From: Escherichia phage 232Ecol030PP
Sequence record: PP355090.1
Strand: one strand, 5' to 3'
DNA length: 64,000 bases
In this document: piece after piece, positions 1 through 64,000 of the stretch
Layout: the number at the start of each line of letters is the position of its first letter
Position numbering within the stretch: position 1 is the first letter of the stretch
Notes under the pieces: generated by a model
The model's database searches: none
The model's input: only the letters and a program-made list of their open reading frames with translations
What the model was told of the DNA's origin: nothing
Position numbers and translations under genes: made by a program

Positions 1-650
1 TACATAATTCGCATGTTCACCTTCAAATTTAGCAGCGCCTTGTTTACCTTTTGCCCAAAGCAGAAGTTTATAATTTCCTGGTTGCATTTTCATATTTGCC
101 ATATTGATAATGAAATTAAATGTGTTTTCACCATCATAATCACCAAGAGTCAAAGAATATTTAACACGGGTCAGAGCAGAATCTTCTACTTTATTAAAAC
201 CGTTAATTACGATTTTACCTTCTTTTACTGTGATAGCAATTGTATCAATCTGCAGACCGCGAGATACACGCAACAGCTGTTGAAGGTCTTCAGCTTTAAT
301 TTCGGTAACAACAGATGCTACCGGGAATGGAATTGGTTTATTAGGAGCAACTACTGTACTCGGATCGGCTGCTGGCCAAAAAATTGTTGAACGGGCATCA
401 GCAATTTTAATATTACCATCTTCTGACTGGGAAATTTCTGCATCGTCATTAACTAGAGACAGAATACCGAGAAAACCGTTCAAATCGTAAATTGCTACAT
501 CAAAATCAATAACGTCAGAAATATTTGCTTCCGCGTAAGTTGTACCATTAACTGCGCGAGTCATAATAAATTGACCGGATTTAAGCATAATACCAGAGTT
601 AATAGTAGCGAAATTTTTAAGCAGAGCAGTAGTATCTTTAGACAGTTTCA
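1..650 (-). CDS. 45: sliding clamp (DNA polymerase processivity factor) gp45; last ~10 codons cut by window edge
   Basis: Minus-strand ORF with ATG at 650 (MKLSKDTTALLKNF...) running off position 1; recognised as T4 gp45; middle promoter immediately upstream. Confidence 0.85.
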
Positions 651-680
651 TGTAATTTCCTTCAATTCAAATGAGATTTA

Positions 681-706
681 ATTTTATAACTAATTTAATA
701 AAGCAA
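681..706 (-). promoter_or_regulatory. MotA-dependent middle promoter for gene 45
   Basis: Minus strand reads TTGCTTTA (MotA box, plus 699-706), 12 nt, TAAAAT (plus 681-686), then RBS and ATG at 650. Confidence 0.5.
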
Positions 707-1096
707 TTAACGATTAAAATCAGCAGCAATTGTTTCAGCAACAATTTGAGCAGCAACAATTAGACGTTCATCTGCATTACCGCAATAATCATCTTCAAGG
801 CGTTCACCACATGAAGTCATAATAAATTTGGCACCAGCGTTTAGAGATTCTGCCGTATGTTTGCGCATCAGTTCAATCCATTTATCACTCACTTCACGAT
901 CGATAGCTTCATAATACGCATGACGAGCAGGTGCAGATTTAATTTTATTCTGAATAACTTCCATTGCGTTATCAGAAAGAGACAAAACCCATGCTCGACG
1001 AATTTTATTTTGGTTTTGCGGATTTGATTCAGAACGCACGTGTTTTGGCTGAATATCTTTTACGTCAACAGTATAATTCACAGTAATTTTAGTCAT
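707..1096 (-). CDS. rpbA: RNA polymerase binding protein RpbA
   Basis: 129-aa ORF with ATG start, in the position between 45.2 and 45 as in T4; length matches T4 RpbA. Confidence 0.7.
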
Positions 1097-1105
1097 AATA
1101 CACCT

Positions 1106-1294
1106 TTAGTCATAATAATCAGTAACAGTCCAAGCTTCATTTCTATTGGACATTATTTTTGTATATTCTGATTTAAATGCATTCCTAAGCATAGATTCAG
1201 TAACTATATGCTCTTCATTAGAAAAATTATTTCTCAGAATATATCGTTTTATTTCAGGAATAGTTAATAGATGCTGTCCAGTTGAATATTCCAT
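1106..1294 (-). CDS. hypothetical protein (45.2 position)
   Basis: Small ORF; second ATG at 1294 preceded by GGAGGAAAAC RBS gives 62 aa, first ATG at 1306 has no RBS. Confidence 0.55.
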   Translation of the reverse strand: MEYSTGQHLLTIPEIKRYILRNNFSNEEHIVTESMLRNAFKSEYTKIMSNRNEAWTVTDYYD

Positions 1295-1348
1295 GTTTTC
1301 CTCCATAGAGATTATACTCTAATAAATTAAAGCATAATCTCTTATAAA

Positions 1349-3031
1349 TTAAACCATTACAGTAAATCGACCAACTTTCTTCATTTGAAGATGCTGACCA
1401 TATTCTTGTGGGTCGTGGTCTTTATGCGAAATTATAAAAACATTAGTATTTTTCATTGAATTTATAATATTAGCTACACCTTTAATACCTTCAGCATCAA
1501 ATGACCCATCAAACACTTCATCAAGAATTAATGTACTAATACTAACACCAGATACGATAGAAGCAATATCACGCCAAGTAAATAAAAGAGCAATATCGAT
1601 TCGTGCTTTTTCACCTTCACTGAATGAAGCATAACTAAAATCTTCACGACCACGGGATTTAATTGTCTCATTAAATTCTTCATCTAATGTAAACACATAA
1701 TCCGCTTCCATTATTTTAAGATAATGGTTAATCTGCTTATTAAATAATGGAATGTACTTTTTAATAATAGCACCTTTAATACCAGAATCTTTGAGCATAT
1801 CAGTCAAAATTCCTCGGTGGTATTTTTCCATTACTAAATTAGTTTTTGTCTTAACAATTTTATCAAGTTCTTCTTGAAGCAGTGCTATTTCATCAGCATG
1901 GTCAATAAACTCAGAAGATGCTTTTTCTATAGCCGCTTTAACTTTTTTAGCTTTATCTACTGCTGCGATCAGAGATTGCTTTTTATTGCGAATATCATTT
2001 GCCAACGACTGTTGGGTTTTAATATTATCTCGGTATTCATCAACAAGAACTTTTAAATTATCACGATGTGTTAAAAGCTGTTCAAACGAATGCGTACATT
2101 CAGAAACTTTATCTTTAATTTTAGAAACAACTTTATCACCTGAACTTAATTGTGACAAGCAGGTTGGACATAATCCGCCTTCGTGATACATATTAATGAC
2201 TTTATTATACGAGTCAATTTTTGATTTAATTAAAACTGCTTCTTGACCGATTTTATTAAATGCATCAGTCGGGTCTTCATCTAAAACAATATTAACTAAT
2301 CTTTCATTAGCTTCTTCTATTTCCGATTTTAGCGTTCTAGCTTCTTTTGCCAAATCATCATACATATTTTGCAGACGAGTAAGGTTGTCACCAGTTAATT
2401 TTTTCTGGCGTTCAACGTTATCATTATATATTTTAATTTGTTGGATAATACTATCTTTTTTAACATCAAGCACTTGGTTCTGCGAATTTAATTCGCGTAT
2501 TAGTGCTTTATTAAGCTTATCCATTTCAGCTAATGTTCCTACCTCAAGCAGGTCTTCCACAAGCTTTCTTCGCGCAGGGGTCGACAAACCCATGAAAGGG
2601 GTATACCCTGCTGTACCAAGGACAACAATCTGCTTGAAACTGGCATATGACATTCCGATAAGCTGTTCAAATTCTGCTTGGAAATCTTTACTGCTGGCAG
2701 ATTCATTAAGACGTGTACCGTTAACGGTGATTTCGAAAACGTTCGGTTTTTGTCCTCTTTTGATATAGTACTTTTTCTCATCATATTCCATCCACAGTTC
2801 AACTAAAAGTTCTTTCTTATTTGTGCTGTTTATTAATTGACCTTTCTTTACATCGCGAAATGGCTTACCAAAAAGCCCAAATGTGATGGCTTCTAACATA
2901 GTAGACTTACCACCGCCATTTCGTCCAGTAATAAGAGTTTTTTGAACCTTATCTAGTTGAATGTCAATAGGATTTCCACCTACTGACATTATATTTTGAT
3001 ACCTAACTCGGTTTAGTTTAAAATTCTTCAC
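1349..3031 (-). CDS. 46: recombination endonuclease subunit gp46 (SbcC/Rad50-like ATPase)
   Basis: 560-aa ORF with Walker A (GRNGGGKST) and coiled-coil middle; GTG start overlapping upstream stop (GTGA); matches T4 gp46 length. Confidence 0.9.
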   Translation of the reverse strand: MKNFKLNRVRYQNIMSVGGNPIDIQLDKVQKTLITGRNGGGKSTMLEAITFGLFGKPFRDVKKGQLINSTNKKELLVELWMEYDEKKYYIKRGQKPNVFEITVNGTRLNESASSKDFQAEFEQLIGMSYASFKQIVVLGTAGYTPFMGLSTPARRKLVEDLLEVGTLAEMDKLNKALIRELNSQNQVLDVKKDSIIQQIKIYNDNVERQKKLTGDNLTRLQNMYDDLAKEARTLKSEIEEANERLVNIVLDEDPTDAFNKIGQEAVLIKSKIDSYNKVINMYHEGGLCPTCLSQLSSGDKVVSKIKDKVSECTHSFEQLLTHRDNLKVLVDEYRDNIKTQQSLANDIRNKKQSLIAAVDKAKKVKAAIEKASSEFIDHADEIALLQEELDKIVKTKTNLVMEKYHRGILTDMLKDSGIKGAIIKKYIPLFNKQINHYLKIMEADYVFTLDEEFNETIKSRGREDFSYASFSEGEKARIDIALLFTWRDIASIVSGVSISTLILDEVFDGSFDAEGIKGVANIINSMKNTNVFIISHKDHDPQEYGQHLQMKKVGRFTVMV

Positions 3032-3291
3032 AAAAGATTCCTTTTAATGTATCTTTTAGACCATTCTATCATATCATCATAATCTAAAAAGTATTCATCA
3101 AATTCAGCCATGCAAACAACGCCTTGTGCTGCTTTTGATGTGATATAAATTATTCCAACATATCTAGAATCTTCTTCGGTGTAATCAATATTTGCTATGA
3201 ATTCATCATTAATGTCAAATGTCGAAAACTTCACAGTATGCATCCTTAATACAAGATACAGCCATATCTTGTAATGATTTAGGTGTGTCAT
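3028..3291 (-). CDS. hypothetical protein (46.1 position)
   Basis: 87-aa ORF, ATG start, overlaps neighbour by 77 nt so the start is uncertain. Confidence 0.4.
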   Translation of the reverse strand: MTHLNHYKIWLYLVLRMHTVKFSTFDINDEFIANIDYTEEDSRYVGIIYITSKAAQGVVCMAEFDEYFLDYDDMIEWSKRYIKRNLL

Positions 3292-3478
3292 TATCTAAAA
3301 TGTTGAAGTTAAAAGATACAGCCCAGTCAGTGCAGACTGTAACCTTTTTAATACAATTATCTTCAACCTCTAACGGTTCAAACCAATATTCAATAATTTC
3401 TTTATGCCCAATATCATCTTTTACTTCGCATTCAAAATGCTGACTCATCATAACATTTTTAAATTCATCAAAAGTCAT
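3215..3478 (-). CDS. hypothetical protein (46.2 position)
   Basis: 87-aa ORF with ATG start, stop overlaps gp47 start region. Confidence 0.5.
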   Translation of the reverse strand: MTFDEFKNVMMSQHFECEVKDDIGHKEIIEYWFEPLEVEDNCIKKVTVCTDWAVSFNFNILDNDTPKSLQDMAVSCIKDAYCEVFDI

Positions 3479-4494
3479 TGTGTTGCCTCTACATATAACT
3501 GATTTGCATATTGAATAAGTGCTTCACGGTCAGAATCAGTGATGTCTGGAATTGCATTAATGTATTCTTCCATCAACGTCTGAAGAGATTGAACTTCAAC
3601 TTCTTCACTGTCATCTGACTCGACAGAGTTATCAATTTTTGACACAACTCGTAATGAATGCACAACTTTTTCTAGTTCAGATTCGAACTTCGTTAGATTT
3701 TTGTCTACTTCAGTTACTATAACACGTACTGATAGATTTGTAAAATCTTTATAGTCAATTTTTCCTTTAAATGGATAATGAATTCTACGATGCCAGGTAG
3801 TGTTGTTTGGAATAAATTCCATTCGTTCTGTTTCTGTATCAAACATCCAGAACCCACGAGGGTCATTCTCGTCACCTGCGGTTAGTGTCCATGGTGTCCC
3901 AATATATCTGACGTTAGCAGCCTCAGAGATAGTATGGAAGTGACCAGACCACACTTCTTTATAAGTCTTAAGGAAATCAGGTTCAAGACCATGAGATTTC
4001 ATTCCTTTATAAAAATAAAATCCGTTCAGTTCCCAGTGACCAACGCAAAAAGAAGCAGATGAAGTTTTGATGTGTTCAAGAATTTCACCAGTATTTTCTT
4101 CACACATCCAAGGAATTAAATCAATTAAACATCCGTCAAAATCTACTGTAGTAGGCTTATCATACACTTTAACATTAGGATATTTAGCCAAAAGCTCAGT
4201 AGAAGCATTTGGAGTTAAAGTATTTTTAAAGTGCATATCATGGTTTCCTACAACAGTATGCAGTGTAATACCAGCATCATCAAGCATTTGAACTATTTCA
4301 CGAGCGAACTCCATAGTTTTATGCGTGATTGCTTTTCGCACATCAAAAATATCGCCGTATTGAATCCATGTAGTAATTCCATTTTTCTTAGAATATTCTA
4401 TTGCTTGTTTAATTCCATCCAACTGAATGGATTGAATCCACTCATCATCAGCTTTAACGCCTAAATGCCAATCACCTAAATTTAAAATTTTCAT
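3475..4494 (-). CDS. 47: recombination endonuclease subunit gp47 (SbcD/Mre11-like phosphoesterase)
   Basis: 339-aa ORF with calcineurin-like phosphoesterase motifs (GDWH, GNHD); matches T4 gp47. Confidence 0.9.
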   Translation of the reverse strand: MKILNLGDWHLGVKADDEWIQSIQLDGIKQAIEYSKKNGITTWIQYGDIFDVRKAITHKTMEFAREIVQMLDDAGITLHTVVGNHDMHFKNTLTPNASTELLAKYPNVKVYDKPTTVDFDGCLIDLIPWMCEENTGEILEHIKTSSASFCVGHWELNGFYFYKGMKSHGLEPDFLKTYKEVWSGHFHTISEAANVRYIGTPWTLTAGDENDPRGFWMFDTETERMEFIPNNTTWHRRIHYPFKGKIDYKDFTNLSVRVIVTEVDKNLTKFESELEKVVHSLRVVSKIDNSVESDDSEEVEVQSLQTLMEEYINAIPDITDSDREALIQYANQLYVEATQ

Positions 4495-4631
4495 ATATCA
4501 AGAACCGTCATTGAAATGCAAAATAAAATTATTGAAATAAACCCATCTGGTGTGCTAAAGAAACCAATCCAGCATGCTCTAGTGAATAGATAAAATGCAA
4601 GAAAAAGTATCACATATCCAAAAAATATCAT
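4491..4631 (-). CDS. small hydrophobic peptide (about 46 aa), putative membrane protein
   Basis: ATG at 4631, stop overlaps gp47 ATG (ATGA); strongly hydrophobic translation; below the ORF-track size cut-off. Confidence 0.3.
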   Translation of the reverse strand: MIFFGYVILFLAFYLFTRACWIGFFSTPDGFISIILFCISMTVLDI

Positions 4632-4670
4632 TATATCAAACTCCGTATAAAGCTAAAGGGCCGAAGCCCT

Positions 4671-5873
4671 TTATTTTGTAATAATGTCAAACTGTTCTTT
4701 AAAGCAGAAGCTTGAATCTTGATGCTGATACAAAAATTCATATGCTTTTTCTCGCTCACGGTCATAAAAAGCTCGGTCAGATGACAGTTCTTTAATACGC
4801 TCGAATGTTGATTCCATATCATTTTCATCAAACCAAATGATACCGCTATCATGCGAGGTCAAAGGAGTATTATCAACACGGAATTTTAAATTTTCGCCAG
4901 TAGATTTCCAAAATACCGGAATTGTTCCACATGCACCAAGCTCGAGATGAGTATATTCTAAAGAACGTTGCAGATATTTTTTATCCAACTTACTCAACTG
5001 ATAACCAAATCCGGATTTACTCATGCGTTCAAGCATTTCGCTATTTACATAACGGTCAAGAATTTGCGTTGGCAAATTAGGAGCAATTTTAATTTGGTCT
5101 ACTTGATGAAGACGATAATACTCGTATGGAATTCCTTTTTCTTTAATAGGAATGAACGCTGGAGAACGTTCCAGACCTTCCATAATAGTACTTAGTCCTG
5201 CAGGTTTAAGATGTTTTTCGTGAAAATCAAACATCTGATAAAAACCTTTCCATGTAGTCGTACGACCAATCCAACGGTTAACATTCATGTTAATTTCAGA
5301 AACATCTTTCCAGTAGGTTGACCGAACCTTCGCAATATCCATAGGAGGCTGAAAGTTATATACTGTCGGTGCTTCTTCAATATCATCAAACAGAGAAACA
5401 GTTTCTGGATACCATTCTTTCATCAGAACTTTATTAAAATCACCATTATCAGAATGACTAAAAATAACATCAGCTCGACGAACAGTTTCTTCTAATCCCA
5501 AATTTCGACGCAAAGAAAGAGAAGAATGGTCATGTTGATAAACTACAACACGAACAGAAGGTTTAATGTTATCAATAATTTTTTTATAGTTATTAATAGT
5601 GTCTTCTTCAACCGAAGTAGCAGGAACTGAATTGATAATTAGAATATCACAATCATTTACCAGCTTAAGTGTTTTATCGTATTCTTTTGCCAATAAAACC
5701 GGAATTGAAAATGATTTATAATCATGCGCACAGTTACGAGTAAATGATTTATCTTTGGCATAAACCAAAGTTACTTCATGACCATTTTTAATAAACCAAT
5801 CACGTTGCTCAAGAGAAAATTTAGTTACACCGCAACCTTCAAGACCTCGAGCCATAAAAATACATACTTTCAT
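4671..5873 (-). CDS. a-gt: DNA alpha-glucosyltransferase
   Basis: 400-aa ORF (MKVCIFMARGLEGCGVTKFSLEQRDWFIKNGHEV...) recognised as T-even alpha-glucosyltransferase. Confidence 0.88.
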   Translation of the reverse strand: MKVCIFMARGLEGCGVTKFSLEQRDWFIKNGHEVTLVYAKDKSFTRNCAHDYKSFSIPVLLAKEYDKTLKLVNDCDILIINSVPATSVEEDTINNYKKIIDNIKPSVRVVVYQHDHSSLSLRRNLGLEETVRRADVIFSHSDNGDFNKVLMKEWYPETVSLFDDIEEAPTVYNFQPPMDIAKVRSTYWKDVSEINMNVNRWIGRTTTWKGFYQMFDFHEKHLKPAGLSTIMEGLERSPAFIPIKEKGIPYEYYRLHQVDQIKIAPNLPTQILDRYVNSEMLERMSKSGFGYQLSKLDKKYLQRSLEYTHLELGACGTIPVFWKSTGENLKFRVDNTPLTSHDSGIIWFDENDMESTFERIKELSSDRAFYDREREKAYEFLYQHQDSSFCFKEQFDIITK

Positions 5874-5887
5874 TTAATATCCTCATT

Positions 5888-5912
5888 GTTTTGGTTTATT
5901 TTACCAAAAATT
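5888..5912 (-). promoter_or_regulatory. MotA-dependent middle promoter upstream of a-gt
   Basis: Minus strand TTGCTTTA box (plus 5905-5912), 11 nt, TAAAAT (plus 5888-5893), 15 nt upstream of a-gt ATG. Confidence 0.45.
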
Positions 5913-6116
5913 TATAAAGCAATATAGGAGCCGAAGCTCCTATCCGCATAATACGCCATACAAAGGCTCATTAGAACTTCTAAATTTTATGCGCTTATAT
6001 GTTATAGTTCCTTCTGCTTTAGCTTTATCATGAGACTTTTTAAAGCGTCTCATCATTTCCTCTTTAGAGGAACGAATTTTATTATAATCTATTTCAGAAG
6101 TCTGGGTGTTCATCTT

Positions 6117-6320
6117 TCACAGTTGCCACCATTTTTTGACTTGATAAGAATCAACCCACACTTTCATATTAGGGTCTGCTCTTACAATAGGAGGATTAAC
6201 TTCTTTAATTGAACTATCATGGTATTCTTTTTCAGAAATTTTCACACAAAGATGACCATTCAAAGATTCAGTAAATCCTGCATTAATTTTAAGACGCTTG
6301 AATTTTACGTGTGTAAGCAT
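6117..6320 (-). CDS. hypothetical protein
   Basis: ORF; track start at 6323 is TTG, first ATG at 6320; overlaps upstream ORF by about 30 nt. Confidence 0.35.
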   Translation of the reverse strand: MLTHVKFKRLKINAGFTESLNGHLCVKISEKEYHDSSIKEVNPPIVRADPNMKVWVDSYQVKKWWQL

Positions 6321-6606
6321 CAATCATATCCTCAATCTGCGATCTAGTAGTCTTCCAAAGAATACTGATGAGTTCATCGTTATATGGCTGTTTCAGAATA
6401 TCCCGACTTTTCTTGATAGCATATTCGTATTGAGCAAAATTATTGTTTTCAGCTGCGATCTGAGCGTGCTTATAAAGACGATTCAGTTCGCGTTTGTTTT
6501 TAGACAATAACTTATTTGCTTTTCTTTCTGCTTCAAGACGGTTCTTTTCTTCAATAGAAGAAATAAGCTTTTCCACTTCATCATTAATTTCGGGTTTATC
6601 AGTCAT
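6289..6606 (-). CDS. hypothetical protein
   Basis: 105-aa ORF with ATG start, charged and coiled-coil-like. Confidence 0.55.
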   Translation of the reverse strand: MTDKPEINDEVEKLISSIEEKNRLEAERKANKLLSKNKRELNRLYKHAQIAAENNNFAQYEYAIKKSRDILKQPYNDELISILWKTTRSQIEDMIDAYTRKIQAS

Positions 6607-6607
6607 A

Positions 6608-6826
6608 TTATTTCTCTAATATAAAATAAAAATCATCATCTGTTAAATGATACCTGTAATTTAATTCTACACCATTAGATTTAAAAGCGGTATCATACGG
6701 ATTTTCTGGATCAATATCAATGTCAAGAGCTAAAACTTCCCTGAGATACATTTTAAGTAAATAGGGAATAGCTTCAACTTCAGGTATTTCTTCCAAGAAT
6801 CCGGAGAGGTTAATCGTTAGCCTCAT
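6608..6826 (-). CDS. hypothetical protein
   Basis: 72-aa ORF with ATG start, tightly packed after gene 55. Confidence 0.5.
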
Positions 6827-7367
6827 ATAAAAAATCCAAACTAGGAGAATCGTCTACAACACTTTTCTTTTCAGCCCCCGGTGTTCTATAGGTTGATTCT
6901 TCGTAATGCGTCATTTTATCGTAGATGTCTTGAATAAAAGTTTCATCTACTAACGCAACCATATCGTCGTCACGGCTGTCATAGACATTGTGAACGAAGT
7001 AACTGTATTTCTTTGCAACTTCCTTACGTTCTTTTTTAATACGTTGGACGAATGCATTAAAACAAGCTTGAGTTATATATGCATGCGGGTTTTTATATTT
7101 CGTTTCATCAAAATTGTGAAGCCCCTTAATAGAAGCTTCTATACCATCTGCAATCATTTCTTGTTTCCAAGACTGGGTGTATCCTGAAAAGTTGAAACGT
7201 TTAGATAAGCCTTCTGCAATAAGCATAATGGCTAATCCGATAGTATCATTCTGACGAACTACTTTATTTGGGTCTTTATTATTTGCTAATTCTGTTTTCC
7301 AATCAATAATAGCTTGTAAAAGCTCTTTATTGTTTACGTAATTATATTTAGGCTTAGTTTCTGACAT
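6810..7367 (-). CDS. 55: late-transcription sigma factor gp55
   Basis: From ATG at 7367 gives 185 aa [23 protein letters not shown]... recognised as T4 gp55; track start at 7373 is GTG. Confidence 0.9.
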
Positions 7368-7445
7368 TTTCACCTCTTAGCTCAATTCATAGATCTATTA
7401 TATCATAATATTTGAAGATCTATCTTAAAGCATAGAGGATATCAG

Positions 7446-7715
7446 TTATCTAAGTAAACAGTATGCTTGGAACACTTTTTCCATCATCTTTTTAAATTCA
7501 TGAATATCTATGTAATGACTAGTTAAATCAGCATGATATAAAAAGTCTAAAAACTTTTCATGTGTACTAACATATTCACTTTCATTTAATTCAGAAACAT
7601 GGCTTTCCCAATATCCAACACCAGTCTTATTTGGGAAAAATGAAATTTTCATGTATTTGTCAACATAGAAAATGCCATAATTTTCAATAGTAATAGAAAT
7701 ATTAATAAATTTCAT
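7446..7715 (-). CDS. hypothetical protein
   Basis: 89-aa ORF, ATG start. Confidence 0.5.
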   Translation of the reverse strand: MKFINISITIENYGIFYVDKYMKISFFPNKTGVGYWESHVSELNESEYVSTHEKFLDFLYHADLTSHYIDIHEFKKMMEKVFQAYCLLR

Positions 7716-7927
7716 ACATTCATCAACTTAGCCGCTTCAAGAGCTGCATCTAGTGAATCAAATTGATCAACATATTCAATCAATTCGCCATAATTAGCAT
7801 ATAACCACCATTGGCTAAATTCATACTCAAGGATGAATCCGTTTCCTTCAATTTGAGTTAAACCAATGCCATTTGTATTTACTTCATACCCAGCAAGACG
7901 TAAATCGTTAATAAGAGCTTCGTTCAT
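7712..7927 (-). CDS. hypothetical protein
   Basis: 71-aa ORF, ATG start, 4-nt overlap with neighbour. Confidence 0.5.
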   Translation of the reverse strand: MNEALINDLRLAGYEVNTNGIGLTQIEGNGFILEYEFSQWWLYANYGELIEYVDQFDSLDAALEAAKLMNV

Positions 7928-7929
7928 AA

Positions 7930-8256
7930 TTATACCTTAGTAATTTTCAGGTCTGCAAATTTTTTCTTGCGTTGATTTTTCATGCGACGAATAGTTTTAT
8001 CGGAAATTTCATGCTTTTGATAAGCTTTAGATTCTACACCAAAAGCTTTAACATCAAATTCTGACAAGATATATTGAACCAACAATTCACGGACAGTATT
8101 GCGTCCAATCTTCTGATCATTCTGTTTCATCGTCTGATGAAGCTCTTTTTCCCATTTATCCAAAATTTGAGGAGTTACAATATCGCCTTTTTCTAGCAAA
8201 GAAACTACTTTATCATATGCGTAAGAATTAATGACGTTTTTAATTTGAATAGTCAT
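7930..8256 (-). CDS. hypothetical protein
   Basis: 108-aa ORF, ATG start. Confidence 0.55.
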   Translation of the reverse strand: MTIQIKNVINSYAYDKVVSLLEKGDIVTPQILDKWEKELHQTMKQNDQKIGRNTVRELLVQYILSEFDVKAFGVESKAYQKHEISDKTIRRMKNQRKKKFADLKITKV

Positions 8257-8291
8257 ACATTATCCTCAATTACGTTAAAATTTTATTATCC

Positions 8292-8310
8292 AAAAAGGGC
8301 CGAAGCCCTT
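8292..8310 (-). terminator. hairpin plus U-run, putative intrinsic terminator
   Basis: Plus aaaaagggccgaagccctt; on minus strand GC stem with TTCG loop followed by T-run. Confidence 0.45.
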
Positions 8311-8509
8311 AGCTAAACTTTTTGGCACCCTTCCAGCCTTCGTACATCATTGCGACTGACAATGACAAAGCTCCTTCACATGCTGCATACTTATTATTCC
8401 AGAACCAATTTAGAAAAACTTCATCCTCAATACCATTGTGTTTCATGTTCTGGAAAAATTTGGCGCGTTCTTCAGCAATTCGCTGCGATAATTTAGATTC
8501 AGGATTCAT
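8309..8509 (-). CDS. hypothetical protein
   Basis: 66-aa ORF, ATG start. Confidence 0.5.
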   Translation of the reverse strand: MNPESKLSQRIAEERAKFFQNMKHNGIEDEVFLNWFWNNKYAACEGALSLSVAMMYEGWKGAKKFS

Positions 8510-8641
8510 TTAAATTTCCCAATTGCCATTTTCATCAATAAATTTAATCCAGTCATTTACTGACCACTTAGTTGTATCGCCTTTTGGAGTAGCATTTAAA
8601 GTATATAGCCCTTGCTTAAAAAGCATTCGTTTGATATTCAT
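8510..8641 (-). CDS. hypothetical small protein
   Basis: First ATG with GAGGAAAAT RBS at 8641 (43 aa); track start at 8725 is TTG and would overlap upstream gene by 77 nt. Confidence 0.4.
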   Translation of the reverse strand: MNIKRMLFKQGLYTLNATPKGDTTKWSVNDWIKFIDENGNWEI

Positions 8642-8648
8642 ATTTTCC

Positions 8649-8942
8649 TCAGCTGTAACGATAACACTCGTTTGATTTGCGTTTAGCAACTCGTTGAGAA
8701 ATATTATAATCAAAATCATCGTCAATGTAAACTGATTTTTTCAACTTTCTTACTTCACCGCGTAATTGACGATTTAACTCATCTTTAACTTCTGAATCAA
8801 TGCCTTTCATTCTACGCCATTTATCTGAGCGAAAAATGTTTTCAACCATATCTTTATGACTTACACCGTCTGGAGCTTTACGCTTTCCAAAATAGTCATA
8901 ATCACGAACTTTCAAGTCTTTACGACGATACGTTTTACCCAT
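8649..8942 (-). CDS. hypothetical basic protein
   Basis: ATG at 8942 (MGKTYRRKDLKV...); highly basic, 97 aa. Confidence 0.5.
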   Translation of the reverse strand: MGKTYRRKDLKVRDYDYFGKRKAPDGVSHKDMVENIFRSDKWRRMKGIDSEVKDELNRQLRGEVRKLKKSVYIDDDFDYNISQRVAKRKSNECYRYS

Positions 8943-9117
8943 GGAGTTTAATTTCCTTAGCAACTGAACTAAATACAGCACGGTCACAAATCATCTGTTT
9001 ATGTAACTTGAGTATAAGATAATAAACTTCAAAACCGTTTACATAAGTAACACGAACAATATTACCATTAATAAAATAATATTGTCCCTTTTTAATTTCT
9101 TTATCAACCACAACCAT
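8935..9117 (-). CDS. hypothetical protein
   Basis: 60-aa ORF with ATG start downstream of early promoter. Confidence 0.45.
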   Translation of the reverse strand: MVVVDKEIKKGQYYFINGNIVRVTYVNGFEVYYLILKLHKQMICDRAVFSSVAKEIKLHG

Positions 9118-9147
9118 ATCAATTCCTCAAAGGTAATTCATATGTTA

Positions 9148-9177
9148 ATAATACCACGGTTTGAACTTGTTGTAAAC
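9148..9177 (-). promoter_or_regulatory. T4-type early promoter
   Basis: Minus strand GTTTAC (plus 9172-9177), 18 nt, TATTAT; AT-rich UP element upstream. Confidence 0.5.
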
Positions 9178-9275
9178 AACTTTGTGAAAATTATTTTAGG
9201 GAATGATAAGAAGGGAACGATAGCTTAGAATGGTAATATACAGAATGTGAGAAAGAAGGACCCAGAGGGCCCGTC

Positions 9276-9599
9276 TTAGTCTTCTATGATATCTCTATCA
9301 TATCCAAGTGAAATGAGAGTTTCTTTGAAGTGTTTAATGTTCTTTTGTCTAGAATCATTAATGAAAATGACTGGATAACGAATGTTAAGAGATGTGAATC
9401 CAGCGCGTTTAGCAAGAGATACAATCAGCGGACGATCATACTCAATCTTACCGTTATTTGTAAGAACTTTATAGAAAGTAAAAGGAGCATTGAGCTCCTT
9501 TAGAAGTTTTGTAACTGATTGACATCCAGGACAACGACCTACTTCATCTGGAATTCCATAGACTTCAATCTTATTCTTTAAGTTCGAGTTTTGTTCCAC
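9276..9599 (-). CDS. glutaredoxin-like protein (NrdH-like), non-ATG start
   Basis: CPGC redox motif in a glutaredoxin-fold sequence (KIEVYGIPDEVGRCPGCQ...); no in-frame ATG near the N-terminus, GTG at 9599 proposed. Confidence 0.5.
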   Translation of the reverse strand: MEQNSNLKNKIEVYGIPDEVGRCPGCQSVTKLLKELNAPFTFYKVLTNNGKIEYDRPLIVSLAKRAGFTSLNIRYPVIFINDSRQKNIKHFKETLISLGYDRDIIED

Positions 9600-9882
9600 G
9601 AGAAATAATTCCTTGGTAAGCCCAATAAGGAGGATTAACAGAATCCTCACCAGAGTTTTCTTCAGGAAAATAAACCTGGATAACAAATCCAGACGCATCA
9701 AAGGTAAAATAAACCGTAGGCAATTCACCTAACAATTCGGCACGAGCATTAATTTCTTCTAGATCTCGTTCACGTCCAGCCCAAAAACTAGGATTTAGAT
9801 TACATTCGTAAAAATAATAGTCATTACCGAACATATCAAAACCCTTCCAACTCTCTACCACGTACCGCTCAAAACTAATCAT
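9571..9882 (-). CDS. hypothetical protein
   Basis: 103-aa ORF with ATG start. Confidence 0.5.
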   Translation of the reverse strand: MISFERYVVESWKGFDMFGNDYYFYECNLNPSFWAGRERDLEEINARAELLGELPTVYFTFDASGFVIQVYFPEENSGEDSVNPPYWAYQGIISRGTKLELKE

Positions 9883-9884
9883 AA

Positions 9885-10100
9885 TTAAGCCTTTTTATCA
9901 AGAACAGCATTCAGCTTGTTAGTAATTTTATCCAGACGCTCATTAAACTCACTAGAAGATAAGCCCTTTTCTGGAGAAATTAAACTAATCACGAAAAATA
10001 TAGCAATAAAAGGAATAAGGAAAATAGCTCCAACTGCCATAAACAGAAAGAATGTTACAGTTGTAAGAAAATCAGCTAAACCTTTACGAAATTTATACAT
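9885..10100 (-). CDS. small membrane protein
   Basis: 71 aa with a long hydrophobic segment (FLFMAVGAIFLIPFIAIFFVISLI). Confidence 0.5.
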   Translation of the reverse strand: MYKFRKGLADFLTTVTFFLFMAVGAIFLIPFIAIFFVISLISPEKGLSSSEFNERLDKITNKLNAVLDKKA

Positions 10101-10215
10101 ATTTTACCCTTAATTAATTAACCAAGCATTGATAAGCACTAAACTATACTGCGAATAAAATTCTGGACCAAAATGAAAAATCATATCATTTATAGTATCC
10201 ATAATGTAATTCAAT

Positions 10216-10686
10216 TTAATCATGTGTCCACACCCCATCGGTATTTGACCAAAGCCGCTGATTATCTGATCCTCTCCACAGCTTTTTGGTCGGAAGATTT
10301 TTCTCATACTTCCCATCAATAATAACATCAACATATTTAAGCATTTCTAGTTGTTTAATATCTTCAAACTTATATCCTGTCCACAACCAAATGCTTTTAT
10401 TTGGATAAAGATTTTTTACTGTTTGAACAATGCAATGAATAACATCTCGATTATCAGGATAGAGAGGGTCTCCTCCAGTTATAGTTAATCCTTCTATATA
10501 ATCATTATTCAAACATTCAATTAATTGTTCTAGTGTTTCACCAGTGAATGGAATACCATTTCTAGCATTCCATGTTGATTTATTATAACACCCTTCGCAT
10601 TTATGCAAACAACCTGTAACGAAAAGAACGACCCTGCAACCAGGGCCATTCACAAAATCGCAAGGATAAAATCTATCATAATTCAT
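10216..10686 (-). CDS. nrdG: anaerobic ribonucleotide reductase activating protein NrdG (radical SAM)
   Basis: 156 aa with CxxxCxxC cluster (GCLHKCEGC); ATGA overlap with nrdD stop. Confidence 0.9.
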   Translation of the reverse strand: MNYDRFYPCDFVNGPGCRVVLFVTGCLHKCEGCYNKSTWNARNGIPFTGETLEQLIECLNNDYIEGLTITGGDPLYPDNRDVIHCIVQTVKNLYPNKSIWLWTGYKFEDIKQLEMLKYVDVIIDGKYEKNLPTKKLWRGSDNQRLWSNTDGVWTHD

Positions 10687-12500
10687 TGATGCTTAACCCT
10701 ATGCATGATTTCTTTATTTTTGCCGAGATTAAATCCGCGTTCGTTCGGATTTCCCAAATAACCACATGTTCTTCTTATTGTATTCATCTTTTTAGGATCA
10801 GTTTCTCCACAAATAGAACAAACAAATCCGTTTTCAGTAGGAGTCATTTCATGGGTACTTCCGCATGTAAAACATTTATCCACTGGCATATTAACACCAA
10901 AATAATCTAAATGTTGTGCAGCATAATCCCATACGGCCTCAAGACCTTTCAAGTTATTTTTCATATCAGGAAGTTCAACATAAGAAATGTGACCACCTGT
11001 CGCAATGAAATGATATGGCGCTTCACGAGAAATCTTTTCAAACGGAGTAATATTTTCTTCTACTGAGACATGGAAACTGTTAGTGTACCAGCCTTTATCG
11101 GTAACATCTTTTACACTTCCATATTTTTCTGTATCGAGTTTACAGAAGCGATAACAAAGGTTTTCAGCAGGAGTCGAATATAAACTAAAAGCAAATCCGG
11201 TTCTTTCAGTCCACTGTTTAAGATGAGCATTCATTTTAGTTAAAATTTCTCGTCCAATATCACGACCGACAAGAATATTCAATTCGTGAATACCAATGTA
11301 TCCTAAAGACACTGAACTTCTACCGTTTTTAAATAACTCAATTATATCGTCATCAGGTTTAAGACGAACCCCAAATGCACCTTCTTGGTAAAGAATAGGA
11401 GCAACAGTAGCTTTAACTCCTTTTAAGGAACTAATTCTACACATCAAAGCTTCAAAACATAAATCCATTCGTTCATTGAACAATTCAACAAATTTCTGTT
11501 CATTGAACTGTGTTCCAATATAAGAATCTAACGCGATGCGAGGAAGATTCAGTGTTACAACACCAAGATTATTACGTCCATCAAGAATTTCATTACCAGT
11601 CGAATCTTTCCATACGCCCAAGAAACTACGGCAACCCATTGGAGAAACAGGAACAGATGAACCAGTGATAGCTTTATTGTTCTTAGCTGAAATAATATCA
11701 GGATACATCCTTTTGCTTGCACACTCTAGAGCAAGCTGCTTAATATCATAGTTCGGATCGTCTTTATAAAGATTAACACCTTCTTCAACGAACATAACAA
11801 GCTTAGGGAAAATAGGAGTTATTCCATCACGACCAAGACCTTTAATACGATTTTTCAGAATTGCTTTCTGAATCATTCGTTCAGTCCAGTCAGTTCCTGT
11901 ACCAAATGTAATTGTTACAAAAGGTGTTTGTCCGTTTGAACTAAAGAGAGTATTTACTTCATATTCATAAGCTTGGAATGCATCGTATACATCTTTTTCT
12001 GTTTTAGATTGAGCATAATTCAACGCATCAGCGATTTGCCATTTTTCTGCATCCTCAATATGTTTTGCATAGGTGCGTTTAACATAAGGAGAAAGTACTT
12101 TATCGACATTAGCAAATGTAGTTCCGCCATACTGGTGAGAAGCAACCTGTGCAGTAATTTGTGCCATAATTGCAGTAGCAACACCGATTGATTTAGGAGT
12201 TTCAATCTGTGCATTACCAAGCTTAAATCCGTTCTCAAGCATTCCTTTTAAATCTACTAAACAACAATTAGTAAATGGAAGAGCAGGGGAATAATCAATA
12301 TCGTGGAAATGGATAATTCCGCTTTCATGCGCTTTCATAATAAAAGACGGGACCATATTTTTGGCAATGTGTTTAGACACAATACCAGCCATAAGGTCCC
12401 GTTGAGTTGGAAAAACACGAGAATCTTTATTAGCATTCTCGTTTAAAAGGTCTTTATTAGTTTTATGAATCAATCCTTCAATTTCTTTTTCAATTGTCAT
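10683..12500 (-). CDS. nrdD: anaerobic ribonucleoside-triphosphate reductase NrdD, uninterrupted (no intron)
   Basis: 605-aa continuous ORF ending with glycyl-radical motif RTCGYLG and C-terminal Cys cluster. Confidence 0.92.
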   Translation of the reverse strand: MTIEKEIEGLIHKTNKDLLNENANKDSRVFPTQRDLMAGIVSKHIAKNMVPSFIMKAHESGIIHFHDIDYSPALPFTNCCLVDLKGMLENGFKLGNAQIETPKSIGVATAIMAQITAQVASHQYGGTTFANVDKVLSPYVKRTYAKHIEDAEKWQIADALNYAQSKTEKDVYDAFQAYEYEVNTLFSSNGQTPFVTITFGTGTDWTERMIQKAILKNRIKGLGRDGITPIFPKLVMFVEEGVNLYKDDPNYDIKQLALECASKRMYPDIISAKNNKAITGSSVPVSPMGCRSFLGVWKDSTGNEILDGRNNLGVVTLNLPRIALDSYIGTQFNEQKFVELFNERMDLCFEALMCRISSLKGVKATVAPILYQEGAFGVRLKPDDDIIELFKNGRSSVSLGYIGIHELNILVGRDIGREILTKMNAHLKQWTERTGFAFSLYSTPAENLCYRFCKLDTEKYGSVKDVTDKGWYTNSFHVSVEENITPFEKISREAPYHFIATGGHISYVELPDMKNNLKGLEAVWDYAAQHLDYFGVNMPVDKCFTCGSTHEMTPTENGFVCSICGETDPKKMNTIRRTCGYLGNPNERGFNLGKNKEIMHRVKHQ

Positions 12501-12970
12501 TTTAAACTCTTTCTAAGCTGCTTCTTAAATGAAGCTATTAACTGTGTTTTGGTGTCAGATTCATTATATTCAAATCCTCTTTGAAGCATCTCGGCCATCA
12601 TTTCCTCTTTTCCTAAACGAGAAAATTCCTTTGATTTATCTCCAACAAAGTTAGGGTGAATATTATTTTGGGTGTAATCGGATTTTAAATAAGTAAGTAA
12701 ATTTTCTAACCATTCAAGATAATCAACACCTTGTCCCTTTAAGCCAGAACGATTAAATTTATGCTTCATTTGACCTTCTGCGGCATTGCATAGATTACAA
12801 AGCAATCCACGTACCTTTCCTGCTTTTGGTCCATTTAATTCATGGTCATGATCAAGATGATTAGCTTGAACATCAGGATTTAGTTCTCGTTGGCAAATTA
12901 AGCATTTACCGTTTTGTGCATTATAAAATTTCTGTTTTTCTTCTTTGTATAATTTGCCAGTCAATAACAT
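12497..12970 (-). CDS. 49: endonuclease VII (Holliday junction resolvase) gp49
   Basis: 157-aa ORF with zinc-binding Cys cluster; recognised as T4 endo VII. Confidence 0.88.
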   Translation of the reverse strand: MLLTGKLYKEEKQKFYNAQNGKCLICQRELNPDVQANHLDHDHELNGPKAGKVRGLLCNLCNAAEGQMKHKFNRSGLKGQGVDYLEWLENLLTYLKSDYTQNNIHPNFVGDKSKEFSRLGKEEMMAEMLQRGFEYNESDTKTQLIASFKKQLRKSLK

Positions 12971-13012
12971 AATAAAACCCTTACCTTAAATAGATAAGGG
13001 TATTTATTATTT

Positions 13013-13189
13013 TTAAGTATTGTAAAACATTCGATGCAATCGTTTATACTGTCGAATCATCTTTTTAGTAGGACGAGAATAGGTTCCTACGCAAGTGGTC
13101 ATATGAGGGTCCGTAGAATGTCCTTTAATAAAAAGTTTCCAAACCTTACCGCCATTTAACTTTTCAGTATAAACCAATTCGGTTTTCAT
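13013..13189 (-). CDS. hypothetical 58-aa protein with pin-like C-terminus
   Basis: ATG at 13189; C-terminal IRQYKRLHRMFYNT matches the pin C-terminus; encoded over repeat copy A. Confidence 0.35.
   Translation of the reverse strand: MKTELVYTEKLNGGKVWKLFIKGHSTDPHMTTCVGTYSRPTKKMIRQYKRLHRMFYNT
13015..13058. repeat. direct repeat copy A (pin 3'-end-like)
   Basis: 44 nt aagtattgtaaaacattcgatgcaatcgtttatactgtcgaatc, 4 mismatches to copy B. Confidence 0.8.
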
Positions 13190-13224
13190 TAAAATGTCCT
13201 GTCAGAAAAAGAATTTTGAGTTTT

Positions 13225-13710
13225 TCAAGTATTGTAAAACATTTGATGCAATCGCTTATATTGCCGAATCTTTTGGTCAGAAAAAGAAATTTGAGTTTCA
13301 AGCCATTCAATGTACTCTGCGGCAGCTTGCATCAGGTTACCTTCATAGCCATCGTTATTTTCTTGTGCAGCTAATTTAGCTAATGCGTATGAAATACGTT
13401 CACCTTGAAAATCGGCTTTAGGCTTCTGAACAACTTGATTAGTTCGCTCTACAACTTCTTCAATTTCGCCATTTTCGACTGATTCAGTATTCCACAAGCA
13501 CCAATACGTAATTGGCTTATCATAGATGTTAATAATCTTTCCGTCGGAAAGTTCAATTTCAATAATTCCAGTGTCAGGCTCTATATCATCTTCACATTCT
13601 TTTGCAAGTTCACGAACTTTAAAGACAGTACCTGCACTAAGTTCCGGCCAGTAATTACATAGCCCTGTATCAATACGATTAATTCTAAACCACTTATCTA
13701 CTGTAATCAT
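13225..13710 (-). CDS. pin: protease inhibitor PinA (inhibitor of host Lon)
   Basis: ATG at 13710 gives 161 aa MITVDKWFRINRIDTG...; position between nrdC and 49 as in T4. Confidence 0.7.
   Translation of the reverse strand: MITVDKWFRINRIDTGLCNYWPELSAGTVFKVRELAKECEDDIEPDTGIIEIELSDGKIINIYDKPITYWCLWNTESVENGEIEEVVERTNQVVQKPKADFQGERISYALAKLAAQENNDGYEGNLMQAAAEYIEWLETQISFSDQKIRQYKRLHQMFYNT
13227..13270. repeat. direct repeat copy B (3' end of pin)
   Basis: aagtattgtaaaacatttgatgcaatcgcttatattgccgaatc; flanked by 23-nt direct repeats at 13201-13223 and 13276-13298. Confidence 0.8.
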
Positions 13711-13832
13711 GTCCCATCTCCATATCAATTAAGTCATTTATCGTTGGTTCATTATATACTGTTTCTTCATCAGTGTAAACCGGTTCTTCCGGCTCTGGCT
13801 CTACAGTTTCCCATCTAGCCGCCCACCAAGGT

Positions 13833-14003
13833 TTAACCCCGAAGCTTATTAAGTTCTTCATAATCAATCCAGGATTCTAATCCTGATGGCAAATCAGATT
13901 CAATTTCCCAAAGAAGTTCTTCAATTTTATGAAGACGATCTAGTTCTTCAGCAGGAATAGTAACCACTGACGGAGCTCTTGCTACATTAATATCGTAAAT
14001 CAT
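13833..14003 (-). CDS. hypothetical small protein
   Basis: First ATG at 14003 (track start 14042 is GTG); 56 aa. Confidence 0.4.
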   Translation of the reverse strand: MIYDINVARAPSVVTIPAEELDRLHKIEELLWEIESDLPSGLESWIDYEELNKLRG

Positions 14004-14005
14004 AT

Positions 14006-14221
14006 TTACCCCAGTTTGACCATGCAATCGCCGTATTTCCACTTAGAAATAGACTTTTCACCGTTAGAATAATAAACTTCGAGTTTAGCACGATTATTTT
14101 TAATTTGAATAACCATTGCTGTCATCAAAGTTCCATACCCATAATAAACTGCAACTTCATCACCTACATATACCGCGCTTCCGCGGTAATCATGAATATA
14201 GTCAGTTCCTTCGAGCATCAT
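14006..14221 (-). CDS. hypothetical protein
   Basis: 71-aa ORF, ATG start. Confidence 0.5.
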   Translation of the reverse strand: MMLEGTDYIHDYRGSAVYVGDEVAVYYGYGTLMTAMVIQIKNNRAKLEVYYSNGEKSISKWKYGDCMVKLG

Positions 14222-14481
14222 TTAAAATATTCTCGCAGTTGGTCAAATCCACCAATATGACTTCCATCAGGAGCAAATACCTGGGGCATTGTCAAGCCGA
14301 TTTGAGTATCACGACCTAGTTTAGTCAGAAGCTCAGCAATTTTCTCATCATCAAAAACACCTTTTTCCGGCATAATGTTGATAAATTCAAACGGCTGTTT
14401 CTTCACGGTCAAAAGACGTTTTGCATTATCGCAATACACACATTTATGAATGTTGCTATCATAACCATATACTTTAAACAT
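14218..14481 (-). CDS. nrdC: thioredoxin NrdC
   Basis: 87 aa MFKVYGYDSNIHKCVYCDNAKRLL... with CVYC active site; recognised as T4 thioredoxin. Confidence 0.9.
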   Translation of the reverse strand: MFKVYGYDSNIHKCVYCDNAKRLLTVKKQPFEFINIMPEKGVFDDEKIAELLTKLGRDTQIGLTMPQVFAPDGSHIGGFDQLREYFK

Positions 14482-14503
14482 ATTATTCCTTAATTCCTAG
14501 TAC

Positions 14504-14725
14504 TTATTTAAAAGTCTCGTCGTAATCAAGACTTTGGCCCGTTTGTTCTTTATGTTTGTATATAATATCACTTACTTCTGATAGCATATTTTTATATGAA
14601 CGAGTTAAAGCAGATTTAAGCACGCTGTATCTATCAGGAAATTTACCGTGTTCATTATAATAAGCTATTGCTAATTCACGGACTGCCTTTTCAGCAGCCT
14701 CCATATATTCTTTACGCTTGGTCAT
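14504..14725 (-). CDS. hypothetical protein
   Basis: 73-aa ORF, ATG start. Confidence 0.5.
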
Positions 14726-14727
14726 TT

Positions 14728-15117
14728 TTAATCCAAAATATTATTAGGCATTGGTTGAACACTCACAAGTTCTTTAAAGAACTCAGTAGAGTCAGGCAAT
14801 TTAACCATTTCCGGAGCATGCTTACTGAATTTATGTTTACATTGACGGCATTTATATTCAAGCTCCGGTTTACGCCAGTTAATCAACTGAACTTGTTCAG
14901 TACCGCATTCAGGGCAATTAGGAACGTTTTTAGAAGCTCTTTCACGTCGTTCAACCATAGCCATAATAGCATCCCATGCTGGAGGTTTAAAATCTAAATC
15001 GTCGCAGCCGTGAATCTTTCCACGCATTTCCAAATTGTCTTCTTCACCAGCCATAATAATTTTAATTAGACTAGAATTACTTGAAGCTGCAATGTCTTCT
15101 AATAGACGCTTTTTCAT
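14728..15117 (-). CDS. hypothetical protein with zinc-ribbon motif
   Basis: 129 aa with CPECG...CRQCKH (CxxC...CxxC). Confidence 0.55.
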
Positions 15118-16043
15118 TTCAATACCTCAATAGCATTGCGTAAACCATTTGCTTTTGCATTAAGAGCTTTTAACAATTTGGTGTGTTCTGCAATTTGGGC
15201 TTCAACTTCAATCAAACGAGCATTGAGATATTCGCGTTCTTCGCTCAAGTTATCAACCTTTTCTACTTTAGGCTCTTTTACAACTGTCTTATATGTATTA
15301 GGGTTCTTCAGTTTAATTAGAATGCGTGAACTGTATAACATTGAACCATTATCTTCGGTTTCGTCATACATTTCCACTACGTCCATCATCTCCACCATCG
15401 TGCAGAGTTTATAAGACAACGAACGAATAATTTTGTTGTGCTTATTAATTTCTCTAGCTGTCATGGTGCCGAGATTACGTGAGTAATAATAAGGAACCTG
15501 GATATTAATTAATACTGATGAACCACCTGGCTTGTGTGTTACTTCATCAGCAATAACCCAGTCCTTAACATGAACTGTATTTGTACGGTCATCGCCCGCG
15601 GTAAATAGTTTGCGAGCATGCTTAAAAAGCATATTCACTTGGTCATTGAATTGACAAGCAAATTTATCAGCAAATTTAGTTTCAGGAATGGTAGAAAACC
15701 AATCAGCCAAATGAGTCTTTTTAACATCATTAACAATAGTAAATTCAACCAAATCGGTTATAGATGTCGCAGTTTTAATGAATCTCGGCTTCATAAAGTT
15801 TTTAATGTTATCGCGAGCTACAGTAGAAGATAACATACGAGAACGTTTAAACCATTCAAGTAAATTGCCTAACGAATGAGAATAAGCGTTCTGAGTATCT
15901 TTACAGATATGATTTTCCTGGCCAACATACTGAAGGAAATCACGAAGAATATTATTGATTACTGCTCTGTGTCCTATCTGATAATCACGATGTTTAGTAA
16001 TAAGACTGTCAAAATAATCAATATAATGTTTACGAGTTTTCAT
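15114..16043 (-). CDS. hypothetical protein with C-terminal coiled coil (paralog family member 1)
   Basis: 309 aa, ATG start, N-terminus MKTRKHY..., C-terminal heptad-rich segment. Confidence 0.6.
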   Translation of the reverse strand: MKTRKHYIDYFDSLITKHRDYQIGHRAVINNILRDFLQYVGQENHICKDTQNAYSHSLGNLLEWFKRSRMLSSTVARDNIKNFMKPRFIKTATSITDLVEFTIVNDVKKTHLADWFSTIPETKFADKFACQFNDQVNMLFKHARKLFTAGDDRTNTVHVKDWVIADEVTHKPGGSSVLINIQVPYYYSRNLGTMTAREINKHNKIIRSLSYKLCTMVEMMDVVEMYDETEDNGSMLYSSRILIKLKNPNTYKTVVKEPKVEKVDNLSEEREYLNARLIEVEAQIAEHTKLLKALNAKANGLRNAIEVLK

Positions 16044-16097
16044 GTTCTTCTCACTTGGTTAATGGTTTATACTCCGAGCCATCCTTGGCTTTAAATT

Positions 16098-17099
16098 TTA
16101 CTTAATTAACTGTAAAGCTTGTTCAAGACGATCCAGGCGATTAACAGATTCTTCCCAAATCCTTTTAGCCTGCTCATATTCTTTCTGTGCTTTATTAGAA
16201 ATTTCTAGAACTTCTTTATAAGCTTTTTCTAATGCAATAACTTCTGGACGAATTTCTACCGATTCAGGTGAATCATCAAGATTATCCATTAGTTCCTCAA
16301 GGGTAGTTTCTTCTTTAGGGGTATTCACAATTTCTTCACATTTTTGTTGATAAATTTCTTTATTAGTAGGTGAGTACGCGCACTTTACTTCACGAAGACT
16401 AACTACAATTTTATATCCTTCCCAACCGCATATATTCTTAAAAGGATAAGTATGAATATTTTCTACCGTTTCCATACAAAGTAATGCAGTCTCTAACTGA
16501 CGAGTTGTATCACTAGCAATTGAGAAAAATTTATTAATGTTCTTTTGATTAGCTTCTGGTGTAAAAAATTCATAATTCACAAAAATAGCTGCTTTATTTT
16601 TATCAAGTTCATATTCTTTTATGATAATCATATCAGAAGCCAAAGGATGAATTTGACGATAATCGCCATAACATAATTTAGAAGCTGATTTTAGAATTTG
16701 CTTCTTGAAAAGTCTAAAATTACTAATCCAACGACGAGTAAAAATATTCTCAGGGTCTTCTTTATTATTAAGATGATAAGAATTAACATCACCGAACCAA
16801 CTGTATCCTACTACATCTTTGGTTCGTTTAATTTCTTTCCCAAAATTACTAAGAATATCTTGATTAACTAAATATGAAAGAAGACGAGAACCTTTAAAAG
16901 TTTCCTTAATATCATCTTTATATTCGCGACTAGAAATTTTATGAACTTCATGAATAAATTTGCTTGAAGAAACAATACTTGCATCAATATTATTGAGCCA
17001 TTGATTGATAATGGAAAGAACGCTATTTTGGCCAAACATCGGTATAGCTTTATCATCAATAACGCTATTGAATGATTTGATATATTCGTTACGAGTCAT
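16098..17099 (-). CDS. hypothetical protein with C-terminal coiled coil (paralog family member 2)
   Basis: ATG at 17099 with GAGGAG RBS (MTRNEYIKSF...), 333 aa. Confidence 0.6.
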   Translation of the reverse strand: MTRNEYIKSFNSVIDDKAIPMFGQNSVLSIINQWLNNIDASIVSSSKFIHEVHKISSREYKDDIKETFKGSRLLSYLVNQDILSNFGKEIKRTKDVVGYSWFGDVNSYHLNNKEDPENIFTRRWISNFRLFKKQILKSASKLCYGDYRQIHPLASDMIIIKEYELDKNKAAIFVNYEFFTPEANQKNINKFFSIASDTTRQLETALLCMETVENIHTYPFKNICGWEGYKIVVSLREVKCAYSPTNKEIYQQKCEEIVNTPKEETTLEELMDNLDDSPESVEIRPEVIALEKAYKEVLEISNKAQKEYEQAKRIWEESVNRLDRLEQALQLIK

Positions 17100-17156
17100 A
17101 ATAATCTCCTCAGTAGAAAGTAAAAACATTATACCACATCCTTGTGGCAAAGTAAA

Positions 17157-18185
17157 CTAGTTCAGTGCATTTAGTGCATTGTTCAGTTTAGAACGTTGCT
17201 TTGTCAGATTTTGAACCCTTGACTGAGCTTGTTCTAACGCCTTTTCAGCTTCTAGCACTTCATTGGTCGCTTTAACGAGTTCATCATCTACTGCCTTAAG
17301 AGACTTCTCAATCGCGTCAGCGTGCCATTTTTCTACAGGTTTAAAATTTGAATTTTCAGTAGGAAGAAAACTCACTTTATTAAGTTTACATGCATCTATA
17401 TTGCTTGAGCTATACATCCAAAATTTAGGATCGTTTGATAAGTAATTGGATAAATTTAAATTTAAGGTATCTTGCACTTCCTGCTTTTTCTCTTGAACAA
17501 TTTCATCCTTTCTCAAAAATTCATATTTAAATGAAACGATCATATCAAGTTCATATGTTGTTGTATGTTCCCAATTTCGCTCAAAACGAGGTAAAATCTT
17601 AGATTGAACAGCAGCAACAACATCCATATACTTAAATGCTTCTGTCAGCTGTGATTTAAGACATTCACAAATTGAAAGAGAATTTTTAGTATTAGGCTTA
17701 AAGCTAATTCGTGCAGTTCTATTATTTTCTTTTAACGGTCTTACTTCCATCTGAAGAGTATAACCATCAAATTTCAGGTTCTTTAAGTTAATATCAGAGC
17801 CTTTTAATCGACTAGCAGTAGACAAAATTTGCTTTAATTGTTTACGGAATAGAGCAATAAATCTCCATTCAATACGATAATGATTTGGATTGAAAAATCC
17901 AGATGATAAATCGACCTTACTTTGACCAACGCCTTGAACAATCAAAGGATTTTTATAATCAATAGTTTTACAGAAATCGGTGAGCTGTTCACGAGCAGTC
18001 ATTTGTGTAATATACCCTGCTTTACTAAAATTACGCACCCATTCACTGCTATTCGTATACTTAAAGTGATGAATAACACGATTAACTTTATCAGGGTCTA
18101 AATTATTTTCACACAAAAATGTCATAACATCACGAGTATAGCTGGCATTACGAACCATATCTTCAATTTGAGAACGAGTTTTCAT
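17157..18185 (-). CDS. hypothetical protein with C-terminal coiled coil (paralog family member 3)
   Basis: 342 aa, N-terminus MKTRSQIEDM..., motif FRKQLKQILSTASRL resembling FKKQILKSASKL in member 2. Confidence 0.6.
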   Translation of the reverse strand: MKTRSQIEDMVRNASYTRDVMTFLCENNLDPDKVNRVIHHFKYTNSSEWVRNFSKAGYITQMTAREQLTDFCKTIDYKNPLIVQGVGQSKVDLSSGFFNPNHYRIEWRFIALFRKQLKQILSTASRLKGSDINLKNLKFDGYTLQMEVRPLKENNRTARISFKPNTKNSLSICECLKSQLTEAFKYMDVVAAVQSKILPRFERNWEHTTTYELDMIVSFKYEFLRKDEIVQEKKQEVQDTLNLNLSNYLSNDPKFWMYSSSNIDACKLNKVSFLPTENSNFKPVEKWHADAIEKSLKAVDDELVKATNEVLEAEKALEQAQSRVQNLTKQRSKLNNALNALN

Positions 18186-18193
18186 GGTGTTCC

Positions 18194-19081
18194 TTAAGAT
18201 TTAAGTAAATCAACGATTTTAATTAATTTTTCACGCTCAGATTTAGCTTTACTACTCAATCCAGATAGTCTGAAAATTTCATCATCATATTGCTGAATAG
18301 AAATATTTAGCTCTTCAATCTGCTTATTAAAATAAGCAATTTGTTCAGAATGTTTTTCATTACTGCGAACTGGTACAGGTTTTGTAGGTAATTTAGTTGA
18401 ACTGGATTCATCTGGGCGATAAATTAAAATGCAATTTGAACCAATCGGACATTTAGCACCAGACACATATTCTAATGTTCCGGCTTCTTTTAAAACTTCA
18501 AAAGCTAAACAGAGATGATGCCCCATATTAACATAATCTGTAGAGCGAGCTCTGATGTAATAATCATCTCCACGAGTACTAAATTTAAAGCATTTAAGGT
18601 CTTCTGTATTATTGGTCTTAAAAATCATTTGTTTATCTAGACCTTTAGCTAATCGAGCGCCTAATGCTAATAATCGTCGTTGATTTTCCCACAAATCCGC
18701 AATCATTTGGTCAAATGATAATTTCGGCATTAGTCGACCATAAAGGTCATATCCTTTATTATAATTGCGAAGGATTTCACTCGCATTAATACGAGACAAC
18801 GCTCCAATTTTATTAAGGGCTTTCATGATGCGATTAGATAAACCCATTCCAGATCCGTTTGTTCGTTGCAAATGTTTATCTAACCCAAACCCAATATCAA
18901 CTTTAAATTTATCTAAAATTTCAGCATGAACATCTCTGTCAATAACATTCAAATCCAAAGTTGGGTTAAATCTATGAAAAAATTTATCTGGCTCTCCACG
19001 ACGAAGTACAGTCCATTCATTTAATTTTTTATTAACTAAAGATTTAATTACTGCATTGACATTATTAATTACTACTGACAT
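18194..19081 (-). CDS. hypothetical protein with C-terminal coiled coil
   Basis: ATG at 19081 with GAGGAAAAT RBS (track start 19102 is TTG), 295 aa. Confidence 0.55.
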   Translation of the reverse strand: MSVVINNVNAVIKSLVNKKLNEWTVLRRGEPDKFFHRFNPTLDLNVIDRDVHAEILDKFKVDIGFGLDKHLQRTNGSGMGLSNRIMKALNKIGALSRINASEILRNYNKGYDLYGRLMPKLSFDQMIADLWENQRRLLALGARLAKGLDKQMIFKTNNTEDLKCFKFSTRGDDYYIRARSTDYVNMGHHLCLAFEVLKEAGTLEYVSGAKCPIGSNCILIYRPDESSSTKLPTKPVPVRSNEKHSEQIAYFNKQIEELNISIQQYDDEIFRLSGLSSKAKSEREKLIKIVDLLKS

Positions 19082-19088
19082 ATTTTCC

Positions 19089-19496
19089 TCACTCAATTTC
19101 AATTTTACTAAATATACAGAATAAGATGGAACAGACTATATAAGCACCACACACAGATTGAACTAATACCATTCCAAAGAACCAAACAATATTATCAAAC
19201 AATGTCTGTTTTACGTCGAAAGGACGTAAACTTACAGTAATATTATCGCCTTTTTCTATTGATGAATACATCTCTGGTGAAATATATTCACTAAATCTAT
19301 AACCGTCTTTGAGTTCATATACGGCAATAAACGATAAACTAGACCCCTTTCCTTGAGTTCCTGTAAGGGTATTAACTACAGTAACATCATAATCTTTATA
19401 ATGCATATAATCATTAATTGCGTAATAACCATATGCAATTGCTATACATAAACAACATATCAATAAATTCAATCTTTTAATTATCAACTGTTTCAT
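19089..19496 (-). CDS. membrane protein
   Basis: 135 aa with N- and C-terminal hydrophobic helices. Confidence 0.55.
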   Translation of the reverse strand: MKQLIIKRLNLLICCLCIAIAYGYYAINDYMHYKDYDVTVVNTLTGTQGKGSSLSFIAVYELKDGYRFSEYISPEMYSSIEKGDNITVSLRPFDVKQTLFDNIVWFFGMVLVQSVCGAYIVCSILFCIFSKIEIE

Positions 19497-19551
19497 AATA
19501 ATCTCAATTAAAAGGGCTTAGAACCATTATACCATCCTTGGTATAAAGCGG

Positions 19552-20079
19552 TTATGCGAGTACCGTCTTTAACCGTTCTTCAAACTTCCGAAGAGTATTC
19601 TGGCGTTCAGCTCTTTGCTTTTTGTAAGTTTCAATACGCTCTGAAATGAGAGTGTATCGTTCATTTACTGATTCTTTCATAAAATCAGGAATTTCACGAG
19701 AAGCTTTAATCTCATCAAATTTATCAATAACAGCTTGCTCTTCAGCAATTAAGTTATCATACATCAAAATATCTTTCTTGATGAACTCAATATCTTCTTG
19801 AGTTACACGAGATAATTTAGATGCTTTATCCTTTTTGTACTGTTCGTTAGTATCACGAGACCAGTGTAATGTACGATTTTTATTCGTATTCTTGTAAATT
19901 TCTACAATACCAATCTCATCGATAATAACGATCCAATTCCAACGAGATTTGTAAATTTGTCCTCCGTCAACCGTGATTTCACCTCCGATTGAGATGTCAT
20001 TAAAGAACTTACTTTGTGCTTCAGATTTAAATTTACCATCGTTGTAATTTACCAGGTTGAAAATATCTTTAGCGTTCAT
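19552..20079 (-). CDS. hypothetical protein
   Basis: 175-aa ORF, ATG start, downstream of early promoter. Confidence 0.55.
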   Translation of the reverse strand: MNAKDIFNLVNYNDGKFKSEAQSKFFNDISIGGEITVDGGQIYKSRWNWIVIIDEIGIVEIYKNTNKNRTLHWSRDTNEQYKKDKASKLSRVTQEDIEFIKKDILMYDNLIAEEQAVIDKFDEIKASREIPDFMKESVNERYTLISERIETYKKQRAERQNTLRKFEERLKTVLA

Positions 20080-20106
20080 TTTGTGTTCCTCCGTAGTTGA
20101 TAGTTG

Positions 20107-20137
20107 TATAGTACCACAGAGGAACAGTCTTGTAAAC
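20107..20137 (-). promoter_or_regulatory. T4-type early promoter (conserved GGTACTATACAACTATC class)
   Basis: Minus strand GTTTAC (plus 20132-20137), spacer, TACTATACAACTATC, RBS, ATG at 20079. Confidence 0.5.
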
Positions 20138-20139
20138 CA

Positions 20140-20454
20140 CTAAAAGAAACTTCTTTCACAATTTTTTCCACTGAACCATGCGCTTACCGCTTTCTTAGTC
20201 TCAGGAGCAGTGTTATCCATAAACCATTCAAAGGCAGTCTTTTTATGATTCTGGAGGGCTTCTCGGGCTTTAATCTGCTCACGGTCTATTAACACTAACA
20301 TATGAGCCTTTCTTGTCACCATGGGCTTCTTATGATTTTTTGAATACTCCCAGTCATTTGTCCATCGCATTGTCGTTGCGAACTTAAATACTGCTTCTTT
20401 AATTTTAGTTTCGTAAATTTCACGAGCCTTTGAGTATAACATCATTACCTCCAT
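20140..20454 (-). CDS. hypothetical protein
   Basis: 104-aa ORF, ATG start. Confidence 0.5.
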   Translation of the reverse strand: MEVMMLYSKAREIYETKIKEAVFKFATTMRWTNDWEYSKNHKKPMVTRKAHMLVLIDREQIKAREALQNHKKTAFEWFMDNTAPETKKAVSAWFSGKNCERSFF

Positions 20455-20544
20455 TCACCAGTTTAATTCTAGTCATCTTTTTAATGGCAGTCCATATAAT
20501 CTATTTCTGAACTGCCTTTTTGTCATAGAAGTCCTCTTATGAAT

Positions 20545-21513
20545 TTATTTCAGAAGAGTAACCTCAGCGATTTCTTGCCAACCGTTTTTGTCGGTCATAA
20601 TAAAGTCAGCAAGATAAAGTGCAGTACGCAGTGAAACATTGCGTAAACGGTTAACATTGACTTTCATCCATGATAATGCTTTATAAGTTTCTTCATCAGA
20701 AAGACCGCGCTTTTGCATCATGTCAGTTGAAAGAATAACATCTTCAACCCTGACCATAATTTCTTCATTAGTGTGAACACCCAAATCCAAATAAACCGAG
20801 CGGGACACTAATGCTTGTAAATGTGGAGCAAGTTTAGTACCACGGTCTAATTCGCGGTCAATGTCAACGTTTGTGATAAAAACAATCGTTCCTTTAAATT
20901 CAAACTCACGCTCAATGCCTTTTTCTTCTAAGTAAGAAGATGCGGTGCTCCAGCAGACTTTACGGGTCTCTCCAGTGTCCAGAGCAGCTTTCAGAAGATT
21001 AAGAATGTCCATATCAGAGAAAACATCCACATCATCAATCAAAAGGACAGAATTCTCTTCACGATTATTCCAAAGTTGTTCATAAAGACCGATACCGGAG
21101 ATTTTACCGTTAATGCTTTTATATTCAATGTATCCATTATCATTTGCTTTATTCAAAGCTTTATCTAAAGAATACGTTTTACCAATACCCGCCGCACCAG
21201 AGATAATTAATGAACGAATGTTTCCGTTAATAATACCATTCGTCATCATTCCCATAACATTAAATCTTTTATTAATGCGGGTTTTCATATCTTCATATGA
21301 TTCTTTAACTTCTTCAACTTTTACACCATCATATGAAATGTCTGATTTGTAAACCCAAACACCGCGACGCTTACCGTCAATTTCAACAAAAACTTTACCA
21401 TCTCCTTGTGCATCTACCGGAGCATTATCTGGGAACCATTCACCTAAGAGCTCAAAAGTTCCAGAGATTTCTTTACCGAAGTAGATACCCTTATTGATAG
21501 TTACAGTTTTCAT
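20545..21513 (-). CDS. P-loop ATPase (AAA-like)
   Basis: Walker A GAAGIGKT and Walker B VLLIDDVD; ATG at 21513 with GGAG RBS (track start 21531 is GTG). Confidence 0.65.
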   Translation of the reverse strand: MKTVTINKGIYFGKEISGTFELLGEWFPDNAPVDAQGDGKVFVEIDGKRRGVWVYKSDISYDGVKVEEVKESYEDMKTRINKRFNVMGMMTNGIINGNIRSLIISGAAGIGKTYSLDKALNKANDNGYIEYKSINGKISGIGLYEQLWNNREENSVLLIDDVDVFSDMDILNLLKAALDTGETRKVCWSTASSYLEEKGIEREFEFKGTIVFITNVDIDRELDRGTKLAPHLQALVSRSVYLDLGVHTNEEIMVRVEDVILSTDMMQKRGLSDEETYKALSWMKVNVNRLRNVSLRTALYLADFIMTDKNGWQEIAEVTLLK

Positions 21514-21543
21514 TTTATTCTCCAATCTCACATTTGTTTTGAT

Positions 21544-21579
21544 AGGGTAATAGTATCACACTACTACCCTTCTGTAAAC
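21544..21579 (-). promoter_or_regulatory. T4-type early promoter with embedded palindrome
   Basis: GTTTAC (plus 21574-21579); -10 region GTGATACTATTAC flanked by inverted repeat agggta/taccct. Confidence 0.5.
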
Positions 21580-21582
21580 AAT

Positions 21583-21846
21583 TTATTTTAACGTTCGCCA
21601 AATTTTTACTGCTTCACGGCGAGATACTTCTACAGCTCCAAGTTCTACAGCTTTTTGGCGTCGGCGAGCGTGTAAGTCATAATGTTTAATGCGTTTATCT
21701 TGAAACCAAGAACGTTTCATTCCTATTGCTTCTGCCATTTCATGAAGCTCTTCAATATCTCCATCAGTGAACATATGACAATTTTTAGTTGGATGACCGC
21801 GAAGTTTCCATCCATGATTCATTAAAACATCTACGTAAACTGTCAT
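21583..21846 (-). CDS. hypothetical protein
   Basis: 87-aa ORF, ATG start. Confidence 0.5.
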   Translation of the reverse strand: MTVYVDVLMNHGWKLRGHPTKNCHMFTDGDIEELHEMAEAIGMKRSWFQDKRIKHYDLHARRRQKAVELGAVEVSRREAVKIWRTLK

Positions 21847-21992
21847 TGATTCTTCTCCAAATAAGTTTCGATAATTTTCTGAGCGAGATAAACTGCATTA
21901 TCTTCAGTTGCATCTTCTAAGAAACTTTCAAAACACTCTGAAATTTCTTCTGTGTCAATCAACTTTTTTACTTCAATTGGTGTAATTTTCAT
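21843..21992 (-). CDS. hypothetical small acidic protein
   Basis: ATG at 21992 (MKITPIEVKK...); the longer track start lies inside the promoter. Confidence 0.4.
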   Translation of the reverse strand: MKITPIEVKKLIDTEEISECFESFLEDATEDNAVYLAQKIIETYLEKNQ

Positions 21993-22026
21993 TTTGTTTT
22001 TCCGTTTAAGTGTTTGTTTTGATAGT

Positions 22027-22060
22027 TGTATAGTACCATAAAGCTTTATGCTTGTAAACA
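22027..22060 (-). promoter_or_regulatory. T4-type early promoter
   Basis: GTTTAC (plus 22055-22060) and conserved TACTATACAACTATC -10 block. Confidence 0.5.
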
Positions 22061-22084
22061 ATTTTGTGAAAAATTTTTGAAATA

Positions 22085-22108
22085 AAAAAGGGAGCCCGAA
22101 GGCTCCCT
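22085..22108 (-). terminator. intrinsic terminator
   Basis: Hairpin gggagcccgaaggctccc preceded on plus strand by A-run (T-run after hairpin on minus RNA), directly after stop of the upstream gene. Confidence 0.6.
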
Positions 22109-22109
22109 A

Positions 22110-23123
22110 TCATTTATAATAACTTCGGTGGTTTTCAAGATAAACCCTCTCAAGGAAGTCATCCCAAAAACCCATGTCTACTTTTTGCTGCATACCGTTC
22201 TTAGAAGCTTCAGTAGATGCTGCTTCTACTTGATCGACCACATCTTCCAAAAACTCTTGAACCGTTTTAAATGGATGTTTACCCAACTTCACGTCGAGAA
22301 TAAATGGAGCATCTTGGAGTGGATAAACCAAGTCACCAGTTTTGTAAATTTCCAATAGTTGGAGTCCACCACGGCAAGCATGACTCAGAGCTTTCCAGTC
22401 AATACCTTCATTGGCTTCGGCCTTACGAGCACGTTCACCGTATTCAGCATCTAATTTGTTCAGTGACTGCTTAAGCTCAATAAGAGAAAGCGTTGTCTGA
22501 TATTTACGACCCAACACAGTGTAGAACGTTTGTGGGCCTGTTTTCTCATGATTATGGAACACCCATTCACAGAATTCGTTTTCTGGAAGACGATGCTTAA
22601 TATCTTCAACTTTAGTACGACGCTGCTTAATGGAACCGTCTTCTTGGTAATCAACCCATTGCTCAGGGATTTGATTAACTACTTTCAATACATCACGTAA
22701 TGCAGCCAAACGAGAACCCTTGACGCCGTATTTAGAAGCTTGCTTGCGGACATATCCTAAATATGATTTCATGTTAGTCGTATAAAAACGAGAACGGTTG
22801 TCTTGAATAAACTTCCACACATCAGGCAAATCAGATTTAACCACTAGTTCAGGTGGAGTGTGAAGCATATCTAACGCTACAGTTTCACCATCTGCTGCTA
22901 ATTTAAAGAAATATTTAAGACTGTATAGTTCATGGTCAATATCATCTTTAGTGTTTTTAGATGATGTGTTGTTAGTGTTTTTACTCATGTGCTCTTTAAC
23001 ATTTCCAATAAGAATATCACGAGCAGGAGGAACAAAGATTTCTTTAAAATCTACATCAGATTCTGGGGTAGAAGTTCCATAAAGATGACTACCAAAATAG
23101 CTTTTCATTACTGTTTTCATCAT
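22110..23123 (-). CDS. Pol-beta-superfamily nucleotidyltransferase-like protein
   Basis: N-terminal motif GSHLYGTSTPESDVDF (GS...D.D nucleotidyltransferase signature); 337 aa. Confidence 0.6.
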   Translation of the reverse strand: MMKTVMKSYFGSHLYGTSTPESDVDFKEIFVPPARDILIGNVKEHMSKNTNNTSSKNTKDDIDHELYSLKYFFKLAADGETVALDMLHTPPELVVKSDLPDVWKFIQDNRSRFYTTNMKSYLGYVRKQASKYGVKGSRLAALRDVLKVVNQIPEQWVDYQEDGSIKQRRTKVEDIKHRLPENEFCEWVFHNHEKTGPQTFYTVLGRKYQTTLSLIELKQSLNKLDAEYGERARKAEANEGIDWKALSHACRGGLQLLEIYKTGDLVYPLQDAPFILDVKLGKHPFKTVQEFLEDVVDQVEAASTEASKNGMQQKVDMGFWDDFLERVYLENHRSYYK

Positions 23124-23581
23124 TCAGCCTTATATTCAATAACAGGACATACTTTAGCTTTACGCGCTTTTAAAAATTCGACGATAATAGATTTCTTGGG
23201 TTGAATAGGAGGTAAACCTTTATACGCCCTATCAATATTTTCTACATGTAAAGCATAATCCTTTTTCCATTTATAATCTTTATATTTTTCATGCAGTTGT
23301 GCAGGAATAACAAATGAACCAATAATAAGTAAAATAAGCAAAATGGCAAGTATAAATGCTGATGGAATAAGAGTCCATAAACTACCAAAAATAAGCCATT
23401 TCTGTATGATTTCTGCACAGATAATAGTTAGACCTGCGAGTATAGTACATCCGAAAAAAGAAACGAAAAATGTAGGGATAACAATAGACCAAAAGTATGC
23501 ACACAGTGTCTTAGGTCGTTTCCATTCGTCGTTAAACAGTTTGAATAATTTATAGTGCCAAGAGTTTTCATTAATAATCAT
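23120..23581 (-). CDS. membrane protein
   Basis: 153 aa with 3-4 hydrophobic helices. Confidence 0.55.
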   Translation of the reverse strand: MIINENSWHYKLFKLFNDEWKRPKTLCAYFWSIVIPTFFVSFFGCTILAGLTIICAEIIQKWLIFGSLWTLIPSAFILAILLILLIIGSFVIPAQLHEKYKDYKWKKDYALHVENIDRAYKGLPPIQPKKSIIVEFLKARKAKVCPVIEYKAE

Positions 23582-23583
23582 AA

Positions 23584-24105
23584 TTATCCTTTCATTGAAG
23601 GTGTAACAGTTGTTAAATACTTAATCATAGCTTCAGCTTCTGATTTTGATAATGAAATTTCTTCATTGTTTTGACGAATAGAAATAAAATCCGGATGACG
23701 GTCACCACCGGCTTTTAAAACACACATATAAGTATCAGTTTCATCTTCAATATTTGAAATGATTGAAGCAGTTCCACACGAATGTGGTTTTTGATAAATC
23801 AATACAGCTTTTCTTCCACCGTTTGACTGTTCATAAACTTTTAACACATCAAACAAATCGCTTCTTTTATCAATAGCTAAGATGTTGTTTTCATCTTCAA
23901 TATTAAATCCTTCGGATACTTCATAAAGTGTCACCCATAAATCACCAATATCAATAACAGCGTTCACTTTTCCATGACTTTCAAGAGCATTACAAATTTT
24001 CTTAATTTCATCATAACTCATTTTAATAATATCATCTCCTTGAATAAGGAAGATGTCATTTTTAAATTCAACACGAATTAAACCACTTCCACTTGAAATA
24101 AACAT
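23584..24105 (-). CDS. hypothetical protein (tandem paralog A)
   Basis: 173 aa; C-terminus SEAEAMIKYLTTVTPSMKG similar to neighbour. Confidence 0.55.
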   Translation of the reverse strand: MFISSGSGLIRVEFKNDIFLIQGDDIIKMSYDEIKKICNALESHGKVNAVIDIGDLWVTLYEVSEGFNIEDENNILAIDKRSDLFDVLKVYEQSNGGRKAVLIYQKPHSCGTASIISNIEDETDTYMCVLKAGGDRHPDFISIRQNNEEISLSKSEAEAMIKYLTTVTPSMKG

Positions 24106-24111
24106 ATTTCC

Positions 24112-24645
24112 TCACTTTGAAATCATAGTTGGAATGACAGAATCGAGATAAGTCTTTAGCGCAATAGCTTCGTCTTTGGTAAATGTGACAATATGTGATC
24201 GAAAATCGTCGATTTGGCGAATAGTTAAGACATCACCATCTTCATAGCATTTTGATACGTTTAAAACAGTTTCATCATTCTGATTGCAAGCGTTAGTAAT
24301 AATAGCATTGCAATTTTTGAGCCATTTTAAACTATGTTTTCTTTCATTAGAATAATAAAAATATTTAATCTTATCTATAAAACTATCCCAATGGATAACT
24401 GATAAACACATTGACTCACTTTTAATATTAAATCCTGGGCATGAAGAATAAAAATGAATTTTGTGCTCATCATTGATGCTTACTATTTTATCAGTATAAG
24501 GATATTCAATTTGGGTTAAATGAATGATTTCACTAGGCGTAAAATATAGCATATCGTCTTCTTGTGTCAAACGATACATATTATTTACTTTTTCTATAGC
24601 TAATTCACCAAAAAGCGGACTAACTTCTAATACTAATCGTTTCAT
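24112..24645 (-). CDS. hypothetical protein (tandem paralog B)
   Basis: ATG at 24645 (track start is GTG); C-terminus DEAIALKTYLDSVIPTMISK. Confidence 0.55.
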   Translation of the reverse strand: MKRLVLEVSPLFGELAIEKVNNMYRLTQEDDMLYFTPSEIIHLTQIEYPYTDKIVSINDEHKIHFYSSCPGFNIKSESMCLSVIHWDSFIDKIKYFYYSNERKHSLKWLKNCNAIITNACNQNDETVLNVSKCYEDGDVLTIRQIDDFRSHIVTFTKDEAIALKTYLDSVIPTMISK

Positions 24646-24803
24646 ATTGATTCTCTTCGACTCACCCACAATTACATACTCCTTTGAATAATATCAATAA
24701 TGTTGTTCACCAGATTATAAGTAAACATTGGATAATTATATTGAATCATCACATACACAACAAACAAAACTTTCATTCTCTTCTCCTTGGCAGTTGACAA
24801 GAT

Positions 24804-24833
24804 TACTATATCATAATCTTGCCAACTTGTAAA
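24804..24833 (-). promoter_or_regulatory. T4-type early promoter
   Basis: Minus strand GTTTAC (plus 24828-24833), 18 nt, TATAGT; lies within inverted repeat gttgacaagatt/aatcttgccaac. Confidence 0.45.
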
Positions 24834-24835
24834 CC

Positions 24836-25010
24836 ATTAAATGGCGTTTTCAATAAAATTCTGAAGCTTTGTGTGAGCATCAACCATGATTTTCATTTCT
24901 TCCTTTGCGAAAGCTGTACCTCTTTCCCGAGCAGAATACTCATAGTCAGAAACTGCATTAGCATATTCTTCAATTAGCTTCATTAAAAACATCTGCTTTT
25001 CAGTTTTCAT
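24836..25010 (-). CDS. hypothetical small protein (58 aa)
   Basis: ATG at 25010 with AGGTGG RBS, fills an otherwise empty 330-bp gap; below track size cut-off. Confidence 0.35.
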
Positions 25011-25194
25011 TATTCCACCTAATCATTTCAAGATATTGAACTAACTTAGCTTTGGATTTATCCAAATCCTTTTTAGCTGCTTCTATACCGTCGTATGAAT
25101 ATCCTTCACAATGCTCAACTGCTAATTGGTATGAATCTATTTCAATATCACGTGCTAATTTAATGATTTTTTCAAACTGTTCACGTGTTAGCAT
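25000..25194 (-). CDS. hypothetical protein
   Basis: 64-aa ORF, ATG start. Confidence 0.45.
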   Translation of the reverse strand: MLTREQFEKIIKLARDIEIDSYQLAVEHCEGYSYDGIEAAKKDLDKSKAKLVQYLEMIRWNNEN

Positions 25195-25196
25195 AA

Positions 25197-25400
25197 TTAA
25201 ACTCTCGTATTATGATCGATAATTTCATCAAGAAACATATCTAACGCTTCTAAAGCATTATCAACTTTAGCTTCAAATTTTTCAATACCTTTATTTGCAA
25301 TGCCTGCCGAAAACCAAGCAAAGTCACTAAGTTCCTCATCTGCTTTGCGAATTAAAGCTACCAATTCTTTAATTTTATCTGCTTGTTCAATTCTAGTCAT
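25197..25400 (-). CDS. hypothetical protein
   Basis: ATG at 25400 with GGTGG RBS (track start is GTG). Confidence 0.45.
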   Translation of the reverse strand: MTRIEQADKIKELVALIRKADEELSDFAWFSAGIANKGIEKFEAKVDNALEALDMFLDEIIDHNTRV

Positions 25401-25588
25401 TATTCCACCACATATGAAAGAGAGAATATTGCACACGCCATATGAGTTGCAGCTTCATCACACATATCATAACGTTTCTTAAGAAGTTCTACAAGTTCTT
25501 CACTAGTAACTTCATCCATGTCGACGAAAAAATCACCATTAATGATGACGTAGATATTTCCTTCTTGATTAAGTGCTTCAATTTTCAT
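25400..25588 (-). CDS. hypothetical protein
   Basis: ATG at 25588 preceded by AGGAG RBS and early promoter. Confidence 0.5.
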
Positions 25589-25607
25589 GATGTTCTCCTC
25601 TTTATCC

Positions 25608-25646
25608 GATAGTTGTATAGTACCACAGCTCAAACGGAAAGTAAAC
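25608..25646 (-). promoter_or_regulatory. T4-type early promoter
   Basis: GTTTAC (plus 25641-25646) and TACTATACAACTATC block. Confidence 0.5.
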
Positions 25647-25655
25647 CGGTAAAAT

Positions 25656-25679
25656 GAAAAAAGTCTCCCGAAGGAGACT
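25656..25679 (-). terminator. intrinsic terminator
   Basis: Hairpin agtctcccgaaggagact with adjacent A-run (T-run on minus RNA). Confidence 0.55.
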
Positions 25680-25683
25680 AATG

Positions 25684-26070
25684 TTATTCGAGGGAAAGAA
25701 GATACTTACTTTGGTAAAACATTCCAGTAATATCATCTATCGTGCTTTGGATGGCTGGAGGCATTTCTTTATAAATGCTGTTAGATTGGTCTAGTATGCG
25801 ATCAATCATTTTAATTGTGTCGGTAGGAAGTTTACTGGCATCTGGAATAGAAGGCGTGTATTTTCTACCAGAATACCCCAAATATTGCTCACCAAATTTA
25901 TCAATCAAATCTGGCAACTCAGAGAAAATAAAATCGTATGCTTTGTGTCTAGCATAACTTTTAGTTTCAAAATGCGCAGAATGAAAATAAGCTTGTGCAG
26001 CCATTAATAAACCTAAGTATTCATCTGCCTTTGAAGGTTTTCCACTTTGTGAAAAGTCGCTGAATTTCAT
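25684..26070 (-). CDS. hypothetical protein (rI.-1 position)
   Basis: 128-aa ORF immediately downstream of rI. Confidence 0.55.
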
Positions 26071-26360
26071 TCAGTCTCCAATTTAATGTTCATAATTCTA
26101 GCGTATGATTGTGCCATCTCCGCGCCTCGCTCTATACATTCAAAATCGGAAGAGCACGGGTCATTTTTATAAGTCGTTCGCATAAAACTATAGAACTGTT
26201 CAGATGATTCTACGCTTTTATTTTCAAAAAGCATATAAACGTGTCTAATACCAGATTCCATAAATTTATCAAAATGAGGATCGACATTCGCTTCAATTGG
26301 TGGAGATAAAGCAAACGCTAATCCTAGCATGGCAAATAGTGCCGTTGCTTTTAAGGCCAT
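26067..26360 (-). CDS. rI: lysis inhibition regulator rI (periplasmic antiholin)
   Basis: 97 aa with N-terminal signal-anchor MALKATALFAMLGLAFALSPPIEA; recognised as T4 RI. Confidence 0.85.
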   Translation of the reverse strand: MALKATALFAMLGLAFALSPPIEANVDPHFDKFMESGIRHVYMLFENKSVESSEQFYSFMRTTYKNDPCSSDFECIERGAEMAQSYARIMNIKLETE

Positions 26361-26372
26361 AAAGGCCTCCTA

Positions 26373-26585
26373 TCATTTTTGTCCTGTATTTACTTTATGC
26401 CGATGCACGGCCTTAACTTTATCAAGGTATTTTTCAAAATTTCGCAATCTAGTATAGTCTGCCGGAGATTGGTTGAGTGATACTTCTCGACGCAAAGCTG
26501 AAATGATATTTCCAACTTCCCTACGAATTTCATCTAATTGAAGCACAGTAAGATTGCGAAGTTGCTTTTCAGTTAATTGTAGCAT
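26373..26585 (-). CDS. hypothetical protein
   Basis: 70-aa ORF, ATG start. Confidence 0.5.
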
Positions 26586-26627
26586 ATATACCCCTTTAGT
26601 TAGATAAACCTATTTATAACTTTTGCA

Positions 26628-27209
26628 CTAACCGAGCTTTTTAGTTAATTCATTCCAATGTTTTCTACACAAAGAAACATAAATTTCATCACCAATACAG
26701 ATTTGATTACCTTCTTTAACTGGTGTTCCATCTTCCATTAATCGAGCTGTCATAATAGCTTTTTTACCACAATGACAAACTGCCTTTAGTTCAATAAGTT
26801 TATCTGCAATCGCCAAAAGTTCTTTAGAACCTTCAAATAATTTTCCAGCGAAATCAGTCCTTAGCCCATAAGCCATAACAGGAACATTATATGTATCAAC
26901 AATTCGACTTAATTGATGCACCTGTTCAGTTTTTAAAAACTGAGCTTCATCTACAAATACACAATGAATATCTTTTTGTGCTTCAGCCCATTTATAGAAC
27001 TCAAAAATATCCATATCATCAGTAATAATATTCGCTTCCTGCTTAATTCCAATGCGAGAAACGACTTCACAGACAGAATCGCGAGTATCAATAGCAGGCT
27101 TAAGAACTAATACACCCATTCCGCGTTCTTTATAATTATGTGCAGCAGTCAAAAGAGAAGCAGATTTTCCAGCATTCATTGCTGCGTAAGTAAAAATTAA
27201 ACTCGCCAT
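26628..27209 (-). CDS. tk: thymidine kinase
   Basis: 193 aa with P-loop (AAMNAGKS) and C-terminal Cys zinc site; recognised as T4 Tk. Confidence 0.9.
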   Translation of the reverse strand: MASLIFTYAAMNAGKSASLLTAAHNYKERGMGVLVLKPAIDTRDSVCEVVSRIGIKQEANIITDDMDIFEFYKWAEAQKDIHCVFVDEAQFLKTEQVHQLSRIVDTYNVPVMAYGLRTDFAGKLFEGSKELLAIADKLIELKAVCHCGKKAIMTARLMEDGTPVKEGNQICIGDEIYVSLCRKHWNELTKKLG

Positions 27210-27218
27210 ATCACCTTC

Positions 27219-27404
27219 TTAAAGCATATTCACATAAGCTATTAATTCGTTTTCTTTCTTATCAAACCGATCAGCAAATTCTTCTTGCTGTTCGGGAGAT
27301 AGCGGGCCGTATTCATCATAAAAGGTGTTTGCTTCTGTATGCTCATCTAGAAGTTCATGGATAAGCTCAAACAATTTATCTTTTTGTTCTTTACTCAGAC
27401 TCAT
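27219..27404 (-). CDS. hypothetical protein
   Basis: 61-aa acidic ORF. Confidence 0.5.
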   Translation of the reverse strand: MSLSKEQKDKLFELIHELLDEHTEANTFYDEYGPLSPEQQEEFADRFDKKENELIAYVNML

Positions 27405-27574
27405 ATATTAATTTCCAGGAGTTTTAAAATAATTCGCTTTTGCTTAAATATTTCCATAGTTAAATGACCAGTATCTTTTTGACCGATTCCAATGGCAAAA
27501 CCTTTATTAACAGCGAGTTCAATTAAATTATCAAGCTCACGTAACACTTCATACTGTAACTCAAAACTATTCAT
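27401..27574 (-). CDS. hypothetical small protein (57 aa)
   Basis: ATG at 27574 overlapping upstream stop (ATGA) and stop overlapping downstream ATG; below track size cut-off. Confidence 0.35.
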   Translation of the reverse strand: MNSFELQYEVLRELDNLIELAVNKGFAIGIGQKDTGHLTMEIFKQKRIILKLLEINI

Positions 27575-27783
27575 TTCGGTTTACCTTCTTTAACGAAATC
27601 TGGATAAGGATAAAATCCCGAATAAAATCCTTCACCTTTATGATTGATGCATCCTTTATTAGAACAATAGCACCAATAATCGAAATCACAAGCCATTTCA
27701 TCGTTGCATAAAGCAAAAACAACTGGCCATTTACACTTTTCACAATGGGCATTTTTAAGAATACTAGTTTGGCTCATAACCAT
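27571..27783 (-). CDS. cysteine-rich small protein (possible zinc-binding)
   Basis: 70 aa with 8 Cys (CEKCKW...CNDEMACDFDYWCYCSNKGC). Confidence 0.5.
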   Translation of the reverse strand: MVMSQTSILKNAHCEKCKWPVVFALCNDEMACDFDYWCYCSNKGCINHKGEGFYSGFYPYPDFVKEGKPK

Positions 27784-27986
27784 GTAACCTTTAAGCAGTA
27801 TTCTTCTACATGCTGTTTACGACCTTTCTTATCAATAAAGGTATATTCAACGAATGTTCCAATGTAGTCTTTATCTACATCATGCGGACTATTAATTGGA
27901 CATTTAGTACGGCAAATGCGTTCCCATTGACGAATAATTACTGCCTTATTCTTTGGGTCATATGGATGTGGATAATGTATATTCAT
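27774..27986 (-). CDS. hypothetical protein
   Basis: First ATG at 27986 (track start is TTG). Confidence 0.45.
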   Translation of the reverse strand: MNIHYPHPYDPKNKAVIIRQWERICRTKCPINSPHDVDKDYIGTFVEYTFIDKKGRKQHVEEYCLKVTWL

Positions 27987-28450
27987 AATAACGGTTCCCA
28001 ATCAACAATCACAATTTCTAATTTAGAGGAATATGTATCTAAAATCCCCTCAATAATATCCCAGTTCCCTTTACCTATGCCTGCACCAATCCTAGGCATA
28101 TAGATTGTAGGTTTAATCAGTTTATTTTCACCAAACTCATTTAATTCTAACATACAATTCATTAAAGCGGAATACTCAAAATTTGGCCCTGGTTGAAATT
28201 GAGTATAAAGGTTGAAGCAATACGCTTTATGAGTCCTAAAGTATTTTTCATAGACTGAGTAAGAACCGAGTTTAGTTACATCACCCCATTCAGTCTGTAA
28301 TTTATCAGCTTCCAAAATTTTAGGGAAAGCTTTGGTTAATTGACCCGCTACGCCTGAACCCATAGTATGAAAACAATTGCATCCATGCGCAATATTTTTA
28401 CCTTCAGCGAAAAGGGCGACAATATCGCCCTTGATATATTTTACAATCAT
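27983..28450 (-). CDS. macro-domain-like protein (putative ADP-ribose binding or hydrolase)
   Basis: Motifs GDIVALFAEGKNIAHGCNCFHTMGSGVAGQL and PRIGAGIGKG resemble macro-domain signature segments. Confidence 0.5.
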   Translation of the reverse strand: MIVKYIKGDIVALFAEGKNIAHGCNCFHTMGSGVAGQLTKAFPKILEADKLQTEWGDVTKLGSYSVYEKYFRTHKAYCFNLYTQFQPGPNFEYSALMNCMLELNEFGENKLIKPTIYMPRIGAGIGKGNWDIIEGILDTYSSKLEIVIVDWEPLL

Positions 28451-28788
28451 CTAGTACTCAATCCTCGATTATAAGAATCTACCAAACGGTCAACCATTGA
28501 ATGACAAGCGGCTTTATCTTTCTCCTCCGCAACTGAACATTCTAAGGTATTCCACTTTTTAGCATATCGTTTTAATAATGTATCGTTTTTGTATCTGCTT
28601 GATTTATCTCTTTCTCCGTCTTTATATGCATATATTAATTTCTGCGCAAATTCAGCTTGGCATGCTTTATTTTTCCCACAATAATCTGCCGCAGTGCGAT
28701 TTACATATTCTCTAATTTCAGTATATGATGTATCTGCTAACGCAGAAAATGAAATTAATCCTATACATAAAACCAAAATTTTAGTCAT
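28447..28788 (-). CDS. secreted or periplasmic protein
   Basis: 113 aa with signal peptide MTKILVLCIGLISFSALA. Confidence 0.55.
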   Translation of the reverse strand: MTKILVLCIGLISFSALADTSYTEIREYVNRTAADYCGKNKACQAEFAQKLIYAYKDGERDKSSRYKNDTLLKRYAKKWNTLECSVAEEKDKAACHSMVDRLVDSYNRGLSTR

Positions 28789-29326
28789 TTACTATTTCCA
28801 AAAGTTTATTATTTTTAAGGTAATTAGCCTTTTCTAGGACTTCAGAAGCATATTTAGAACCTGCTTTAACATTCCATCCCGAATTATAAGATGATATTGC
28901 TTTTCTTATATCGCCCTTATGTATATTTAACCAATAAGAAAGTTCAATGTACGCCCAGGAAGCTGAATTGGATCGTTTATTCAACATTCTTTTTATTTCA
29001 GCATCGGTCATATTATAACCAAGTTCCTTAACTCTTGCTCGCATAGTAGGCAAATAATTTTGGAACATTCCATAAGCGTGATGCTTTGGTTTAGATTTTA
29101 AATTAACTCCGCCAGAGCTTTCTTGCCATAAAATAGCAGCCATTATATGACCTAATCCGCTCTTGTGGATATTTTTGTGTGTTTTATATTTTCCATCCTT
29201 AGAAAATTGTTCCCCGAATTGATACGCGTAACGCATGTTATCGAGTTGGACATTACTGAAAGTATGCTCGGAGCTATGTGCCATCATTGAAATGGCCAAT
29301 AGACCAGCGAGTAGTGCTTTTCTCAT
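28781..29326 (-). CDS. periplasmic lytic transglycosylase-like protein
   Basis: Signal peptide plus SLT-like motifs (WQESSG, GMFQ, SYNSGW). Confidence 0.55.
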   Translation of the reverse strand: MRKALLAGLLAISMMAHSSEHTFSNVQLDNMRYAYQFGEQFSKDGKYKTHKNIHKSGLGHIMAAILWQESSGGVNLKSKPKHHAYGMFQNYLPTMRARVKELGYNMTDAEIKRMLNKRSNSASWAYIELSYWLNIHKGDIRKAISSYNSGWNVKAGSKYASEVLEKANYLKNNKLLEIVND

Positions 29327-29333
29327 GCTTACC

Positions 29334-29795
29334 TCATTGAGTTTTAATTACTGCTTTAGAAGCCTTTCCTGGTAAACGACGACTGTTGATAATTGCCATC
29401 CTGCATTGAAGTGACGGGTTTTTGAACTTCTCATTAGGCTTACAAACCGTAAATCCAAGCCAAAGATTTCCATCTGTGATTTCTAAACGTCCAGGACGAT
29501 ATTCAACCCCATCAATAAAATCCTCGTCAATGTCAGGACGCGGAGGCATACTCAGGAATTCATTAACTTCTAAAACATGGTCTTTTATTTTATGGAATAA
29601 TTCAAAAACATATGTCTCATCAATCTCCCGTTGAATTGCACGATCAAGAAGATGTTGAGAATATTTTAGATGAAACGATGAGACTCCTGCTGCTTTTGAT
29701 GCCTCACGAATCTCATTGTTAATTTGACGAAACTCCGACTCAAAATGACGACGAAGCTTATTTCGACGGATAAAAACTTCTGTATTGATAGTCAT
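29334..29795 (-). CDS. regB: endoribonuclease RegB
   Basis: 153 aa MTINTEVFIRRNKLRRHFESEF... recognised as T4 RegB; early promoter upstream. Confidence 0.85.
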   Translation of the reverse strand: MTINTEVFIRRNKLRRHFESEFRQINNEIREASKAAGVSSFHLKYSQHLLDRAIQREIDETYVFELFHKIKDHVLEVNEFLSMPPRPDIDEDFIDGVEYRPGRLEITDGNLWLGFTVCKPNEKFKNPSLQCRMAIINSRRLPGKASKAVIKTQ

Positions 29796-29817
29796 GTTGT
29801 TCTCCTCTTAACTGATA

Positions 29818-29852
29818 GAAAAATTATACCACAGTCAAGAGGAAAAGTAAAC
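29818..29852 (-). promoter_or_regulatory. T4-type early promoter (regB)
   Basis: Minus strand GTTTAC (plus 29847-29852), spacer, TATAAT. Confidence 0.55.
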
Positions 29853-29854
29853 AG

Positions 29855-30133
29855 TTATTCTTTAAATCTAATCAATTTATTCATAGACTTTGAAACTTCT
29901 GCACGAACCTCATGTAGATTTTTGAGCTGTTCAAGACGCTGCGTATAGTAAGCAATTTCATCTTCTTCGAGACAGTCCTGTGAATCTTCTTTAAGATACC
30001 GTGCATAGTCCTGGAAAGCGTTACGGACTACTTCCTGGAAGTCATCAAGACTTTGAATTTTCTTAGGAGCAGCAGACACACGACGAGGGGCAGTATAATA
30101 CTCATAACCAAACCCTGCGCTTAATTGAGCCAT
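29855..30133 (-). CDS. hypothetical protein (vs.3 position)
   Basis: ATG at 30133 with GAGGAAAAA RBS (track start is GTG). Confidence 0.45.
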
Positions 30134-30399
30134 TAGTATTTTTCCTCTGGTTGGAACACAGCACGACAAGCCCACATACTGGCTTCTTTGAGTTTCGTTT
30201 TAGCAATAGCTAACTGATCGAGGCTTTCAGCATAATTCTTCGCGAGTTCAAAGTCTTCGCAATTATCTAGTGCTTCCCAGAATTCATCATATAAAGCATC
30301 AAAGATAAGTCCTAAACGAACTTCAGCGTCTTTAATAGCATTTACTTTACCGATTTTTTCGTCGGTATGTGGCTTATAACCTTTAATATCTTCAATCAT
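30133..30399 (-). CDS. hypothetical protein at the vs.4 position (candidate Acb2-like cyclic-oligonucleotide sponge)
   Basis: ATG at 30399 with GAGGAAG RBS (track start is TTG); fourth ORF downstream... position after regB matching T4 vs.4. Confidence 0.45.
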
Positions 30400-30613
30400 A
30401 TTTGACTTCCTCACCAGTACATAAATCGTATTCAACTAAACGAATAGGTTCATGAATGCCATATCCCTGAACAGAAATTTCTGTCGTAGGATAAATTCCA
30501 CTAATATCACCCATATTCCACGCTTCATTAAATTGCTGTTCGCCTGAATTACTAAACCACTCGGCGAAAGCATTTAGCACATCTTCAGAACCTTCAATAA
30601 TTATCTTTGCCAT
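30392..30613 (-). CDS. hypothetical protein
   Basis: 73-aa ORF, ATG start. Confidence 0.5.
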   Translation of the reverse strand: MAKIIIEGSEDVLNAFAEWFSNSGEQQFNEAWNMGDISGIYPTTEISVQGYGIHEPIRLVEYDLCTGEEVKYD

Positions 30614-30975
30614 TACAAACTCTCGGTGAAGGTACGAGCGATAACGTCGCGCTGCTGTTCCGGAGTCAGAGAGTTAAAGCGAACTGCATAACCGGATACA
30701 CGGATGGTCAGCTGCGGATATTTTTCCGGATGCTTAACTGCATCTTCCAGAGTTTCACGACGCAGAACGTTAACGTTCAGGTGTTGACCACCTTCAATTT
30801 TAACTGTAGGCTGTTGCTCAATTTCAATTTCACGGGCATGCAAACCATAGAAAATTTCTGGGTCTACAAAAGAGTCCTCTTTAAAGGTTTTAGAGACAAT
30901 AATTCGTGCTTGAATACCATCTTCAAAATAAATAGTACCTTTATGTGTGCCTTCAAGAATTTGATATGCTTTCAT
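30613..30975 (-). CDS. autonomous glycyl radical cofactor GrcA (YfiD)-like protein
   Basis: C-terminal ~60 residues ([60 protein letters not shown]) match E. coli GrcA as recalled, including glycyl-radical motif RVSGYAV. Confidence 0.8.
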
Positions 30976-30981
30976 ATAACC

Positions 30982-31311
30982 TCAATTAGAAAATAAATTT
31001 ATCCAAGATTGTTCTTTAATTAAAAATGGCTCAGAATCATATGCCATTAAACTCTGTGTGATTAGTCCTTTAAAAGGCCCATCAATAAATTCCATGGTAA
31101 AATATGGAATTTTATTCATTAGCCGTGCATTAGGAGCCGTGCACAAAACTCTGCATCCTTTGAATACGCCTTTTTGTAATTTGTATTGCTTGGGATAAAA
31201 TTCGCTCAAAATGTTATTTTTTGCCAAAATTTCAAAATGATTCACCAATTTATTTTTAATAGTTTTTGGCGAAAAATAAAGATATTCGAAAAGCTGAGTG
31301 TCTGTCATCAT
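30982..31311 (-). CDS. hypothetical protein
   Basis: ATG at 31311 overlapping upstream stop (ATGA). Confidence 0.45.
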   Translation of the reverse strand: MMTDTQLFEYLYFSPKTIKNKLVNHFEILAKNNILSEFYPKQYKLQKGVFKGCRVLCTAPNARLMNKIPYFTMEFIDGPFKGLITQSLMAYDSEPFLIKEQSWINLFSN

Positions 31312-31847
31312 TGCATTCCGATTACGAAAAACTGTGGACGAGTAATACCACCAATGCAACATTTAATATTACAGCAGCAGTGTACAGTGTCAATATGGAC
31401 ACTATAAATCTTATCCATATCAGGAGATTTGACAGGCTCATCAATTATATACAAAATTCGCGAAAGTGATAAACCTCTGAACTTGCTTCCTTTATTACCA
31501 ATAAAACTGCGCACAGAATCAGTAAATAAACGAAAACGTATATCATCATTAGAATAACGCGAAAATTCCTTTTTAATATTATCTGCGGAAATTTTAGCGT
31601 AAGCTGAAGTATTAGAAAGAACAATAACTGTTCCACCGTCATACAACCAATTAGCGGCAAAATTAGTTACTGCAGTTGATTTACCAGATTGACGCCCACC
31701 ATCTAGTCGAAGTGTACAATACTGTTTAAGTAAGTCTTCAAATGGCGGGATATATTCGTTTTTACAAATTTCTTCTACTCTAGCATCAGAATGGTGTGTA
31801 AAAGCATTCATCAGGGATAGATAAGGACCAGTTAAAAATGTTCTCAT
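31308..31847 (-). CDS. hypothetical protein with P-loop-like motif
   Basis: 179 aa containing GGRQSGKST. Confidence 0.5.
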   Translation of the reverse strand: MRTFLTGPYLSLMNAFTHHSDARVEEICKNEYIPPFEDLLKQYCTLRLDGGRQSGKSTAVTNFAANWLYDGGTVIVLSNTSAYAKISADNIKKEFSRYSNDDIRFRLFTDSVRSFIGNKGSKFRGLSLSRILYIIDEPVKSPDMDKIYSVHIDTVHCCCNIKCCIGGITRPQFFVIGMQ

Positions 31848-31993
31848 TTTTGTTCTCTCTAGGTTTGGGCCATTCCATGGCGCATGAATTGTCTATTTCT
31901 GTATTTACCCATTACCGCACTTGGGCTCGACCTTATTACAGGTTGGCGGGAATCCCTCACAGAATCATGAGGTCCAGGTTATTCCCATGTTAT

Positions 31994-32410
31994 TTAAATG
32001 TAAATATTTTTGCCGTAATACTTATACCAGTGTGGCTTCATTAAAATTTTTTCATCGAGTCGTTGTTGACTCAACTTAATAGCTGATTTGCATGGATTAT
32101 AATCATTTTTCCATTCTACTGGAATATCGCTGATGTCAGGAACTTCAGTATCTTTTATACTGAACCCGCGTTTTAAGCATTCCGTTATAATGTCCGATTG
32201 ACGCTTTCGCAAAAATTCTAACTTATCGTAAAAGAAAGTAACATGACCAGAACCTAAAATAAATTTAGAAGATATTTTAAAATCTTTAACGCGCTTACCG
32301 TTTGCCACATGCTTACGAACTATACCAAAAACACGCGGCAATTCACGGTATTCTGCGATTAAATGTTGATCAGCAAGTTCAGATACTAAAGTCAAATTAA
32401 TACGAGTCAT
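31994..32410 (-). CDS. denV: endonuclease V (pyrimidine dimer DNA glycosylase) DenV
   Basis: 138 aa [17 protein letters not shown]...; recognised as T4 DenV. Confidence 0.9.
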
Positions 32411-32434
32411 TTTATCCCTCCAAGTAACTGTGAA

Positions 32435-32465
32435 TATACTATCACAATTCTAGGAGAAAGTAAAC
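32435..32465 (-). promoter_or_regulatory. T4-type early promoter (denV)
   Basis: GTTTAC (plus 32460-32465) with -10 TAGTAT on minus strand. Confidence 0.5.
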
Positions 32466-32469
32466 AACT

Positions 32470-33000
<531 letters not shown>

Positions 33001-33456
33001 TTAAAAGAGGCTGTTCATTATTCGGTAAAGTGAAGGACCCATCACATATTGCCACTGAGTACGAGGAATAAGAGCAAAAGCATCCATCTCTGGAATCATA
33101 ACGCCATCTTTATTTTCAAAATAAGACTCGCAATGGCAATTTCTAAACATCTCATGCTCTACTGGAATCGTATAATAAAATAACTGTAAGTCTTTATTAC
33201 TAGAATATTTAAATACACCTAGGTCTTCTAGAAGGTCTGGATTATAATTGCTAAAACCGGTCTCTTCTAAGCATTCTCTTTTTGCAGCTTCCAGTGCATT
33301 CAAATCAGAACTTTCTACGCGGCCCTTTGGAATATCCCAGCGATGTGCCATCATTCCAGGCTTACGAGAACCAGTAACCCGACCCATAAATAAATCTTTA
33401 TCTTCTGTCATAAAGATAATACCAGCTGATAGTGTTTTCATTTTAATTTCCTGCAT
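33001..33456 (-). CDS. nudE: Nudix hydrolase NudE
   Basis: 151 aa with Nudix box (GRVESSDLNALEAAKRECLEETG). Confidence 0.8.
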   Translation of the reverse strand: MQEIKMKTLSAGIIFMTEDKDLFMGRVTGSRKPGMMAHRWDIPKGRVESSDLNALEAAKRECLEETGFSNYNPDLLEDLGVFKYSSNKDLQLFYYTIPVEHEMFRNCHCESYFENKDGVMIPEMDAFALIPRTQWQYVMGPSLYRIMNSLF

Positions 33457-33926
33457 TCAGTGATAAAGTTATTTAAATTTTGAGTATATTTCTTTTCATC
33501 AAAAATCTTTTGTTGTCTGCGTAAACGCCATGGCATTTCAATGAACATACGCCATATTCCTGATAATACTGCTGCTGTAAAAATATTAACAAGTATAGTT
33601 AAAAGAACCCAATCTCCTATTCTGTCCATTGGATTTTTTATAAAAAAGTAAAATACGAACGATGATATAGGAAGACTAATGATATACCACAGAAGAACCT
33701 TCTTATCTGTGAACCAATCAGCATTCGTTAACTTAGCGCGACCGTTTTGAATACATACGAACTTATCATCTGTTACAGTAAATGGCTTAGCTGCTTGATA
33801 TCCCATTCTAAACTCCCTAATCAACAAATTTTTCATATCTTCGGAACAACCATTCCAGTCAACTCTATCAACTGAAATGCCATCGTCCCCATCATCTAAA
33901 TCATACCAGCGAGTTTTTAAAATCAT
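33438..33926 (-). CDS. membrane protein
   Basis: 162 aa with two hydrophobic helices. Confidence 0.5.
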   Translation of the reverse strand: MILKTRWYDLDDGDDGISVDRVDWNGCSEDMKNLLIREFRMGYQAAKPFTVTDDKFVCIQNGRAKLTNADWFTDKKVLLWYIISLPISSFVFYFFIKNPMDRIGDWVLLTILVNIFTAAVLSGIWRMFIEMPWRLRRQQKIFDEKKYTQNLNNFITECRKLK

Positions 33927-34285
33927 TTAATTTTCCTACAATCACTCACAAACTCTTCCATTGATTCTTTTTCAATATAAGACATATAGCTATTATATTC
34001 CTTTAATTGTATTTTGTAATCCTTTTTTCTTTGCCAATTTATTTTAAAATTATCATAATGAAAATATAACATGGTACCAAAGAATGAAAATAATGAAATC
34101 GCTATAGTAAAACGAAGTTCACTCCAAACCTCTGTTATAATTACTGTGCCGTCGATATTTAAAATAAAACAGTCAATTAACAATCCAATAAGACTACCCG
34201 CAAGAGCTGTAAATACTGATACAGCAAGAATTAATAGTGCCTCTGGAAACGAATATTTGACTTTATTTAGTTTTGGCTTTTGCAT
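33923..34285 (-). CDS. membrane protein
   Basis: 120 aa with two hydrophobic helices. Confidence 0.5.
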   Translation of the reverse strand: MQKPKLNKVKYSFPEALLILAVSVFTALAGSLIGLLIDCFILNIDGTVIITEVWSELRFTIAISLFSFFGTMLYFHYDNFKINWQRKKDYKIQLKEYNSYMSYIEKESMEEFVSDCRKIK

Positions 34286-34659
34286 CGTGATTCCTTAACA
34301 AATTTCATAATTTCATCAAATTCATACATATCTAGCTTAAGCTGGTGTTCCTTTTTAATCTTTTTACACTGAGCTTTCCAATCACGTACACGTTTACGAT
34401 AATGTCTTCCTTGATACCAGTATCCTACCCAATTTACGGGTACTAATAAAAGTGGAACTATTAATGGAAGAATTAGCATTAACACAAGTATTTCGCCAGA
34501 ATCAATATCAGTCATAACATCTAAAACACCTCCAATAATCAATAGAATTACAAATGATATGAGTATAACAGGACCTATTAACACATCAGTAGAAATTATC
34601 TGACGCTTTGGTTCATACTTCACAGGTTTACTTGGAAGGTATAGTGATGGTTTTGACAT
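34267..34659 (-). CDS. membrane protein
   Basis: ATG at 34659 (track start is TTG); two hydrophobic helices. Confidence 0.5.
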   Translation of the reverse strand: MSKPSLYLPSKPVKYEPKRQIISTDVLIGPVILISFVILLIIGGVLDVMTDIDSGEILVLMLILPLIVPLLLVPVNWVGYWYQGRHYRKRVRDWKAQCKKIKKEHQLKLDMYEFDEIMKFVKESRCKSQN

Positions 34660-35242
34660 ATTCTCTACATTCCTTAACAAATTTTTCTAGTAATAAATCA
34701 CTTTCAAAATTGGGATTTTCTACAAATTTATCAAAAAGATCATCAACAATAGTTAAGATATTCTTTTTACTAAGAATACGTTTATTTTCATGCTTCGTTT
34801 CAGAATCAACTATAAGAGTAAAGAAATATTTCTTGCCCTGAAATTTTACAGTAGTATCAATATAAAATAAATTTGACTTTTGTAAATTACGTTTAAACCA
34901 TGCGTCACTTAAACTATAAACACCGAGATAATCAAAATCGTCGTTTAAATAACAAACCGTCCATTCAGGAGAAATGAAATCAGTAAATTCAACATCAAAA
35001 TCACACGTCAATGAATGAATTGATTCAATACTGTTAATGAGTATTCCAGGACGTATTAAAGACTTTTTACCTCTAGAAAATCTTCCGGAAAGGCTTTCAT
35101 CAGTTTCATATGAAGACCCCCAATAGTAATTACGTCCTTCTGCCATGCGTTTAAGAGCATTTAGTAATTGGTCTGGAACATCAACCTGTCTTTGGAACTC
35201 TTCAAACATTGAATTGAAATCACTTTGCATTTTCATTTTCAT
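34628..35242 (-). CDS. hypothetical protein
   Basis: 204-aa ORF, ATG start. Confidence 0.5.
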   Translation of the reverse strand: MKMKMQSDFNSMFEEFQRQVDVPDQLLNALKRMAEGRNYYWGSSYETDESLSGRFSRGKKSLIRPGILINSIESIHSLTCDFDVEFTDFISPEWTVCYLNDDFDYLGVYSLSDAWFKRNLQKSNLFYIDTTVKFQGKKYFFTLIVDSETKHENKRILSKKNILTIVDDLFDKFVENPNFESDLLLEKFVKECREYVKTITIPSK

Positions 35243-35283
35243 TCCTATTTACTCCAAGTATAAGGGGCCGAAACCCCTTATCA

Positions 35284-35877
35284 TTATTTCAGAGAATTAA
35301 TGTATTCCTGAACATCGGCAGAGGTAGTTTCAACCCCAGAAATATTACCGTTAAAGGTTTCAACTCGAGCAAGGGTATCTTCAATATCAACCTTAGTCAG
35401 TGCTGCAATTTCAACTACATCATCGGCAGTACTAATTCCAAGGGCATTTGCTGCACGAGTTTCACGGATATATTCCAATTTAACCGCAAGTTCTTGACGA
35501 GCATCATCTAACTCAACTACTTTCTTGGCGATTTCAATTCGCATTTCAGCATAACCGTCAGCCTTAGTAGTCAACTGCTCAGCTGTTCGACGATATAGTA
35601 AACCGAGTTTAGCATGCATTGTTACATCTTGGCCTTCGGAAAGAAGTTTACGAATTTCACGCTCTTTTGATTCGGCCTGTCGATTCTTTTCGATAACAAG
35701 TTCACGAATACGTTTTTCTTCGTTAATAGATTTAACAGAAGCAGTTTTTAGATCTTTAATTTTATCAAGTAGTTTTGCTGCTGCAGCAGTATACTGTTCT
35801 TCGACAGATAGATTTTTAGCCATAGCAGAACCAAGTTTAGTGCGAATAAACTCAACAATTTTCTTCAGTGTGTTCAT
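35284..35877 (-). CDS. hypothetical coiled-coil protein
   Basis: 197 aa, ATG start. Confidence 0.55.
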
Positions 35878-36166
35878 AGTATTTCCTTAGGTTAATTGAG
35901 ATTTAAAATCCATGAGAGTATTATACTCCGGATAGTTTGTAAACTATTTCAACATCGCCTTTTGCTGCTTTATAACCTTCAGCCCAAGATACAACCGAGT
36001 TTTTATCCGAAGATTCAAATTCTGGCATTGGGCTTTCGCCAATGTTCACGCAGTATGTTTCTTCATTTTCGTCGAACCAAATAATTAAAGTAGTCATTTA
36101 TTTCTCCGTTTTCTGTATTTGTTTTGATAAGTCTATAATAACACCGTCCTTGGCGTTTGTACACAA

Positions 36167-36430
36167 TTATTTCATATTATTGAAATATTCTTCTGCGATT
36201 TCATCGTTATCATGGTAAACTTTAGAAGACAGTTTAACATAACCTTCAGCAGTGAACATGTTAATCACAACCTTTACAGTATACCACTGACCATCTTCAT
36301 TACCCATTACTGCATAGGTTTCAAACATCGGATGGTCAGGACCGATAACTTTAATATCATTCACTGTACGACCGAAATCTTCTGAAACACATTTCATAAA
36401 GAAGTTGAACAGTTCGCCGTAATTATCCAT
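36167..36430 (-). CDS. hypothetical protein
   Basis: ATG at 36430 with GGAG RBS (track start is TTG). Confidence 0.5.
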   Translation of the reverse strand: MDNYGELFNFFMKCVSEDFGRTVNDIKVIGPDHPMFETYAVMGNEDGQWYTVKVVINMFTAEGYVKLSSKVYHDNDEIAEEYFNNMK

Positions 36431-36464
36431 TTCATTCTCCAAGTTGTTTTTGTATCAGTAGTTG

Positions 36465-36502
36465 ATAGTTGTATAGTACCATGGAAGAACAGGGATGTAA
36501 AC
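36465..36502 (-). promoter_or_regulatory. T4-type early promoter
   Basis: GTTTAC (plus 36497-36502) and TACTATACAACTATC block. Confidence 0.5.
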
Positions 36503-36636
36503 AGTTTTGTGAAAAAATTTTTTAAAAAGTTTTAGGGAATTCTAGGGCAGGGAGGGGCAATTAAAAGATAGGATAATATATTATAAAGGGTAGAAACTAA
36601 ATGATGTCTAGAGAGGCCCGGAAAGGCCTAGATACC

Positions 36637-36664
36637 AAAAAGCCCCAACCTTTCGGTCGGGGCT
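36637..36664 (-). terminator. intrinsic terminator (copy 1 of identical 28-mer hairpin)
   Basis: aaaaagccccaacctttcggtcggggct; GC stem plus T-run on minus RNA, directly after stop of 36671..37144. Confidence 0.6.
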
Positions 36665-36670
36665 AAAATG

Positions 36671-37144
36671 TTATTTGATTTGTTTAGCAGACCAAATGCG
36701 GTCTTTAATAATTTTTTGGATGTCTTCAACATACTCAAGAGAGTGAACATGTGGGTTATCTTTGAAACTATAAGCACGGGCTAACTTTTGGCCTTCGGTT
36801 TTGATTACTAAAAGCTCTTTAAGGATAGCTTCATATTTGGAGATAATTCCTTTAACAATATTTTTCTCTTGTGTGACTTTAGGATCTGCTTTAGGAGCAG
36901 GTTTACCTGAAGCCTTTGCAAAAGCAGCTCCAGTAGCAACTAAACTTTTCCAAGCCATACTAACTGCGTTCCCTGTAAATCCTTCGGCTTTCATATCACG
37001 AGCAAATTGGAATCGTGATTCATCGGAAGCATCTTTATAGGAATATTTACCCGCGGCAATGGCAGCTTTTGCAACAGCTTGAATTTCGGTGCTAGATGCT
37101 TCATTTAACACCGCTTCATTTAAAAATTGAGCATATGATTTCAT
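36671..37144 (-). CDS. internal-protein-like protein with capsid-targeting-sequence-like N-terminus
   Basis: N-terminus MKSYAQFLNE resembles T4 CTS MKTYQEFIAE with an L-x-E protease site; gene flanked by two identical terminator hairpins. Confidence 0.55.
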   Translation of the reverse strand: MKSYAQFLNEAVLNEASSTEIQAVAKAAIAAGKYSYKDASDESRFQFARDMKAEGFTGNAVSMAWKSLVATGAAFAKASGKPAPKADPKVTQEKNIVKGIISKYEAILKELLVIKTEGQKLARAYSFKDNPHVHSLEYVEDIQKIIKDRIWSAKQIK

Positions 37145-37190
37145 CTTATTTCCTGTTTTAATTCGTGGTTTTAATATACTTATTTATACT

Positions 37191-37218
37191 AAAAAGCCCC
37201 AACCTTTCGGTCGGGGCT
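37191..37218 (-). terminator. intrinsic terminator closing the tRNA/stable-RNA transcription unit (copy 2 of 28-mer)
   Basis: Identical to 36637-36664; hairpin plus T-run on minus strand. Confidence 0.6.
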
Positions 37219-37269
37219 AAGCCTTGCGGCAACCTTGTCGGGGTTCCACCTGCTAAGGCAAGTGTTTGT

Positions 37270-37427
37270 ACGAAACGCCGGGATTCGAACCCGGTTATTA
37301 AGCAGTTGACGCTACTCAATATTTTTAAAAGGCCATATCTCGACCATATCCGAACGTTCCGTCAAAAACGCTACTCGGCTTACGGCAAAGATATTTCCTC
37401 GAATCGATAATTCGGTGCGCCGTTTCT
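37270..37427 (-). ncRNA. stable RNA with tRNA-like acceptor/T-arm end (T4 species RNA C/D-like)
   Basis: 6-bp acceptor-like pairing GAAACG/CGTTTC closing a canonical T-arm (CCGGG TTCGAAT CCCGG) around a ~140-nt body; no ORF. Confidence 0.35.
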
Positions 37428-37534
37428 GCTGTGATATAAGGGGGCATTAACAAAACATAAAGATTTATTAATGCCAGTCCTTAAACAGGGAACATCAGTC
37501 CGACGACTTGCCGGTAGCGACCCGGCTTCTTGTC

Positions 37535-37610
37535 TGGTCGAGGCAGTAGGGATCGAACCTACGACCCAGGACTTAGAAGGTCCTTGCTCTTCCTTCTGAG
37601 CTATGCCTCG
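37535..37610 (-). tRNA. tRNA-Arg (anticodon TCT)
   Basis: Hand-folded cloverleaf: acceptor CGAGGCA/TGCCTCG, anticodon loop CTTCTAA, T-loop TTCGATC, encoded CCA. Confidence 0.8.
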
Positions 37611-37614
37611 GATT

Positions 37615-37689
37615 TGGCGGACGTGATAGGATTCGAACCTATAACCAATCGCTTAACAGGCGATCGCTCTGCCATTGAGCTACACATCC
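37615..37689 (-). tRNA. tRNA-Asn (anticodon GTT)
   Basis: Acceptor GGATGTG/CACGTCC (one G-U), anticodon stem ATCGC/GCGAT, loop CTGTTAA, T-loop TTCGAAT, CCA. Confidence 0.7.
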
Positions 37690-37693
37690 AAAT

Positions 37694-37780
37694 TGGTGGG
37701 GAGTGATGGAGTCGAACCACCCGAGTCGCAATGACAATGGATTTACAGTCCACACCGCTACCTCTACGGGATAACTCCCC
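37694..37780 (-). tRNA. tRNA-Tyr (anticodon GTA), class II with long variable arm
   Basis: Acceptor GGGGAGT/ACTCCCC, anticodon loop CTGTAAA, variable arm TGTCATTGCGACTCG, T-loop TTCGACT, CCA; architecture like bacterial tRNA-Tyr. Confidence 0.6.
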
Positions 37781-37789
37781 AAATTAATT

Positions 37790-37864
37790 TGGTGGCCCTG
37801 GGTGGAATTGAACCACCATCTGGCGATTATGAGTCGCTTGCTTGAACCTTCCAGCTACAGGGCC
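37790..37864 (-). tRNA. tRNA-Ile (anticodon CAT, lysidine-type; could be scored as Met)
   Basis: Acceptor GGCCCTG/CAGGGCC, anticodon loop CTCATAA, T-loop TTCAATT, CCA. Confidence 0.7.
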
Positions 37865-37865
37865 T

Positions 37866-37941
37866 TGGTGCTGATTGACGGAATCGAACCGCCGACCTTC
37901 TCATTACAAGTGAGTTGCTCTACCTACTGAGCTAAATCAGC
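37866..37941 (-). tRNA. tRNA-Thr (anticodon TGT)
   Basis: Acceptor GCTGATT/AATCAGC, anticodon loop CTTGTAA, T-loop TTCGATT, CCA. Confidence 0.8.
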
Positions 37942-37946
37942 AAAAC

Positions 37947-38036
37947 TGGCGGAGGCGATAGGATTTGAACCTATGAGTCGCCGGAGCGACTGCCGGTTTT
38001 CAAGACCGGTGCATTAAACCACTCTGCCACGCCTCC
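37947..38036 (-). tRNA. tRNA-Ser (anticodon TGA), class II
   Basis: Acceptor GGAGGCG/CGCCTCC, anticodon loop CTTGAAA, long variable arm, T-loop TTCAAAT, CCA. Confidence 0.8.
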
Positions 38037-38038
38037 AG

Positions 38039-38112
38039 TCTCCGTGGCAGGATTTGAACCTACGACATTCTGCTCCCAAAGCAGACGCTCTACCAAACTG
38101 AGCTACACGGAG
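38039..38112 (-). tRNA. tRNA-Pro (anticodon TGG)
   Basis: Acceptor CTCCGTG/CACGGAG, anticodon loop TTTGGGA, T-loop TTCAAAT; CCA not encoded. Confidence 0.75.
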
Positions 38113-38122
38113 TAAATTAAAT

Positions 38123-38196
<74 letters not shown>

Positions 38197-38201
38197 AAAT
38201 T

Positions 38202-38288
38202 TGGTGCGAGAAGTGGGACTCGAACCCACAAGGAAATCATTCCGCAGCATTTTAAGTGCTGTGCCTTTACCAATTTGGCCATTCTCGC
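38202..38288 (-). tRNA. tRNA-Leu (anticodon TAA), class II
   Basis: Acceptor GCGAGAA/TTCTCGC, anticodon loop CTTAAAA, long variable arm, T-loop TTCGAGT, CCA. Confidence 0.8.
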
Positions 38289-38289
38289 G

Positions 38290-38362
38290 CTGGGAATAAA
38301 GGACTCGAACCTTTGCATCCTGGAATCAAAATCCAGTGCCTTACCAACTTGGCTAATTCCCA
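38290..38362 (-). tRNA. tRNA-Gln (anticodon TTG)
   Basis: Acceptor TGGGAAT/ATTCCCA, anticodon loop TTTTGAT, T-loop TTCGAGT; CCA not encoded. Confidence 0.75.
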
Positions 38363-38459
38363 ATTATTAACAAAGGCTCTTAAGCAAGAACCCTTGATGA
38401 TAGAGGGTATTAATCAGTGCGATATGAGTTAATAATAACAAATAATTCTTAAAGCATAT

Positions 38460-38747
38460 TTACCATTTATAATAATACATATTTACGATGCATTCAAGAC
38501 CCAAAGGATTCTTGAAAATATCATATTCAAGAGGACCTTTTTCTGTTTCAATAAAGAAATCAAAATTTACTGTATTAAATTTACGTTCTTCCTTCACTAA
38601 TTTAACTTGAGAAGATGAACGGTCAATGTAAACCTTTTCAACTTCAAAACATGTTAAAATGCCATAATCATCAATCAAAGCTTTAGCCGCGTCTTGATCA
38701 TATTTATATCCATTTTCAATGGATGATACTTTCGCATAAAGAATCAT
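38460..38747 (-). CDS. hypothetical protein
   Basis: 95-aa ORF, ATG start. Confidence 0.5.
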   Translation of the reverse strand: MILYAKVSSIENGYKYDQDAAKALIDDYGILTCFEVEKVYIDRSSSQVKLVKEERKFNTVNFDFFIETEKGPLEYDIFKNPLGLECIVNMYYYKW

Positions 38748-38749
38748 TA

Positions 38750-39148
38750 TCAGCCTTCATCAACAATAGTGTGAGTATTAGCATTTACGATTTGCCACCA
38801 ATCAAAGCGATTAGAATCCATCGGTTTGTTTTCATTTTCTTTGATAATGTCACGGAGTTCATCTTCAGAGAATGCTTTAGCAATTAAATCGGTATACCCA
38901 CCACGGGGATAATAATTATCACCTGCAAACAAAAGGAAATTTACCTTCCCGGAAGCAACATATGCTTCCTTAGGATACTTGTTTCCTGCGTGGTCAACCA
39001 CTTCAATATAACGGTAAGGAATATCGGTTCTTTCAACCCATTGCCATGCCGCCGCAGGGGAATCGAAAGCATCTACACCTAAACGATTATCTTCATCTTT
39101 AGACGGATTATTTTCGTAATCCGCATATACATAATATTCAACGTTCAT
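38750..39148 (-). CDS. hypothetical protein
   Basis: 132-aa ORF, ATG start. Confidence 0.5.
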   Translation of the reverse strand: MNVEYYVYADYENNPSKDEDNRLGVDAFDSPAAAWQWVERTDIPYRYIEVVDHAGNKYPKEAYVASGKVNFLLFAGDNYYPRGGYTDLIAKAFSEDELRDIIKENENKPMDSNRFDWWQIVNANTHTIVDEG

Positions 39149-39333
39149 TATTCACCTTTAGAAATTTTATCCATAACAATAGCAATTAAACCAATTAAAA
39201 ATGCTACTACAAGTGAAAACACATTTTCTGCTGTAGTCAATAATCCACATATAAATCCAACAAACATTGAAAAACTAAAAGCGGAAGCAGAAATTGCAAT
39301 AGCAACATTTCGAATTAATTCACAACGTTTCAT
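39148..39333 (-). CDS. small membrane protein
   Basis: 61 aa, mostly hydrophobic (two helices). Confidence 0.5.
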   Translation of the reverse strand: MKRCELIRNVAIAISASAFSFSMFVGFICGLLTTAENVFSLVVAFLIGLIAIVMDKISKGE

Positions 39334-39351
39334 TTTATTCTCCTCAGTAGT

Positions 39352-39391
39352 AGATAGGGTAATAGTATCACTACCCTATCTAAAAGTAAAC
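39352..39391 (-). promoter_or_regulatory. T4-type early promoter embedded in 10-bp perfect palindrome
   Basis: GTTTAC (plus 39386-39391); -10 block GTGATACTAT flanked by agatagggta/taccctatct inverted repeat. Confidence 0.5.
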
Positions 39392-39625
39392 TTATTTTTT
39401 ACGAAAAATTGATTTATTTTCTGCTGCCCATTTTTCAATAACTGCAGCAGGACCAGTAACAACAATTTTATCACCGTAATCTTCTGCGGCGAGTTGACCG
39501 AAATTATCTAATGCATCACGAAGAACTCCATGAGGCATTTCACCCATTTTATCTTTCTTGCCAGTGTAAATAAACTCAACTTTTACATCAGCAGTTTCAG
39601 CAATAAATTCTTGGTAAGTTTTCAT
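39392..39625 (-). CDS. ipI: internal protein I (IPI-like) with capsid targeting sequence
   Basis: From ATG at 39625: MKTYQEFIAE... exact T4 CTS decapeptide; an upstream in-frame ATG at 39637 is also possible. Confidence 0.65.
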   Translation of the reverse strand: MKTYQEFIAETADVKVEFIYTGKKDKMGEMPHGVLRDALDNFGQLAAEDYGDKIVVTGPAAVIEKWAAENKSIFRKK

Positions 39626-39651
39626 TTTGATTTCCATTTGGTTTTGTTTTG

Positions 39652-39689
39652 ATAGGGTAATAGTATCACAACTAAAACCCTATGTAAAC
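39652..39689 (-). promoter_or_regulatory. T4-type early promoter with embedded palindrome
   Basis: GTTTAC (plus 39684-39689); GTGATACTATTACCCTATC block; atagggt/accctat inverted repeat. Confidence 0.5.
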
Positions 39690-39701
39690 AACTTTGTGAA
39701 A

Positions 39702-39959
39702 TTATTTTAAATCTTCTAATCGTTTCTTCATCTTAGAACCATTTTTAGCAATTTCTCCTGCATCGGAGCATAATGCTAAAAGTGCTTTAACTTTAGTTTG
39801 GTCTCCTTTAAAAGATGAAGGATCGACCGCAGCAGCAAGTTCTTTAATACGAGAGAAAAGACGCTCAGCTTCAGCTAAAGCCATTCCAAGCTTTACTTCC
39901 ATACCGTGGGAAGATTCAGTGATAGTAGTTTTTGTAGCAAACTCTTTGAAAGTTTTCAT
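39702..39959 (-). CDS. internal-protein-like protein with variant CTS
   Basis: N-terminus MKTFKEFATKTTITE resembles CTS consensus with an I-T-E site; small, lysine/alanine-rich. Confidence 0.5.
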   Translation of the reverse strand: MKTFKEFATKTTITESSHGMEVKLGMALAEAERLFSRIKELAAAVDPSSFKGDQTKVKALLALCSDAGEIAKNGSKMKKRLEDLK

Positions 39960-39981
39960 TTTTATTTTCCTAATTAATTTT

Positions 39982-40020
39982 GATGAGGTAATAGTATCAC
40001 TACCTCATCAGTATGTAAAC
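39982..40020 (-). promoter_or_regulatory. T4-type early promoter embedded in palindrome with compensatory changes
   Basis: GTTTAC (plus 40015-40020); loop atagtatcac identical to 39362-39371 but arms gatgaggta/tacctcatc co-vary. Confidence 0.5.
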
Positions 40021-40032
40021 AACTTTGTGAAA

Positions 40033-40717
<685 letters not shown>

Positions 40718-40718
<1 letters not shown>

Positions 40719-41443
40719 TATAGTACCTTTAGTGTATTTTTAATTTTAGAAAAAAGTTCTTCAAGAGAACCATCGTTTGTAATTACTAAATCGCCATCAC
40801 GAATTGGCAATCCAGCTTCTGTAATATGTGTATCATTGGATTTTTGACCAGGACGAACTACATGAATTACTGTAGCACCCATCGCCCTAGCCGCATCCAT
40901 TTCATGATCTTGACGGGTATCAGGAACGATATAATAATCATAACCTGAGTTAAATTTATCAAGATAATCTAAAGCAAATAATTTTACCCAGTACATGCGG
41001 TCGAAGTTATTAACAATCAAATCCGTACCTAGGGCTTGCATCAGACGACGGACTGACCATTGATCTTCAATATTATTTATAACGTCAATAATCTTGTTAA
41101 ATGCTACGGAATTAACTGATTCTTGTCCTTCGTCATCAAAAACAAACACACCTTTAATTGGGCTTTTACCATTAAGATAGCAAAATGCTTGTTCCATAAT
41201 CGTGATTACTTCTAATTTAGTTAGATTTAAATTAGTCTCACGATCATAGTCAATTCCTTCAAACTCTTTACGAGTTAAGCAAGGATAGTCGGTATTTGCT
41301 GCAAATACTCCCCATGCATAAGCCAATGCATCCTTAATAGGACCAGCAAGTTGGTATTTAACTGCAGAATAATTGCTCATGATAAAATCAGCAGTAGTAT
41401 CTTTTCCACTACGCTTTACACCGCTTAAAAAGATTAGTTTCAT
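40718..41443 (-). CDS. 1: deoxynucleoside monophosphate kinase gp1
   Basis: 241 aa MKLIFLSGVKRSGKDTTADFIMSNYSAVKYQLAGPIKDALAYAWG...; near-identical to T4 gp1 as recalled. Confidence 0.92.
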
Positions 41444-41492
41444 ATGTTTCTCCTCAAATTTAGTTAAGATTATAACACATGAAACTGAAGCA

Positions 41493-42023
41493 TTAAACTT
41501 CCGCTATAATTTTTCCATCTTTTTCTACTTGAAAATACGTATAAGGAATCGTTGCTGTACATACTAAAGCCGGGTCTGAATCTTCTGTGTAGCTAAATTC
41601 TACTTCAGATAGGTCAGAAACCCAAGGCTTATAAAAATTTATTGACATCACGATTTCAGTTTTGCTATTATCTAAAATGTAAAGCGTAATGTATTCAGGA
41701 CCTGTTTTTTGGGCAGTATTTTCACCTGTAAGATAGTTGCTAGTTCCTAGCATCCATTCATACATTCCTATCCATGACTTAAGTTCTTCATCAACTATAA
41801 ATCTCACGATGAGTGGATCGTACTCAAATGTAGCACCTGGACGTTGTGCTCGGCCCAGTCCAAACGGCCCAGTCACGGTATCAGTAACAGGTATTCTAAT
41901 TCCTGGAATAGGAACTGACTGAGCATTTAAAGTAAAAGCAGATGTAGTATTACTATGTGGTATTGATACTACAAAGTTAGTTGTATTTGCTTGGTTAAAA
42001 ATTTGTTGCAGTGCTTGCGACAT
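41493..42023 (-). CDS. 3: tail completion and sheath stabilizer protein gp3
   Basis: ATG at 42023 gives 176 aa (MSQALQQIFNQANTT...) matching T4 gp3 length. Confidence 0.75.
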   Translation of the reverse strand: MSQALQQIFNQANTTNFVVSIPHSNTTSAFTLNAQSVPIPGIRIPVTDTVTGPFGLGRAQRPGATFEYDPLIVRFIVDEELKSWIGMYEWMLGTSNYLTGENTAQKTGPEYITLYILDNSKTEIVMSINFYKPWVSDLSEVEFSYTEDSDPALVCTATIPYTYFQVEKDGKIIAEV

Positions 42024-42129
42024 ATATTCCTCATAATGCTTTATAACTGTTGGTGGTATAATGGGTCTAAGTCCCTTCCATTCAATTCCATTTAGAACAA
42101 ACAACAGAAAAGAATGGAAGATAATAGAA

Positions 42130-42954
42130 TTAGATATTTGACCAGACTTTGTTTGCAGAGAAACGTTTTCCTTTTGAAACGAACTGCTGAAGTGGCATTA
42201 ACACAACGTTCGCCCAGTCTTTCGGGGCGATTTCAACAAGGCTACCCATAATATTACCAGGTATATATGCCTTAATCATTTGGTCTGCACCCCTAAATCC
42301 TTTCACTTGACTCCAATCAATTTTTAATTTCGTTTTATTAGTAATAGTAGGTGTATTTGCATATTGCTTTAAAAGCTCTTCTAGAAACTGTTGACGAGCT
42401 TTAGGTGGAATATAGTGCAAGTTCAATCCGTACATTAAATTATGCTTACCTAAACCAAGGTAAATTATCAAAGGAAATTTATCCCAGTAAGGAAGAGTTT
42501 CCTTGTGTTTAGCATCATAAGCAAAAGCATATATTCGTCCCGGCTGCGGGCGAACAACTTTATGTCCTTTTACTTGCTTAATAGTTTCAGCAAACCACTT
42601 TCTGGTTTTATTATTAATTGCTGCGCCTTCATTACGAATTTTATCGCGCAATGTTTGTCTGAATGAATTTATCATAAGCAGTTGTCTTTCTTGCTTATTG
42701 AGTTTATTCATTGGTTTTGATTCAAGCTTTTGAATCTTTTCAGCCGTTTTAATTCCTGAAGCATATTTTGACATTGCTGAAGTAAACGTAGAGTATTTGA
42801 TTCCTCTTTCTTCAGCAAATTGCTTTCCTGTCATTCCTTTTGCTTTGGCCTTTTTATATTCAAGACCTATCTGAATCCATTTCTTTTCGTTTAATGATTG
42901 CTTAACCTTTGGAACTTGGGGAGTGCTTTCATTAATTATTTGAAAAATAGCCAT
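42130..42954 (-). CDS. 2: DNA end protector protein gp2
   Basis: 274 aa, T4 gp2 length and position. Confidence 0.8.
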
Positions 42955-43406
42955 TATGCCCCCTTAAAGCCAAGAGCTCGTAATCCATCTTCTGTCAGAA
43001 TTCTAAATTTTATTCCACGCTTTTCAGCTAAAGCTTGCGCTGCTTTCCATTTGTCGGTATTAACAGAATATGTATAAATTTCATTCATAAATCTTTTCTT
43101 CGCTGCGGTTGTTAGATGTGCTGGTTTAACTGGTGGTTGTGTTTCTTTTTTAGGTTTTATTTCAATAAAAAATTCTTGTCCAGAAGAATCTTTCATCCAA
43201 ATATCCATGAAGTATCTACGTTTTTTCCCTTCTGCATTACAAAAATAAGGAATTACTGCTGTTTCACTACCCCATGCAATAATTTCTGGATTTTTATCTA
43301 ACCATTCAAAAAAGAATTTTTCCCAATTTGATCTATACGTAATTTTTTTAGGGTCACCTCTATACTTTGATATATTTTTAGGAACCCATTTTCCAGAATA
43401 TGCCAT
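42954..43406 (-). CDS. 4: head completion protein gp4
   Basis: 150 aa, T4 gp4 length and position; late promoter upstream. Confidence 0.8.
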
Positions 43407-43417
43407 TGGATTCTCCT

Positions 43418-43440
43418 TATAAATAGATAATATATTTATA
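43418..43440. promoter_or_regulatory. divergent late promoters (TATAAATA) for gene 53 (plus) and gene 4 (minus)
   Basis: Plus TATAAATA at 43418-43425 and its reverse complement tatttata at 43433-43440, between divergent ATGs 43406 and 43454. Confidence 0.6.
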
Positions 43441-43453
43441 AACAGGAGGGCCC

Positions 43454-44044
43454 ATGCTCTTTACATTTTTTGATCCGATTGAATATGCGGCCAAAACGGT
43501 GAATAAAAACGCGCCGACTATTCCTATGACAGATATTTTTAGAAACTATAAAGACTATTTTAAACGCGCTCTTGCGGGATACCGCTTACGTACTTATTAT
43601 ATCAAAGGTTCACCACGCCCGGAAGAATTAGCAAATACTATATATGGAAATCCACAGTTGTATTGGGTTTTATTGATGTGTAATGATAATTATGACCCGT
43701 ATTATGGATGGATTACTTCACAAGAAGCAGCTTATCAAGCATCTATACAAAAATACAAAAATGTAGGTGGAGACCAAATAGTATATCATGTGAATGAGAA
43801 CGGTGAAAAATTTTATAATTTAATATCATACGATGATAATCCATATGTTTGGTATGATAAAGGTGATAAAGCTAGAAAATATCCTCAATATGAAGGAGCA
43901 CTTGCTGCTGTTAATACGTATGAAGATGCTGTTCTTGAAAATGAAAAACTTCGTCAAATAAAAATAATAGCAAAATCAGACATTAATTCATTTATGAACG
44001 ACCTTATACGTATAATGGAGAAATCTTATGGAAATGATAAGTAA
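43454..44044 (+). CDS. 53: baseplate wedge protein gp53
   Basis: 196 aa, AGGAGG RBS; T4 gp53 length and position. Confidence 0.85.
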   Translation: MLFTFFDPIEYAAKTVNKNAPTIPMTDIFRNYKDYFKRALAGYRLRTYYIKGSPRPEELANTIYGNPQLYWVLLMCNDNYDPYYGWITSQEAAYQASIQKYKNVGGDQIVYHVNENGEKFYNLISYDDNPYVWYDKGDKARKYPQYEGALAAVNTYEDAVLENEKLRQIKIIAKSDINSFMNDLIRIMEKSYGNDK

Positions 44045-45755
44045 TAACCTTAATTGGTTTGTTGGTGTTGTTGAAGATAGAATGGACCCATTAAAATTAG
44101 GTCGTGTTCGTGTTCGTGTGGTTGGTCTGCATCCACCTCAAAGAGCACAAGGCGATGTAATGGGTATTCCAACTGAAAAATTACCATGGATGTCAGTTAT
44201 TCAACCTATAACTTCTGCAGCAATGTCTGGAATTGGAGGTTCTGTTACTGGACCGGTAGAAGGAACTAGAGTTTATGGTCATTTTTTAGACAAATGGAAA
44301 ACTAACGGAATTGTCCTTGGCACGTATGGTGGAATAGTTCGCGAAAAACCGAATAGACTTGAAGGATTTTCTGACCCAACTGGGCAATATCCTAGACGTT
44401 TAGGAAATGATACTAATGTATTAAACCAAGGCGGAGAAGTAGGATATGATTCGTCTTCTAACATTATCCAAGATAGTAACTTAGACACTGCAATAAATCC
44501 CGATGATAGACCACTATCAGAGATTCCAACCGATGATAATCCAAATATGTCAATGGCTGACATGCTTCGCCGTGATGAAGGATTAAGACTAAAAGTTTAT
44601 TGGGATACTGAAGGATATCCGACAATTGGTATTGGTCATCTTATCATGAAGCAGCCAGTTCGTGATATGGCTCAAATTAATAAAGTTTTATCAAAACAAG
44701 TTGGTCGTGAAATTACTGGAAACCCAGGTTCTATTACGATGGAAGAGGCGACGACTTTATTTGAACGTGATTTGGCTGATATGCAACGGGACATTAAATC
44801 ACATTCTAAAGTAGGACCAGTCTGGCAAGCTGTCAACCGTTCTCGTCAAATGGCGTTAGAAAATATGGCATTTCAAATGGGTGTTGGCGGTGTAGCTAAA
44901 TTTAACACAATGTTAACTGCTATGTTAGCCGGAGATTGGGAAAAAGCATATAAAGCCGGTCGTGATTCATTGTGGTATCAACAAACAAAAGGCCGTGCAT
45001 CCCGTGTTACCATGATTATTCTTACGGGGAATTTGGAATCATATGGTGTTGAAGTGAAAACCCCAGCTAGGTCTCTATCAGCAATGGCTGCTACTGTAGC
45101 TAAATCTTCTGACCCGGCTGACCCTCCTATTCCAAATGACTCGAGAATTTTATTCAAAGAACCAGTTTCTTCATATAAAGGTGAATATCCTTATGTGCAT
45201 ACAATGGAAACTGAAAGCGGACATATTCAGGAATTTGATGATACTCCTGGGCAAGAACGATACAGATTAGTTCATCCGACTGGAACTTATGAAGAAGTAT
45301 CACCGTCAGGAAGAAGAACAAGAAAAACTGTCGATAATTTGTATGATATAACCAACGCTGATGGTAATTTTTTGGTAGCCGGTGATAAAAAGACTAACGT
45401 CGGTGGATCAGAAATTTATTACAACATGGATAATCGTCTTCACCAAATAGATGGAAGCAATACAATATTTGTACGTGGCGATGAAACTAAGACAGTTGAA
45501 GGCAATGGAACTATCCTAGTTAAAGGTAATGTTACTATTGTAGTTGAAGGTAATGCTGACATTACAGTTAAAGGAGATGCTACCACTTTAGTTGAAGGAA
45601 ATCAAACTAACACAGTAAATGGAAATCTTTCTTGGAAAGTTGCTGGGACAGTTGATTGGGACGTTGGTGGTGATTGGACAGAAAAAATGGCATCTATGAG
45701 TTCTATTTCATCTGGTCAATACACAATTGATGGATCGAGGATTGACATTGGCTAA
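44028..45755 (+). CDS. 5: baseplate hub and tail lysozyme gp5
   Basis: 575 aa with lysozyme-like middle domain (LRRDEGLRLKVYWDTEGYPTIGIGHL) and C-terminal VxGxxxxx beta-helix repeats. Confidence 0.92.
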   Translation: MEMISNNLNWFVGVVEDRMDPLKLGRVRVRVVGLHPPQRAQGDVMGIPTEKLPWMSVIQPITSAAMSGIGGSVTGPVEGTRVYGHFLDKWKTNGIVLGTYGGIVREKPNRLEGFSDPTGQYPRRLGNDTNVLNQGGEVGYDSSSNIIQDSNLDTAINPDDRPLSEIPTDDNPNMSMADMLRRDEGLRLKVYWDTEGYPTIGIGHLIMKQPVRDMAQINKVLSKQVGREITGNPGSITMEEATTLFERDLADMQRDIKSHSKVGPVWQAVNRSRQMALENMAFQMGVGGVAKFNTMLTAMLAGDWEKAYKAGRDSLWYQQTKGRASRVTMIILTGNLESYGVEVKTPARSLSAMAATVAKSSDPADPPIPNDSRILFKEPVSSYKGEYPYVHTMETESGHIQEFDDTPGQERYRLVHPTGTYEEVSPSGRRTRKTVDNLYDITNADGNFLVAGDKKTNVGGSEIYYNMDNRLHQIDGSNTIFVRGDETKTVEGNGTILVKGNVTIVVEGNADITVKGDATTLVEGNQTNTVNGNLSWKVAGTVDWDVGGDWTEKMASMSSISSGQYTIDGSRIDIG

Positions 45756-45765
45756 TATACTTCCA

Positions 45766-46284
45766 ATGAGCGCTGATTTAGGAGAATCCATGGAAGGTTC
45801 TTCTATCGACGTCACCTTTACCGCTCAATTAGAAACAGGTGAAACGTTAGTATCTATAAATATAACTAGTTACGAAGAAACTCCTGGGGTTTTAGTAGAA
45901 GAAAATCGCTTATACGGAACATATGAATCTGTGTTTGGATTTGGAAATGACGCGTTGAAATATCGTTTAGGCGATGAATTTAAAACTGCTGCTTCATGGG
46001 AAGAACTTCCTACTGATTCTGATACTCAGTTGTATTTATGGAAAGCTCCTCAAAACCTCCAGAAGACATTCACTTACGAAGTAACATTAATATATGACTA
46101 CCAAGAACAAAGTGAATCTGGAGGTTCTGGCAGTAATTCTAGGTCATCTTCTGATACTACTGAACCGACAGATCCTCCTGCTCCAGTAAGAAAAACTCTC
46201 GTTAAAAATTATACTAAAACTATAGTTGGAAATTGGAGTCGTTGGGCTAATAAATTAAGAAGCTATGTGTATGAGAGGTCATAG
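45766..46284 (+). CDS. hypothetical protein (5.1 position)
   Basis: ORF between gp5 and the PAAR gene; start placed at first ATG after gp5 stop. Confidence 0.45.
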
Positions 46285-46578
46285 ATGTCAGGATTAAGTT
46301 ATGATAAATGTGTTACTGCTGGTCATGAAGCATGGCCTCCAACAGTTGTGAATGCTACACAAAGTAAAGTATTCACTGGAGGAATTGCTGTTCTCGTAGC
46401 AGGTGATCCAATTACAGAACATACAGAAATTAAAAAGCCATATGAAACACATGGCGGAGTGACACAACCCAGAACTTCTAAGGTATATGTCACTGGAAAG
46501 AAAGCTGTTCAAATGGCTGATCCAATATCATGCGGTGATACTGTGGCTCAGGCATCATCTAAAGTATTCATTAAATAG
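46285..46578 (+). CDS. 5.4: PAAR-repeat spike tip protein gp5.4
   Basis: 97 aa; position and size match T4 gp5.4. Confidence 0.75.
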
Positions 46579-46586
46579 GATTTAAA

Positions 46587-48569
46587 ATGGCAAATACCCC
46601 TGTAAATTATCAATTAACAAGAACAGCAAATGCTATTCCCGAGATATTCGTCGGGGGTACATTTGCTGAAATAAAACAAAACCTCATTGAATGGCTTAAT
46701 GGCCAAAATGAATTTTTGGATTATGATTTTGAAGGCTCAAGATTAAACGTTCTGTGTGACCTTTTAGCTTATAATACATTGTACATTCAACAGTTTGGTA
46801 ATGCTGCTGTGTATGAAAGCTTTATGCGTACTGCTAACTTACGAAGTTCAGTTGTTCAAGCTGCACAAGATAACGGATATTTACCTACTTCAAAATCCGC
46901 TGCGCAGACCGAAATTATGTTAACATGCACCGACGCATTGAATAGGAATTACATTACTATTCCTCGCGGAACTCGCTTTTTAGCATATGCAAAAGATACT
47001 TCTGTTAATCCATATAACTTCGTTTCTACCGAAGACGTTATTGCTATTCGTGATAAAAATAACCAATATTTTCCGCGTTTAAAATTGGCCCAGGGACGTA
47101 TAGTAAGAACTGAAATCATTTATGATAAATTAACACCTATTATCATTTATGATAAAAATATTGATAGAAACCAGGTTAAATTATACGTTGATGGAGCAGA
47201 ATGGATTAACTGGACAAGAAAGTCAATGGTTCATGCTGGTTCTACATCGACAATTTACTACATGCGTGAAACTATTGATGGAAATACTGAATTCTATTTT
47301 GGTGAAGGTGAAATTTCTGTTAATGCTTCTGAAGGAGCTTTGACCGCTAATTATATCGGAGGTCTTAAACCTACTCAGAACTCTACGATTGTTATTGAGT
47401 ACATCAGTACTAATGGTGCTGACGCGAACGGAGCAGTCGGATTTTCATACGCAGATACATTAACAAATATAACTGTCATCAATATTAATGAAAATCCAAA
47501 CGATGACCCAGATTTTGTTGGGGCAGATGGCGGCGGTGATCCAGAAGATATTGAGCGTATCCGCGAATTGGGTACTATTAAACGCGAAACCCAGCAACGC
47601 TGCGTAACTGCGACTGACTATGATACATTCGTTTCAGAGAGATTTGGTTCTATTATTCAAGCAGTTCAGACTTTCACTGATTCTACTAAACCTGGTTATG
47701 CATTTATTGCTGCTAAACCTAAATCAGGTCTGTATTTAACTACTGTACAGCGTGAAGATATTAAAAATTATCTCAAAGACTATAATTTAGCTCCTATTAC
47801 GCCATCAATTATTTCTCCTAATTATCTTTTTATTAAGACTAATTTAAAAGTCACATATGCTTTAAATAAGCTGCAAGAATCCGAACAGTGGCTCGAAGGT
47901 CAAATAATTGATAAAATTGATCGTTATTATACCGAAGACGTAGAAATTTTTAATTCATCTTTCGCTAAATCTAAGATGTTGACATATGTAGATGATGCAG
48001 ATCATTCTATCATTGGCTCATCAGCGACAATTCAAATTGTTCGTGAAGTACAAAACTTCTATAAAACGCCTGAAGCAGGTATTAAATACAATAATCAAAT
48101 AAAAGATCGTTCTATGGAATCTAATACGTTTTCATTTAATTCTGGACGAAAGGTTGTAAATCCTGATACTGGTTTAGAAGAAGATGTATTATATGACGTT
48201 CGCATAGTATCAACAGACCGAGATTCTAAAGGAATTGGTAAAGTTATTATTGGTCCATTTGCTTCTGGCGATGTTACAGAAAATGAAAACATTCAGCCAT
48301 ATACAGGCAACGATTTTAACAAATTAGCAAATTCTGATGGACGCGACAAATACTATGTTATCGGTGAAATAAATTATCCAGCTGATGTGATTTATTGGAA
48401 TATCGCTAAAATTAATTTAACATCTGAAAAATTTGAAGTTCAGACCATCGAATTATATTCTGACCCAACCGATGATGTTATCTTTACTCGCGACGGTTCA
48501 CTGATTGTATTTGAAAATGACTTACGTCCACAATACTTAACTATCGATTTGGAGCCTATATCACAATGA
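46587..48569 (+). CDS. 6: baseplate wedge protein gp6
   Basis: 660 aa, T4 gp6 length and order. Confidence 0.88.
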   Translation: MANTPVNYQLTRTANAIPEIFVGGTFAEIKQNLIEWLNGQNEFLDYDFEGSRLNVLCDLLAYNTLYIQQFGNAAVYESFMRTANLRSSVVQAAQDNGYLPTSKSAAQTEIMLTCTDALNRNYITIPRGTRFLAYAKDTSVNPYNFVSTEDVIAIRDKNNQYFPRLKLAQGRIVRTEIIYDKLTPIIIYDKNIDRNQVKLYVDGAEWINWTRKSMVHAGSTSTIYYMRETIDGNTEFYFGEGEISVNASEGALTANYIGGLKPTQNSTIVIEYISTNGADANGAVGFSYADTLTNITVININENPNDDPDFVGADGGGDPEDIERIRELGTIKRETQQRCVTATDYDTFVSERFGSIIQAVQTFTDSTKPGYAFIAAKPKSGLYLTTVQREDIKNYLKDYNLAPITPSIISPNYLFIKTNLKVTYALNKLQESEQWLEGQIIDKIDRYYTEDVEIFNSSFAKSKMLTYVDDADHSIIGSSATIQIVREVQNFYKTPEAGIKYNNQIKDRSMESNTFSFNSGRKVVNPDTGLEEDVLYDVRIVSTDRDSKGIGKVIIGPFASGDVTENENIQPYTGNDFNKLANSDGRDKYYVIGEINYPADVIYWNIAKINLTSEKFEVQTIELYSDPTDDVIFTRDGSLIVFENDLRPQYLTIDLEPISQ

Positions 48570-51500
48570 CAGTAAAAGCACCTTCAGTCACTAGTCTCAG
48601 AATTTCCAAGTTATCCGCAAATCAGGTGCAAGTACGCTGGGATGACGTTGGTGCTAATTTCTACTATTTTGTAGAAATCGCTGAGACAAAAACGAACTCG
48701 GGGGAAAATCTCCCGAGTAATCAATACAGATGGATTAACTTAGGATATACTGCAAATAACAGCTTCTTTTTTGATGATGCTGACCCATTGACATCATACA
48801 TTATCAGAGTAGCTACAGCTGCGCAAGATTTTGAGCAGTCTGATTGGATTTATACCGAAGAGTTTGAAACTTTTGCTACAAATGCTTATACATTTCAAAA
48901 CATGATTGAAATGCAATTAGCCAATAAATTCATTCAGGAAAAATTTACTCTTAATAATTCTGATTATGTTAATTTTAACAATGACACTATAATGGCTGCA
49001 TTGATGAATGAATCATTTCAATTCAGCCCATCGTATGTTGATGTTTCATCAATAAGTAATTTTATTATTGGTGAAAATGAGTATCATGAAATACAAGGTT
49101 CTATTCAGCAAGTATGTAAGGATATTAACCGAGTTTATTTGATGGAATCAGAAGGAATTCTATATCTTTTTGAGCGCTATCAACCTGTAGTTAAAGTATC
49201 CAATGATAAAGGACAAACCTGGAAAGCCGTAAAGCTCTTCAATGACCGTGTAGGATATCCTTTATCTAAGACAGTATATTACCAATCTGCGAACACAACA
49301 TACGTTCTAGGATACGACAAGATTTTCTATGGCCGTAAATCGACTGACGTTAGATGGTCAGCAGATGATGTCAGATTCAGTTCGCAGGATATAACATTTG
49401 CTAAACTTGGCGACCAGTTACATTTAGGATTTGATGTAGAAATCTTTGGTACTTATGCGACTTTACCAGCGAATGTATATCGTATAGCTGAAGCCATTAC
49501 TTGTACGGATGATTATATCTATGTTGTTGCCAGAGATAAAGTTAGATATATAAAAACGAGCAATGCACCTATAGATTCTGATCCATTATCTCCAACATAT
49601 TCGGAAAGGCTATTTGAATCTGATACAATGACTATAACTGGAAATCCTAAAGCAGTATGCTATAAAATGGATTCTATTGGTGATAAAGTTTTTGCTCTTA
49701 TTATCGGTGAAGTTGAAACATTAAATGCTAATCCTAGAACGTCAAAAATAATTGATTCTACTGATAAAGGAATATATGTTTTAAATCATGACACAAAAAC
49801 GTGGAAAAGAGTTTTTGGCAACACTGAAGAAGAAAGAAGACGTATTCAACCTGGGTATGCGAATATGTCAACTGATGGTAAATTAGTTTCTCTATCTTCG
49901 AGTAATTTTAAATTTTTAAATGATAACGTTGTTAATGACCCTGAAACTGTAGCAAAATATCAGTTAATCGGTGCCGTTAAATATGAATTTCCTCGTGAAT
50001 GGTTAGCTGATAAGCATTATCATATGATGGCATTTATAGCAGATGAAAAGTCTGATTGGGAAACTTTTACGCCTCAGCCAATGAAATACTACGCAGAACC
50101 GTTCTTTAATTGGTCTAAAAAATCTAACACACGCTGTTGGATAAACAACTCTAATAGAACTGTAGTAGTTTATGCTGATTTAAAATACACTAAAGTTATA
50201 GAAAATATTCCGGAAACATCACCAGATAGATTAGTTCATGAATACTGGGATGATGGTGATTGTACGATAGTAATGCCAAATGTTAAATTCACGGGATTTA
50301 AAAAATATGCGTCTGGGATGCTTTTTTATAAATCTTCTGGTGAAATAATTTCTTATTATGATTTTAACTATCGTGTGAGAGATACAGTAGAAATTATTTG
50401 GAAGCCGACTGGAGTATTTTTAAAAGCATTTTTACAAAACCAAGAGCATGAGACTCCTTGGTCGCCAGAAGAAGAGCATGGATTAGCTGACCCTGATTTA
50501 AGACCATTAATTGGCACAATGATGCCTGATTCTTATTTGTTGCAGGATTCGAATTTTGAGGCATTTTGTGAAGCATATATTCAATATCTTTCTGACGGAT
50601 ACGGAACTCAGTATAATAATTTACGAAATTTAATTCGTAATCAGTATCCACGAGAAGAGCATGCGTGGGAATATTTGTGGTCAGAGATATATAAAAGAAA
50701 CATTTATTTAAATGCTGACAAACGTGATGCTGTTGCAAGATTTTTTGAATCACGTAGTTATGATTTTTATTCTACTAAAGGAATTGAAGCATCATACAAA
50801 TTTCTTTTTAAAGTTCTTTATAATGAAGAAGTTGAAATTGAAATTGAATCTGGAGCTGGTACTGAATATGATATAATCGTTCAATCTGATTCTTTGACTG
50901 AGGATTTAGTAGGACAAACGATTTATACAGCTACAGGAAGATGTAATGTTACTTATATAGAAAGAAGTTATTCTAATGGTAAATTGCAATGGACCGTGAC
51001 TATACATAATCTTTTGGGGCGTTTAATAGCAGGGCAAGAAGTTAAAGCAGAAAGACTTCCTAGTTTTGAAGGCGAAATTATTCGTGGGGTTAAAGGAAAG
51101 GATTTGCTTCAAAATAATATAGACTATATTAATAGAAGTCGATCATATTATGTAATGAAAATTAAATCCAATTTACCTTCTTCTCGTTGGAAATCTGACG
51201 TTATTCGTTTTGTTCATCCAGTAGGATTTGGATTTATAGCAATCACGCTTTTAACTATGTTTATTAATGTCGGTTTAACTCTTAAACACACAGAGACAAT
51301 AATTAATAAATATAAAAACTACAAATGGGATTCTGGATTGCCTACTGAATATGCTGATAGAGTAGCTAAATTAACTCCAACTGGTGAAATTGAACATGAT
51401 TCAGTAACAGGAGAAGCAATTTATGAACCTGGCCCAATGGCTGGTGTAAAATATCCTCTTCCTGATGACTATAATGCTGAAAATAATAATTCAATATTTC

Positions 51501-51664
51501 AAGGTCAATTGCCTTCTGAACGACGCAAGTTAATGAGTCCTCTATTTGACGCATCTGGAACAACATTTGCACAGTTTAGGGATTTAGTTAATAAACGTCT
51601 AAAAGATAATATAGGAAATCCAAGAGACCCTGAAAATCCAACACAGGTTAAAATAGATGAATGA
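48566..51664 (+). CDS. 7: baseplate wedge initiator gp7
   Basis: 1032 aa, T4 gp7 length and order. Confidence 0.88.
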   Translation: MTVKAPSVTSLRISKLSANQVQVRWDDVGANFYYFVEIAETKTNSGENLPSNQYRWINLGYTANNSFFFDDADPLTSYIIRVATAAQDFEQSDWIYTEEFETFATNAYTFQNMIEMQLANKFIQEKFTLNNSDYVNFNNDTIMAALMNESFQFSPSYVDVSSISNFIIGENEYHEIQGSIQQVCKDINRVYLMESEGILYLFERYQPVVKVSNDKGQTWKAVKLFNDRVGYPLSKTVYYQSANTTYVLGYDKIFYGRKSTDVRWSADDVRFSSQDITFAKLGDQLHLGFDVEIFGTYATLPANVYRIAEAITCTDDYIYVVARDKVRYIKTSNAPIDSDPLSPTYSERLFESDTMTITGNPKAVCYKMDSIGDKVFALIIGEVETLNANPRTSKIIDSTDKGIYVLNHDTKTWKRVFGNTEEERRRIQPGYANMSTDGKLVSLSSSNFKFLNDNVVNDPETVAKYQLIGAVKYEFPREWLADKHYHMMAFIADEKSDWETFTPQPMKYYAEPFFNWSKKSNTRCWINNSNRTVVVYADLKYTKVIENIPETSPDRLVHEYWDDGDCTIVMPNVKFTGFKKYASGMLFYKSSGEIISYYDFNYRVRDTVEIIWKPTGVFLKAFLQNQEHETPWSPEEEHGLADPDLRPLIGTMMPDSYLLQDSNFEAFCEAYIQYLSDGYGTQYNNLRNLIRNQYPREEHAWEYLWSEIYKRNIYLNADKRDAVARFFESRSYDFYSTKGIEASYKFLFKVLYNEEVEIEIESGAGTEYDIIVQSDSLTEDLVGQTIYTATGRCNVTYIERSYSNGKLQWTVTIHNLLGRLIAGQEVKAERLPSFEGEIIRGVKGKDLLQNNIDYINRSRSYYVMKIKSNLPSSRWKSDVIRFVHPVGFGFIAITLLTMFINVGLTLKHTETIINKYKNYKWDSGLPTEYADRVAKLTPTGEIEHDSVTGEAIYEPGPMAGVKYPLPDDYNAENNNSIFQGQLPSERRKLMSPLFDASGTTFAQFRDLVNKRLKDNIGNPRDPENPTQVKIDE

Positions 51665-52661
51665 TTCAAGTGTTATCTATCGTGCGATAGTTACTTCAAA
51701 ATTTAGAACAGAAAAAATGTTGAATTTTTATAATTCAATTGGGAGTGGTCCGGATAAAAACACTATCTTTATCACATTTGGAAGATCAGAACCGTGGTCA
51801 TCAAATGAAAATGAGGTGGGCTTTGCCCCACCTTATCCAACCGATTCTGTATTAGGCGTAACTGACATGTGGACGCATATGATGGGAACAGTAAAAGTTC
51901 TTCCATCAATGCTTGATGCTGTTATTCCTCGCAGAGATTGGGGAGATACTAGATATCCGGATCCATACACATTTAGAATTAACGATATTGTAGTGTGTAA
52001 CTCAGCTCCTTACAACGCTACTGAATCAGGCGCAGGCTGGTTAGTATATCGTTGTTTAGATGTTCCTGATACCGGAATGTGTTCAATAGCATCTTTAACT
52101 AATAAGGATGAATGCCTCAAATTAGGCGGAAAATGGACTCCTTCTGTTAGGTCAATGACTCCTCCTGAAGGTCGAGGAGATGCGGAAGGAACAATCGAAC
52201 CTGGAGACGGATATGTTTGGGAATATCTTTTTGAGATTCCGCCCGATGTATCTATAAATAGATGCACAAATGAATATATCGTAGTTCCTTGGCCTGAGGA
52301 ATTAAAAGAAGACCCAACTAGATGGGGGTATGAAGATAATCTCACTTGGCAGCAAGATGATTTTGGGTTAATTTATCGTGTTAAAGCTAATACAATTCGT
52401 TTTAAAGCATATTTAGATTCAGTTTATTTTCCTGAAGCTGCATTGCCGGGAAATAAAGGATTTAGACAAATATCAATAATCACGAATCCTCTTGAAGCTA
52501 AAGTTCATCCAAATGATCCAAACGTTAAAGCTGAAAAGGATTATTATGATCCAGAAGATTTAATGAGGCATTCGGGCGAAATGATTTATATGGAAAATAG
52601 GCCACCTATTATCATGGCAATGGATCAGACAGAAGAAATCAATATTCTGTTTACATTTTAA
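51657..52661 (+). CDS. 8: baseplate wedge protein gp8
   Basis: 334 aa, T4 gp8 length and order; terminator hairpin follows. Confidence 0.88.
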   Translation: MNDSSVIYRAIVTSKFRTEKMLNFYNSIGSGPDKNTIFITFGRSEPWSSNENEVGFAPPYPTDSVLGVTDMWTHMMGTVKVLPSMLDAVIPRRDWGDTRYPDPYTFRINDIVVCNSAPYNATESGAGWLVYRCLDVPDTGMCSIASLTNKDECLKLGGKWTPSVRSMTPPEGRGDAEGTIEPGDGYVWEYLFEIPPDVSINRCTNEYIVVPWPEELKEDPTRWGYEDNLTWQQDDFGLIYRVKANTIRFKAYLDSVYFPEAALPGNKGFRQISIITNPLEAKVHPNDPNVKAEKDYYDPEDLMRHSGEMIYMENRPPIIMAMDQTEEINILFTF

Positions 52662-52666
52662 ATTAA

Positions 52667-52690
52667 GGGAGCCCATGGGCTCCCTTTTTC
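52667..52690 (+). terminator. intrinsic terminator after gene 8 (copy 1)
   Basis: Palindrome gggagcccatgggctccc followed by ttttt. Confidence 0.6.
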
Positions 52691-52692
52691 TT

Positions 52693-52700
52693 TATAAATA
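52693..52700 (+). promoter_or_regulatory. late promoter TATAAATA (copy 1)
   Basis: Exact TATAAATA. Confidence 0.55.
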
Positions 52701-52807
52701 CTATAAACTCATAAGGAAACCGCTATGTTCATTCAAGAACCAAAGAAATTGATTGATACAATGGATCAGACAGAAGAAATCAATATTCTGTTTACATTTT
52801 AAATTAA

Positions 52808-52831
52808 GGGAGCCCATGGGCTCCCTTTTTC
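52808..52831 (+). terminator. intrinsic terminator (duplicated copy 2)
   Basis: Identical hairpin plus T-run in second repeat unit. Confidence 0.55.
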
Positions 52832-52833
52832 TT

Positions 52834-52841
52834 TATAAATA
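52834..52841 (+). promoter_or_regulatory. late promoter TATAAATA for gene 9 (copy 2)
   Basis: Exact TATAAATA 25 nt upstream of gp9 ATG at 52866. Confidence 0.6.
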
Positions 52842-52865
52842 CTATAAACTCATAAGGAAACCGCT

Positions 52866-53732
52866 ATGTTCATTCAAGAACCAAAGAAATTGATTGATAC
52901 CGGCGAAATTGGTAACGCTTCTACTGGTGATATCTTATTCGACGGTGGTAATAAAATTAATAGTGATTTTAACGCAATTTATAATGCGTTTGGCGATCAG
53001 CGTAAAATGGCAGTAGCAAATGGCACTGGAGCAGATGGTCAAATTATCCATGCTACTGGATATTATCAAAAGCACTCTATCGCGGAGTACGCAACTCCAG
53101 TGAAAGTTGGCACTAGACATGATATTGATACCTCTACTGTAGGTGTTAAAGTTATTATTGAAAGAGGAGAACTTGGCGATTGTGTTGAATTCATTAACTC
53201 TAATGGATCAATATCAGTTACTAATCCTTTAACGATTCAGGCTATTGATTCAATTAAAGGCGTTTCAGGTAATTTAGTAGTAACTAGTCCATATAGTAAA
53301 GTTACTTTACGTTGTATTTCATCTGATAATTCTACGTCGGTTTGGAATTATTCTATTGAAAGTATGTTTGGTCAAAAGGAATCACCTGCTGAAGGTACAT
53401 GGAATATTTCTACATCTGGGTCAGTTGACATTCCATTGTTTCATCGTACTGAATATAACATGGCTAAATTGTTAGTTACATGCCAATCAGTAGATGGAAG
53501 AAAAATTAAAACGGCAGAAATAAATATTCTTGTAGATACTGTTAATTCAGCGGTCATTTCTTCTGAATATGCTGTCATGCGGGTTGGAAATGAAACAGAA
53601 GAAGACGAAATCGCTAATATTGCATTTAGTATTAAAGAAAATTATGTAACGGCAACTATAAGTTCTTCAACTGTCGGTATGAGAGCAGCAGTTAAAGTTA
53701 TCGCTACGCAGAAAATCGGGGTGGCTCAATAA
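52866..53732 (+). CDS. 9: baseplate wedge tail fiber connector gp9
   Basis: 288 aa, T4 gp9 length and order. Confidence 0.88.
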   Translation: MFIQEPKKLIDTGEIGNASTGDILFDGGNKINSDFNAIYNAFGDQRKMAVANGTGADGQIIHATGYYQKHSIAEYATPVKVGTRHDIDTSTVGVKVIIERGELGDCVEFINSNGSISVTNPLTIQAIDSIKGVSGNLVVTSPYSKVTLRCISSDNSTSVWNYSIESMFGQKESPAEGTWNISTSGSVDIPLFHRTEYNMAKLLVTCQSVDGRKIKTAEINILVDTVNSAVISSEYAVMRVGNETEEDEIANIAFSIKENYVTATISSSTVGMRAAVKVIATQKIGVAQ

Positions 53733-55537
53733 TGAAACAAAATATTAATATCGGTAATGTTGTTGATGATGGTACCGGTGACTACCTGCGTAAAGGTGGT
53801 ATAAAAATAAATGAAAACTTTGATGAACTTTATTATGAACTTGGCGATGGAGATGTTCCATATTCAGCCGGTGCCTGGAAAACTTATAATGCTTCATCCG
53901 GTCAAACATTAAAAGCTAAGTGGGGAAAATCATACGCTATTAATACCTCTTCTGGAAGAGTAACTTTACAACTTCCTAAAGGAACTGTTAATGATTATAA
54001 TAAAGTAATTAGAGCTAGGGATGTATTTGCAACATGGAACATTAATCCAGTTACTTTAGTAGCTGCTTCTGGGGATACAATTAAAGGGTCGTCATCGTCA
54101 GTTGAAATTAATATTCAATTTAGTGATTTAGAGCTCGTTTATTGTGCTCCAGGACGTTGGGAATATGTCAAAAACAAACAAATTGACAAAATTATTAGTT
54201 CAGATATTAGTAATGTAGCACGTAAAGAATTTTTAGTCGAAGTTCAAGGACAAACAGACTTTTTAGATGTTTTCCATGGAACTAGTTATAATGTCAATAA
54301 CATCAGAGTAAAACATCGTGGTAACGAATTGTATTACGGTGATGTATTTAGCGAAAACAGTGACTTTGGCTCTCCGGGCGAAAATGAAGGCGAATTAGTT
54401 CCTCTTGATGGATTTAATATTCGATTAAGACAGCCTTGTAATATTGGTGACACCGTTCAAATTGAAACATTTATGGATGGTGTATCACAATGGAGAAGTT
54501 CATATACAAGACGCCAAATAAAAGTATTAGATTCAAAATTAACGTCAAAAACTTCTTTAGAAGGAAGTATTTACGTTACTGATTTATCAACAATGAAATC
54601 AATTCCATTCTCTGCATTTGGATTAATTCCTGGAGAACCTATTAATCCTAATTCTCTTGAAGTTCGTTTTAATGGAATTTTACAACAACAAGCTGGAACA
54701 GCAGGATATCCTCTGTTTTTGTGTGAAGGTGCTAACTCAGATACGCAAGCAGGATGTATATCTCTTGGTGGTGAATGGAAAGAATCTAACACAGATTATT
54801 CTATAGAATATGAAGATGGAAAACCTGTCAGTCTTTTATTTGATAGAAAATTTGAATCAGGTGATATAATCGTTATAACATGGTTTAATAATGATTTAGG
54901 AACTCTTTTAGAAAAAGATGACATTATTGAATTAACTGATGACCGTTATGTTAGTAAAGGATCATCTACCGAAGTTACTGGGGATGTAGCCTTAACAGAT
55001 TTTGATAAAATCGGTTGGCCAAATGTTGAAAAAGTTGATTCTTATACTAGAACGTATAATTCAATATCATCTATTTTCGATAGCATTTATCCCGTAGGTT
55101 CAATTTATGAAAATGCTATAAACCCAAATAATCCGGTGACTTATATGGGGTTTGGTTCGTGGAAATTATTTGGTAAAGGACAAGTTTTAGTAGGATGGAA
55201 TGATGATGTTACGGATCCAAACTTTGCTTTAAACAATAATGATTTAGATTCTAGCGGAAATCCTTCACATACTGCCGGTGGAACAGTTGGAACAACATCG
55301 GTGACACTTGAGAACGCAAATCTTCCTGCGACTAAAACTGATGAAAAAGTTTTAATTGAAGATGAAAACGGATCAGTTATTATTGGAGGTTGTCAATATG
55401 ACCCAGACGAAACTGGTCCTATATATACAAAATATCGTGAAGACTACGCAACAACAAACTCTTCACATACTCCTCCTACTAATATTAGTAATATTCAACC
55501 GTCTATTACTGTATACCGTTGGATAAGGATTGCATAA
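53732..55537 (+). CDS. 10: baseplate wedge subunit and tail pin gp10
   Basis: 601 aa, start overlaps gp9 stop (TAATG). Confidence 0.88.
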
Positions 55538-56196
55538 TGAGTTTACTTAATAATAAAGCGGGAGTTATTTCCCGCTTAGCAGATTTTCTTGGTTTTAGAA
55601 CTAAGAAAAATGATATTTCGGTTATGAATAATCAGCCAGTAGGCGCTGTAACAATTTCACAAATAGCAAAAGGTTTTTATGACCCGAATGTAGAATCTGC
55701 TATCAATGATGTTAGAAATATGGCAGAGCAACCGGTTGGAGCTGTATTAGTTAATATAAGCGGCGTATCTCCTACTGGCGTGCAACAAACCGACTATTGG
55801 TCATTTGAAGGAACTGTTACTGATACTTCAGTCAAATCAGGTGACCCAGTTATTGTTAACATGTTTGGTATTCCAGTTAAAGCTACTAATGGAATGACTT
55901 CAATTGAATTTACTAGTGCCGTTAGAATAGCTCTACAGGAAATGGTTGTAAAATTTATTGCAATTGATTCATTTGAAGACCATCCTACCATAGGAAATAA
56001 AATACAAGTTAAGTATTTAGATAACCAAGAACATATCTTAGAACAATACTCTGATAAAGGAATTACTTTCAAACAGGAAATAATTTCTCCTTCTAAACCT
56101 GGGTATGGAACTTGGCAATTATTAGGTGCGCAAACTGTTACGCTAGATAGTCACACACAACCTACAGTATTTTATTATTTTGAGAGAGTAGCATGA
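55537..56196 (+). CDS. 11: baseplate wedge subunit and tail pin gp11
   Basis: ATG at 55537 overlapping gp10 stop gives 219 aa (T4 gp11 length). Confidence 0.82.
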
Positions 56197-57743
56197 GTAA
56201 CAATACATATCAGCACGTATCAAATGAATCAAAATATGTTAAATTCGATCCTACTGGATCGAATTTTCCTGGCACTGTTACGACAGTACAGTCTGCATTA
56301 TCAAAAATAAGTAATATCGGCGTAAATGGTATTCCTGATGCAACTATGGAAGTTAAAGGAATAGCAATGATTGCGTCAGAGCAAGAGGTTTTAGATGGAA
56401 CTAATAATTCTAAAATCGTTACACCAGCTACATTAGCAACAAGATTATTGTATCCAAATGCTACTGAAACTAAATATGGTTTAACGCGTTATTCAACAAA
56501 TGAAGAAACATTAAAAGGCTCAGATAATAATTCATCAATAACACCACAAAAACTGAAATACCACACTGACGATGTGTTCAAAAATAGATATTCGTCTGAG
56601 TCATCAAACGGGGTTATTAAAATATCATCTACACCTGCAGCTTTGGCTGGAGTTGATGATACTACTGCGATGACTCCGCTAAAAACCCAAAAACTTGCAA
56701 TAAAATTAATTTCGCAAATAGCTCCTTCAGAAGACACTGCAACAGAATCGGTGAGAGGAGTAGTTCAATTATCTACTGTTGCACAAATTCGTCAAGGAAC
56801 TCTCCGCGAAGGATATGCAATTTCCCCGTATACCTTTATGAATTCTGTTGCAACACATGAATATAAGGGTGTTATACGCCTAGGAACGCAGACTGAAATT
56901 AATAATAATTTGGGTGGTGTTGCAGTAACAGGTGAAACACTAAATGGTCGAGGAGCTACCGGTTCTATGCGTGGAGTAGTTAAATTAACGACGCAAGCCG
57001 GTATTGCCCCTGAAGGTGATAGCTCTGGAGCATTAGCATGGAACGCAGATGTAATTAATACTCGTGGTGGACAAACTATTAATGGTTCTTTAAATTTAGA
57101 CCATCTTACAGCAAATGGAATTTGGTCACGCGGTGGAATGTGGAAAAATGGCGATCAACCTGTTGCCACTGAAAGATATGCGTCCGAACGAGTTCCGGTT
57201 GGAACTATTATGATGTTTGCGGGTGATTCAGCACCTCCAGGTTGGATTATGTGTCATGGTGGAACCGTGTCAGGTGACCAATTTCCTGATTATAGAAACG
57301 TAGTTGGAACAAGATTTGGTGGCGATTGGAATAATCCTGGCGTTCCTGATATGCGGGGTCTTTTCGTCAGAGGAGCCGGCACAGGCGGTCATATTTTAAA
57401 TCAACGTGGACAAGATGGCTATGGAAAGGATAGACTGGGCGTAGGATGTGACGGAATGCATGTTGGTGGTGTTCAGGCACAACAAATGTCATACCATAAA
57501 CATGCTGGTGGTTGGGGTGAATATAACAGAAGTGAAGGCCCATTTGGCGCGTCAGTTTATCAAGGATATCTTGGAACTAGAAAATATTCCGACTGGGATA
57601 ATGCTTCATACTTCACTAATGATGGATTTGAATTAGGTGGACCGAGAGATGCTCATGGTACACTTAATCGTGAAGGATTAATTGGTTATGAAACTAGACC
57701 ATGGAATATATCATTAAACTATATTATTAAAGTTCATTACTAA
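56193..57743 (+). CDS. 12: short tail fiber protein gp12
   Basis: 516 aa, repetitive Gly/Thr-rich fibre sequence; ATGA overlap with gp11. Confidence 0.88.
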
Positions 57744-57752
57744 GGATTACAA

Positions 57753-59210
57753 ATGATTGAATTAAAAGAGTTACCTTTTGTTGATAGCGTTCCTGACGAA
57801 GGTCAGGAACGTATTTCATGGATTAAAAATGGTGAAGAAATATTAGGAGCTAGTACTAAGTATGGAAATGATGGATCAATGAATAGACCAATTGTTTCCG
57901 TGTTTAAAAACGTCGAAGTTCTTGATGAAAATGTGGGAATTCTTAAAACTGCCATTGAAACATCACAGAAAGATATTAAAACAATTCAAGGAGTTTTAGA
58001 TGTATCAGGAGATATAGAAGCACTATCGCAGATCAGTGTTAATAAAAATGACATATCGAATTTAAAGACACTTACCAGTGAACACACTGATATATTAACT
58101 GGAACTAATAATACAGTTGACAAAATTATTGCTGATATAGGTCCATTTAATGATGAAGAAAACTCTGTTTATAGAACAATTAGAAATGATTTATTGTGGA
58201 TTAAACAGGAATTAGGACAATATTCTGGCCAAGACATTAACGGTCTTCCTGTTGTTGGTAATGCTAGCACAGGAATGAAACACAGAATAATAACAAATAG
58301 TACATTATTATCTTCACAGGGCATTCGTTTAAGCGAATTAGAAAATAAATTTACTGAATCTGACGTAGGATCATTAACTGTTGAAGTTGGTAAATTACGT
58401 GATGAACTTGGTAATAAACCAGTAGATTTTGGGCCAAATATTTATAATAGATTAAACACTATAGATGATAAACAAACTTTAATAAATTCTGATATAGCAG
58501 AAATTAAATCTTCTATTGGATACCCAGAAAATGTTTCTATAATAACAGAAATTAATAATAACAAAAGTAGCATTGAAGCTATTAATAATGAATTAAATCA
58601 GAGTGAAGGTGTTAAACAGCGCTTAACGGCTATTGAAACTTCTATAGGTTCAGATGATATTCCTTCTAGTATTAAAGGAAAAATTAAAAATCACACAACT
58701 TCTATTGAGTCTTTAAACGGAATTGTTGGTGAAAACACTTCGTCTGGTTTAAGAGCGAATGTTTCGTGGTTAAATCAAATTGTTGGAACTGACTCCAGCG
58801 GAGGACAACCGTCTCCTTCTGGATCTCTATTAAATAAAGTTTCAGTGCTTGAAGGAGAAGTTTCAGTTTTAAACAATAATGTTCAAAATATACAAGTTGA
58901 AATAGGAAATAATAGAACAGGAATTAAAGGTCAAGTTATTGAACTTACTTCACTTATAAATGGAAATAATCCTGACGGATCAACTGTTGAAGAACGAGGA
59001 TTAACTAATTCTGTAAAAACGAATGAAACCAACATTGCGGCAGTCACACATGAAGTAAATACAGCTAAAGACAATATATCCTCTTTACAGAGCAGCGTTC
59101 AAGCTCTACAAGAAGCAGGTTATATTCCTGAAGCTCCAAAAGATGGCCAAGCTTACGTTCGTAAAGACGGCGAATGGGTACTACTTTCTACCTTTTTATC
59201 ACCAGCATAA
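57753..59210 (+). CDS. wac: fibritin (neck whiskers) wac
   Basis: 485 aa, heptad coiled-coil repeats and C-terminal foldon-like [27 protein letters not shown]. Confidence 0.9.
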
Positions 59211-59241
59211 CATGGGGCCGCAAGGCCCCAAAGGATTTTAA

Positions 59242-60943
<1,702 letters not shown>

Positions 60944-60984
60944 TAAATATTATAAACTAATTAAAGCCCAGATTAGGAGAAATC

Positions 60985-64000
<3,016 letters not shown>

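Follow-up and report, generated by a model that had tools for sequence, protein, structure and literature searches.

A polymorphic rearrangement at the pin locus of T4-type phages and the probable origin of the PinA C-terminus in a neighbouring gene

The pin locus and its repeats

The window analysed here is the whole 64,000-nt stretch of Escherichia phage 232Ecol030PP (PP355090.1). It belongs to a Tequatrovirus, and the segment 12900-13800 is 99.8% identical to Yersinia phage PYps5T, with 700 phage records matching. All genes at the pin locus lie on the minus strand. With increasing coordinates, they are nrdD (10683-12500, from the ORF list), gene 49 (12497-12970, the 157-aa endonuclease VII, annotated so in PYps5T and T4), an ORF of 58 codons (13013-13189), pin (13225-13710), 49.1-like ORFs and nrdC. 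Gene 49, the downstream neighbour of the small ORF, anchors the locus. The pin gene encodes a 161-aa Lon protease inhibitor recognised by its match to PF10465, in what we refer to below as the T4-type, fused form, and the small ORF is assigned to the family DUF7279 by matches to PF23945 and phrog_3272. This arrangement recurs in ~110 independent GenBank phage genomes, RB32 among them, and is therefore not an assembly artefact; the RB32 record of 2006, in which the same arrangement is annotated, describes ORF078c as 'similar to RB69ORF087c, JS98orf087clike, pin'. T4 itself is without a 212-nt unit of the locus, and its pin tail abuts the gene 49 hairpin.

Two repeats link pin to the sequence downstream of it. 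The first, R1, is a direct repeat of 49 nt with 44/49 identical positions, one arm of which (R1A, 13010-13058) holds the 3' end of the DUF7279 gene (...MIRQYKRLHRMFYNT, stop TAA), while the other (R1B, 13222-13270) holds the last 15 codons of pin (KIRQYKRLHQMFYNT, stop TGA at 13225-13227). The second, R2, relates 13201-13223 (R2A) to the pin codons for ETQISFSD at 13276-13298 (R2B), the original of the 23-nt repeat, with 22/23 positions identical. Much of this had been seen in a preliminary description of the sequence, and its observations hold: the 44-nt core of R1 (13015-13058 and 13227-13270, with 4 mismatches) is present and extends to the 49 nt given above, the 23-nt repeat lies where it was placed, the minus-strand ORF of 58 residues ends in IRQYKRLHRMFYNT and Pin in IRQYKRLHQMFYNT, and the unrelated sequence between the repeats, put at about 150 bp, comes to the 142 nt between R1A and R2A (13059-13200) that have no counterpart in pin.

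In 200 dinucleotide-preserving shuffles of 12900-13800, no pair of 49-mers had more than 33 matches (the best pairs averaging 28.0) and no pair of 23-mers more than 19, so both R1 and R2 are far beyond chance. A third candidate, D5 (13114-13135 and 13190-13211), matches at 18/22 positions, a score no better than the shuffles can give, and is probably a chance similarity, and a periodicity of 75-76 nt derived from it was rejected on the same ground. No RNA family accounts for the repeat, as a search of 12800-13900 against Rfam gave sub-threshold matches only (26.5 and 21.6 bits, the gathering score being 50).

The small gene is an independent member of the DUF7279 family

The 58-aa product matches Pfam DUF7279 (PF23945) with 62.7 bits (cut-off 24.5, E = 3e-17), residues 7-56 aligning to profile positions 1-53 of 53, and phrog_3272 with E = 3.4e-34 (residues 1-58 on a 59-position profile). 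As the Pfam profile is fully covered by residues 7-56, the tail that is shared with Pin lies inside the family domain. The ORF is a full-length member of this family (RB32ORF078c, RB69ORF087c), from which it does not differ at the sequence level. Homologues with the same tail adjoin gene 49 in Gaprivervirus (RZ, VR26), Mosigvirus (ATK48) and Carettavirus (phiE142), and DNA matches in JS98 and JS10 to the pin-unrelated part of the ORF suggest that the JS98 group also has a DUF7279 gene.

We conclude that the small ORF is a real, independent protein-coding gene under purifying selection, with dN/dS values of 0.03-0.3 (Nei-Gojobori, 36 pairs, three genera). Synonymous sites are near saturation between genera (dS ~0.6 to >2), from which it follows that the DUF7279 genes of other genera are not recent transfers from a Tequatrovirus with the arrangement of the window. 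The proposal that duplication of the pin 3' end had yielded the ORF is therefore not borne out, and neither is the description of the intervening sequence as a decayed insertion: positions 13059-13200 comprise codons 1-43 of the conserved DUF7279 gene and its translation-initiation region (minus strand), and are found in 265 phage records and absent from T4.

In an alignment of 16 sequences, which included a second group of DUF7279 paralogues, the invariant residues are M1, L5, Y7, W17, R39, P40, T41, K42, R46, K49, R50, H52, R53 and F55. Every residue of the signature R-P-T-K-x3-R-x2-K-R-x-H-R-x-F is invariant in this alignment and present in the ORF of the window. The conserved block lies, RPTK excepted, in the tail, and judged from this alignment the shared tail is the most conserved part of DUF7279. 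An AlphaFold2 model built on the same alignment (mean pLDDT 88.9) consists of three beta-strands followed by a single predicted helix, residues 42-57, which is the tail. The protein is basic (12 K+R against 3 D+E, pI 10.1). The family is narrow and almost confined to T4-like phages, a profile search of 1.84 billion representative proteins having returned 8 matches, all of them T4-like phage proteins, fragments or spurious repeats. Sequence searches of the PDB with DUF7279 and with Pin gave no match, and no mention of the DUF7279 family was found in the literature searched.

Pin proteins with and without the tail

The Pin of the window matches PF10465 (Inhibitor_I24) over residues 4-141 with 161.7 bits (cut-off 27, E = 1e-47) and phrog_2167 over residues 1-146 (E = 7.5e-66). 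Both profiles end before residue 147 and leave the last 15 residues outside; residues 147-161 match positions 44-58 of phrog_3272, the profile of the neighbouring gene. Many Tequatroviruses (e.g. KIT03 and SA20RB) encode a Pin of 148 aa that ends ...ETQISFSDRAF, and distant Pins (136-144 aa, 40-52% identical) end in ERRLS, EFSSKSF or AFSDRGF. The 57-aa Pins of Gaprivervirus end in ADKAF and adjoin a tail-bearing DUF7279. Every Pin outside the T4 subgroup stops within three residues of the point where the tail begins, and has nothing like it.

DUF7279 carries the tail in Gaprivervirus, Mosigvirus and Carettavirus, in which Pin is tail-less or absent, and we therefore conclude that the tail moved from the small gene into pin; by this comparison of sequences, Pin would originally have been without it. 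In KIT03, SA20RB and the Gaprivervirus RZ, the pin stop codon overlaps the DUF7279 start codon (TAATG or TGATG). Overlap of stop and start codons is the usual arrangement for translational coupling.

The closest characterised relative is T4 PinA, to which the 161-aa Pin of the window is closely similar over its full length, tail included. T4, for its part, has neither the remnant of another pin end nor the intact DUF7279 gene that come after pin in the window. T4 PinA binds and inhibits E. coli Lon (PMC8835725, which cites Skorupski et al. 1988 and Hilliard et al. 1998 for PinA as a Lon inhibitor), and the near-identical Pin of the window presumably does the same.

A deletion fusion as the probable origin of the T4-type Pin

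The pin-unrelated part of the ORF (13059-13200) was used as a probe for the distribution of these arrangements. Among the 265 records that contain it, 110 match at 99% identity or more and form a uniform haplotype, that of the window, which includes RB32; 63 match at 90-95% and are Tequatroviruses with a tail-less pin and a separate DUF7279 gene, hereafter type A; and about 87 come from other genera. A probe across the junction that is specific to the window arrangement aligns in one piece to genomes of the window type and in two pieces to genomes of type A. In another ~270 records, which are of the T4 type, the match is confined to the 54-nt pin tail. IMG/VR scans yielded 6 loci each, which contributed little to the picture.

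We aligned the locus from the pin codons for AAEYIEW to the ATG of gene 49. This segment measures 280 nt in type A (KIT03, SA20RB) against 143 nt in T4 and G28. The 137 nt by which they differ equal 2 mod 3, exactly the shift that brings DUF7279 into frame with pin. The sequence in type A is ...TCT GAC CGA GCG TTT TAATG...AAA AAG ATG ATT CGx CAA..., where T4 reads ...TCT GAC CGA / ATG ATT CAG CAA..., and the T4 sequence is exactly that of type A minus 137 nt. From this comparison, T4 Pin (...SFSDR / MIQQYKRLHQMFYNT) corresponds to type-A Pin through R146 followed by DUF7279 from M44. The fusion junction in the window lies between D145-Q146 and K147-I148 (GAC CAA / AAG ATT). With no more than 1 nt of microhomology at the junction, the deletion is to be classed as illegitimate. 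In every fused pin sampled, the junction is the same and the codon at the position of R53, a residue invariant in the family, has changed from CGA to CAA (R to Q). This points to a single origin of the fused genes, and their alleles RM (T4), QM (RB32, S2_01) and QK (window, G28) differ by single point changes.

We therefore propose, with a probability that we put at about 0.93, that the tail is native to DUF7279 and that the T4-type Pin is the product of a deletion fusion. The ancestral state would be that of type A: a tail-less pin ending ...SFSD(R/K)xF, with a stop codon that overlaps the start codon of DUF7279, a gene of its own with a 58-aa product in which the C-terminal helix reads ...RPTKKMIRQYKRLHRxFY.... 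A non-homologous deletion of 137 nt, in an ancestor common to T4 and the phages nearest to it, would have taken out the pin stop and codons 1-43 of DUF7279. What was left of DUF7279, its last 15 codons, would have continued the pin reading frame and so given rise to the 161-aa PinA. The preliminary description had seen in the locus a rearranged duplicate produced by illegitimate recombination. The rearranged copy is indeed there and is polymorphic, T4 being without the 212-nt unit, but the direction of transfer is the reverse of the one proposed. That description had also named a state that would speak against it, namely an independent gene family under purifying selection in an arrangement conserved in all relatives; the first of these is what we find, while the arrangement is not conserved in all relatives.

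The arrangement in the window

Between pin and the DUF7279 gene, the window contains what reads as the 3' end of a tail-less, type-A pin (13189-13223, minus strand), which takes in R2A. In gene orientation, the first part of the locus is pin...ETQISFSDQ-KIRQYKRLHQMFYNT-TGA-AAAA, and after a join it continues ACT CAA AAT TCT TTT TCT GAC AGG ACA TTT TAATG-DUF7279...MIRQYKRLHRMFYNT-TAA-hairpin-gene 49. The 33 nt at 13189-13221 translate in the pin frame as T-Q-N-S-F-S-D-R-T-F-stop, the end of a pin gene without the tail (ten codons and the stop), with the TAA overlapping the ATG of DUF7279 (TAATG). This matches the ends of type-A pins (...SFSDRAF and stop in KIT03 and SA20RB) and those of Gaprivervirus (...ADKAF and stop), and a variant of the relic in S2_01 ends ...SDKAF and stop. 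The 23-nt repeat is thus no random scrap but what remains of the 3' end of another pin gene, one without the tail. R2 most likely pairs the resident pin 3' end with the donor relic, just as R1 most likely pairs the native DUF7279 tail with the copy captured in pin. An AGGA motif resembling a Shine-Dalgarno sequence lies 7 nt before the DUF7279 ATG. That the AGGA/AAGG sequence evolved after the gene was uncoupled from pin was considered and rejected, because type-A pins natively end in the same purine-rich codons (D-K-A-F, D-R-x-F).

The join itself falls in an A-run directly after the pin stop (...AATACTTGAAAA / ACTCAAAATTC...). Genomes of the T4 type read ...ACTTGAAAATAATAAATA and type-A pins ...GGCTTGAAACTCAAA, with CTTGAAA common to both. 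A clean crossover in CTTGAAA would leave 3 A's where the junction has 5-6, and the join was therefore only loosely guided by microhomology. A genome with a fused pin would have regained an intact DUF7279 gene from a type-A genome, and the illegitimate join would have brought along 33 nt from the end of the donor's pin gene.

The complete succession, from type A to the T4 type and from there to the arrangement of the window by re-acquisition, seems to us a probable one. We infer both the order of events and the preference for re-acquisition over tandem duplication. The T4-type tails sampled all end TGA-AAATAATAAATA, like type A, whereas the DUF7279 copies of window-type genomes all end in TAA; the sampled T4-type genomes are consequently not recent products of deletion between the two R1 arms of a window-type genome. 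The diversity of T4-type pins, set beside a nearly invariant DUF7279 segment in window-type genomes, suggests that the latter are the younger haplotype. Among the type-A genomes sampled, no donor has a DUF7279 gene at least 95% identical to the copy in the window, the closest being 90-95% identical, and none of the 266 places in 265 records has two full DUF7279 copies at this site.

Alternative explanations

Since both repeats exist and T4 is without the segment, an insertion or duplication is the obvious first reading: part of the pin 3' end would have been duplicated downstream, where it closed a meaningless short ORF, as a by-product or a decayed insertion. We regard this as most improbable, because the ORF belongs to a Pfam and a PHROG family, evolves with dN/dS of 0.03-0.3, occurs together with its tail in the three genera in which Pin is tail-less or absent, and has in that tail its best-conserved segment and its only (predicted) helix. 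It is scarcely credible, too, that pin and DUF7279 have an anciently homologous C-terminal motif kept alike by gene conversion, with no fusion having taken place. The two genes are adjacent and their shared segment is 90% identical, as such a process would have it, but Pins outside the T4 subgroup end at or close to the junction with nothing like the tail, and the exact 137-nt difference between T4 and type A speaks for a deletion. Moreover, the two tail copies in window-type genomes keep fixed differences (the R/Q codon, the stop codon and two synonymous sites), so that no homogenisation is visible.

An opposite order of events deserves more weight, although we consider it unlikely. The type-A segment comprising the pin 3' end and DUF7279 would first have been duplicated in tandem, with the 137-nt deletion occurring in the upstream copy, and the T4 type would have arisen later by homologous deletion between R1B and R1A. 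This is the classic route of duplication followed by modification, along which DUF7279 function is never lost. CTTGAAA, common to the end of R1 and the stretch before the ACTCAAA core of R2, could have seeded a tandem duplication, and both the T4 type and type A could arise anew through simple deletions between R1B and R1A (49 nt) or R2B and R2A (23 nt). However, three events are needed to reach the T4 type instead of one, and the intermediate with two full DUF7279 copies is missing from all 266 places. The stop codons also disagree, T4-type tails having TGA and window-type DUF7279 tails TAA, although the T4 type may have arisen from a window-like intermediate before the TAA mutation. Finally, the T4-type pins are diverse (RM, QM, QK, H-to-N), while DUF7279 in the window type is at least 99% identical across 110 records. 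We thus favour the deletion fusion followed by re-acquisition of DUF7279.

Instability of the locus and its significance

The pin locus is generally unstable. One Mosigvirus-like contig (Logan L022; P0038) contains another in-frame fusion of pin and DUF7279 (...EYLERR / FHRDFYNVY), made by a deletion at CGTTT microhomology. This fusion is absent from GenBank phages, and its occurrence in a single Logan assembly makes the case for recurrent fusion a weak one. DUF7279 has been lost cleanly in mar005P1; phiE142, which no longer has pin, carries a chimeric DUF7279 gene formed from the upstream and the downstream paralogue; and in VR26 an additional gene of 89 aa has been inserted precisely where the stop and start codons overlap. 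T4-type genomes have variable ('hyperplastic') regions in which the small early genes lying between conserved core genes come and go and recombine where short homologies exist. The pin locus exhibits gain, loss and recombination alike, and differs in that breakpoints here lie inside coding sequence and result in a stable chimeric PinA, not only in reordered genes. We regard the locus as a polymorphic rearrangement scar of a familiar kind and as an instance of ordinary T4-type genome plasticity.

The arrangement and both protein families were already to be found in public databases. What appears to be new is that the C-terminus of T4 PinA is chimeric, having been taken from DUF7279, which we did not find stated in the literature searched. 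Among phage inhibitors of Lon, T4 PinA serves as the reference, and it is still in use as a reagent (PMC8835725). If a neighbouring gene has recently supplied its last 15 residues, caution is called for when PinA is modelled or its domain is defined, and the natural tail-less Pins of 148 aa provide a ready-made comparison for the share of the tail in inhibition. The locus also offers a compact and traceable example of how chimeric proteins may form through small deletions between adjacent, translationally coupled genes, and of how a lost gene may be regained.

The captured tail and Lon

Five pin-tail alleles have 4 non-synonymous and 1 synonymous variable sites, against 0 and 3 in three Tequatrovirus DUF7279 tails (Fisher p = 0.07). 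The pin tail has lost the family-invariant R53, and some alleles also H52 (H to N). This pattern of substitutions suggests that the captured tail is under relaxed or altered constraint in Pin, and it may therefore be a tolerated passenger. The AlphaFold2 model of Pin is mediocre (mean pLDDT 67.7) and draws the tail as an extension of a helix with pLDDT below 50, a value that supports no statement on where the tail is placed.

One could imagine, though we think it improbable, that the C-terminal helix of DUF7279 is a portable Lon-directed module and that DUF7279 proteins act as small Lon-binding competitors or decoys, and, as part of the same idea, that Pin gained affinity or a second contact by capturing the helix both in the T4 lineage and in the Mosigvirus-like P0038. 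If true, this would explain why both partial deletions are in frame, why pin and DUF7279 have remained adjacent, and why some phages keep a fused pin along with a free DUF7279 gene. The binding site of PinA on Lon was unmapped as of 2021, and competition with HspQ has been suggested (PMC8835725). In the SulA degron Sul20, Y19 and H20 contact the Lon N-domain (PMC8087443). Like the Pin tail, Sul20 is C-terminal, basic and aromatic, and it ends H-S-N-L-Y-H where the Pin tail contains H-Q-M-F-Y-N, a likeness of six residues only (H-x-x-hydrophobic-Y near the C-terminus) that has no statistical weight. Sul20 is, moreover, disordered (PMC8087443), whereas the tail of DUF7279 is predicted to form a helix that belongs to a compact fold. 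A Lon module is made less likely, too, by the relaxed constraint that the tail seems to be under in Pin.

Regulatory elements around the locus

A putative sigma-70-like promoter, TTTACA-17-TATAAT, lies upstream of pin on the minus strand (13751-13779) and was assigned by its strong match to the consensus (11/12 positions). It is likely to be the early promoter of a pin-DUF7279 transcript, from which both genes are probably expressed. At the other end of the locus, a hairpin or terminator-like element (12969-13010, minus strand, with a terminator-like site at 13001-12977) stands directly upstream of the gene 49 start. Its RNA folds with -18.1 kcal/mol (z = -4.8) and encloses the gene 49 ribosome-binding site, and its sequence is unchanged in all arrangement types. 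We take it to be the element that blocks translation of gene 49 on early read-through transcripts. At the 5' side of the hairpin, AATAAATA (13001-13008) agrees at 7/8 positions with the T4 late-promoter consensus, and at this edge it would presumably be a late promoter. The regulation of T4 gene 49 was reportedly treated by Barth et al. in 1988.

Rearrangements around the pin gene in related phages

A second in-frame fusion of pin, the gene of the Lon protease inhibitor, to the DUF7279 gene was found in a Mosigvirus-like contig from Logan SRR20302901 (L022 1501-1926), where it encodes a protein of 141 amino acids ending in ...EYLERRFHRDFYNVY. This fusion, which is known from one assembly only and has no match among GenBank phages, is independent in origin and results from a 168-nt deletion at CGTTT microhomology. 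Two further Pin homologues may carry foreign segments. In P0037 (191 amino acids, ENA contigs), a Mosigvirus-type Pin has the upstream DUF7279 paralogue fused onto its N-terminus and both Pfam domains are found; this could be a genuine read-through fusion or else an artefact of gene calling or sequencing. In P0030 (142 amino acids, one ENA contig), Pin residues 1-83 are joined to a Peptidase_S24 (LexA/UmuD-like) C-terminal segment, which may reflect a chimeric assembly.

In Mosigvirus, pin is flanked by two DUF7279 paralogues (ATK48, L013 1237-1416 and 1841-2011), while the Carettavirus phiE142 has no pin and a single DUF7279 chimera (L015 1237-1407), composed of the body of the upstream paralogue and the ...FYNVY end of the downstream one. 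The crossover point is apparently ACTTTTAT, which is common to the tails of both paralogues. In another metagenomic Mosigvirus-like contig (L021), DUF7279 is seemingly frameshifted past residue 7 (MKTALFFWRKNKRAKILEIC...), which means that the gene is a pseudogene or that the sequence contains an error.

In the Gaprivervirus VR26, an 89-aa ORF (L004 1709-1978) lies precisely between pin and DUF7279, overlapping each by one base at stop/start overlaps. The TAATG junction, at which the pin stop overlaps the DUF7279 start, is unbroken in RZ, a relative of VR26, and the arrangement in VR26 appears to be a whole-gene insertion at this junction.

Variation in the neighbouring genes

Gene content from pin/49.1 to nrdC differs between the window (13694-14221, minus strand) and T4 (L002 2148-2773), and this interval is a further variable cassette. 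T4 carries 49.2 (321 nt) and 49.3 (309 nt) here, whereas the window and its close relative, the Yersinia phage PYps5T, carry unrelated ORFs, one 171 nt and the other 213 nt long. The nrdD gene of the window (10683-12500, minus strand) is a single unbroken ORF of 605 amino acids, whereas that of T4 is annotated as two joined pieces flanking the I-TevII intron; this comparison indicates that 232Ecol030PP is without the nrdD group I intron.

Within pin, a short G+C-rich inverted repeat, CTTTCCGTCGGAAAG (13534-13559 / 13537-13551), was scored as terminator-like for plus-strand transcription, which is antisense to pin, and is probably incidental.

Follow-up and report, generated by a model that had tools for sequence, protein, structure and literature searches.

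Four adjacent nrdC.x proteins of a T4-like phage, among them the anti-Dsr1 protein NrdC.5, are ancient paralogs in a proposed superfamily

About half of the genes of phage T4 have no assigned function; those of the nrdC.x block are a textbook case. Four consecutive proteins of this block, with C-terminal helices that resemble coiled coils, raise the question of whether they are related and what they do for the phage. We addressed it in a 64,000-nucleotide stretch (hereafter the window) of Escherichia phage 232Ecol030PP (PP355090.1), a Tequatrovirus with ~97% identity to phage EC101.

The nrdC.3 to nrdC.6 locus and its neighbours

The locus lies in an accessory region of T4-type phages, as the original prediction had proposed; the region runs from nrdC to nrdC.11 and differs in content between genera. 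The four packed minus-strand ORFs that it described were all confirmed, with intergenic gaps of 8 to 57 nt and the N-termini MKTR, MTRN and MKTR for the first three. T4 synteny identifies them as the orthologs of nrdC.3, nrdC.4, nrdC.5 and nrdC.6 (Table 1). The adjoining protein, of 135 residues, has strongly hydrophobic segments and is indeed a membrane protein. A sigma-70-like promoter match, by consensus only, falls in the gap between nrdC.5 and nrdC.4 and is a possible early promoter for the latter gene.

Table 1. Positions in the window of the nrdC.3 to nrdC.6 orthologs, their notable segments and neighbouring genes
Feature	Position	Strand	Remarks
nrdC.1 ortholog	14504..14725	-	context; dN 0.006 vs T4
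nrdC.3 ortholog	15114..16043	-	309 aa; ORF, T4 synteny, phrog_1435
C-terminal amphipathic (heptad) helix of nrdC.3	15117..15248	-	residues 266-309
Hypervariable core cassette in nrdC.3	15200..15800	-	sliding identity
Motif block M2 of nrdC.3 (FNDQVNMLFKHARKLFTAGDD)	15588..15650	-	
nrdC.4 ortholog	16098..17099	-	333 aa counted from ATG; ORF, T4 synteny, phrog_1435
Equivalent tail, nrdC.4	16101-16247	-	
M2 equivalent, nrdC.4	16662-16718	-	
Sigma-70-like promoter consensus	17128..17156	-	TTTACT, 17 nt spacer, TATAAT with TG before it
nrdC.5 ortholog	17157..18185	-	342 aa; Pfam DUF7235 (PF23882)
Equivalent tail, nrdC.5	17160-17318	-	
M2 equivalent, nrdC.5	17793-17849	-	
nrdC.6 ortholog	18194..19081	-	295 aa; phrog_2257
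Equivalent tail, nrdC.6	18197-18358	-	
M2 equivalent, nrdC.6	18635-18694	-	
nrdC.7 ortholog	19089..19496	-	membrane protein; context, outside nrdC.3-nrdC.6 family
nrdC.8 ortholog	19552..20079	-	175 aa; context

Many GenBank records label these ORFs 'thioredoxin', which would make them thioredoxin-like or nucleotide-metabolism proteins. Evidently the records took it over from the name 'nrdC.x', which is a mere mark of map position. CxxC is found in none of the four proteins, no thioredoxin or glutaredoxin Pfam domain matches them, and the structural models of nrdC.4 and nrdC.6 do not adopt the thioredoxin fold; we give this reading practically no credence.

The family sits between nrdC.10 and nrdC in Tequatrovirus, in Dhakavirus/Gaprivervirus-type loci and in Jiaodavirus KP179, a position also held in Kanagawavirus Entb_45 and Lasallevirus Acj61. 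In fHe-Yen9-01, one copy lies immediately upstream of nrdC.10. Both nrdC.3 and nrdC.7 are missing in 10 Dhakavirus/Gaprivervirus-type loci (L007-L016), and in other genera the family has one or two copies. The candidates of Aeromonas phage AhMtk13a and Acj61p118 lack similarity to the family, and no syntenic family candidate was found in Vibrio phage V05.

Sequence and structural evidence for common ancestry

The four proteins had been described as apparent paralogs. Profile comparison, structural models and bridging sequences support this beyond composition and indicate that nrdC.3-nrdC.6 are very old paralogs, with 13-26% protein identity. The products of nrdC.3 and nrdC.4 resemble each other (blastp E 2e-7; hhalign E 6e-12), which makes nrdC.3 the nearest of the paralogs to nrdC.4, and both match the full-length phrog_1435 profile (E 9.1e-116 and 2.3e-166, respectively). 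Those of nrdC.4 and nrdC.5 align over 235 collinear columns (hhalign E 1.2e-5, probability 81%) and are each other's top rank in a control with 25 window ORFs. KP179 gp156 resembles both nrdC.4 (E 6e-5) and nrdC.5 (E 2e-3). In PHROG profile searches, nrdC.5 was assigned to phrog_2351 and nrdC.6 to phrog_2257.

Direct sequence and profile comparisons of nrdC.6 with the other three gave non-significant E-values of 0.01 to 0.2, and adding the secondary structure of the models to the hhalign comparison of nrdC.4 with nrdC.6 still yielded E 0.2. In that last alignment, the aligned part corresponds to the structurally equivalent region. It is the structural models, together with the bridging sequence Entb45_145, that suggest the membership of nrdC.6; among the ~80 comparisons made, Entb45_145 matched the nrdC.4 body (E 6e-4) and the M2 motif of nrdC.6 (E 3e-4).

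With a profile of nrdC.3 and nrdC.4, HMMER found nine matches among 1.84 billion representative proteins, all of them nrdC.3- or nrdC.4-like, so the families cannot be joined by sequence search alone. Related-locus searches from KP179 gp156 and Acj61p120 yielded almost only near-identical copies, from which intermediate profiles could not be built, and sequence searches of the PDB gave only spurious designed helical repeat proteins. At the DNA level, no similarity was detected among the four genes; the repeat search returned short chance matches only, and no gene-conversion tracts between the paralogs.

The AlphaFold2 model of nrdC.4 (pLDDT 83.8) comprises an N-terminal helical region (residues 1-85), an alpha/beta core (86-258), a disordered linker (259-284) and a C-terminal helix (285-332). 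In that of nrdC.6 (pLDDT 79.2), the linker spans residues 222-241 and is followed by two C-terminal helices (242-271 and 277-294). The order of secondary-structure elements is identical in the two models: N-terminal helices are followed by a helix-helix-short-helix unit, by a long helix with two beta hairpins around it, and then by the disordered linker and the C-terminal helix. Both models show this family fold by element order and by reciprocal sets of Foldseek matches. Against BFVD, the nrdC.4 model matches JS10 nrdC.6 (E 3.3e-5), and both models retrieve the same Straboviridae proteins, from IME523, PM2, fHyAci03, Acj9 and Acj61, with E-values of 1e-5 to 1e-7. Beyond this shared set, the E-values fall off to 2.2e-4 to 1.1e-3 and weaker for nrdC.4 and to 6e-4 to 0.07 for nrdC.6. 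TM-scores are low (0.37-0.50) because the placement of tail relative to body varies between models. By homology with nrdC.4, nrdC.3 probably has the same fold, and the nrdC.4-nrdC.5 profile alignment suggests that nrdC.5 does too.

Short sequence blocks are collinear in the family: M1 (SRxLSxxxAxDxLxxF), M2 (FRxxxxxLxxAxRLxxGD), M3 (LxxAxxxMDxV) and a C-terminal end (LxxAhxxLK). All of them align automatically and in register in the four proteins, with M3 degenerate in nrdC.6, and they recur in the members from Klebsiella, Enterobacter and Acinetobacter phages. A basic motif previously noted in two of the proteins proved to be M2, shared by all four; in the nrdC.4 and nrdC.6 models it lies on the second helix of the helix-helix-short-helix unit.

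Could four unrelated ORFans share their size and a coiled-coil tail by coincidence? Such an explanation would accord with the lack of significant direct sequence similarity of nrdC.6 to the others, with the tendency of coiled-coil segments to yield spurious matches, and with the treatment of the proteins by Pfam and PHROGs as three separate families, of undescribed function. Against it, the nrdC.3-nrdC.4 and nrdC.4-nrdC.5 similarities extend over the globular body, beyond the tail; the nrdC.4 and nrdC.6 models agree in element order and in a restricted set of BFVD matches; all four carry the motifs in collinear order; and synteny is kept out to Acinetobacter phages. Coincidence is largely refuted for nrdC.3, nrdC.4 and nrdC.5, and for the set of four we hold it to be very improbable.

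We propose that nrdC.3-nrdC.6 form one Straboviridae-specific superfamily sharing one phage-specific fold. Of the existing families, phrog_1435/PF26897 is an exact match for nrdC.3 and nrdC.4 and phrog_2257/PF26899 for nrdC.6, in agreement with Pfam tags that had been precomputed for the homologs of these proteins. The link between these two families and DUF7235 is new in the present analysis and merges the three into one superfamily, with 1 to 4 copies across Straboviridae genera.

NrdC.5 and putative counter-defence functions

The nrdC.5 product matches PF23882 over its full length with 405.6 bits (E 1.9e-121; gathering score, 30 bits). The same Pfam search gave no match to this profile for nrdC.3, nrdC.4 or nrdC.6, which places them outside that Pfam family; they share with NrdC.5 its architecture and, by profile and structure, its ancestry. 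NrdC.5 of the window is 93% identical to that of T4 (tblastn; dN 0.031). On hosts with Dsr1, a SIR2-type bacterial defence, T4 nrdC.5 makes infection possible again, with complementation of the deletion mutant (Srikant et al. 2022, PMC9391042). The earlier guess at anti-defence functions thus has experimental confirmation for one member, the only one of the four with an experimental phenotype. For the other suggested role, in superinfection, we found no evidence, and none of the four proteins has membrane segments.

Several neighbouring genes counter host defences: gp49.2 counters OLD, and T4 nrdC.1 is a reported inhibitor of Septu. In addition, bas37_0203 has been reported to inhibit Druantia type III (bioRxiv 10.1101/2025.11.20.689424); gene order and an identical length of 528 nt suggest that it corresponds to the nrdC.8 ortholog. 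These three proteins are like the nrdC.3-nrdC.6 products in being encoded in the same neighbourhood, early, dispensable on laboratory hosts and devoid of recognisable domains, but they are only 73-175 residues long and not homologous to them; hhalign comparisons of the family with nrdC.8 gave E-values at or above 0.07. Transposon maps of T4 and Bas37 show nrdC.3-nrdC.6 to be non-essential (bioRxiv 10.1101/2025.11.20.689424). In two T4 HIDEN-SEQ comparisons they had no fitness effect, and they are absent from the hits presented in the main text. The four genes are dispensable on E. coli K-12.

Given that NrdC.5 overcomes Dsr1, nrdC.3, nrdC.4 and nrdC.6 are good candidates for acting against other defences, and their link to nrdC.5 makes three ORFans cheaply testable. 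The explanation that we favour, and consider somewhat more probable than all others together, is that the four paralogs are soluble, early, dispensable and non-enzymatic inhibitors, each directed at a different host defence. The superfamily would have expanded by ancient tandem duplication in a block of accessory genes that is transcribed early and lies between nrdC.10 and nrdC. Every paralog would be a soluble, cytoplasmic protein in which a helical N-terminal region precedes an alpha/beta core, and a disordered linker leads on to a conserved amphipathic helix at the C-terminus; it would act as a stoichiometric inhibitor of a host anti-phage defence protein. The body would recognise the paralog's own target, which would be Dsr1 for NrdC.5, presumably by direct binding, and the C-terminal helix might serve either to oligomerise the protein or as part of the surface that binds the target. 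Two observations point to a non-enzymatic mode of action: no polar residue is invariant among nine diverse members aligned, and no catalytic Pfam domain was found.

DSAD1, a phage inhibitor of DSR2, blocks this SIR2-type NADase defence by direct binding and may serve as a working analogy for the action of NrdC.5, from which it differs in its target (DSR2 rather than DSR1) and in its phage lineage. Alternatively, the four proteins might be host-takeover factors outside immunity, acting on host RNA polymerase, the nucleoid or nucleic acids, with NrdC.5 overcoming Dsr1 indirectly; we regard this as unlikely.

A somewhat less probable idea is that the alpha/beta core derives from the tail-terminator or tail-completion fold, and that the proteins act as decoys in place of those neck or tail proteins of the virion to which immune sensors respond, or have a cryptic morphogenetic role. 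The signals towards tail terminators all lie below accepted thresholds, with a Pfam hint in only one of nine members, and the nrdC.6 model has no tail-protein matches in Foldseek. The genes are dispensable and belong to an early accessory block away from the structural genes. Proteins of the lambda gpU and SPP1 gp17 type, by comparison, are virion components of 120-160 residues encoded in a late structural gene context, without the N-terminal helical region and C-terminal helix of nrdC.3-nrdC.6. In an equally doubtful variant, the superfamily would be an anti-immunity scaffold reused across Straboviridae, with such a tail-derived core as a decoy for sensors of virion neck or tail proteins and each paralog directed against another sensor; through their similar C-terminal helices the paralogs would join, perhaps as mixed oligomers, in one multi-specific complex.

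C-terminal tails and divergence of the bodies

All four had been thought to end in heptad-rich segments, which holds for nrdC.3 (residues 279-306, score 0.76), nrdC.5 (315-342, 0.81) and nrdC.6 (247-274, 0.72). These are among the seven highest-scoring of the 61 window ORFs by a heptad score that is a crude home-made proxy, distinct from COILS or Marcoil, with at least 28 residues in a proline-free helix as the criterion; fibritin, a true coiled coil, came first (0.94). AlphaFold models the tail of nrdC.4 as a helix of 48 residues, but its heptads are weak, since the best heptad window of this protein (0.62) lies near the N-terminus. Within each ortholog group, no part of the protein is better conserved than the tail; between paralogs, its conservation is limited to helical character and the LxxAhxxLK-like end.

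The clearest signal of diversity in the family is the recombining, allelic core cassette of nrdC.3. Relative to locus L005, the cassette is 56-68% identical and the flanking DNA 98-100%. Between allele classes, identity amounts to 46% in the core and 25% in the linker, against 82% in both the N-terminal region and the tail. The allele found here belongs to a class that shares ~60% identity with the reference allele of T4, with dS of about 1 relative to T4. For the four genes, dN/dS is 0.08-0.33, and about zero for nrdC.6 when compared with the nearly identical L005 copy. Gene-wide positive selection can be ruled out because dN/dS stays below 0.35. The notion of a diversifying family is only partly borne out: the dN/dS values exceed those of several conserved neighbours but are well below 1.

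Between genera, the nrdC.5 body is 20-29% identical, compared with 41-52% for neighbours. This fast-diverging body and the nrdC.3 core cassette point to the surfaces that most probably set specificity, and may be useful for work on the inhibition or triggering of Dsr1-type sirtuin defences. Natural deletions, fusions and frameshifts of nrdC.3-nrdC.6 also occur in otherwise intact phages.

The tandem array and its annotation

The four consecutive ORFs, called A to D, were named by comparison with the annotated T4 reference and with T4_ev151. The window belongs to a Tequatrovirus; its 15000-19600 region has 740 matching phage records and shares 97% identity with Escherichia phage EC101. The flanking genes, nrdC.2 and nrdC.1 to one side and nrdC.7, nrdC.8, nrdC.9 and nrdC.10 to the other, are likewise minus-strand and tightly packed, in line with the predicted tandem layout. 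The membrane protein expected beside the array is nrdC.7 (135 aa, strongly hydrophobic); A-D themselves harbour no membrane-like segments.

Coordinates of the array genes and of other features described in the text
Feature	Sequence	Coordinates	Strand	Basis of name
A, nrdC.3	window	15114-16043	minus	T4 reference, T4_ev151
B, nrdC.4	window	16098-17099	minus	T4 reference, T4_ev151
C, nrdC.5	window	17157-18185	minus	T4 reference, T4_ev151
D, nrdC.6	window	18194-19081	minus	T4 reference, T4_ev151
Divergent segment of nrdC.3	window	15200-15800		
nrdC.1 to nrdC.11 counterpart	window	14504-21531		
nrdC.2	window	14728-15117		
nrdC.8 orthologue	window	19552-20079		
nrdD	window	10683-12500		
58-aa ORF	window	13013-13189		
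pin-like ORF	window	13225-13728		
Site lacking endonuclease gene	window	20455-20544		
Homing endonuclease gene	T4_ev151 (L001)	11508-12227		
nrdC.4 as two ORFs	L009	6971-8003		
nrdC.3 remnant	ACG-C40, NC_019399	47512-47727		
HAPFDGYLWE... family	L018	12107-12895		
HAPFDGYLWE... family	L029	10807-11577		
HAPFDGYLWE... family	L030	11648-12439		

Many phage GenBank records label the nrdC.1 to nrdC.11 ORFs 'thioredoxin'. Because A-D contain neither a CxxC motif nor a thioredoxin domain, we rejected this function for them; the nrdC.x gene names gave rise to this misannotation, which then spread. nrdC.2 has two CxxC pairs arranged like a zinc ribbon, with a sub-threshold match to Pfam Zn_ribbon_8 (E 7e-6); it is 129 aa long versus 104 aa in T4 and strongly diverged from the T4 copy (dN 0.16). 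Elsewhere in the window, nrdD is a single unbroken 605-aa ORF, the gene being split by the I-TevII intron in the T4 reference, and the homing endonuclease gene found between nrdC.9 and nrdC.10 in T4_ev151 is missing, as in the T4 reference. A 58-aa ORF ends with MIRQYKRLHRMFYNT and the pin-like ORF beside it with the nearly identical IRQYKRLHQMFYNT, which suggests that the 3' end of pin has been partly duplicated.

Relatedness of the four proteins

Direct blastp comparisons linked A and B only, with 26% identity across a 226-residue stretch of the body (E 2e-7). Both belong to phrog_1435; C falls in phrog_2351 (Pfam DUF7235), D in phrog_2257. Using profiles built from database homologues and orthologues taken from 14 IMG/VR loci, hhalign aligned A with B (E 6e-12) and B with C (E 1.2e-5, probability 81%), the latter over 235 collinear columns from B residue 68 to the C-terminal helix, including the basic motif that the original prediction had noticed in two of the proteins. 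As an empirical control, the profiles were compared with every window ORF of 200 aa or more (25 in all); that of B ranked A, then C, above noise (E about 0.12), and that of C ranked B, then A. Judging from these comparisons, we regard A, B and C as homologous with good confidence.

Direct sequence comparisons of D with the others were not significant (E 0.01-0.2), even with secondary structure added. Entb45_145 (Kanagawavirus) bridges B and D in consistent register, matching the body of B at E 6e-4 and the motif region of D at E 3e-4, and KP179 gp156 has matches to B (E 6e-5) and C (E 2e-3). When nine diverse members of the proposed nrdC.3 to nrdC.6 superfamily are aligned with plain MAFFT, three blocks, M1, M2 (the basic motif) and M3, line up, as does the C-terminal end LxxAhxxLK.

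AlphaFold2 models of B (pLDDT 83.8) and D (pLDDT 79.2) share one element order. N-terminal helices come first, followed by a helix-helix-short-helix unit with the basic motif, a beta hairpin, a long helix and another hairpin; a disordered linker then leads to a long C-terminal helix (the tail). Foldseek searches of BFVD with the B model yielded 18 matches at E values of at most 1e-3, all of them T4-type phage proteins of 150-370 aa, among them JS10 nrdC.6 (E 3.3e-5) and two neighbouring proteins of Acj61. Past its own family, the D model matched proteins of IME523, PM2, fHyAci03, Acj9 and Acj61 (E5E4A2) at E 4.5e-7 to 6e-4, which are also matched by the B model; the next protein in the D list reached only E 0.07. 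TM-scores were modest (0.37-0.50), since the placement of the tail relative to the body differs between models. On this structural and transitive evidence, we conclude that D is probably homologous to A-C. Coincidental similarity was rejected in view of the profiles, control rankings, models and bridging sequences, and the predicted paralogy thus extends beyond composition. No DNA-level repeats linking the paralogues were found, indicating that the duplications are old.

Distribution and variation of the array

The superfamily holds the same nrdC.10-nrdC interval in several genera, with four copies in Tequatrovirus, three in Dhakavirus/Gaprivervirus-type phages (nrdC.3 missing), two adjacent ones in Acinetobacter phage Acj61, and one each in Klebsiella KP179 and Enterobacter Entb_45. 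This range of one to four copies agrees with the proposed accessory region of variable content in T4-like phages. In T4-type phages of Klebsiella, Enterobacter and Yersinia, a neighbour of the nrdC.3-6-like gene belongs to another conserved family, with proteins of about 260 aa and the motif HAPFDGYLWE..., for which the window ORFs examined include no counterpart.

Across genera, divergence is fastest in nrdC.5 (20-29% identity, compared with 41-52% for nrdC.4 and nrdC.6 and 67-70% for nrdC.8). Among about 650 phages, nrdC.3 alleles fall into discrete classes of at least 90%, about 75% and about 60% identity. The window is 98-100% identical to locus L005 throughout, except for a segment of the nrdC.3 core where identity is 56-68%; this segment is a cassette with sharp boundaries, and the T4 reference has the other allele (dS about 1 versus the window). 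Gene-wide dN/dS values of 0.08-0.33 for A-D (about zero for nrdC.6 versus the nearly identical L005 copy), with 0-0.15 for nrdC, gp49, nrdC.8 and nrdC.9, indicate relaxed constraint rather than overall positive selection. The notion of a diversifying family therefore finds partial support, most clearly in the nrdC.3 core cassette.

A crude heptad score placed the C-termini of A, C and D in the top 7 of 61 window ORFs, fibritin ranking first, whereas the B tail, a 48-residue helix in the AlphaFold2 model, has less regular heptads than the prediction of four heptad-rich tails implied. The tail is the best-conserved segment inside each orthologue group (0.60 versus 0.43-0.51 elsewhere for B; 0.65 versus 0.28-0.49 for D), but across paralogues only helical character and the terminal motif are common, which confines the predicted tail conservation largely to orthologues.

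Known and proposed anti-defence roles, and dispensability

Neither ECOR17 nor MG1655 with ECOR17 dsr1 can be infected by a T4 deletion mutant, which infects Dsr1 cells again once nrdC.5 is expressed (Srikant et al., eLife 2022, PMC9391042). The suspected anti-defence function is thereby established for one member; the mechanism of NrdC.5 against Dsr1 is absent from that article, and our literature search turned up no later one. Elsewhere in the nrdC.x block, gp49.2 is anti-OLD (PMC13096335) and nrdC.1 anti-Septu. bas37_0203 is reported to inhibit Druantia III (bioRxiv 10.1101/2025.11.20.689424); its equivalent in the window, by gene order and identical 528-nt length, is the nrdC.8 orthologue (175 aa), whose C-terminus is helical and heptad-like and which has no similarity to the nrdC.3 to nrdC.6 family.

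In the most economical model, A-D would form a family whose members bind and inhibit host defence proteins, each paralogue with its own target. No enzymatic domain was detected in A-D, and the nine-member alignment contains no polar residue conserved across the superfamily. That the paralogues of NrdC.5 counter other systems by direct binding seems somewhat more probable than not. Alternatively, and less probably, A, B and D may have a host-takeover role unrelated to immunity, to which the net basic charge of three of the four proteins and weak matches to RNA polymerase dimerisation domains point.

The original observation was real and its reading essentially right. A-D do not represent a new kind of system, as they are long-known T4 ORFs, one with a published anti-defence role. 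Our analysis brings three separate families of unknown function together with that of NrdC.5 in a single superfamily of tandem paralogues spanning Straboviridae; the parts it singles out for testing are the core, which varies, and the tail, which is conserved.

nrdC.3 to nrdC.6 are classed as non-essential in T4 and Bas37, and two T4 comparisons in the same preprint give no phenotype for them (bioRxiv 10.1101/2025.11.20.689424). Natural phages with an nrdC.5::nrdC.3 fusion without nrdC.4, an internally duplicated nrdC.6 or a split nrdC.4 fit such dispensability. The 167-kb contig P0119 lacks nrdC.4 and carries an in-frame fusion of mid nrdC.5 with the C-terminal half of nrdC.3, and in Escherichia phage ACG-C40 nrdC.3 is reduced to residues 238-309; viable phages thus lose parts of the array. 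nrdC.6 of Shigella phage Sf25 (P0121; 378 aa) harbours an 83-residue internal tandem duplication that takes in the second hairpin and the linker as well as the beginning of the tail. nrdC.4 is present as two ORFs in one IMG/VR phage and as 155-158-aa fragments in phages T2 and vB_EcoM_G8 (BFVD A0A482N302, A0A2Z5WKJ2), which suggests frameshifted copies.

Follow-up and report, generated by a model that had tools for sequence, protein, structure and literature searches.

Gene content and order between vs and tk

The window analyzed here is a stretch of 64,000 nucleotides from Escherichia phage 232Ecol030PP (sequence record PP355090.1), a T4-like phage belonging to Tequatrovirus. Positions 27150-28850 of this window have matches in 728 phage records, with 100% identity to Yersinia phage PYPS2T and to several further Tequatrovirus genomes. 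Every gene considered here is carried by the minus strand, the order of transcription being regB, vs.1, vs, tk.4, tk.3, three small ORFs and tk. Five short genes are thus located between vs and tk. The features are the following.

26628..27209, minus strand: tk, thymidine kinase, at the downstream end of the cluster (PF00265, 1.7e-60; 191/193 residues identical to T4 Tk)
27210..27772, no strand: cassette unlike the T4 interval (blastn comparison of the window with T4)
27219..27404, minus strand: gene A, 61-aa Tk.2-like protein of family DUF7438 (PF24219, 6.6e-19; 33/61 residues identical to T4 Tk.2)
27401..27574, minus strand: ORF B, 57 aa, putative (phrog_3452, 1.6e-33)
27571..27777, minus strand: gene C, 68-aa Cys-rich protein, putative single-zinc-site protein (PF23895 Phage_zn_bind, 2.6e-29)
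27774..27986, minus strand: tk.3, 70-aa protein of family DUF7202 (PF23832, 2.1e-38; 70/70 residues identical to T4 Tk.3)
27983..28450, minus strand: tk.4/adfM, 155-aa protein assigned by sequence and model as a stand-alone macrodomain of the ALC1-like class (155/155 residues identical to T4 Tk.4)
28447..28788, minus strand: vs, upstream neighbour of tk.4 (112/115 residues identical to T4 Vs)
29823..29851, minus strand: sigma-70-like (T4-early-like) site upstream of regB, the best promoter candidate (consensus match only)

A 4-nt ATGA overlap was found at each of the vs/tk.4, tk.4/tk.3, tk.3/C, C/B and B/A junctions, and a 9-nt spacer, GAAGGTGAT, separates gene A from tk downstream. An earlier sequence-only reading of this DNA had described five short genes linked by ATGA-type overlaps, which is borne out by these five junctions. 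The span that it gave for them, 27401-28450, encloses four of the five genes, gene A (27219-27404) lying outside. In a rough gene call, ATGA was present at 19 of the 90 minus-strand junctions of the window; the run of five is the longest, every other run comprising at most two. The run is therefore a real local feature, though of a kind that is common in T4-type genomes.

For Tk.3, a 75-aa ORF with a TTG start had been listed, an artefact that the longest-ORF rule produces. Translation truly begins at the ATG at 27986, yielding the 70 residues shared with T4. Residues H4, H7 and C29 of this protein are invariant. Searches of the four small proteins (A, B, C and Tk.3) against PADLOC and NCBIfam gave no match. 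For ORF B, Pfam was also searched and gave none, and a T4 counterpart was not found.

The tk-tk.3 interval is replaced relative to T4

By blastn, the window is 97.6-98% identical to T4 up to the start codon of tk (27209) and again from the stop of tk.3 (27773). Between these two points, 563 nt are replaced, and homology breaks exactly at the gene boundaries. In T4, the equivalent interval holds tk.2 and tk.1, both encoding DUF7438 proteins, whereas in the present phage it holds the Cys-rich gene, ORF B and a single DUF7438 gene, gene A, whose DNA is 68.5% identical to T4 tk.2 (blastn). In other Straboviridae, the vs-tk interval is occupied by differing mixes of small genes, including members of a second family that Pfam names "phage zinc binding". 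On these nucleotide comparisons, the tk-tk.3 interval is a cassette that has been swapped relative to T4.

The Cys-rich protein encoded in this cassette is absent from T4. The sequence-only reading placed its gene at 27571-27783, with 70 residues and eight cysteines. The ORF is present, with an in-frame ATG at 27783, but translation likely begins at the ATG at 27777 (68 aa), because the ATGA overlap is formed there and residue 3 of the 70-aa form is the first one covered by the Pfam model. The count is seven cysteines, together with two histidines. The protein matches PF23895 over its full length (101.5 bits for a cut-off of 27, E 2.6e-29), belongs to phrog_2306 and has homologues in 777 phage records (tblastn). 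In the homologues from Moonvirus, Krischvirus, Slopekvirus and an unclassified Klebsiella phage, C12-x2-C15 and C38-x4-C43-x2-H46 are kept, and the three remaining cysteines vary. This CxxC…CxxxxCxxH pattern fits a single zinc site built from two knuckles, and the protein probably binds zinc. The AlphaFold model, computed from an alignment of five sequences, reached a pLDDT of only 41.5 and was unusable, and a sequence search of the PDB gave no significant match, the best being the ZZ domain of p62 (sequestosome-1) at E 0.21; for these reasons, the description "zinc-ribbon-like" goes no further than plausible.

Transcription and coupling of the small genes

The sequence-only reading had also treated these genes as a mini-operon. 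The strongest promoter candidate in the vicinity (29851-29823, TTTACT-17-TATAAT with an extended TG, 10/12 matches) lies upstream of regB and is a possible start for a transcript that would run through vs.1, vs and tk.4 to tk. No terminator-like site was detected on the minus strand between this candidate and tk. Sigma-70 and terminator scans showed no enrichment over shuffled sequence, so that neither a promoter nor a terminator is claimed for the cluster itself. T4 middle (MotA-box) promoters, searched by regex on the minus strand of 26500-30500, were not found. Since a promoter or terminator belonging to the small genes was not found, their co-transcription with regB, vs.1, vs and tk.4 through tk is plausible.

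A functional module formed by the Cys-rich gene and the macrodomain gene was considered and rejected: T4 possesses tk.4 but not the Cys-rich gene, Moonvirus CF1 possesses the Cys-rich gene but not the macrodomain, and tk.4 alone was the DarTG2 hit in T4 (see below). With a swapped cassette, genes that occur independently of one another, and neither a promoter nor a terminator belonging to it, the stretch from vs to tk is not a functional unit, and the mini-operon could not be upheld as one. Given this independent occurrence, the ATGA links reflect compact packing together with a probable translational coupling of early genes that were shuffled independently.

Tk.4 is a macrodomain protein by sequence and predicted structure

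Tk.4 of the present phage is identical to its T4 counterpart over all 155 residues and occupies the same position, with vs upstream, tk.3 downstream and ATGA at both junctions. Against the Pfam Macro family (PF01661), it scored 27.7 bits (E 2.9e-6), above the curated gathering cut-off of 22 bits, with residues 22-132 aligned on model positions 2-113 of 118. The motifs GDIV…NIAHGCNCFHTMGSGVAGQL and PRIGAGIGKG, from which a macrodomain had been proposed on the letters of the DNA, are both present in the protein. The closest sequence relative in the PDB was Bt_1257 (2FG1, 1.3e-9), followed by yeast Poa1p (2.8e-6) and SCO6735 (5E3B, 3.3e-4), and more weakly by Thermus aquaticus DarG (5M31, 5.2e-4) and TARG1 (6e-4). 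With single sequences, the similarity between Tk.4 and DarG is weak (E 5e-4 to 6e-3).

An AlphaFold (AF2) model of Tk.4 built from 59 homologues reached a pLDDT of 95.5 and a pTM of 0.90. When this model was submitted to Foldseek, 129 PDB matches were obtained at E <= 0.001. The matches listed were macrodomains or engineered hydrolases, the top ones being all macrodomains; TARG1, Poa1p, Bt_1257 and DarG were the best (probability 1.00, TM 0.7-0.82). Thus, the macrodomain reading is supported by a Pfam score above the cut-off, by the predicted fold and by identity with T4 Tk.4/AdfM. The conserved Gly-rich loops MGSG and IGAGIGKG are present, which suggests that ADP-ribose could be bound.

Tk.4 is annotated in T4 and in many GenBank records as a phosphatase bearing an A1pp motif, and in others as a hypothetical protein; phrog_335, which it matches (1.3e-65), is likewise annotated "phosphatase". 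The proper name for 27983..28450 is adfM/tk.4, macrodomain anti-DarT2 factor, and neighbouring genes are misnamed in GenBank as well. For the window, the main value of the analysis is this annotation, in place of "phosphatase" or "hypothetical protein".

A glutamine occupies the position of the catalytic lysine

N25, the motif Y82-T83-Q84 and two G-rich loops, M30-G33 and I121-G128, make up the key residues of Tk.4. Q84, Y82, D49, G122 and G124 are invariant among the 258 sequences of the Tk.4 family that were aligned, and N25 is kept in 257 of them. The family is large, with 1,191 clusters at 50% identity and E <= 1e-30, and a homologue was found in 2,750 of 50,697 phage records, distributed over many myovirus groups.

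When the Tk.4 family was aligned with the DarG family by hhalign (probability 98.7%, E 2e-16), N25 fell on DarG N22, and Q84 on the catalytic lysine K80. The two proteins have the same fold (5M31, 5M3E and 5M3I, TM about 0.75-0.8), and both counteract the DarT2 toxin, but T. aquaticus DarG has K80 where Tk.4 has Q84. In addition, DarG possesses a C-terminal DarT-binding domain and is encoded next to darT, whereas Tk.4 lacks this domain and is flanked by vs and tk.3. DarG profiles match Tk.4 over the macrodomain part only (PADLOC 1.3e-9, NCBIfam 2.5e-7), that is, over model positions 2-146 of 329/338, and the NCBIfam score was 30.3 bits for a cut-off of 250. Without the lysine, the C-terminal domain and the adjacent darT, an assignment of Tk.4 as a DarG was rejected.

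SCO6735 and Bt_1257 are ALC1-like macrodomains of the Gln type, with hydrolase activity on thymidine-linked ADP-ribose. The alignment with SCO6735/Bt_1257 (E 8.4e-17) placed Q84 on SCO6735 Q85 and N25 on N27. The glutamine at the position of the catalytic lysine is therefore common to Tk.4 and to these proteins, as are the asparagine, a histidine (H22 in Tk.4, H24 in SCO6735) and the PRIGxG…GG…W loop. However, several differences separate them. The mobile loop of SCO6735/Bt_1257 is about five residues longer than that of DarG/TARG1, and Tk.4 lacks the extension, hhalign showing a deletion of 5-6 residues directly after Q84-P87. The lysines that position DNA in SCO6735, K34 and K89, are both missing in Tk.4: K34 aligns with S32, and K89 falls within the deleted loop. 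Conversely, D49, invariant in the Tk.4 family, is missing in SCO6735/Bt_1257. Tk.4 is phage-borne and the other two proteins are chromosomal. K127 of the GIGKG loop might compensate for the missing lysines.

TARG1/OARD1 (4J5R, 4J5S) and Poa1p (6LFQ, 6LFR) gave the top Foldseek matches (E 5e-10 to 2e-9, TM 0.7-0.8) and share with Tk.4 the His-x-x-Asn/Ser region and the Gly-rich loops. The catalytic dyad K84/D125 of TARG1 is missing in Tk.4, where Q84 and the Gly/Lys of the GIGKG loop are found instead, and the substrate of Poa1p is a small molecule. Tk.4 probably works like DarG or SCO6735, yet it is a member of neither group.

Tk.4 as an anti-DarTG2 factor

DarTG systems block phage replication by ADP-ribosylation of phage DNA. 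In T4, a mutant deleted of adfA and adfN stays resistant to DarTG2 (PMC11825919), from which a further factor was to be expected; adfN, the anti-DarTG1 gene of T4, is gene 30.3 (bioRxiv 10.1101/2025.11.20.689424). In a HIDEN-SEQ screen reported in the same preprint, a T4 transposon library was placed under DarTG2, and tk.4 was the sole significant hit. A clean tk.4 knockout rendered T4 sensitive to DarTG2, and adfM is the new name that the gene received. Enzymatic removal of ADP-ribose from DNA by AdfM was considered "likely" by the authors, their evidence being genetic (bioRxiv 10.1101/2025.11.20.689424). As the protein studied here is identical to that of T4, this result transfers directly, and Tk.4/AdfM of the present phage is predicted by orthology to confer resistance to DarTG2. 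It follows that the macrodomain finding is real yet already known. Knowing that a phage carries an eraser gene of this kind helps to anticipate its host range and how phage therapy will turn out.

The DarTG2 phenotype also bears on the legacy annotation. Tk.4 might be an ADP-ribose-1''-phosphate phosphatase or an O-acetyl-ADP-ribose deacetylase acting on a small molecule, as the "phosphatase / A1pp" label in T4 and in many GenBank records implies and as the presence of Poa1p among the closest solved relatives (E 2.8e-6, TM about 0.8) would allow. This is very unlikely, since the label derives from homology only, the window does not suggest any pathway that makes Appr-1''-p, and the only phenotype recorded is specific to DarTG2 (bioRxiv 10.1101/2025.11.20.689424).

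The sequence-only reading had instead connected the macrodomain with the ADP-ribosyltransferases of T4-like phages themselves. Such phages do encode Alt, ModA and ModB, and macrodomains can act as protein de-ADP-ribosylases, so that Tk.4 could reverse or tune the protein ADP-ribosylation of the phage. However, Alt and Mod modify arginine, whereas the activities characterised in the ALC1-like class concern Asp/Glu-linked and thymidine-linked ADP-ribose. In addition, when DarTG2 was absent, tk.4 was not reported to affect fitness (bioRxiv 10.1101/2025.11.20.689424). A role of this kind is hardly credible, and the evidence points rather to counter-defence against the DarT2 of the host.

Proposed mechanism

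The best overall explanation, to which we give a probability of roughly 0.78, is that Tk.4 acts as an orphan antitoxin-like macrodomain that opposes DarT2 by Gln-type de-ADP-ribosylation of DNA, the small genes downstream being independent of it, co-transcribed and ATGA-coupled. In this scheme, Tk.4 would be produced early in infection, while DarT2 of the host would ADP-ribosylate thymidines in single-stranded phage DNA. The macrodomain cleft would then bind the ADP-ribose carried by the DNA and the thymidine-ribose bond would be hydrolysed, restoring DNA that can be replicated. The four small genes would be shuffled early genes, each independent, that are expressed from the same transcript and coupled to tk.4 through ATGA. 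We infer that hydrolysis is carried out by Tk.4 itself.

For the chemistry, SCO6735 provides the model. This protein cleaves the thymidine-ADP-ribose that DarT forms on DNA; its Q85A and Q85E variants are dead and N27S is almost inactive, and a water-mediated mechanism was proposed in which the glutamine positions the distal ribose (PMC9411070). By analogy, Tk.4 probably uses the same glutamine mechanism: N25 would lock Q84, Q84 would position the distal ribose and a water molecule would act, a chemistry unlike that of the Lys-dependent DarG and TARG1. As K34, K89 and the longer loop are missing in Tk.4, the SCO6735 mechanism may not transfer exactly.

Protection without hydrolysis is conceivable, because the dead SCO6735 Q85A still inhibits DarT by binding. 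Tk.4 would in that case bind and inhibit DarT2, or shield the modified DNA, and catalysis would be unneeded. The same study found that the catalytically inactive DarG K80A and TARG1 K84A likewise inhibit DarT by interaction, SCO6735 doing so most strongly (PMC9411070), and the absence of the catalytic lysine from Tk.4 is in keeping with such a role. However, Tk.4 lacks the C-terminal DarT-binding domain of DarG, its match being confined to profile positions 2-146 of about 330. Moreover, N25 (257/258), Q84 and the Gly loops are kept in diverged homologues, a pattern more in keeping with an enzyme than with a binder specific for the toxin. We consider binding alone to be unlikely and retain Gln-type hydrolysis by Tk.4 as the preferred reading.

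A wider proposal, which we regard as doubtful, is that the Tk.4 family forms a third lineage of DNA de-ADP-ribosylating macrodomains, spread by phages and distinguished by glutamine in place of lysine, a short loop and the invariant Asp49. Its mechanism and substrates would differ from those of DarG and SCO6735 and might include the products of other DarT-like or RNA-targeting toxins, and the Cys-rich protein and/or Tk.3 would be further anti-defence or accessory factors.

The name AdfM is also borne by gp104 of PhiKZ, for which in vitro removal of DarT2-made ADP-ribose was shown (Cell Rep 2026, PMC13309987). Like T4 Tk.4, gp104 is a stand-alone phage macrodomain that counters DarTG2. However, gp104 belongs to a different subfamily, being a macrodomain close to the DarG2 type (match to 5M3I at 9.4e-25) in which the lysine of an FPTK motif is present; the single BLASTP match with Tk.4 was a local segment of 23 residues (E 0.005). 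Beyond the literature consulted, the alignments indicate that the active site with an invariant glutamine in place of lysine sets the T4-type AdfM apart from DarG and from the PhiKZ-type AdfM. With glutamine in the former and lysine in the latter, the two proteins of the same name probably use different chemistry.

Tk.4 and the two proteins named AdfM

Asp49 of the macrodomain protein Tk.4 was found to be invariant across the family (258/258 proteins). When other macrodomains were aligned to this position, an Asp was also found in Poa1p, whereas Bt_1257 carries a Tyr. In the literature of 2025-2026, the name AdfM covers two proteins from separate macrodomain subfamilies: PhiKZ gp104 is a DarG2-type macrodomain bearing a Lys, while T4 Tk.4 is of the Gln type.

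A terminator-like element was detected on the strand opposite to tk.4:

28412-28441, plus strand: GC-rich hairpin of 8 bp, then a T-rich tail: AAGGGCGACAATATCGCCCTT GATATATTTT

This element is antisense to the codons specifying roughly residues 4-13 of Tk.4. Since terminator-like sites were not enriched with respect to shuffled sequences (3 found, 2.0 ± 1.4 in the shuffles), the hairpin may be a chance occurrence. According to a 2026 preprint, the tk.4 transcript of phage T2 is contacted by the host sRNA ArcZ.

Exchange of the tk-tk.3 cassette

Comparison of the window against T4 by blastn revealed a cassette swap at 27210-27772, the breakpoints of which coincide exactly with gene boundaries, namely the start codon of tk and the stop codon of tk.3. 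Where T4 carries tk.1 and tk.2, the window contains a divergent tk.2-like gene, an ORF encoding 57 aa and a Cys-rich gene. The segment formed by the latter two was present in 585 phage records, and the T4 arrangement is thus one variant among several.

Neighboring genes and their annotation

Two genes flank tk.4:

27774-27986: Tk.3, DUF7202
28447-28788: vs, named 'valyl-tRNA synthetase modifier'

Three residues of Tk.3 (H4, H7, C29) are invariant, a fourth, C64, is kept in the full-length homologues, and this protein could be another small metal-binding protein. In Krischvirus TB34, the equivalent slot is occupied by PF23903, a second family designated 'phage zinc binding' in Pfam.

Despite its name, Vs carries a typical signal peptide of the Sec type at its N terminus (MTKILVLCIGLISFSALA|D). 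It comprises 113 residues in the window versus 115 in T4, owing to a 2-residue deletion within the signal peptide. The vs gene is reported to be required for T4 growth in minimal medium (HIDEN-SEQ preprint, bioRxiv 10.1101/2025.11.20.689424).

Several products seem to be misnamed in MH809535.1, a GenBank record identical to the window in this region. The 70-aa Tk.3 is labelled 'ABC transporter ATP-binding protein', Vs 'valyl-tRNA synthetase' and Vs.1 'endoribonuclease'. By Pfam, Vs.1 contains an SLT lytic-transglycosylase-like domain (1.4e-5).

Other features of the window

26611-26618, minus strand: T4-late-promoter-like TATAAATA
37538-38362, minus strand: cluster of ten Rfam tRNA matches

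The TATAAATA site directly follows the stop codon of tk and precedes the rI.1 homologue (26373-26585). Nine of the tRNA matches are strong (60-74 bits), and the tenth, at 37699-37778, is marginal (30.2 bits for a cut-off of 29).

Follow-up and report, generated by a model that had tools for sequence, protein, structure and literature searches.

The vs.6 gene of a T4-like Escherichia phage joins a diverged phage-type GrcA N-terminal half to a host-identical glycyl-radical domain

The minus-strand gene at 30613-30975 of the window (the whole 64,000-nt stretch of Escherichia phage 232Ecol030PP, record PP355090.1, that was analyzed) is, judged by sequence and gene order, the ortholog of T4 vs.6, which encodes the protein Y06I. 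We consider it very likely that the gene product is a Y06I-type spare part for pyruvate formate-lyase (PFL) and that the gene is an old phage homolog of grcA whose 3' half was converted by host DNA. Neither the gene nor its biochemical function is new to science. What is new is the recurrent, host-specific conversion of vs.6, a modest, clean evolutionary observation. The features referred to below are as follows.

30613-30975, - strand: vs.6 (Y06I) coding sequence, a 120-aa GrcA-like autonomous glycyl-radical cofactor (ATG-started ORF, Pfam match, and match to T4)
30629-30797, - strand: host-identical patch of vs.6, gene nt 179-347, residues ~60-116, the glycyl-radical domain (alignment to grcA)
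30798-30975, - strand: phage-type 5' half of vs.6, residues 1-59/60, AT-rich, a diverged GrcA N-terminal homolog conserved in T-even phages
30613-30628, - strand: phage-type 3' tail of vs.6 (final 5 codons and the stop codon), which departs from E. coli at five synonymous sites
30682-30702, - strand: RVSGYAV glycyl-radical motif, vs.6 residues 92-98
30691-30693, - strand: codon of the radical glycine Gly95 of vs.6 (equivalent to GrcA G102 and PflB G734 by alignment)
30980-30983, - strand: GAGG Shine-Dalgarno sequence of vs.6, set 4 nt ahead of its ATG and sharing bases with the stop codon of vs.7 (read from the sequence)
10216-10686 and 10683-12500, - strand: nrdG and nrdD, respectively (Pfam), context outside the vs.6 element

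T4 vs.6 was originally named ORF 63.1 and lies in the 58.3- to 65.5-kb early region. The gene in the window matched it (X04567) with 98.3% nucleotide identity over 363/363 nt, and 118 of the 120 residues of its product are the same as in T4 Y06I. The segment is T4-like (Tequatrovirus): lysozyme e, denV, regB, vs, and tk flank vs.6 as in T4, and the gene order (e/denV ... vs.8-vs.7-vs.6-vs.5 ... regB, vs) is that of T4. In T4 X04567, DalCa, RB3, and Mosigvirus records, vs.6 likewise lies in the denV-regB early region, flanked by vs.7 and vs.5. Over 14 kb around the gene, several T-even phages of Escherichia and Yersinia are 99.3 to 99.6% identical to this one, and more than 740 phage records contain vs.6 at >80% coverage. 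The labels in these records vary (vs.6, autonomous glycyl radical cofactor, pyruvate formate-lyase). The last of these, used in some records, is a misnomer, since vs.6 matches only the last ~63 residues of PflB. Identical or near-identical vs.6 proteins were also found in entries filed as bacterial, namely MBI9930117.1 and HAX4052694.1 (both E. coli) and ENP1742976.1 (Salmonella). Their contigs measure 165 to 169 kb and evidently are T-even phage genomes within bacterial assemblies. A 60-aa fragment in the vs.6 protein cluster is labelled Enterococcus faecalis and lies on a 410-bp contig.

The vs.6 stop codon overlaps the start codon of vs.5 (TAATG, with base 30613 common to both), and the GAGAG ribosome-binding stretch for vs.5 sits inside the 3' tail of vs.6 (30613-30628). 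The T4 record X04567 annotates the rRNA binding site of the downstream ORF within the terminal codons of vs.6. A scan for promoters and terminators around vs.6 gave a signal no better than that in shuffled sequence. At a cut-off of E <= 0.001, Pfam matched none of the neighbors vs.5 (30392-30613), vs.7 (30982-31362), and vs.8 (31308-31847). The program-made list of ORFs further contains a 129-aa ORF antisense to vs.6 (30607-30996, + strand), which is almost certainly not a gene. Further along, lysozyme e (32470-32964) and denV (31994-32410) adjoin with a gap of ~60 bp; ipIII and ipII, which separate e from denV in T4 (X04567), are absent at that position here and in DalCa.

An earlier note on this DNA had proposed that the product is an autonomous glycyl-radical protein of the GrcA/YfiD type, and domain analysis bears this out. 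Pfam Gly_radical (PF01228) matched residues 60-101 with an E value of 2.5e-18, and no second domain was found. The best NCBIfam match was GrcA (TIGR04365; E = 1.2e-45), aligned from residue 20, and the best match in the PDB was YfiD (6OWR; E = 9e-42), followed by the PflB C terminus (697-759). The protein has the hallmarks of a spare part, being small and stand-alone (~14 kDa) with a glycyl-radical domain, and the RVxG[FY] radical motif is present as RVSGYAV with its glycine kept (the corresponding radical residue of GrcA is numbered G102 in PMC12338860). The ~760-aa catalytic barrel and active-site Cys-Cys pair of full-length PFL or TdcE are lacking. Because its N-terminal half is divergent, vs.6 scores 154.9 bits against TIGR04365, below the equivalog cut-off of 170 bits (E. 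coli GrcA scores 233.9). In view of this sub-cut-off score, the product is best called a phage GrcA homolog of the Y06I type, rather than a bacterial GrcA equivalog. It is not a pyruvate formate-lyase.

Alignment with E. coli GrcA (L001:402-785) revealed that the gene is a mosaic. BLASTP gave 74/100 identities, and residues 61-120 were the same as GrcA 68-127 at 60/60 positions, RVSGYAV and Gly95 included, as the earlier note had stated for the C-terminal ~60 residues. The same agreement with the host was found in the DNA: gene nt 179-347 are identical to E. coli grcA at 169/169 positions, the preceding 178 nt at only 43.8% (contrast between the halves, Fisher p = 4e-38), and the last five sense codons contain five synonymous differences. 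Codon usage follows the same division: the GC3 of the patch (0.44) is like that of E. coli grcA (0.43), and the GC3 of the 5' half of vs.6 (0.20) is in the range of neighboring phage genes (0.20 to 0.28). The patch was matched at 95 to 99% in all 5426 complete E. coli genomes searched. Within its 156-nt core, vs.6 differs from grcA at 0 positions in E. coli, 12 in Citrobacter, 19 in Klebsiella, and 28 in Salmonella; over the 169 nt, Citrobacter grcA differs at 12 to 14 sites, and the E. coli and Enterobacter genes differ from each other at 24/156 core sites. At the divergences of other hosts or of nonconverted phage homologs, a perfect 169-nt run has a probability of 1e-6 to 1e-19. The lack of any difference from E. 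coli over 169 nt supports the view that the C-terminal half was derived from the host recently. A megablast search of the 64 kb against the 5426 E. coli genomes found no other host-like DNA beyond the grcA patch and weak tRNA matches. The tRNA region (37629-37783) was 82 to 90% identical to tRNA-Tyr/tRNA-Thr genes on ~264 E. coli plasmid records.

The 5' half had been described in the earlier note as phage specific. In composition and in its low nucleotide identity to grcA it is, although a profile-profile comparison (hhalign) of the phage N-terminal half with that of bacterial GrcA gave an E value of 8.2e-6 over 46 columns at 33% identity. We read it as a diverged GrcA N-terminal half and not as unrelated phage sequence. 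Among T-even phages it is under purifying selection (dN/dS, 0.1 to 0.3). Moreover, same-position orthologs in Cronobacter phage Pet-CM3-4 (Karamvirus) and in Klebsiella phages Lemur_ER36 and GWPR59 (Slopekvirus-like) combine a similar N-terminal half with a 3' half that has diverged from every host gene compared, with 23 to 41 differences per 156 nt, which implies that a full-length phage copy predates the conversion. The simplest account is a three-step history: full-length grcA would have been captured anciently by a phage, the phage copy would have diverged for a long time and become AT adapted, and E. coli chromosomal grcA would then have replaced its 3' half by homologous recombination (gene conversion). 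The tract starts at the Ile60/Glu61 codons, the point where phage-host homology begins, and ends 16 nt before the stop codon. Its right limit falls just before the ribosome-binding region and start codon of vs.5, and this double role of the 3' tail is a plausible reason for the phage version having been kept there. The direction of transfer is read as host to phage, because the patch has the composition of the host and because bacterial grcA is conserved across Enterobacterales and sits beside ung in E. coli.

Two other origins for the mosaic were weighed. That no recombination took place, with the identity due to extreme purifying selection or codon constraint or else to an assembly or contamination artifact, is barely conceivable. 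The protein sequence of the radical domain is indeed highly conserved across homologs, but the identity in vs.6 covers all synonymous sites over 169 nt, and Enterobacteriaceae grcA genes encode the same or nearly the same peptide despite 12 to 28 differences in 156 nt. Moreover, the T4 sequence of the 1980s (X04567) already shows the mosaic, as do hundreds of independent genomes. On these comparisons, chance or purifying selection cannot explain the 169-nt identity, and the identity at synonymous sites, the switch of GC3 to a host-like value in the patch, and the divergence of the bacterial orthologs effectively refute a reading without recombination. The other possibility is a fresh capture, in which the 3' part of host grcA was recently joined to a phage ORF of other descent, so that the N-terminal half has no kinship to GrcA. 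The abruptness of the switch in identity at gene nt 178/179 and the AT-rich, phage-like N-terminal half would both suit such an event. We nonetheless consider it improbable: the N-terminal halves align by themselves at the profile level, the TIGR04365 alignment begins as early as residue 20, and the Karamvirus and Slopekvirus orthologs join the same N-terminal half to a host-diverged 3' half. Hence, of the recent host capture proposed in the earlier note, the recent arrival of host DNA in the 3' half stands, and capture of the gene itself gives way to conversion of an older phage homolog.

The E. coli patch and its left breakpoint are common to T4, RB3, pSe_SNUABM_01, phiE142 (Carettavirus), and three Mosigviruses, with 0 to 5 substitutions in the patch interior; the right edge varies slightly among T4, RB3, pSe_SNUABM_01, phiE142, and the phage studied here. 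The 5' half of vs.6 is 10.7% different between this phage and a Mosigvirus, but the patch core has only 4/156 positions that differ, indicating that the patch is younger than the split between the genera or has been renewed or exchanged since.

A second case was found in T-even phages of Klebsiella. KPV15 (Jiaodavirus according to its record) and the similar phages PhiKR8 and Roth01 encode the peptide LLDAVEH instead of LEDAVKH. Metagenome contigs were scanned with a 38-mer from the 3' half of the Klebsiella-phage gene, and 26 loci were recovered, 24 of them on bacterial contigs (53 to 58% GC) and 2 on phage contigs of ~166 kb. The bacterial contigs encode a 127-aa GrcA that equals Swiss-Prot GRCA_KLEP7 (Klebsiella pneumoniae) exactly in 22/24 cases; two more have one residue different, and one gene is truncated. 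The vs.6 homolog of one phage contig, L103, was 99.2% identical to those of cultured Klebsiella phages. Runs identical to Klebsiella grcA extended over 158 consecutive nt in L103, 140 nt in KPV15, and 101 nt in Roth01, and they begin at the Glu61 codon, which is the left breakpoint of the E. coli patch. In the 156-nt core, L103 has 0 differences from Klebsiella and the phage studied here has 0 from E. coli, whereas the two hosts differ at 19 positions. In the 5' half, the phages group together (56 to 99% identity) and show 38 to 50% identity to all bacteria. Such a contrast between the halves is the classic signature of recombination. The replacement from Klebsiella grcA is therefore judged to be independent of the E. 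coli case, and it is well supported that there were two or more recombination events with grcA, in each of which the donor was the host of the phage concerned. Equally well supported by the alignments is a recurrent, host-specific pattern in which E. coli-infecting Tequatrovirus, Mosigvirus, and Carettavirus phages appear with the E. coli patch and Klebsiella T-even phages with the Klebsiella patch.

The KPV15 homolog (NC_055715; L085:401-762) spans 362 nt. It lacks one base near codon 43 and is annotated as two short coding sequences. Since its close relatives PhiKR8 and Roth01 are intact, the deletion marks either a pseudogene or a sequencing error. Among the phages compared, Karamvirus Pet-CM3-4, the Slopekvirus-like Lemur_ER36 and GWPR59, Cronobacter phage S13, Aeromonas phage Riv-10, and T5_ev219 had no host-identical stretch relative to the host grcA genes compared, from every one of which they differ at 24 to 55 positions. 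The 5' halves of Lemur_ER36 (L087:401-763) and Kp_GWPR59 (L088:360-722) are 82% identical, and their 3' halves, of the Klebsiella/Salmonella type (LLDAVEH) in Lemur_ER36 and of the E. coli type (LEDAVKH) in GWPR59, have 24 to 33 differences from any host gene compared. These 3' halves may be eroded older conversions, or their donors may lie outside the compared set. No Salmonella-identical patch was found among the phages of the collection, the best match being <95%, and Tequatroviruses isolated on Yersinia (PYps14T) and Salmonella (pSe_SNUABM_01) bear the E. coli patch.

GrcA-like genes are widespread beyond the T-even coliphages: ~1500 phage records have one, several hundred of them from T5-like phages of Salmonella and E. 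coli. Examples are T5_ev219 (L089:320-688), Cronobacter phage S13 (L096:115-486), Aeromonas phage Riv-10 (L097:117-485), and the Yersinia jumbo phage fHe-Yen9-04 (H80). Their N-terminal halves have no sequence relation to that of the T-even phages. The C terminus of the T5 type (…TREQQNDVISRTFTQAM) seems to resemble that of PflB (…TKEQQQDVITRTFTQSM) more than it does GrcA, a hint that the genes were captured separately.

The proposed function of vs.6 is drawn from work on the T4 protein and on E. coli YfiD/GrcA. Passages of PMC8683613 and PMC13450708 attribute to Wagner et al. (2001; pmid 11444864) the finding that PFL activating enzyme (PFL-AE) puts a glycyl radical on both YfiD and T4 Y06I and that the activated proteins bind oxygen-cleaved PFL, whereupon activity returns. 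The two proteins are presented in these passages as the only validated spare parts for glycyl-radical enzymes. By analogy, the spare-part function published for Y06I, which is two residues away, may be extended to this variant. The host radical-SAM activase PflA (PFL-AE) would install a glycyl radical on Gly95, the activated 14-kDa protein would dock on host PFL whose C-terminal radical domain had been removed by oxygen, and the conversion of pyruvate and CoA to acetyl-CoA and formate would be restored. As T-even phages shut off host expression, host GrcA presumably would not be replenished and the phage would supply its own copy, so that PFL stays active when infection proceeds under low or fluctuating oxygen. 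The output of PFL would be ATP, via acetyl-CoA, plus formate for the phage class III ribonucleotide reductase NrdD. A passage of PMC13450708 describes the N-terminal region of YfiD as important for efficient radical installation by PFL-AE, so the different N-terminal half of the phage protein could change its partner or its kinetics.

Other roles were considered for the protein. The earlier note had pointed to nrdD and nrdG in the same genome (10216-12500), and both genes were confirmed by Pfam (Fer4_12/Radical_SAM for nrdG; NRDD plus Gly_radical for nrdD). Its suggestion of a repair or activation link, with vs.6 serving as a spare radical domain for oxygen-cleaved phage NrdD or as a substrate of NrdG, fared less well and strikes us as very unlikely. 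Besides the presence of both genes, it could draw on the speculation, in a passage of PMC8683613, that repair by GrcA-like proteins might in some cases extend to other glycyl-radical enzymes. However, BLASTP detected no similarity between vs.6 and phage NrdD (best E value, 2.7), the radical domain is 100% that of E. coli GrcA and close to PflB 697-759, and a passage of PMC8683613 reports that Y06I is activated by PFL-AE and complements cleaved PFL. Repeated overwriting by host grcA also would keep vs.6 matched to host PFL and PflA, not to a phage enzyme. The candidate role as NrdG substrate or NrdD repair part thus found no support. An opposite role, in which vs.6 would be a decoy that competes with PflB or GrcA for PflA, or that blocks PflB, and so redirects host metabolism, seems just as far-fetched. 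Its N-terminal half is unlike that of host GrcA, a region that in YfiD affects the efficiency of activation (passage of PMC13450708), and purifying selection on this half in phages implies some phage-specific function. An inhibitor, though, could do without a radical domain of exactly the host type and without its glycine, and Y06I is reported, in a passage of PMC8683613, to restore cleaved PFL in vitro.

With vs.6 acting as a PFL spare part, its link to NrdD is probably metabolic, through formate, rather than physical: PFL is a source of formate, and formate is described in a passage of PMC4493059 as the reductant of class III reductases, including the subclass of the T4 enzyme. PFL kept alive after a pulse of oxygen would feed both ATP production and anaerobic deoxynucleoside triphosphate synthesis. 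For infection in the gut, the chain would run from vs.6 to PFL kept running, to formate, and to the anaerobic ribonucleotide reductase of the phage.

The DNA of T-even phages is modified, and these phages break down the chromosome of their host. The 169-nt patch, the sole stretch in the 64 kb that resembles the E. coli chromosome, together with its equivalent in the Klebsiella phages, shows that these virulent phages do recombine with the host chromosome at places of homology. The pattern further suggests that a domain which docks in host PflB and is recognized by host PflA stays host-like. A broader proposal would be that T-even phages keep the radical domain of vs.6 matched to the host by repeated copying from the host chromosome, as an adaptive and undescribed form of coevolution. 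We hold this as a whole only tentatively and think it somewhat less probable than its negation. Whether the conversions were selected is uncertain. Selection for compatibility with host PflB/PflA is possible yet unproven, in view of the E. coli patch on Yersinia and Salmonella phages, the missing Salmonella patch, the unconverted groups, and the difference of only two residues between the two host peptides (LEDAVKH in E. coli and LLDAVEH in Klebsiella). The pattern would be explained adequately as well by neutral conversion at any place where homology permits it. If adaptive, the patch would fit host PflB/PflA down to the two residues at which the hosts differ. If true, the proposal would describe coevolution by gene conversion in strictly virulent phages and offer a natural marker for measuring the flow of DNA from host to lytic phage. 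It likewise is uncertain that the conversions are unreported: no paper describing the vs.6/grcA mosaic was found in the literature covered, and the 2001 primary paper and a 2003 T4 review are outside this coverage, so an earlier mention is possible.

Compared with known systems, the gene is closest to that for T4 Y06I, with which it has in common the flanking genes, the host-identical patch, and the left breakpoint. The proteins differ at two residues, P54 in T4 versus Q54 here and H73 in T4 versus R73 here (E. coli also has R73), and the host-identical stretch of T4 is ~9 nt longer at the 3' end (TTT ACT GAA, as in E. coli, versus TTC ACC GAG). With E. coli GrcA/YfiD (P68066; nuclear magnetic resonance structure, 6OWR), vs.6 has the C-terminal 60 residues and 169 nt in common, as well as the radical motif with its glycine and, by analogy, the role of a PflB spare part. 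In contrast, the N-terminal 59 residues are ~33% identical, vs.6 is 7 residues shorter, and E. coli grcA lies at the bacterial ung-grcA locus, whereas vs.6 lies in a phage cluster with translationally coupled neighbors. The C-terminal glycyl-radical domain of PflB (~697-759; 1H16) and TdcE have the domain and motif of vs.6 (E = 5e-26). Unlike PflB, vs.6 is without the catalytic barrel and without Cys418/Cys419, being only the detachable radical domain, and its DNA is nearer to grcA than to pflB.

A parallel exists in cyanophages, in which intragenic recombination between host and phage in photosynthesis genes (psbA) was reportedly described by Zeidner in 2005 and Sullivan in 2006. There, a host-derived metabolic gene of T4-like phages swaps segments with the host copy to yield mosaics, as in vs.6. 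The vs.6 case differs in that it concerns enteric T-even phages, in that it comprises a single short patch bounded by the ends of homology, and in that the patch appears to have arisen independently with the E. coli and with the Klebsiella alleles.

Follow-up and report, generated by a model that had tools for sequence, protein, structure and literature searches.

The analysis of a stretch of 64,000 nucleotides from Escherichia phage 232Ecol030PP (record PP355090.1; hereafter the window) points to a minus-strand gene located between rnaC and e.8, designated here the A gene, as the probable source of a previously unrecognised internal protein. To judge from its sequence, this protein would be packaged in the head and injected, and its gene would form part of a self-contained late module placed behind the terminator of the tRNA/rnaD/rnaC unit. 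The internal-protein interpretation had been advanced in a preliminary description of the same DNA, and the comparative evidence largely supports it, with corrections regarding the origin of the flanking hairpins and the mobility of the gene.

Anatomy of the module

The source region is that of a Tequatrovirus, being 99% identical to many genomes of this genus (fFiEco06, PYPS2T and others), and the window is collinear with T4 over denV, e, e.1-e.8, rnaC/rnaD, the tRNA cluster, the ipI locus and 57B/57A. The features of the module and of its immediate surroundings are as follows.

36671-37144, minus strand: A gene, phrog_2280, 157 aa, N-terminus MKSYAQFLNE
37115-37144, minus strand: predicted capsid targeting sequence (CTS), codons 1-10, with an L-N-E/A site after E10
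Within the A gene, minus strand: second L-N-E/A, codons 13-15, after E15 (sequence motif)
37181-37188, minus strand: TATAAATA, T4 late-promoter consensus, 36 nt upstream of the ATG, overlapping the end of the upstream repeat
37186-37220 (stem 37195-37218), minus strand: upstream repeat copy, intrinsic terminator of the tRNA/rnaD/rnaC unit (folding, T4 alignment)
36632-36666 (stem 36641-36664), minus strand: downstream repeat copy, predicted terminator ending the cassette transcript (folding)
36610-36637, minus strand: second, weaker hairpin after the terminator (folding; in filled and empty alleles)
36668-37221, no strand assigned: 554-bp segment without counterpart in T4 (T4 alignment; placement ambiguous within the repeat)
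37269-37407, minus strand: rnaC (species 1 RNA) homologue, mapped from the T4 annotation
37414-37533, minus strand: rnaD (species 2 RNA) homologue, mapped from the T4 annotation
36167-36430, minus strand: e.8 homologue, conserved right-hand neighbour, with an early promoter at about 36473-36501

Re-reading of the sequence returned the reading frame announced in the preliminary description, with the same length and the same N-terminus. Its dN/dS lies between 0.04 and 0.22, which indicates strong purifying selection and for this reason a real gene. The A protein matches phrog_2280 (PHROGs v4) from end to end, as do the product of a second type of gene, B, considered below, and gp153 and gp154 of phage fHe-Yen9-01 (E-values from 1e-53 to 1e-60). 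This family is labelled "unknown function" and has no category, and in the PHROGs and GenBank records examined the A protein and its relatives are all named "hypothetical protein" or "unknown function"; the interpretation of the leader as a capsid targeting sequence is new relative to the phrog_2280 annotation.

Alignment of the window with T4 yields about 94% identity on both flanks and one clean gap of 554 bp. The segment contains one repeat unit, the late promoter TATAAATA, a Shine-Dalgarno AGGA and the A ORF. The TATAAATA box is missing from the empty T4 allele and is conserved in Tequatrovirus, Dhakavirus and fHe-Yen9-01, with AATAAATA found in Mosigvirus. Occurring 13 times in the window against 10.7 expected in such AT-rich DNA, the box is by itself not significant; what gives it weight is the place where it lies and its retention in several genera. 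The module as a whole is predicted to be a self-sufficient unit of late transcription, which the terminator of the tRNA unit would shield against read-through from upstream.

Some observations concern the neighbourhood of the module. Ten tRNA genes are packed contiguously at 37535-38362, including those for Asn and Tyr, which T4 lacks; the homing endonuclease gene segB, carried by T4 and PST between tRNA-Arg and the next tRNA, is absent there. At the e.7 position a 58-aa ORF (35921-36097, minus strand) replaces the 336-bp e.7 of T4, similarly to RB14ORF134 and PST ORF130. Many GenBank records place short "hypothetical proteins" (for example MSSVNCLITGFESRRF...) over rnaC/rnaD and the terminator hairpin (window 37158-37453, minus strand; examples at L003 2990-3270 and L012 1688-1977); these ORF calls overlap the T4 stable RNAs and are almost certainly spurious. 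A search of Rfam returned tRNAs only, with no family for the hairpin, rnaC or rnaD.

The flanking terminators and the empty T4 allele

The A ORF is enclosed by a direct repeat of 35 nt whose copies agree at 34 of 35 positions, and the identity of the 28-nt cores (36637-36664 and 37191-37218), which the preliminary description had reported, is confirmed. Each copy folds into a 10-bp stem with seven G-C pairs, a GAAA loop and a U5 run (-20.3 kcal/mol), the z-scores of the two 40-nt hairpin stretches being -3.9 and -5.1, and the sequence signature of a Rho-independent terminator, a GC-rich stem-loop followed by a U-run, is thus found after rnaC and again after the A ORF. Even when three mismatches are allowed the 22-nt hairpin core occurs in the 64 kb at these two sites only, none being expected by chance. 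In T4 the hairpin is single-copy; rnaC has its annotated 3' end about 50 nt upstream of it, which makes it the terminator of the tRNA/rnaD/rnaC unit. The hairpin, rightly described as present in two identical copies, is consequently not a cassette-specific element. The second hairpin, placed earlier at about 36616-36631, also folds in the window, and its function is doubtful because it is not complementary in T4.

The single T4 hairpin has a left flank of the upstream type and a right flank of the downstream type (GGTATCTA...), a mixture to be expected if a crossover took place inside the repeat. One could argue that the two hairpins are independent terminators that resemble each other by functional convergence and that play no role in the gain or loss of the gene, considering that a terminator hairpin is expected after rnaC and after a late gene alike, and that in Mosigvirus, Dhakavirus and GRNsp7 the downstream hairpin does differ from the upstream one, identical flanks being restricted to the Tequatrovirus arrangement. 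We consider this highly improbable, as the near-identity of the repeats (34 of 35) takes in, besides the stem, the loop and the TTA leader as well as the U-run and the GTAT behind it, and as the T4 allele is the exact product of a crossover within the repeat. Also, phage FL08 and the window have an identical 75-nt upstream flank and yet their ORFs stand at dS = 0.54, a combination which indicates, at the sequence level, recombination or homogenisation.

The predicted capsid targeting sequence

The resemblance of MKSYAQFLNE to the T4 capsid targeting sequence with its L-x-E protease site, noted from the window, is kept family-wide at the positions that have been functionally defined. We have aligned 11 diverse phrog_2280 members from Tequatrovirus, Mosigvirus, Dhakavirus, Tegunavirus and Klebsiella phages, with the B type included, and observed that M1, F7, L8 and E10 are invariant and that position 4 is Y or F, with positions 3, 5 and 9 variable; the A protein itself has Y4, F7, L8 and E10. 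In the CTS of IPIII, amber suppression assigned targeting to residues 4 and 7 and processing to residues 8 and 10 (summarised in PMC9026906), and a CTS of 10 residues is all that foreign proteins need in order to enter T4 heads (PMC3012670, PMC9026906). Outside the leader the A and B types are less than 30% identical, and by BLASTP they have only the first 11 residues in common; likewise, in a profile comparison of the A protein with IPIII the leader alone aligns. The predicted sites for the gp21 prohead protease in the A protein are FLNE/A at residues 7-11 and VLNE/A at residues 12-16, and in the homologues the corresponding site reads FLTE, FLKE or FLAE.

Of the 619 frames in the window that open with ATG and encode 40 aa or more, only two fit the motif M-x-x-[YF]-x-x-F-[ILV]-x-E, namely the A ORF and the internal protein gene at 39392-39625. 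About one third of the positions differ between the CTS codons of these two genes, and the resemblance is therefore held at the level of the protein. Against the internal-protein reading stands the fact that five of the ten residues of the A leader are not those of the canonical MKTYQEFIAE. With a signal of just 10 residues, half of them non-canonical, with packaging deduced from the sequence and with every annotation reading "hypothetical", the A protein might also be an ordinary late accessory protein that does not enter the virion, its CTS likeness being due to chance or being a relic of descent from an internal protein gene. We regard this as rather unlikely: a relic would not hold four functional positions invariant over five genera and in a paralogue diverged beyond BLAST recognition, the motif is found elsewhere in the window only in a known internal protein, and in the T4 system a CTS of this length does package foreign proteins (PMC9026906, PMC3012670).

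A further case concerns the tRNA region of phage phiR1-RT, where a different ORF, of 52 aa and with the leader MKTYIEFINE, was found in purified virions by LC-MS/MS (PMC6893735), so that the product of a CTS-bearing ORF can be associated with the virion even when the ORF lies at neither of the two classical loci. This ORF lies between Tegunavirus tRNA genes (g134, Gp134, in phiR1-RT, L015 7421-7579; L004 3805-3963), was detected with 2 peptides and 21% coverage, is annotated as hypothetical only and is probably another unrecognised small internal protein.

Properties of the predicted protein

The layout of the A protein comprises the CTS-like N-terminus, a three-helix N-domain (residues 18-75, approximately), a PAPKADPK linker and a C-terminal helical hairpin (88-155), and the same order is seen in the AlphaFold2 model, with a disordered leader, the three-helix domain, the Pro/Lys/Ala linker and the hairpin (pLDDT 76, pTM 0.46, corresponding to medium confidence). 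According to this model the protein is all-helical, and its C-terminal hairpin would be long and coiled-coil in character. The protein is basic and lysine-rich, with a pI of about 9.5 and 21 Lys; the predicted mature form would have 15.5-16 kDa, a pI of about 9.5 and 20 Lys.

Searches of Pfam, NCBIfam and PDB sequences with the A protein gave nothing above noise, and the PDB sequence matches, which were coiled-coil hits to the C-terminal helices only, were set aside. A fold search of the AlphaFold2 model against the PDB and BFVD identified no known fold and recovered family members alone, including one of Serratia phage PS2; as it stands the model offers no functional clue. An exhaustive representative search with the protein yielded few relatives. 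Weak multi-copy matches of large bacterial surface proteins with Ig repeats to residues 14-81, approximately, were rejected as spurious, resulting from a short motif, AALAAGSYSYKAF ('AAGxYSYKA'), that is multiplied by the repeats. Homology to Ip4 of PST was likewise discarded, there being no similarity and the shared length of 157 aa being a coincidence.

These properties bear on the possibility that the A protein is packaged through its CTS and serves mainly a structural or morphogenetic purpose, as an accessory of the core or scaffold or in DNA condensation, as has been suggested for IPIII. A basic protein (pI 9.5, 21 Lys), modelled as all-helical with a long coiled-coil-like hairpin, would suit such a task, the gene is under strong purifying selection at a position conserved in several genera, ipII and ipIII are missing from this phage, and IPIII mutants have reduced head assembly (PMC9026906). 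Nevertheless, we find this role unlikely, since the absence of the gene from T4, T2, T6 and PST and its truncation or frameshift in several genomes (ECO4, SfPhi01) make it dispensable, since Ip3 itself inhibits a GmrSD enzyme (PMC12373910), and since there is no clean anticorrelation with ipIII: ECML-134 has ipIII and a filled site, and phi25-307 has ipIII and an empty one. A related proposal, that the A gene is a substitute for the missing ipIII, was rejected on the same grounds, as ipIII occurs with filled and with empty sites.

The classical internal protein loci of this phage

The two ORFs pointed out earlier near 57B were recovered, that at 39392-39625 beginning with MKTYQEFIAE and that at 39702-39959 with MKTFKEF, and they match phrog_8111 and phrog_3499, 'internal virion/head protein'; they are the classical genes of the ipI locus. 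The site of ipII/ipIII is indeed empty, as had been stated, denV (31994-32410) and e (32470-32964) being separated by 59 bp (32411-32469). A search by DNA found ipIII in only 278 phage records, 129 of which are named Escherichia, and because of this low number most sequenced Tequatroviruses may be without ipIII.

Each of the two ipI-locus genes is bracketed by copies of a 71-nt element present three times (39349-39419, 39647-39717 and 39978-40048), the outer copies having 86% and 61% identity to the middle one. The element consists of a T4 early-promoter-like GTTTAC...GTGATACTAT and a stem-loop, and matches the described 'IP-associated PeSL-like elements' (PMC2839356). The two genes are 77% identical over 44 nt at their 5' ends.

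Polymorphism and history of the site

The comparison of the e.8-tRNA interval across T4-like phages, which had been recommended as a check, was carried out and reveals a polymorphic site. The empty T4 site was searched against 50,697 phage records, 728 of which have the flanks, and a spread sample of 60 records, 56 of them informative, was sorted by the span between the flanks.

Empty: 9 sampled records (T4, T2, T6, RB3, ACG-C40)
About +554 bp: 20 sampled records (many Tequatrovirus isolates)
About +660-690 bp: 3 sampled records (Pu-Krd-SF5, FL12, FL23)
One flank matched only: 24 sampled records (ECML-134, YUEEL01, Mosigvirus records)

The states encountered among T4-like phages are empty, as also in PST, A alone, B alone, A and B in tandem, and decayed remnants. 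Pu-Krd-SF5 has a B-type gene alone, encoding 188 aa with the leader MKTYAEFLTE, and in YUEEL01 and ECML-134 the A gene is followed by a B gene of 187 aa, each with its own late-promoter-like box and terminator. In GRNsp7 and Dhakavirus 005 the A gene is followed by an unrelated ORF of 184 aa, and in ECO4 and SfPhi01 the A alleles are truncated or frameshifted. The 184-aa product is a predicted membrane protein (MKLLKYLSWVLLVPLDF...) that has no CTS and is encoded between the A gene and e.8 (L010 602-1156 in GRNsp7; L011 602-1156 in Dhakavirus 005), and is a further cargo of the variable rnaC-e.8 site. The A gene was found in 510 records, once per record, and the B gene (187 aa) in 165.

The homologues that were checked in distant genera occupy the same neighbourhood, downstream of the tRNA cluster, as in Jiaodavirus KpV477, and that of Mosigvirus MM02 lies immediately behind the rnaC hairpin. 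Tegunavirus fHe-Yen9-01 (L004 2126-3241) has two tandem phrog_2280 genes after the hairpin and TATAAATA; their products, gp154 and gp153, begin with the CTS-like leaders MLQYNEFLKE and MLEYSEFLKE. In the closely related phiR1-RT (L015 6780-6930) all that remains is the hairpin, TATAAATA and a short C-terminal stub of the gene (ending in AEKYAKSRK and a stop codon), so that in this other genus the module has decayed independently.

The earlier suggestion of a cassette shuffled by recombination therefore holds in part: T4 has one repeat unit and the gene less, and alternative and tandem CTS-bearing genes do occur at the site, but each genome inspected has the gene at a single locus that is always the same. 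The A gene is polymorphic for its presence or absence, and an ancestral origin followed by repeated loss is more probable than a cassette that moves about. In this simplest history the T4 allele would be a precise deletion between duplicated terminators.

Comparison with known systems

[quoted passage not shown] Ip1, Ip2 and Ip3 of T4 are specific inhibitors, each of a different GmrSD type IV restriction enzyme (Silas et al. 2025, PMC12373910), and the available literature describes two Ip loci, denV-e and trna.4-57B. The A protein resembles Ip1/Ip2/Ip3 and the Ip4-Ip13 variants (Repoila et al. 1994; for the CTS, Mullaney & Black) in its N-terminal decapeptide, with an aromatic residue at position 4, F7, I or L at position 8 and E10 followed by Ala, in being small, dispensable and variably present among close relatives, in the lack of similarity between families past the leader, and in the repeated stem-loops on both sides.

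The differences are also several. The A gene lies at a third locus, rnaC-e.8, a distinction that is descriptive and not mechanistic; the leader is MKSYAQFLNE in place of MKTYQEFIAE; and the body is unrelated to Ip1-4 and belongs to a PHROG other than those of the ipI-locus proteins, which does not exclude membership in the functional class, since the known Ips are also without mutual homology. The flanks are GC-rich intrinsic terminators and a late promoter, whereas those of the T-even genes are AT-rich early-promoter stem-loops. Packaging of the A protein is, for its part, a prediction. In addition, strong purifying selection and a conserved location make the A gene less 'hyperplastic' than the classical Ip loci, which counts against the internal-protein reading.

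The borders of the module are similar to PeSL elements (Arbiol et al. 2010, PMC2839356; Comeau et al. 2014, PMC4122927) in that short composites of terminator and promoter edge variable genes. For PeSL composites a part in recombination has been proposed, by which they would bring about indels and the shuffling of modules (PMC2839356, PMC4122927). However, the promoter is here a late TATAAATA and there an early sigma-70-like one, and two repeat copies in a 64-kb window contrast with a family that is genome-wide. A second precedent is provided by deletions in T4 whose endpoints lie at inverted repeats of the GGGC/GCCC type (Mosig et al. 1998, as summarised in PMC2839356): within the terms of that summary, the GCCCC...GGGGC hairpin is comparable, and the T4 allele corresponds to a precise deletion in which one small, non-essential ORF is lost from between a pair of these motifs. 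The difference resides in the 35 nt of direct homology present here, with which ordinary homologous recombination is enough and a special pathway is unneeded.

Proposed mode of action

We infer for the A protein a course of late transcription, packaging, cleavage, injection and function as follows. The upstream terminator would stop read-through, and the A gene would be transcribed from its own TATAAATA late promoter during the building of proheads. The decapeptide MKSYAQFLNE would then act as CTS and bring the A protein into the scaffolding core, where the gp21 prohead protease may cut after L-N-E (at E10 and/or E15), leaving a basic (pI about 9.5), all-helical protein of some 15.5-16 kDa in the DNA-filled head. 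Ejected with the DNA, this protein would probably neutralise a host defence at the onset of infection, by analogy with Ip1-3. As for the gene, the near-identical 35-nt terminator repeats would let homologous recombination delete the module precisely, giving rise to the T4 allele, and together with the conserved flanks they may also permit the exchange of modules, from which the empty, A, B, A+B and decayed states would result.

In the literature we found no virion proteomics, N-terminal sequencing, genetics or biochemistry for phrog_2280 members, and nothing usable in the published virion proteomics of the carriers fHe-Yen9-01, APCEc01 and the fPS phages; phiR1-RT, which does have virion proteomics, carries only the decayed remnant of the A gene.

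Biological significance

Of all phage proteins, the internal ones arrive first in the host cytoplasm. The candidate family considered here is common, unannotated and missing from the model phages, being carried by hundreds of therapeutic and environmental Tequatrovirus isolates and not by T4, T2 or T6. A broader proposal, which we put forward tentatively, as a possibility somewhat short of an even chance and by analogy with the known Ips, is that the site behind the tRNA/rnaC terminator might be a third internal-protein locus of T4-like phages, accommodating a two-branch phrog_2280 family (A in about 510 phages, B in about 165) whose members would be targeted to the capsid, injected and engaged in disarming a defence that Ip1-3 do not counter, and that it may have been overlooked because T4, T2 and T6 carry the deleted allele. 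If the interpretation is true, the 'two Ip loci' picture would need correcting, and the module would be a natural case of a unit bounded by a late promoter and terminators that is lost by recombination between duplicated terminators. The family would also make available a collection of candidate effectors against host defences, and a determinant of host range.
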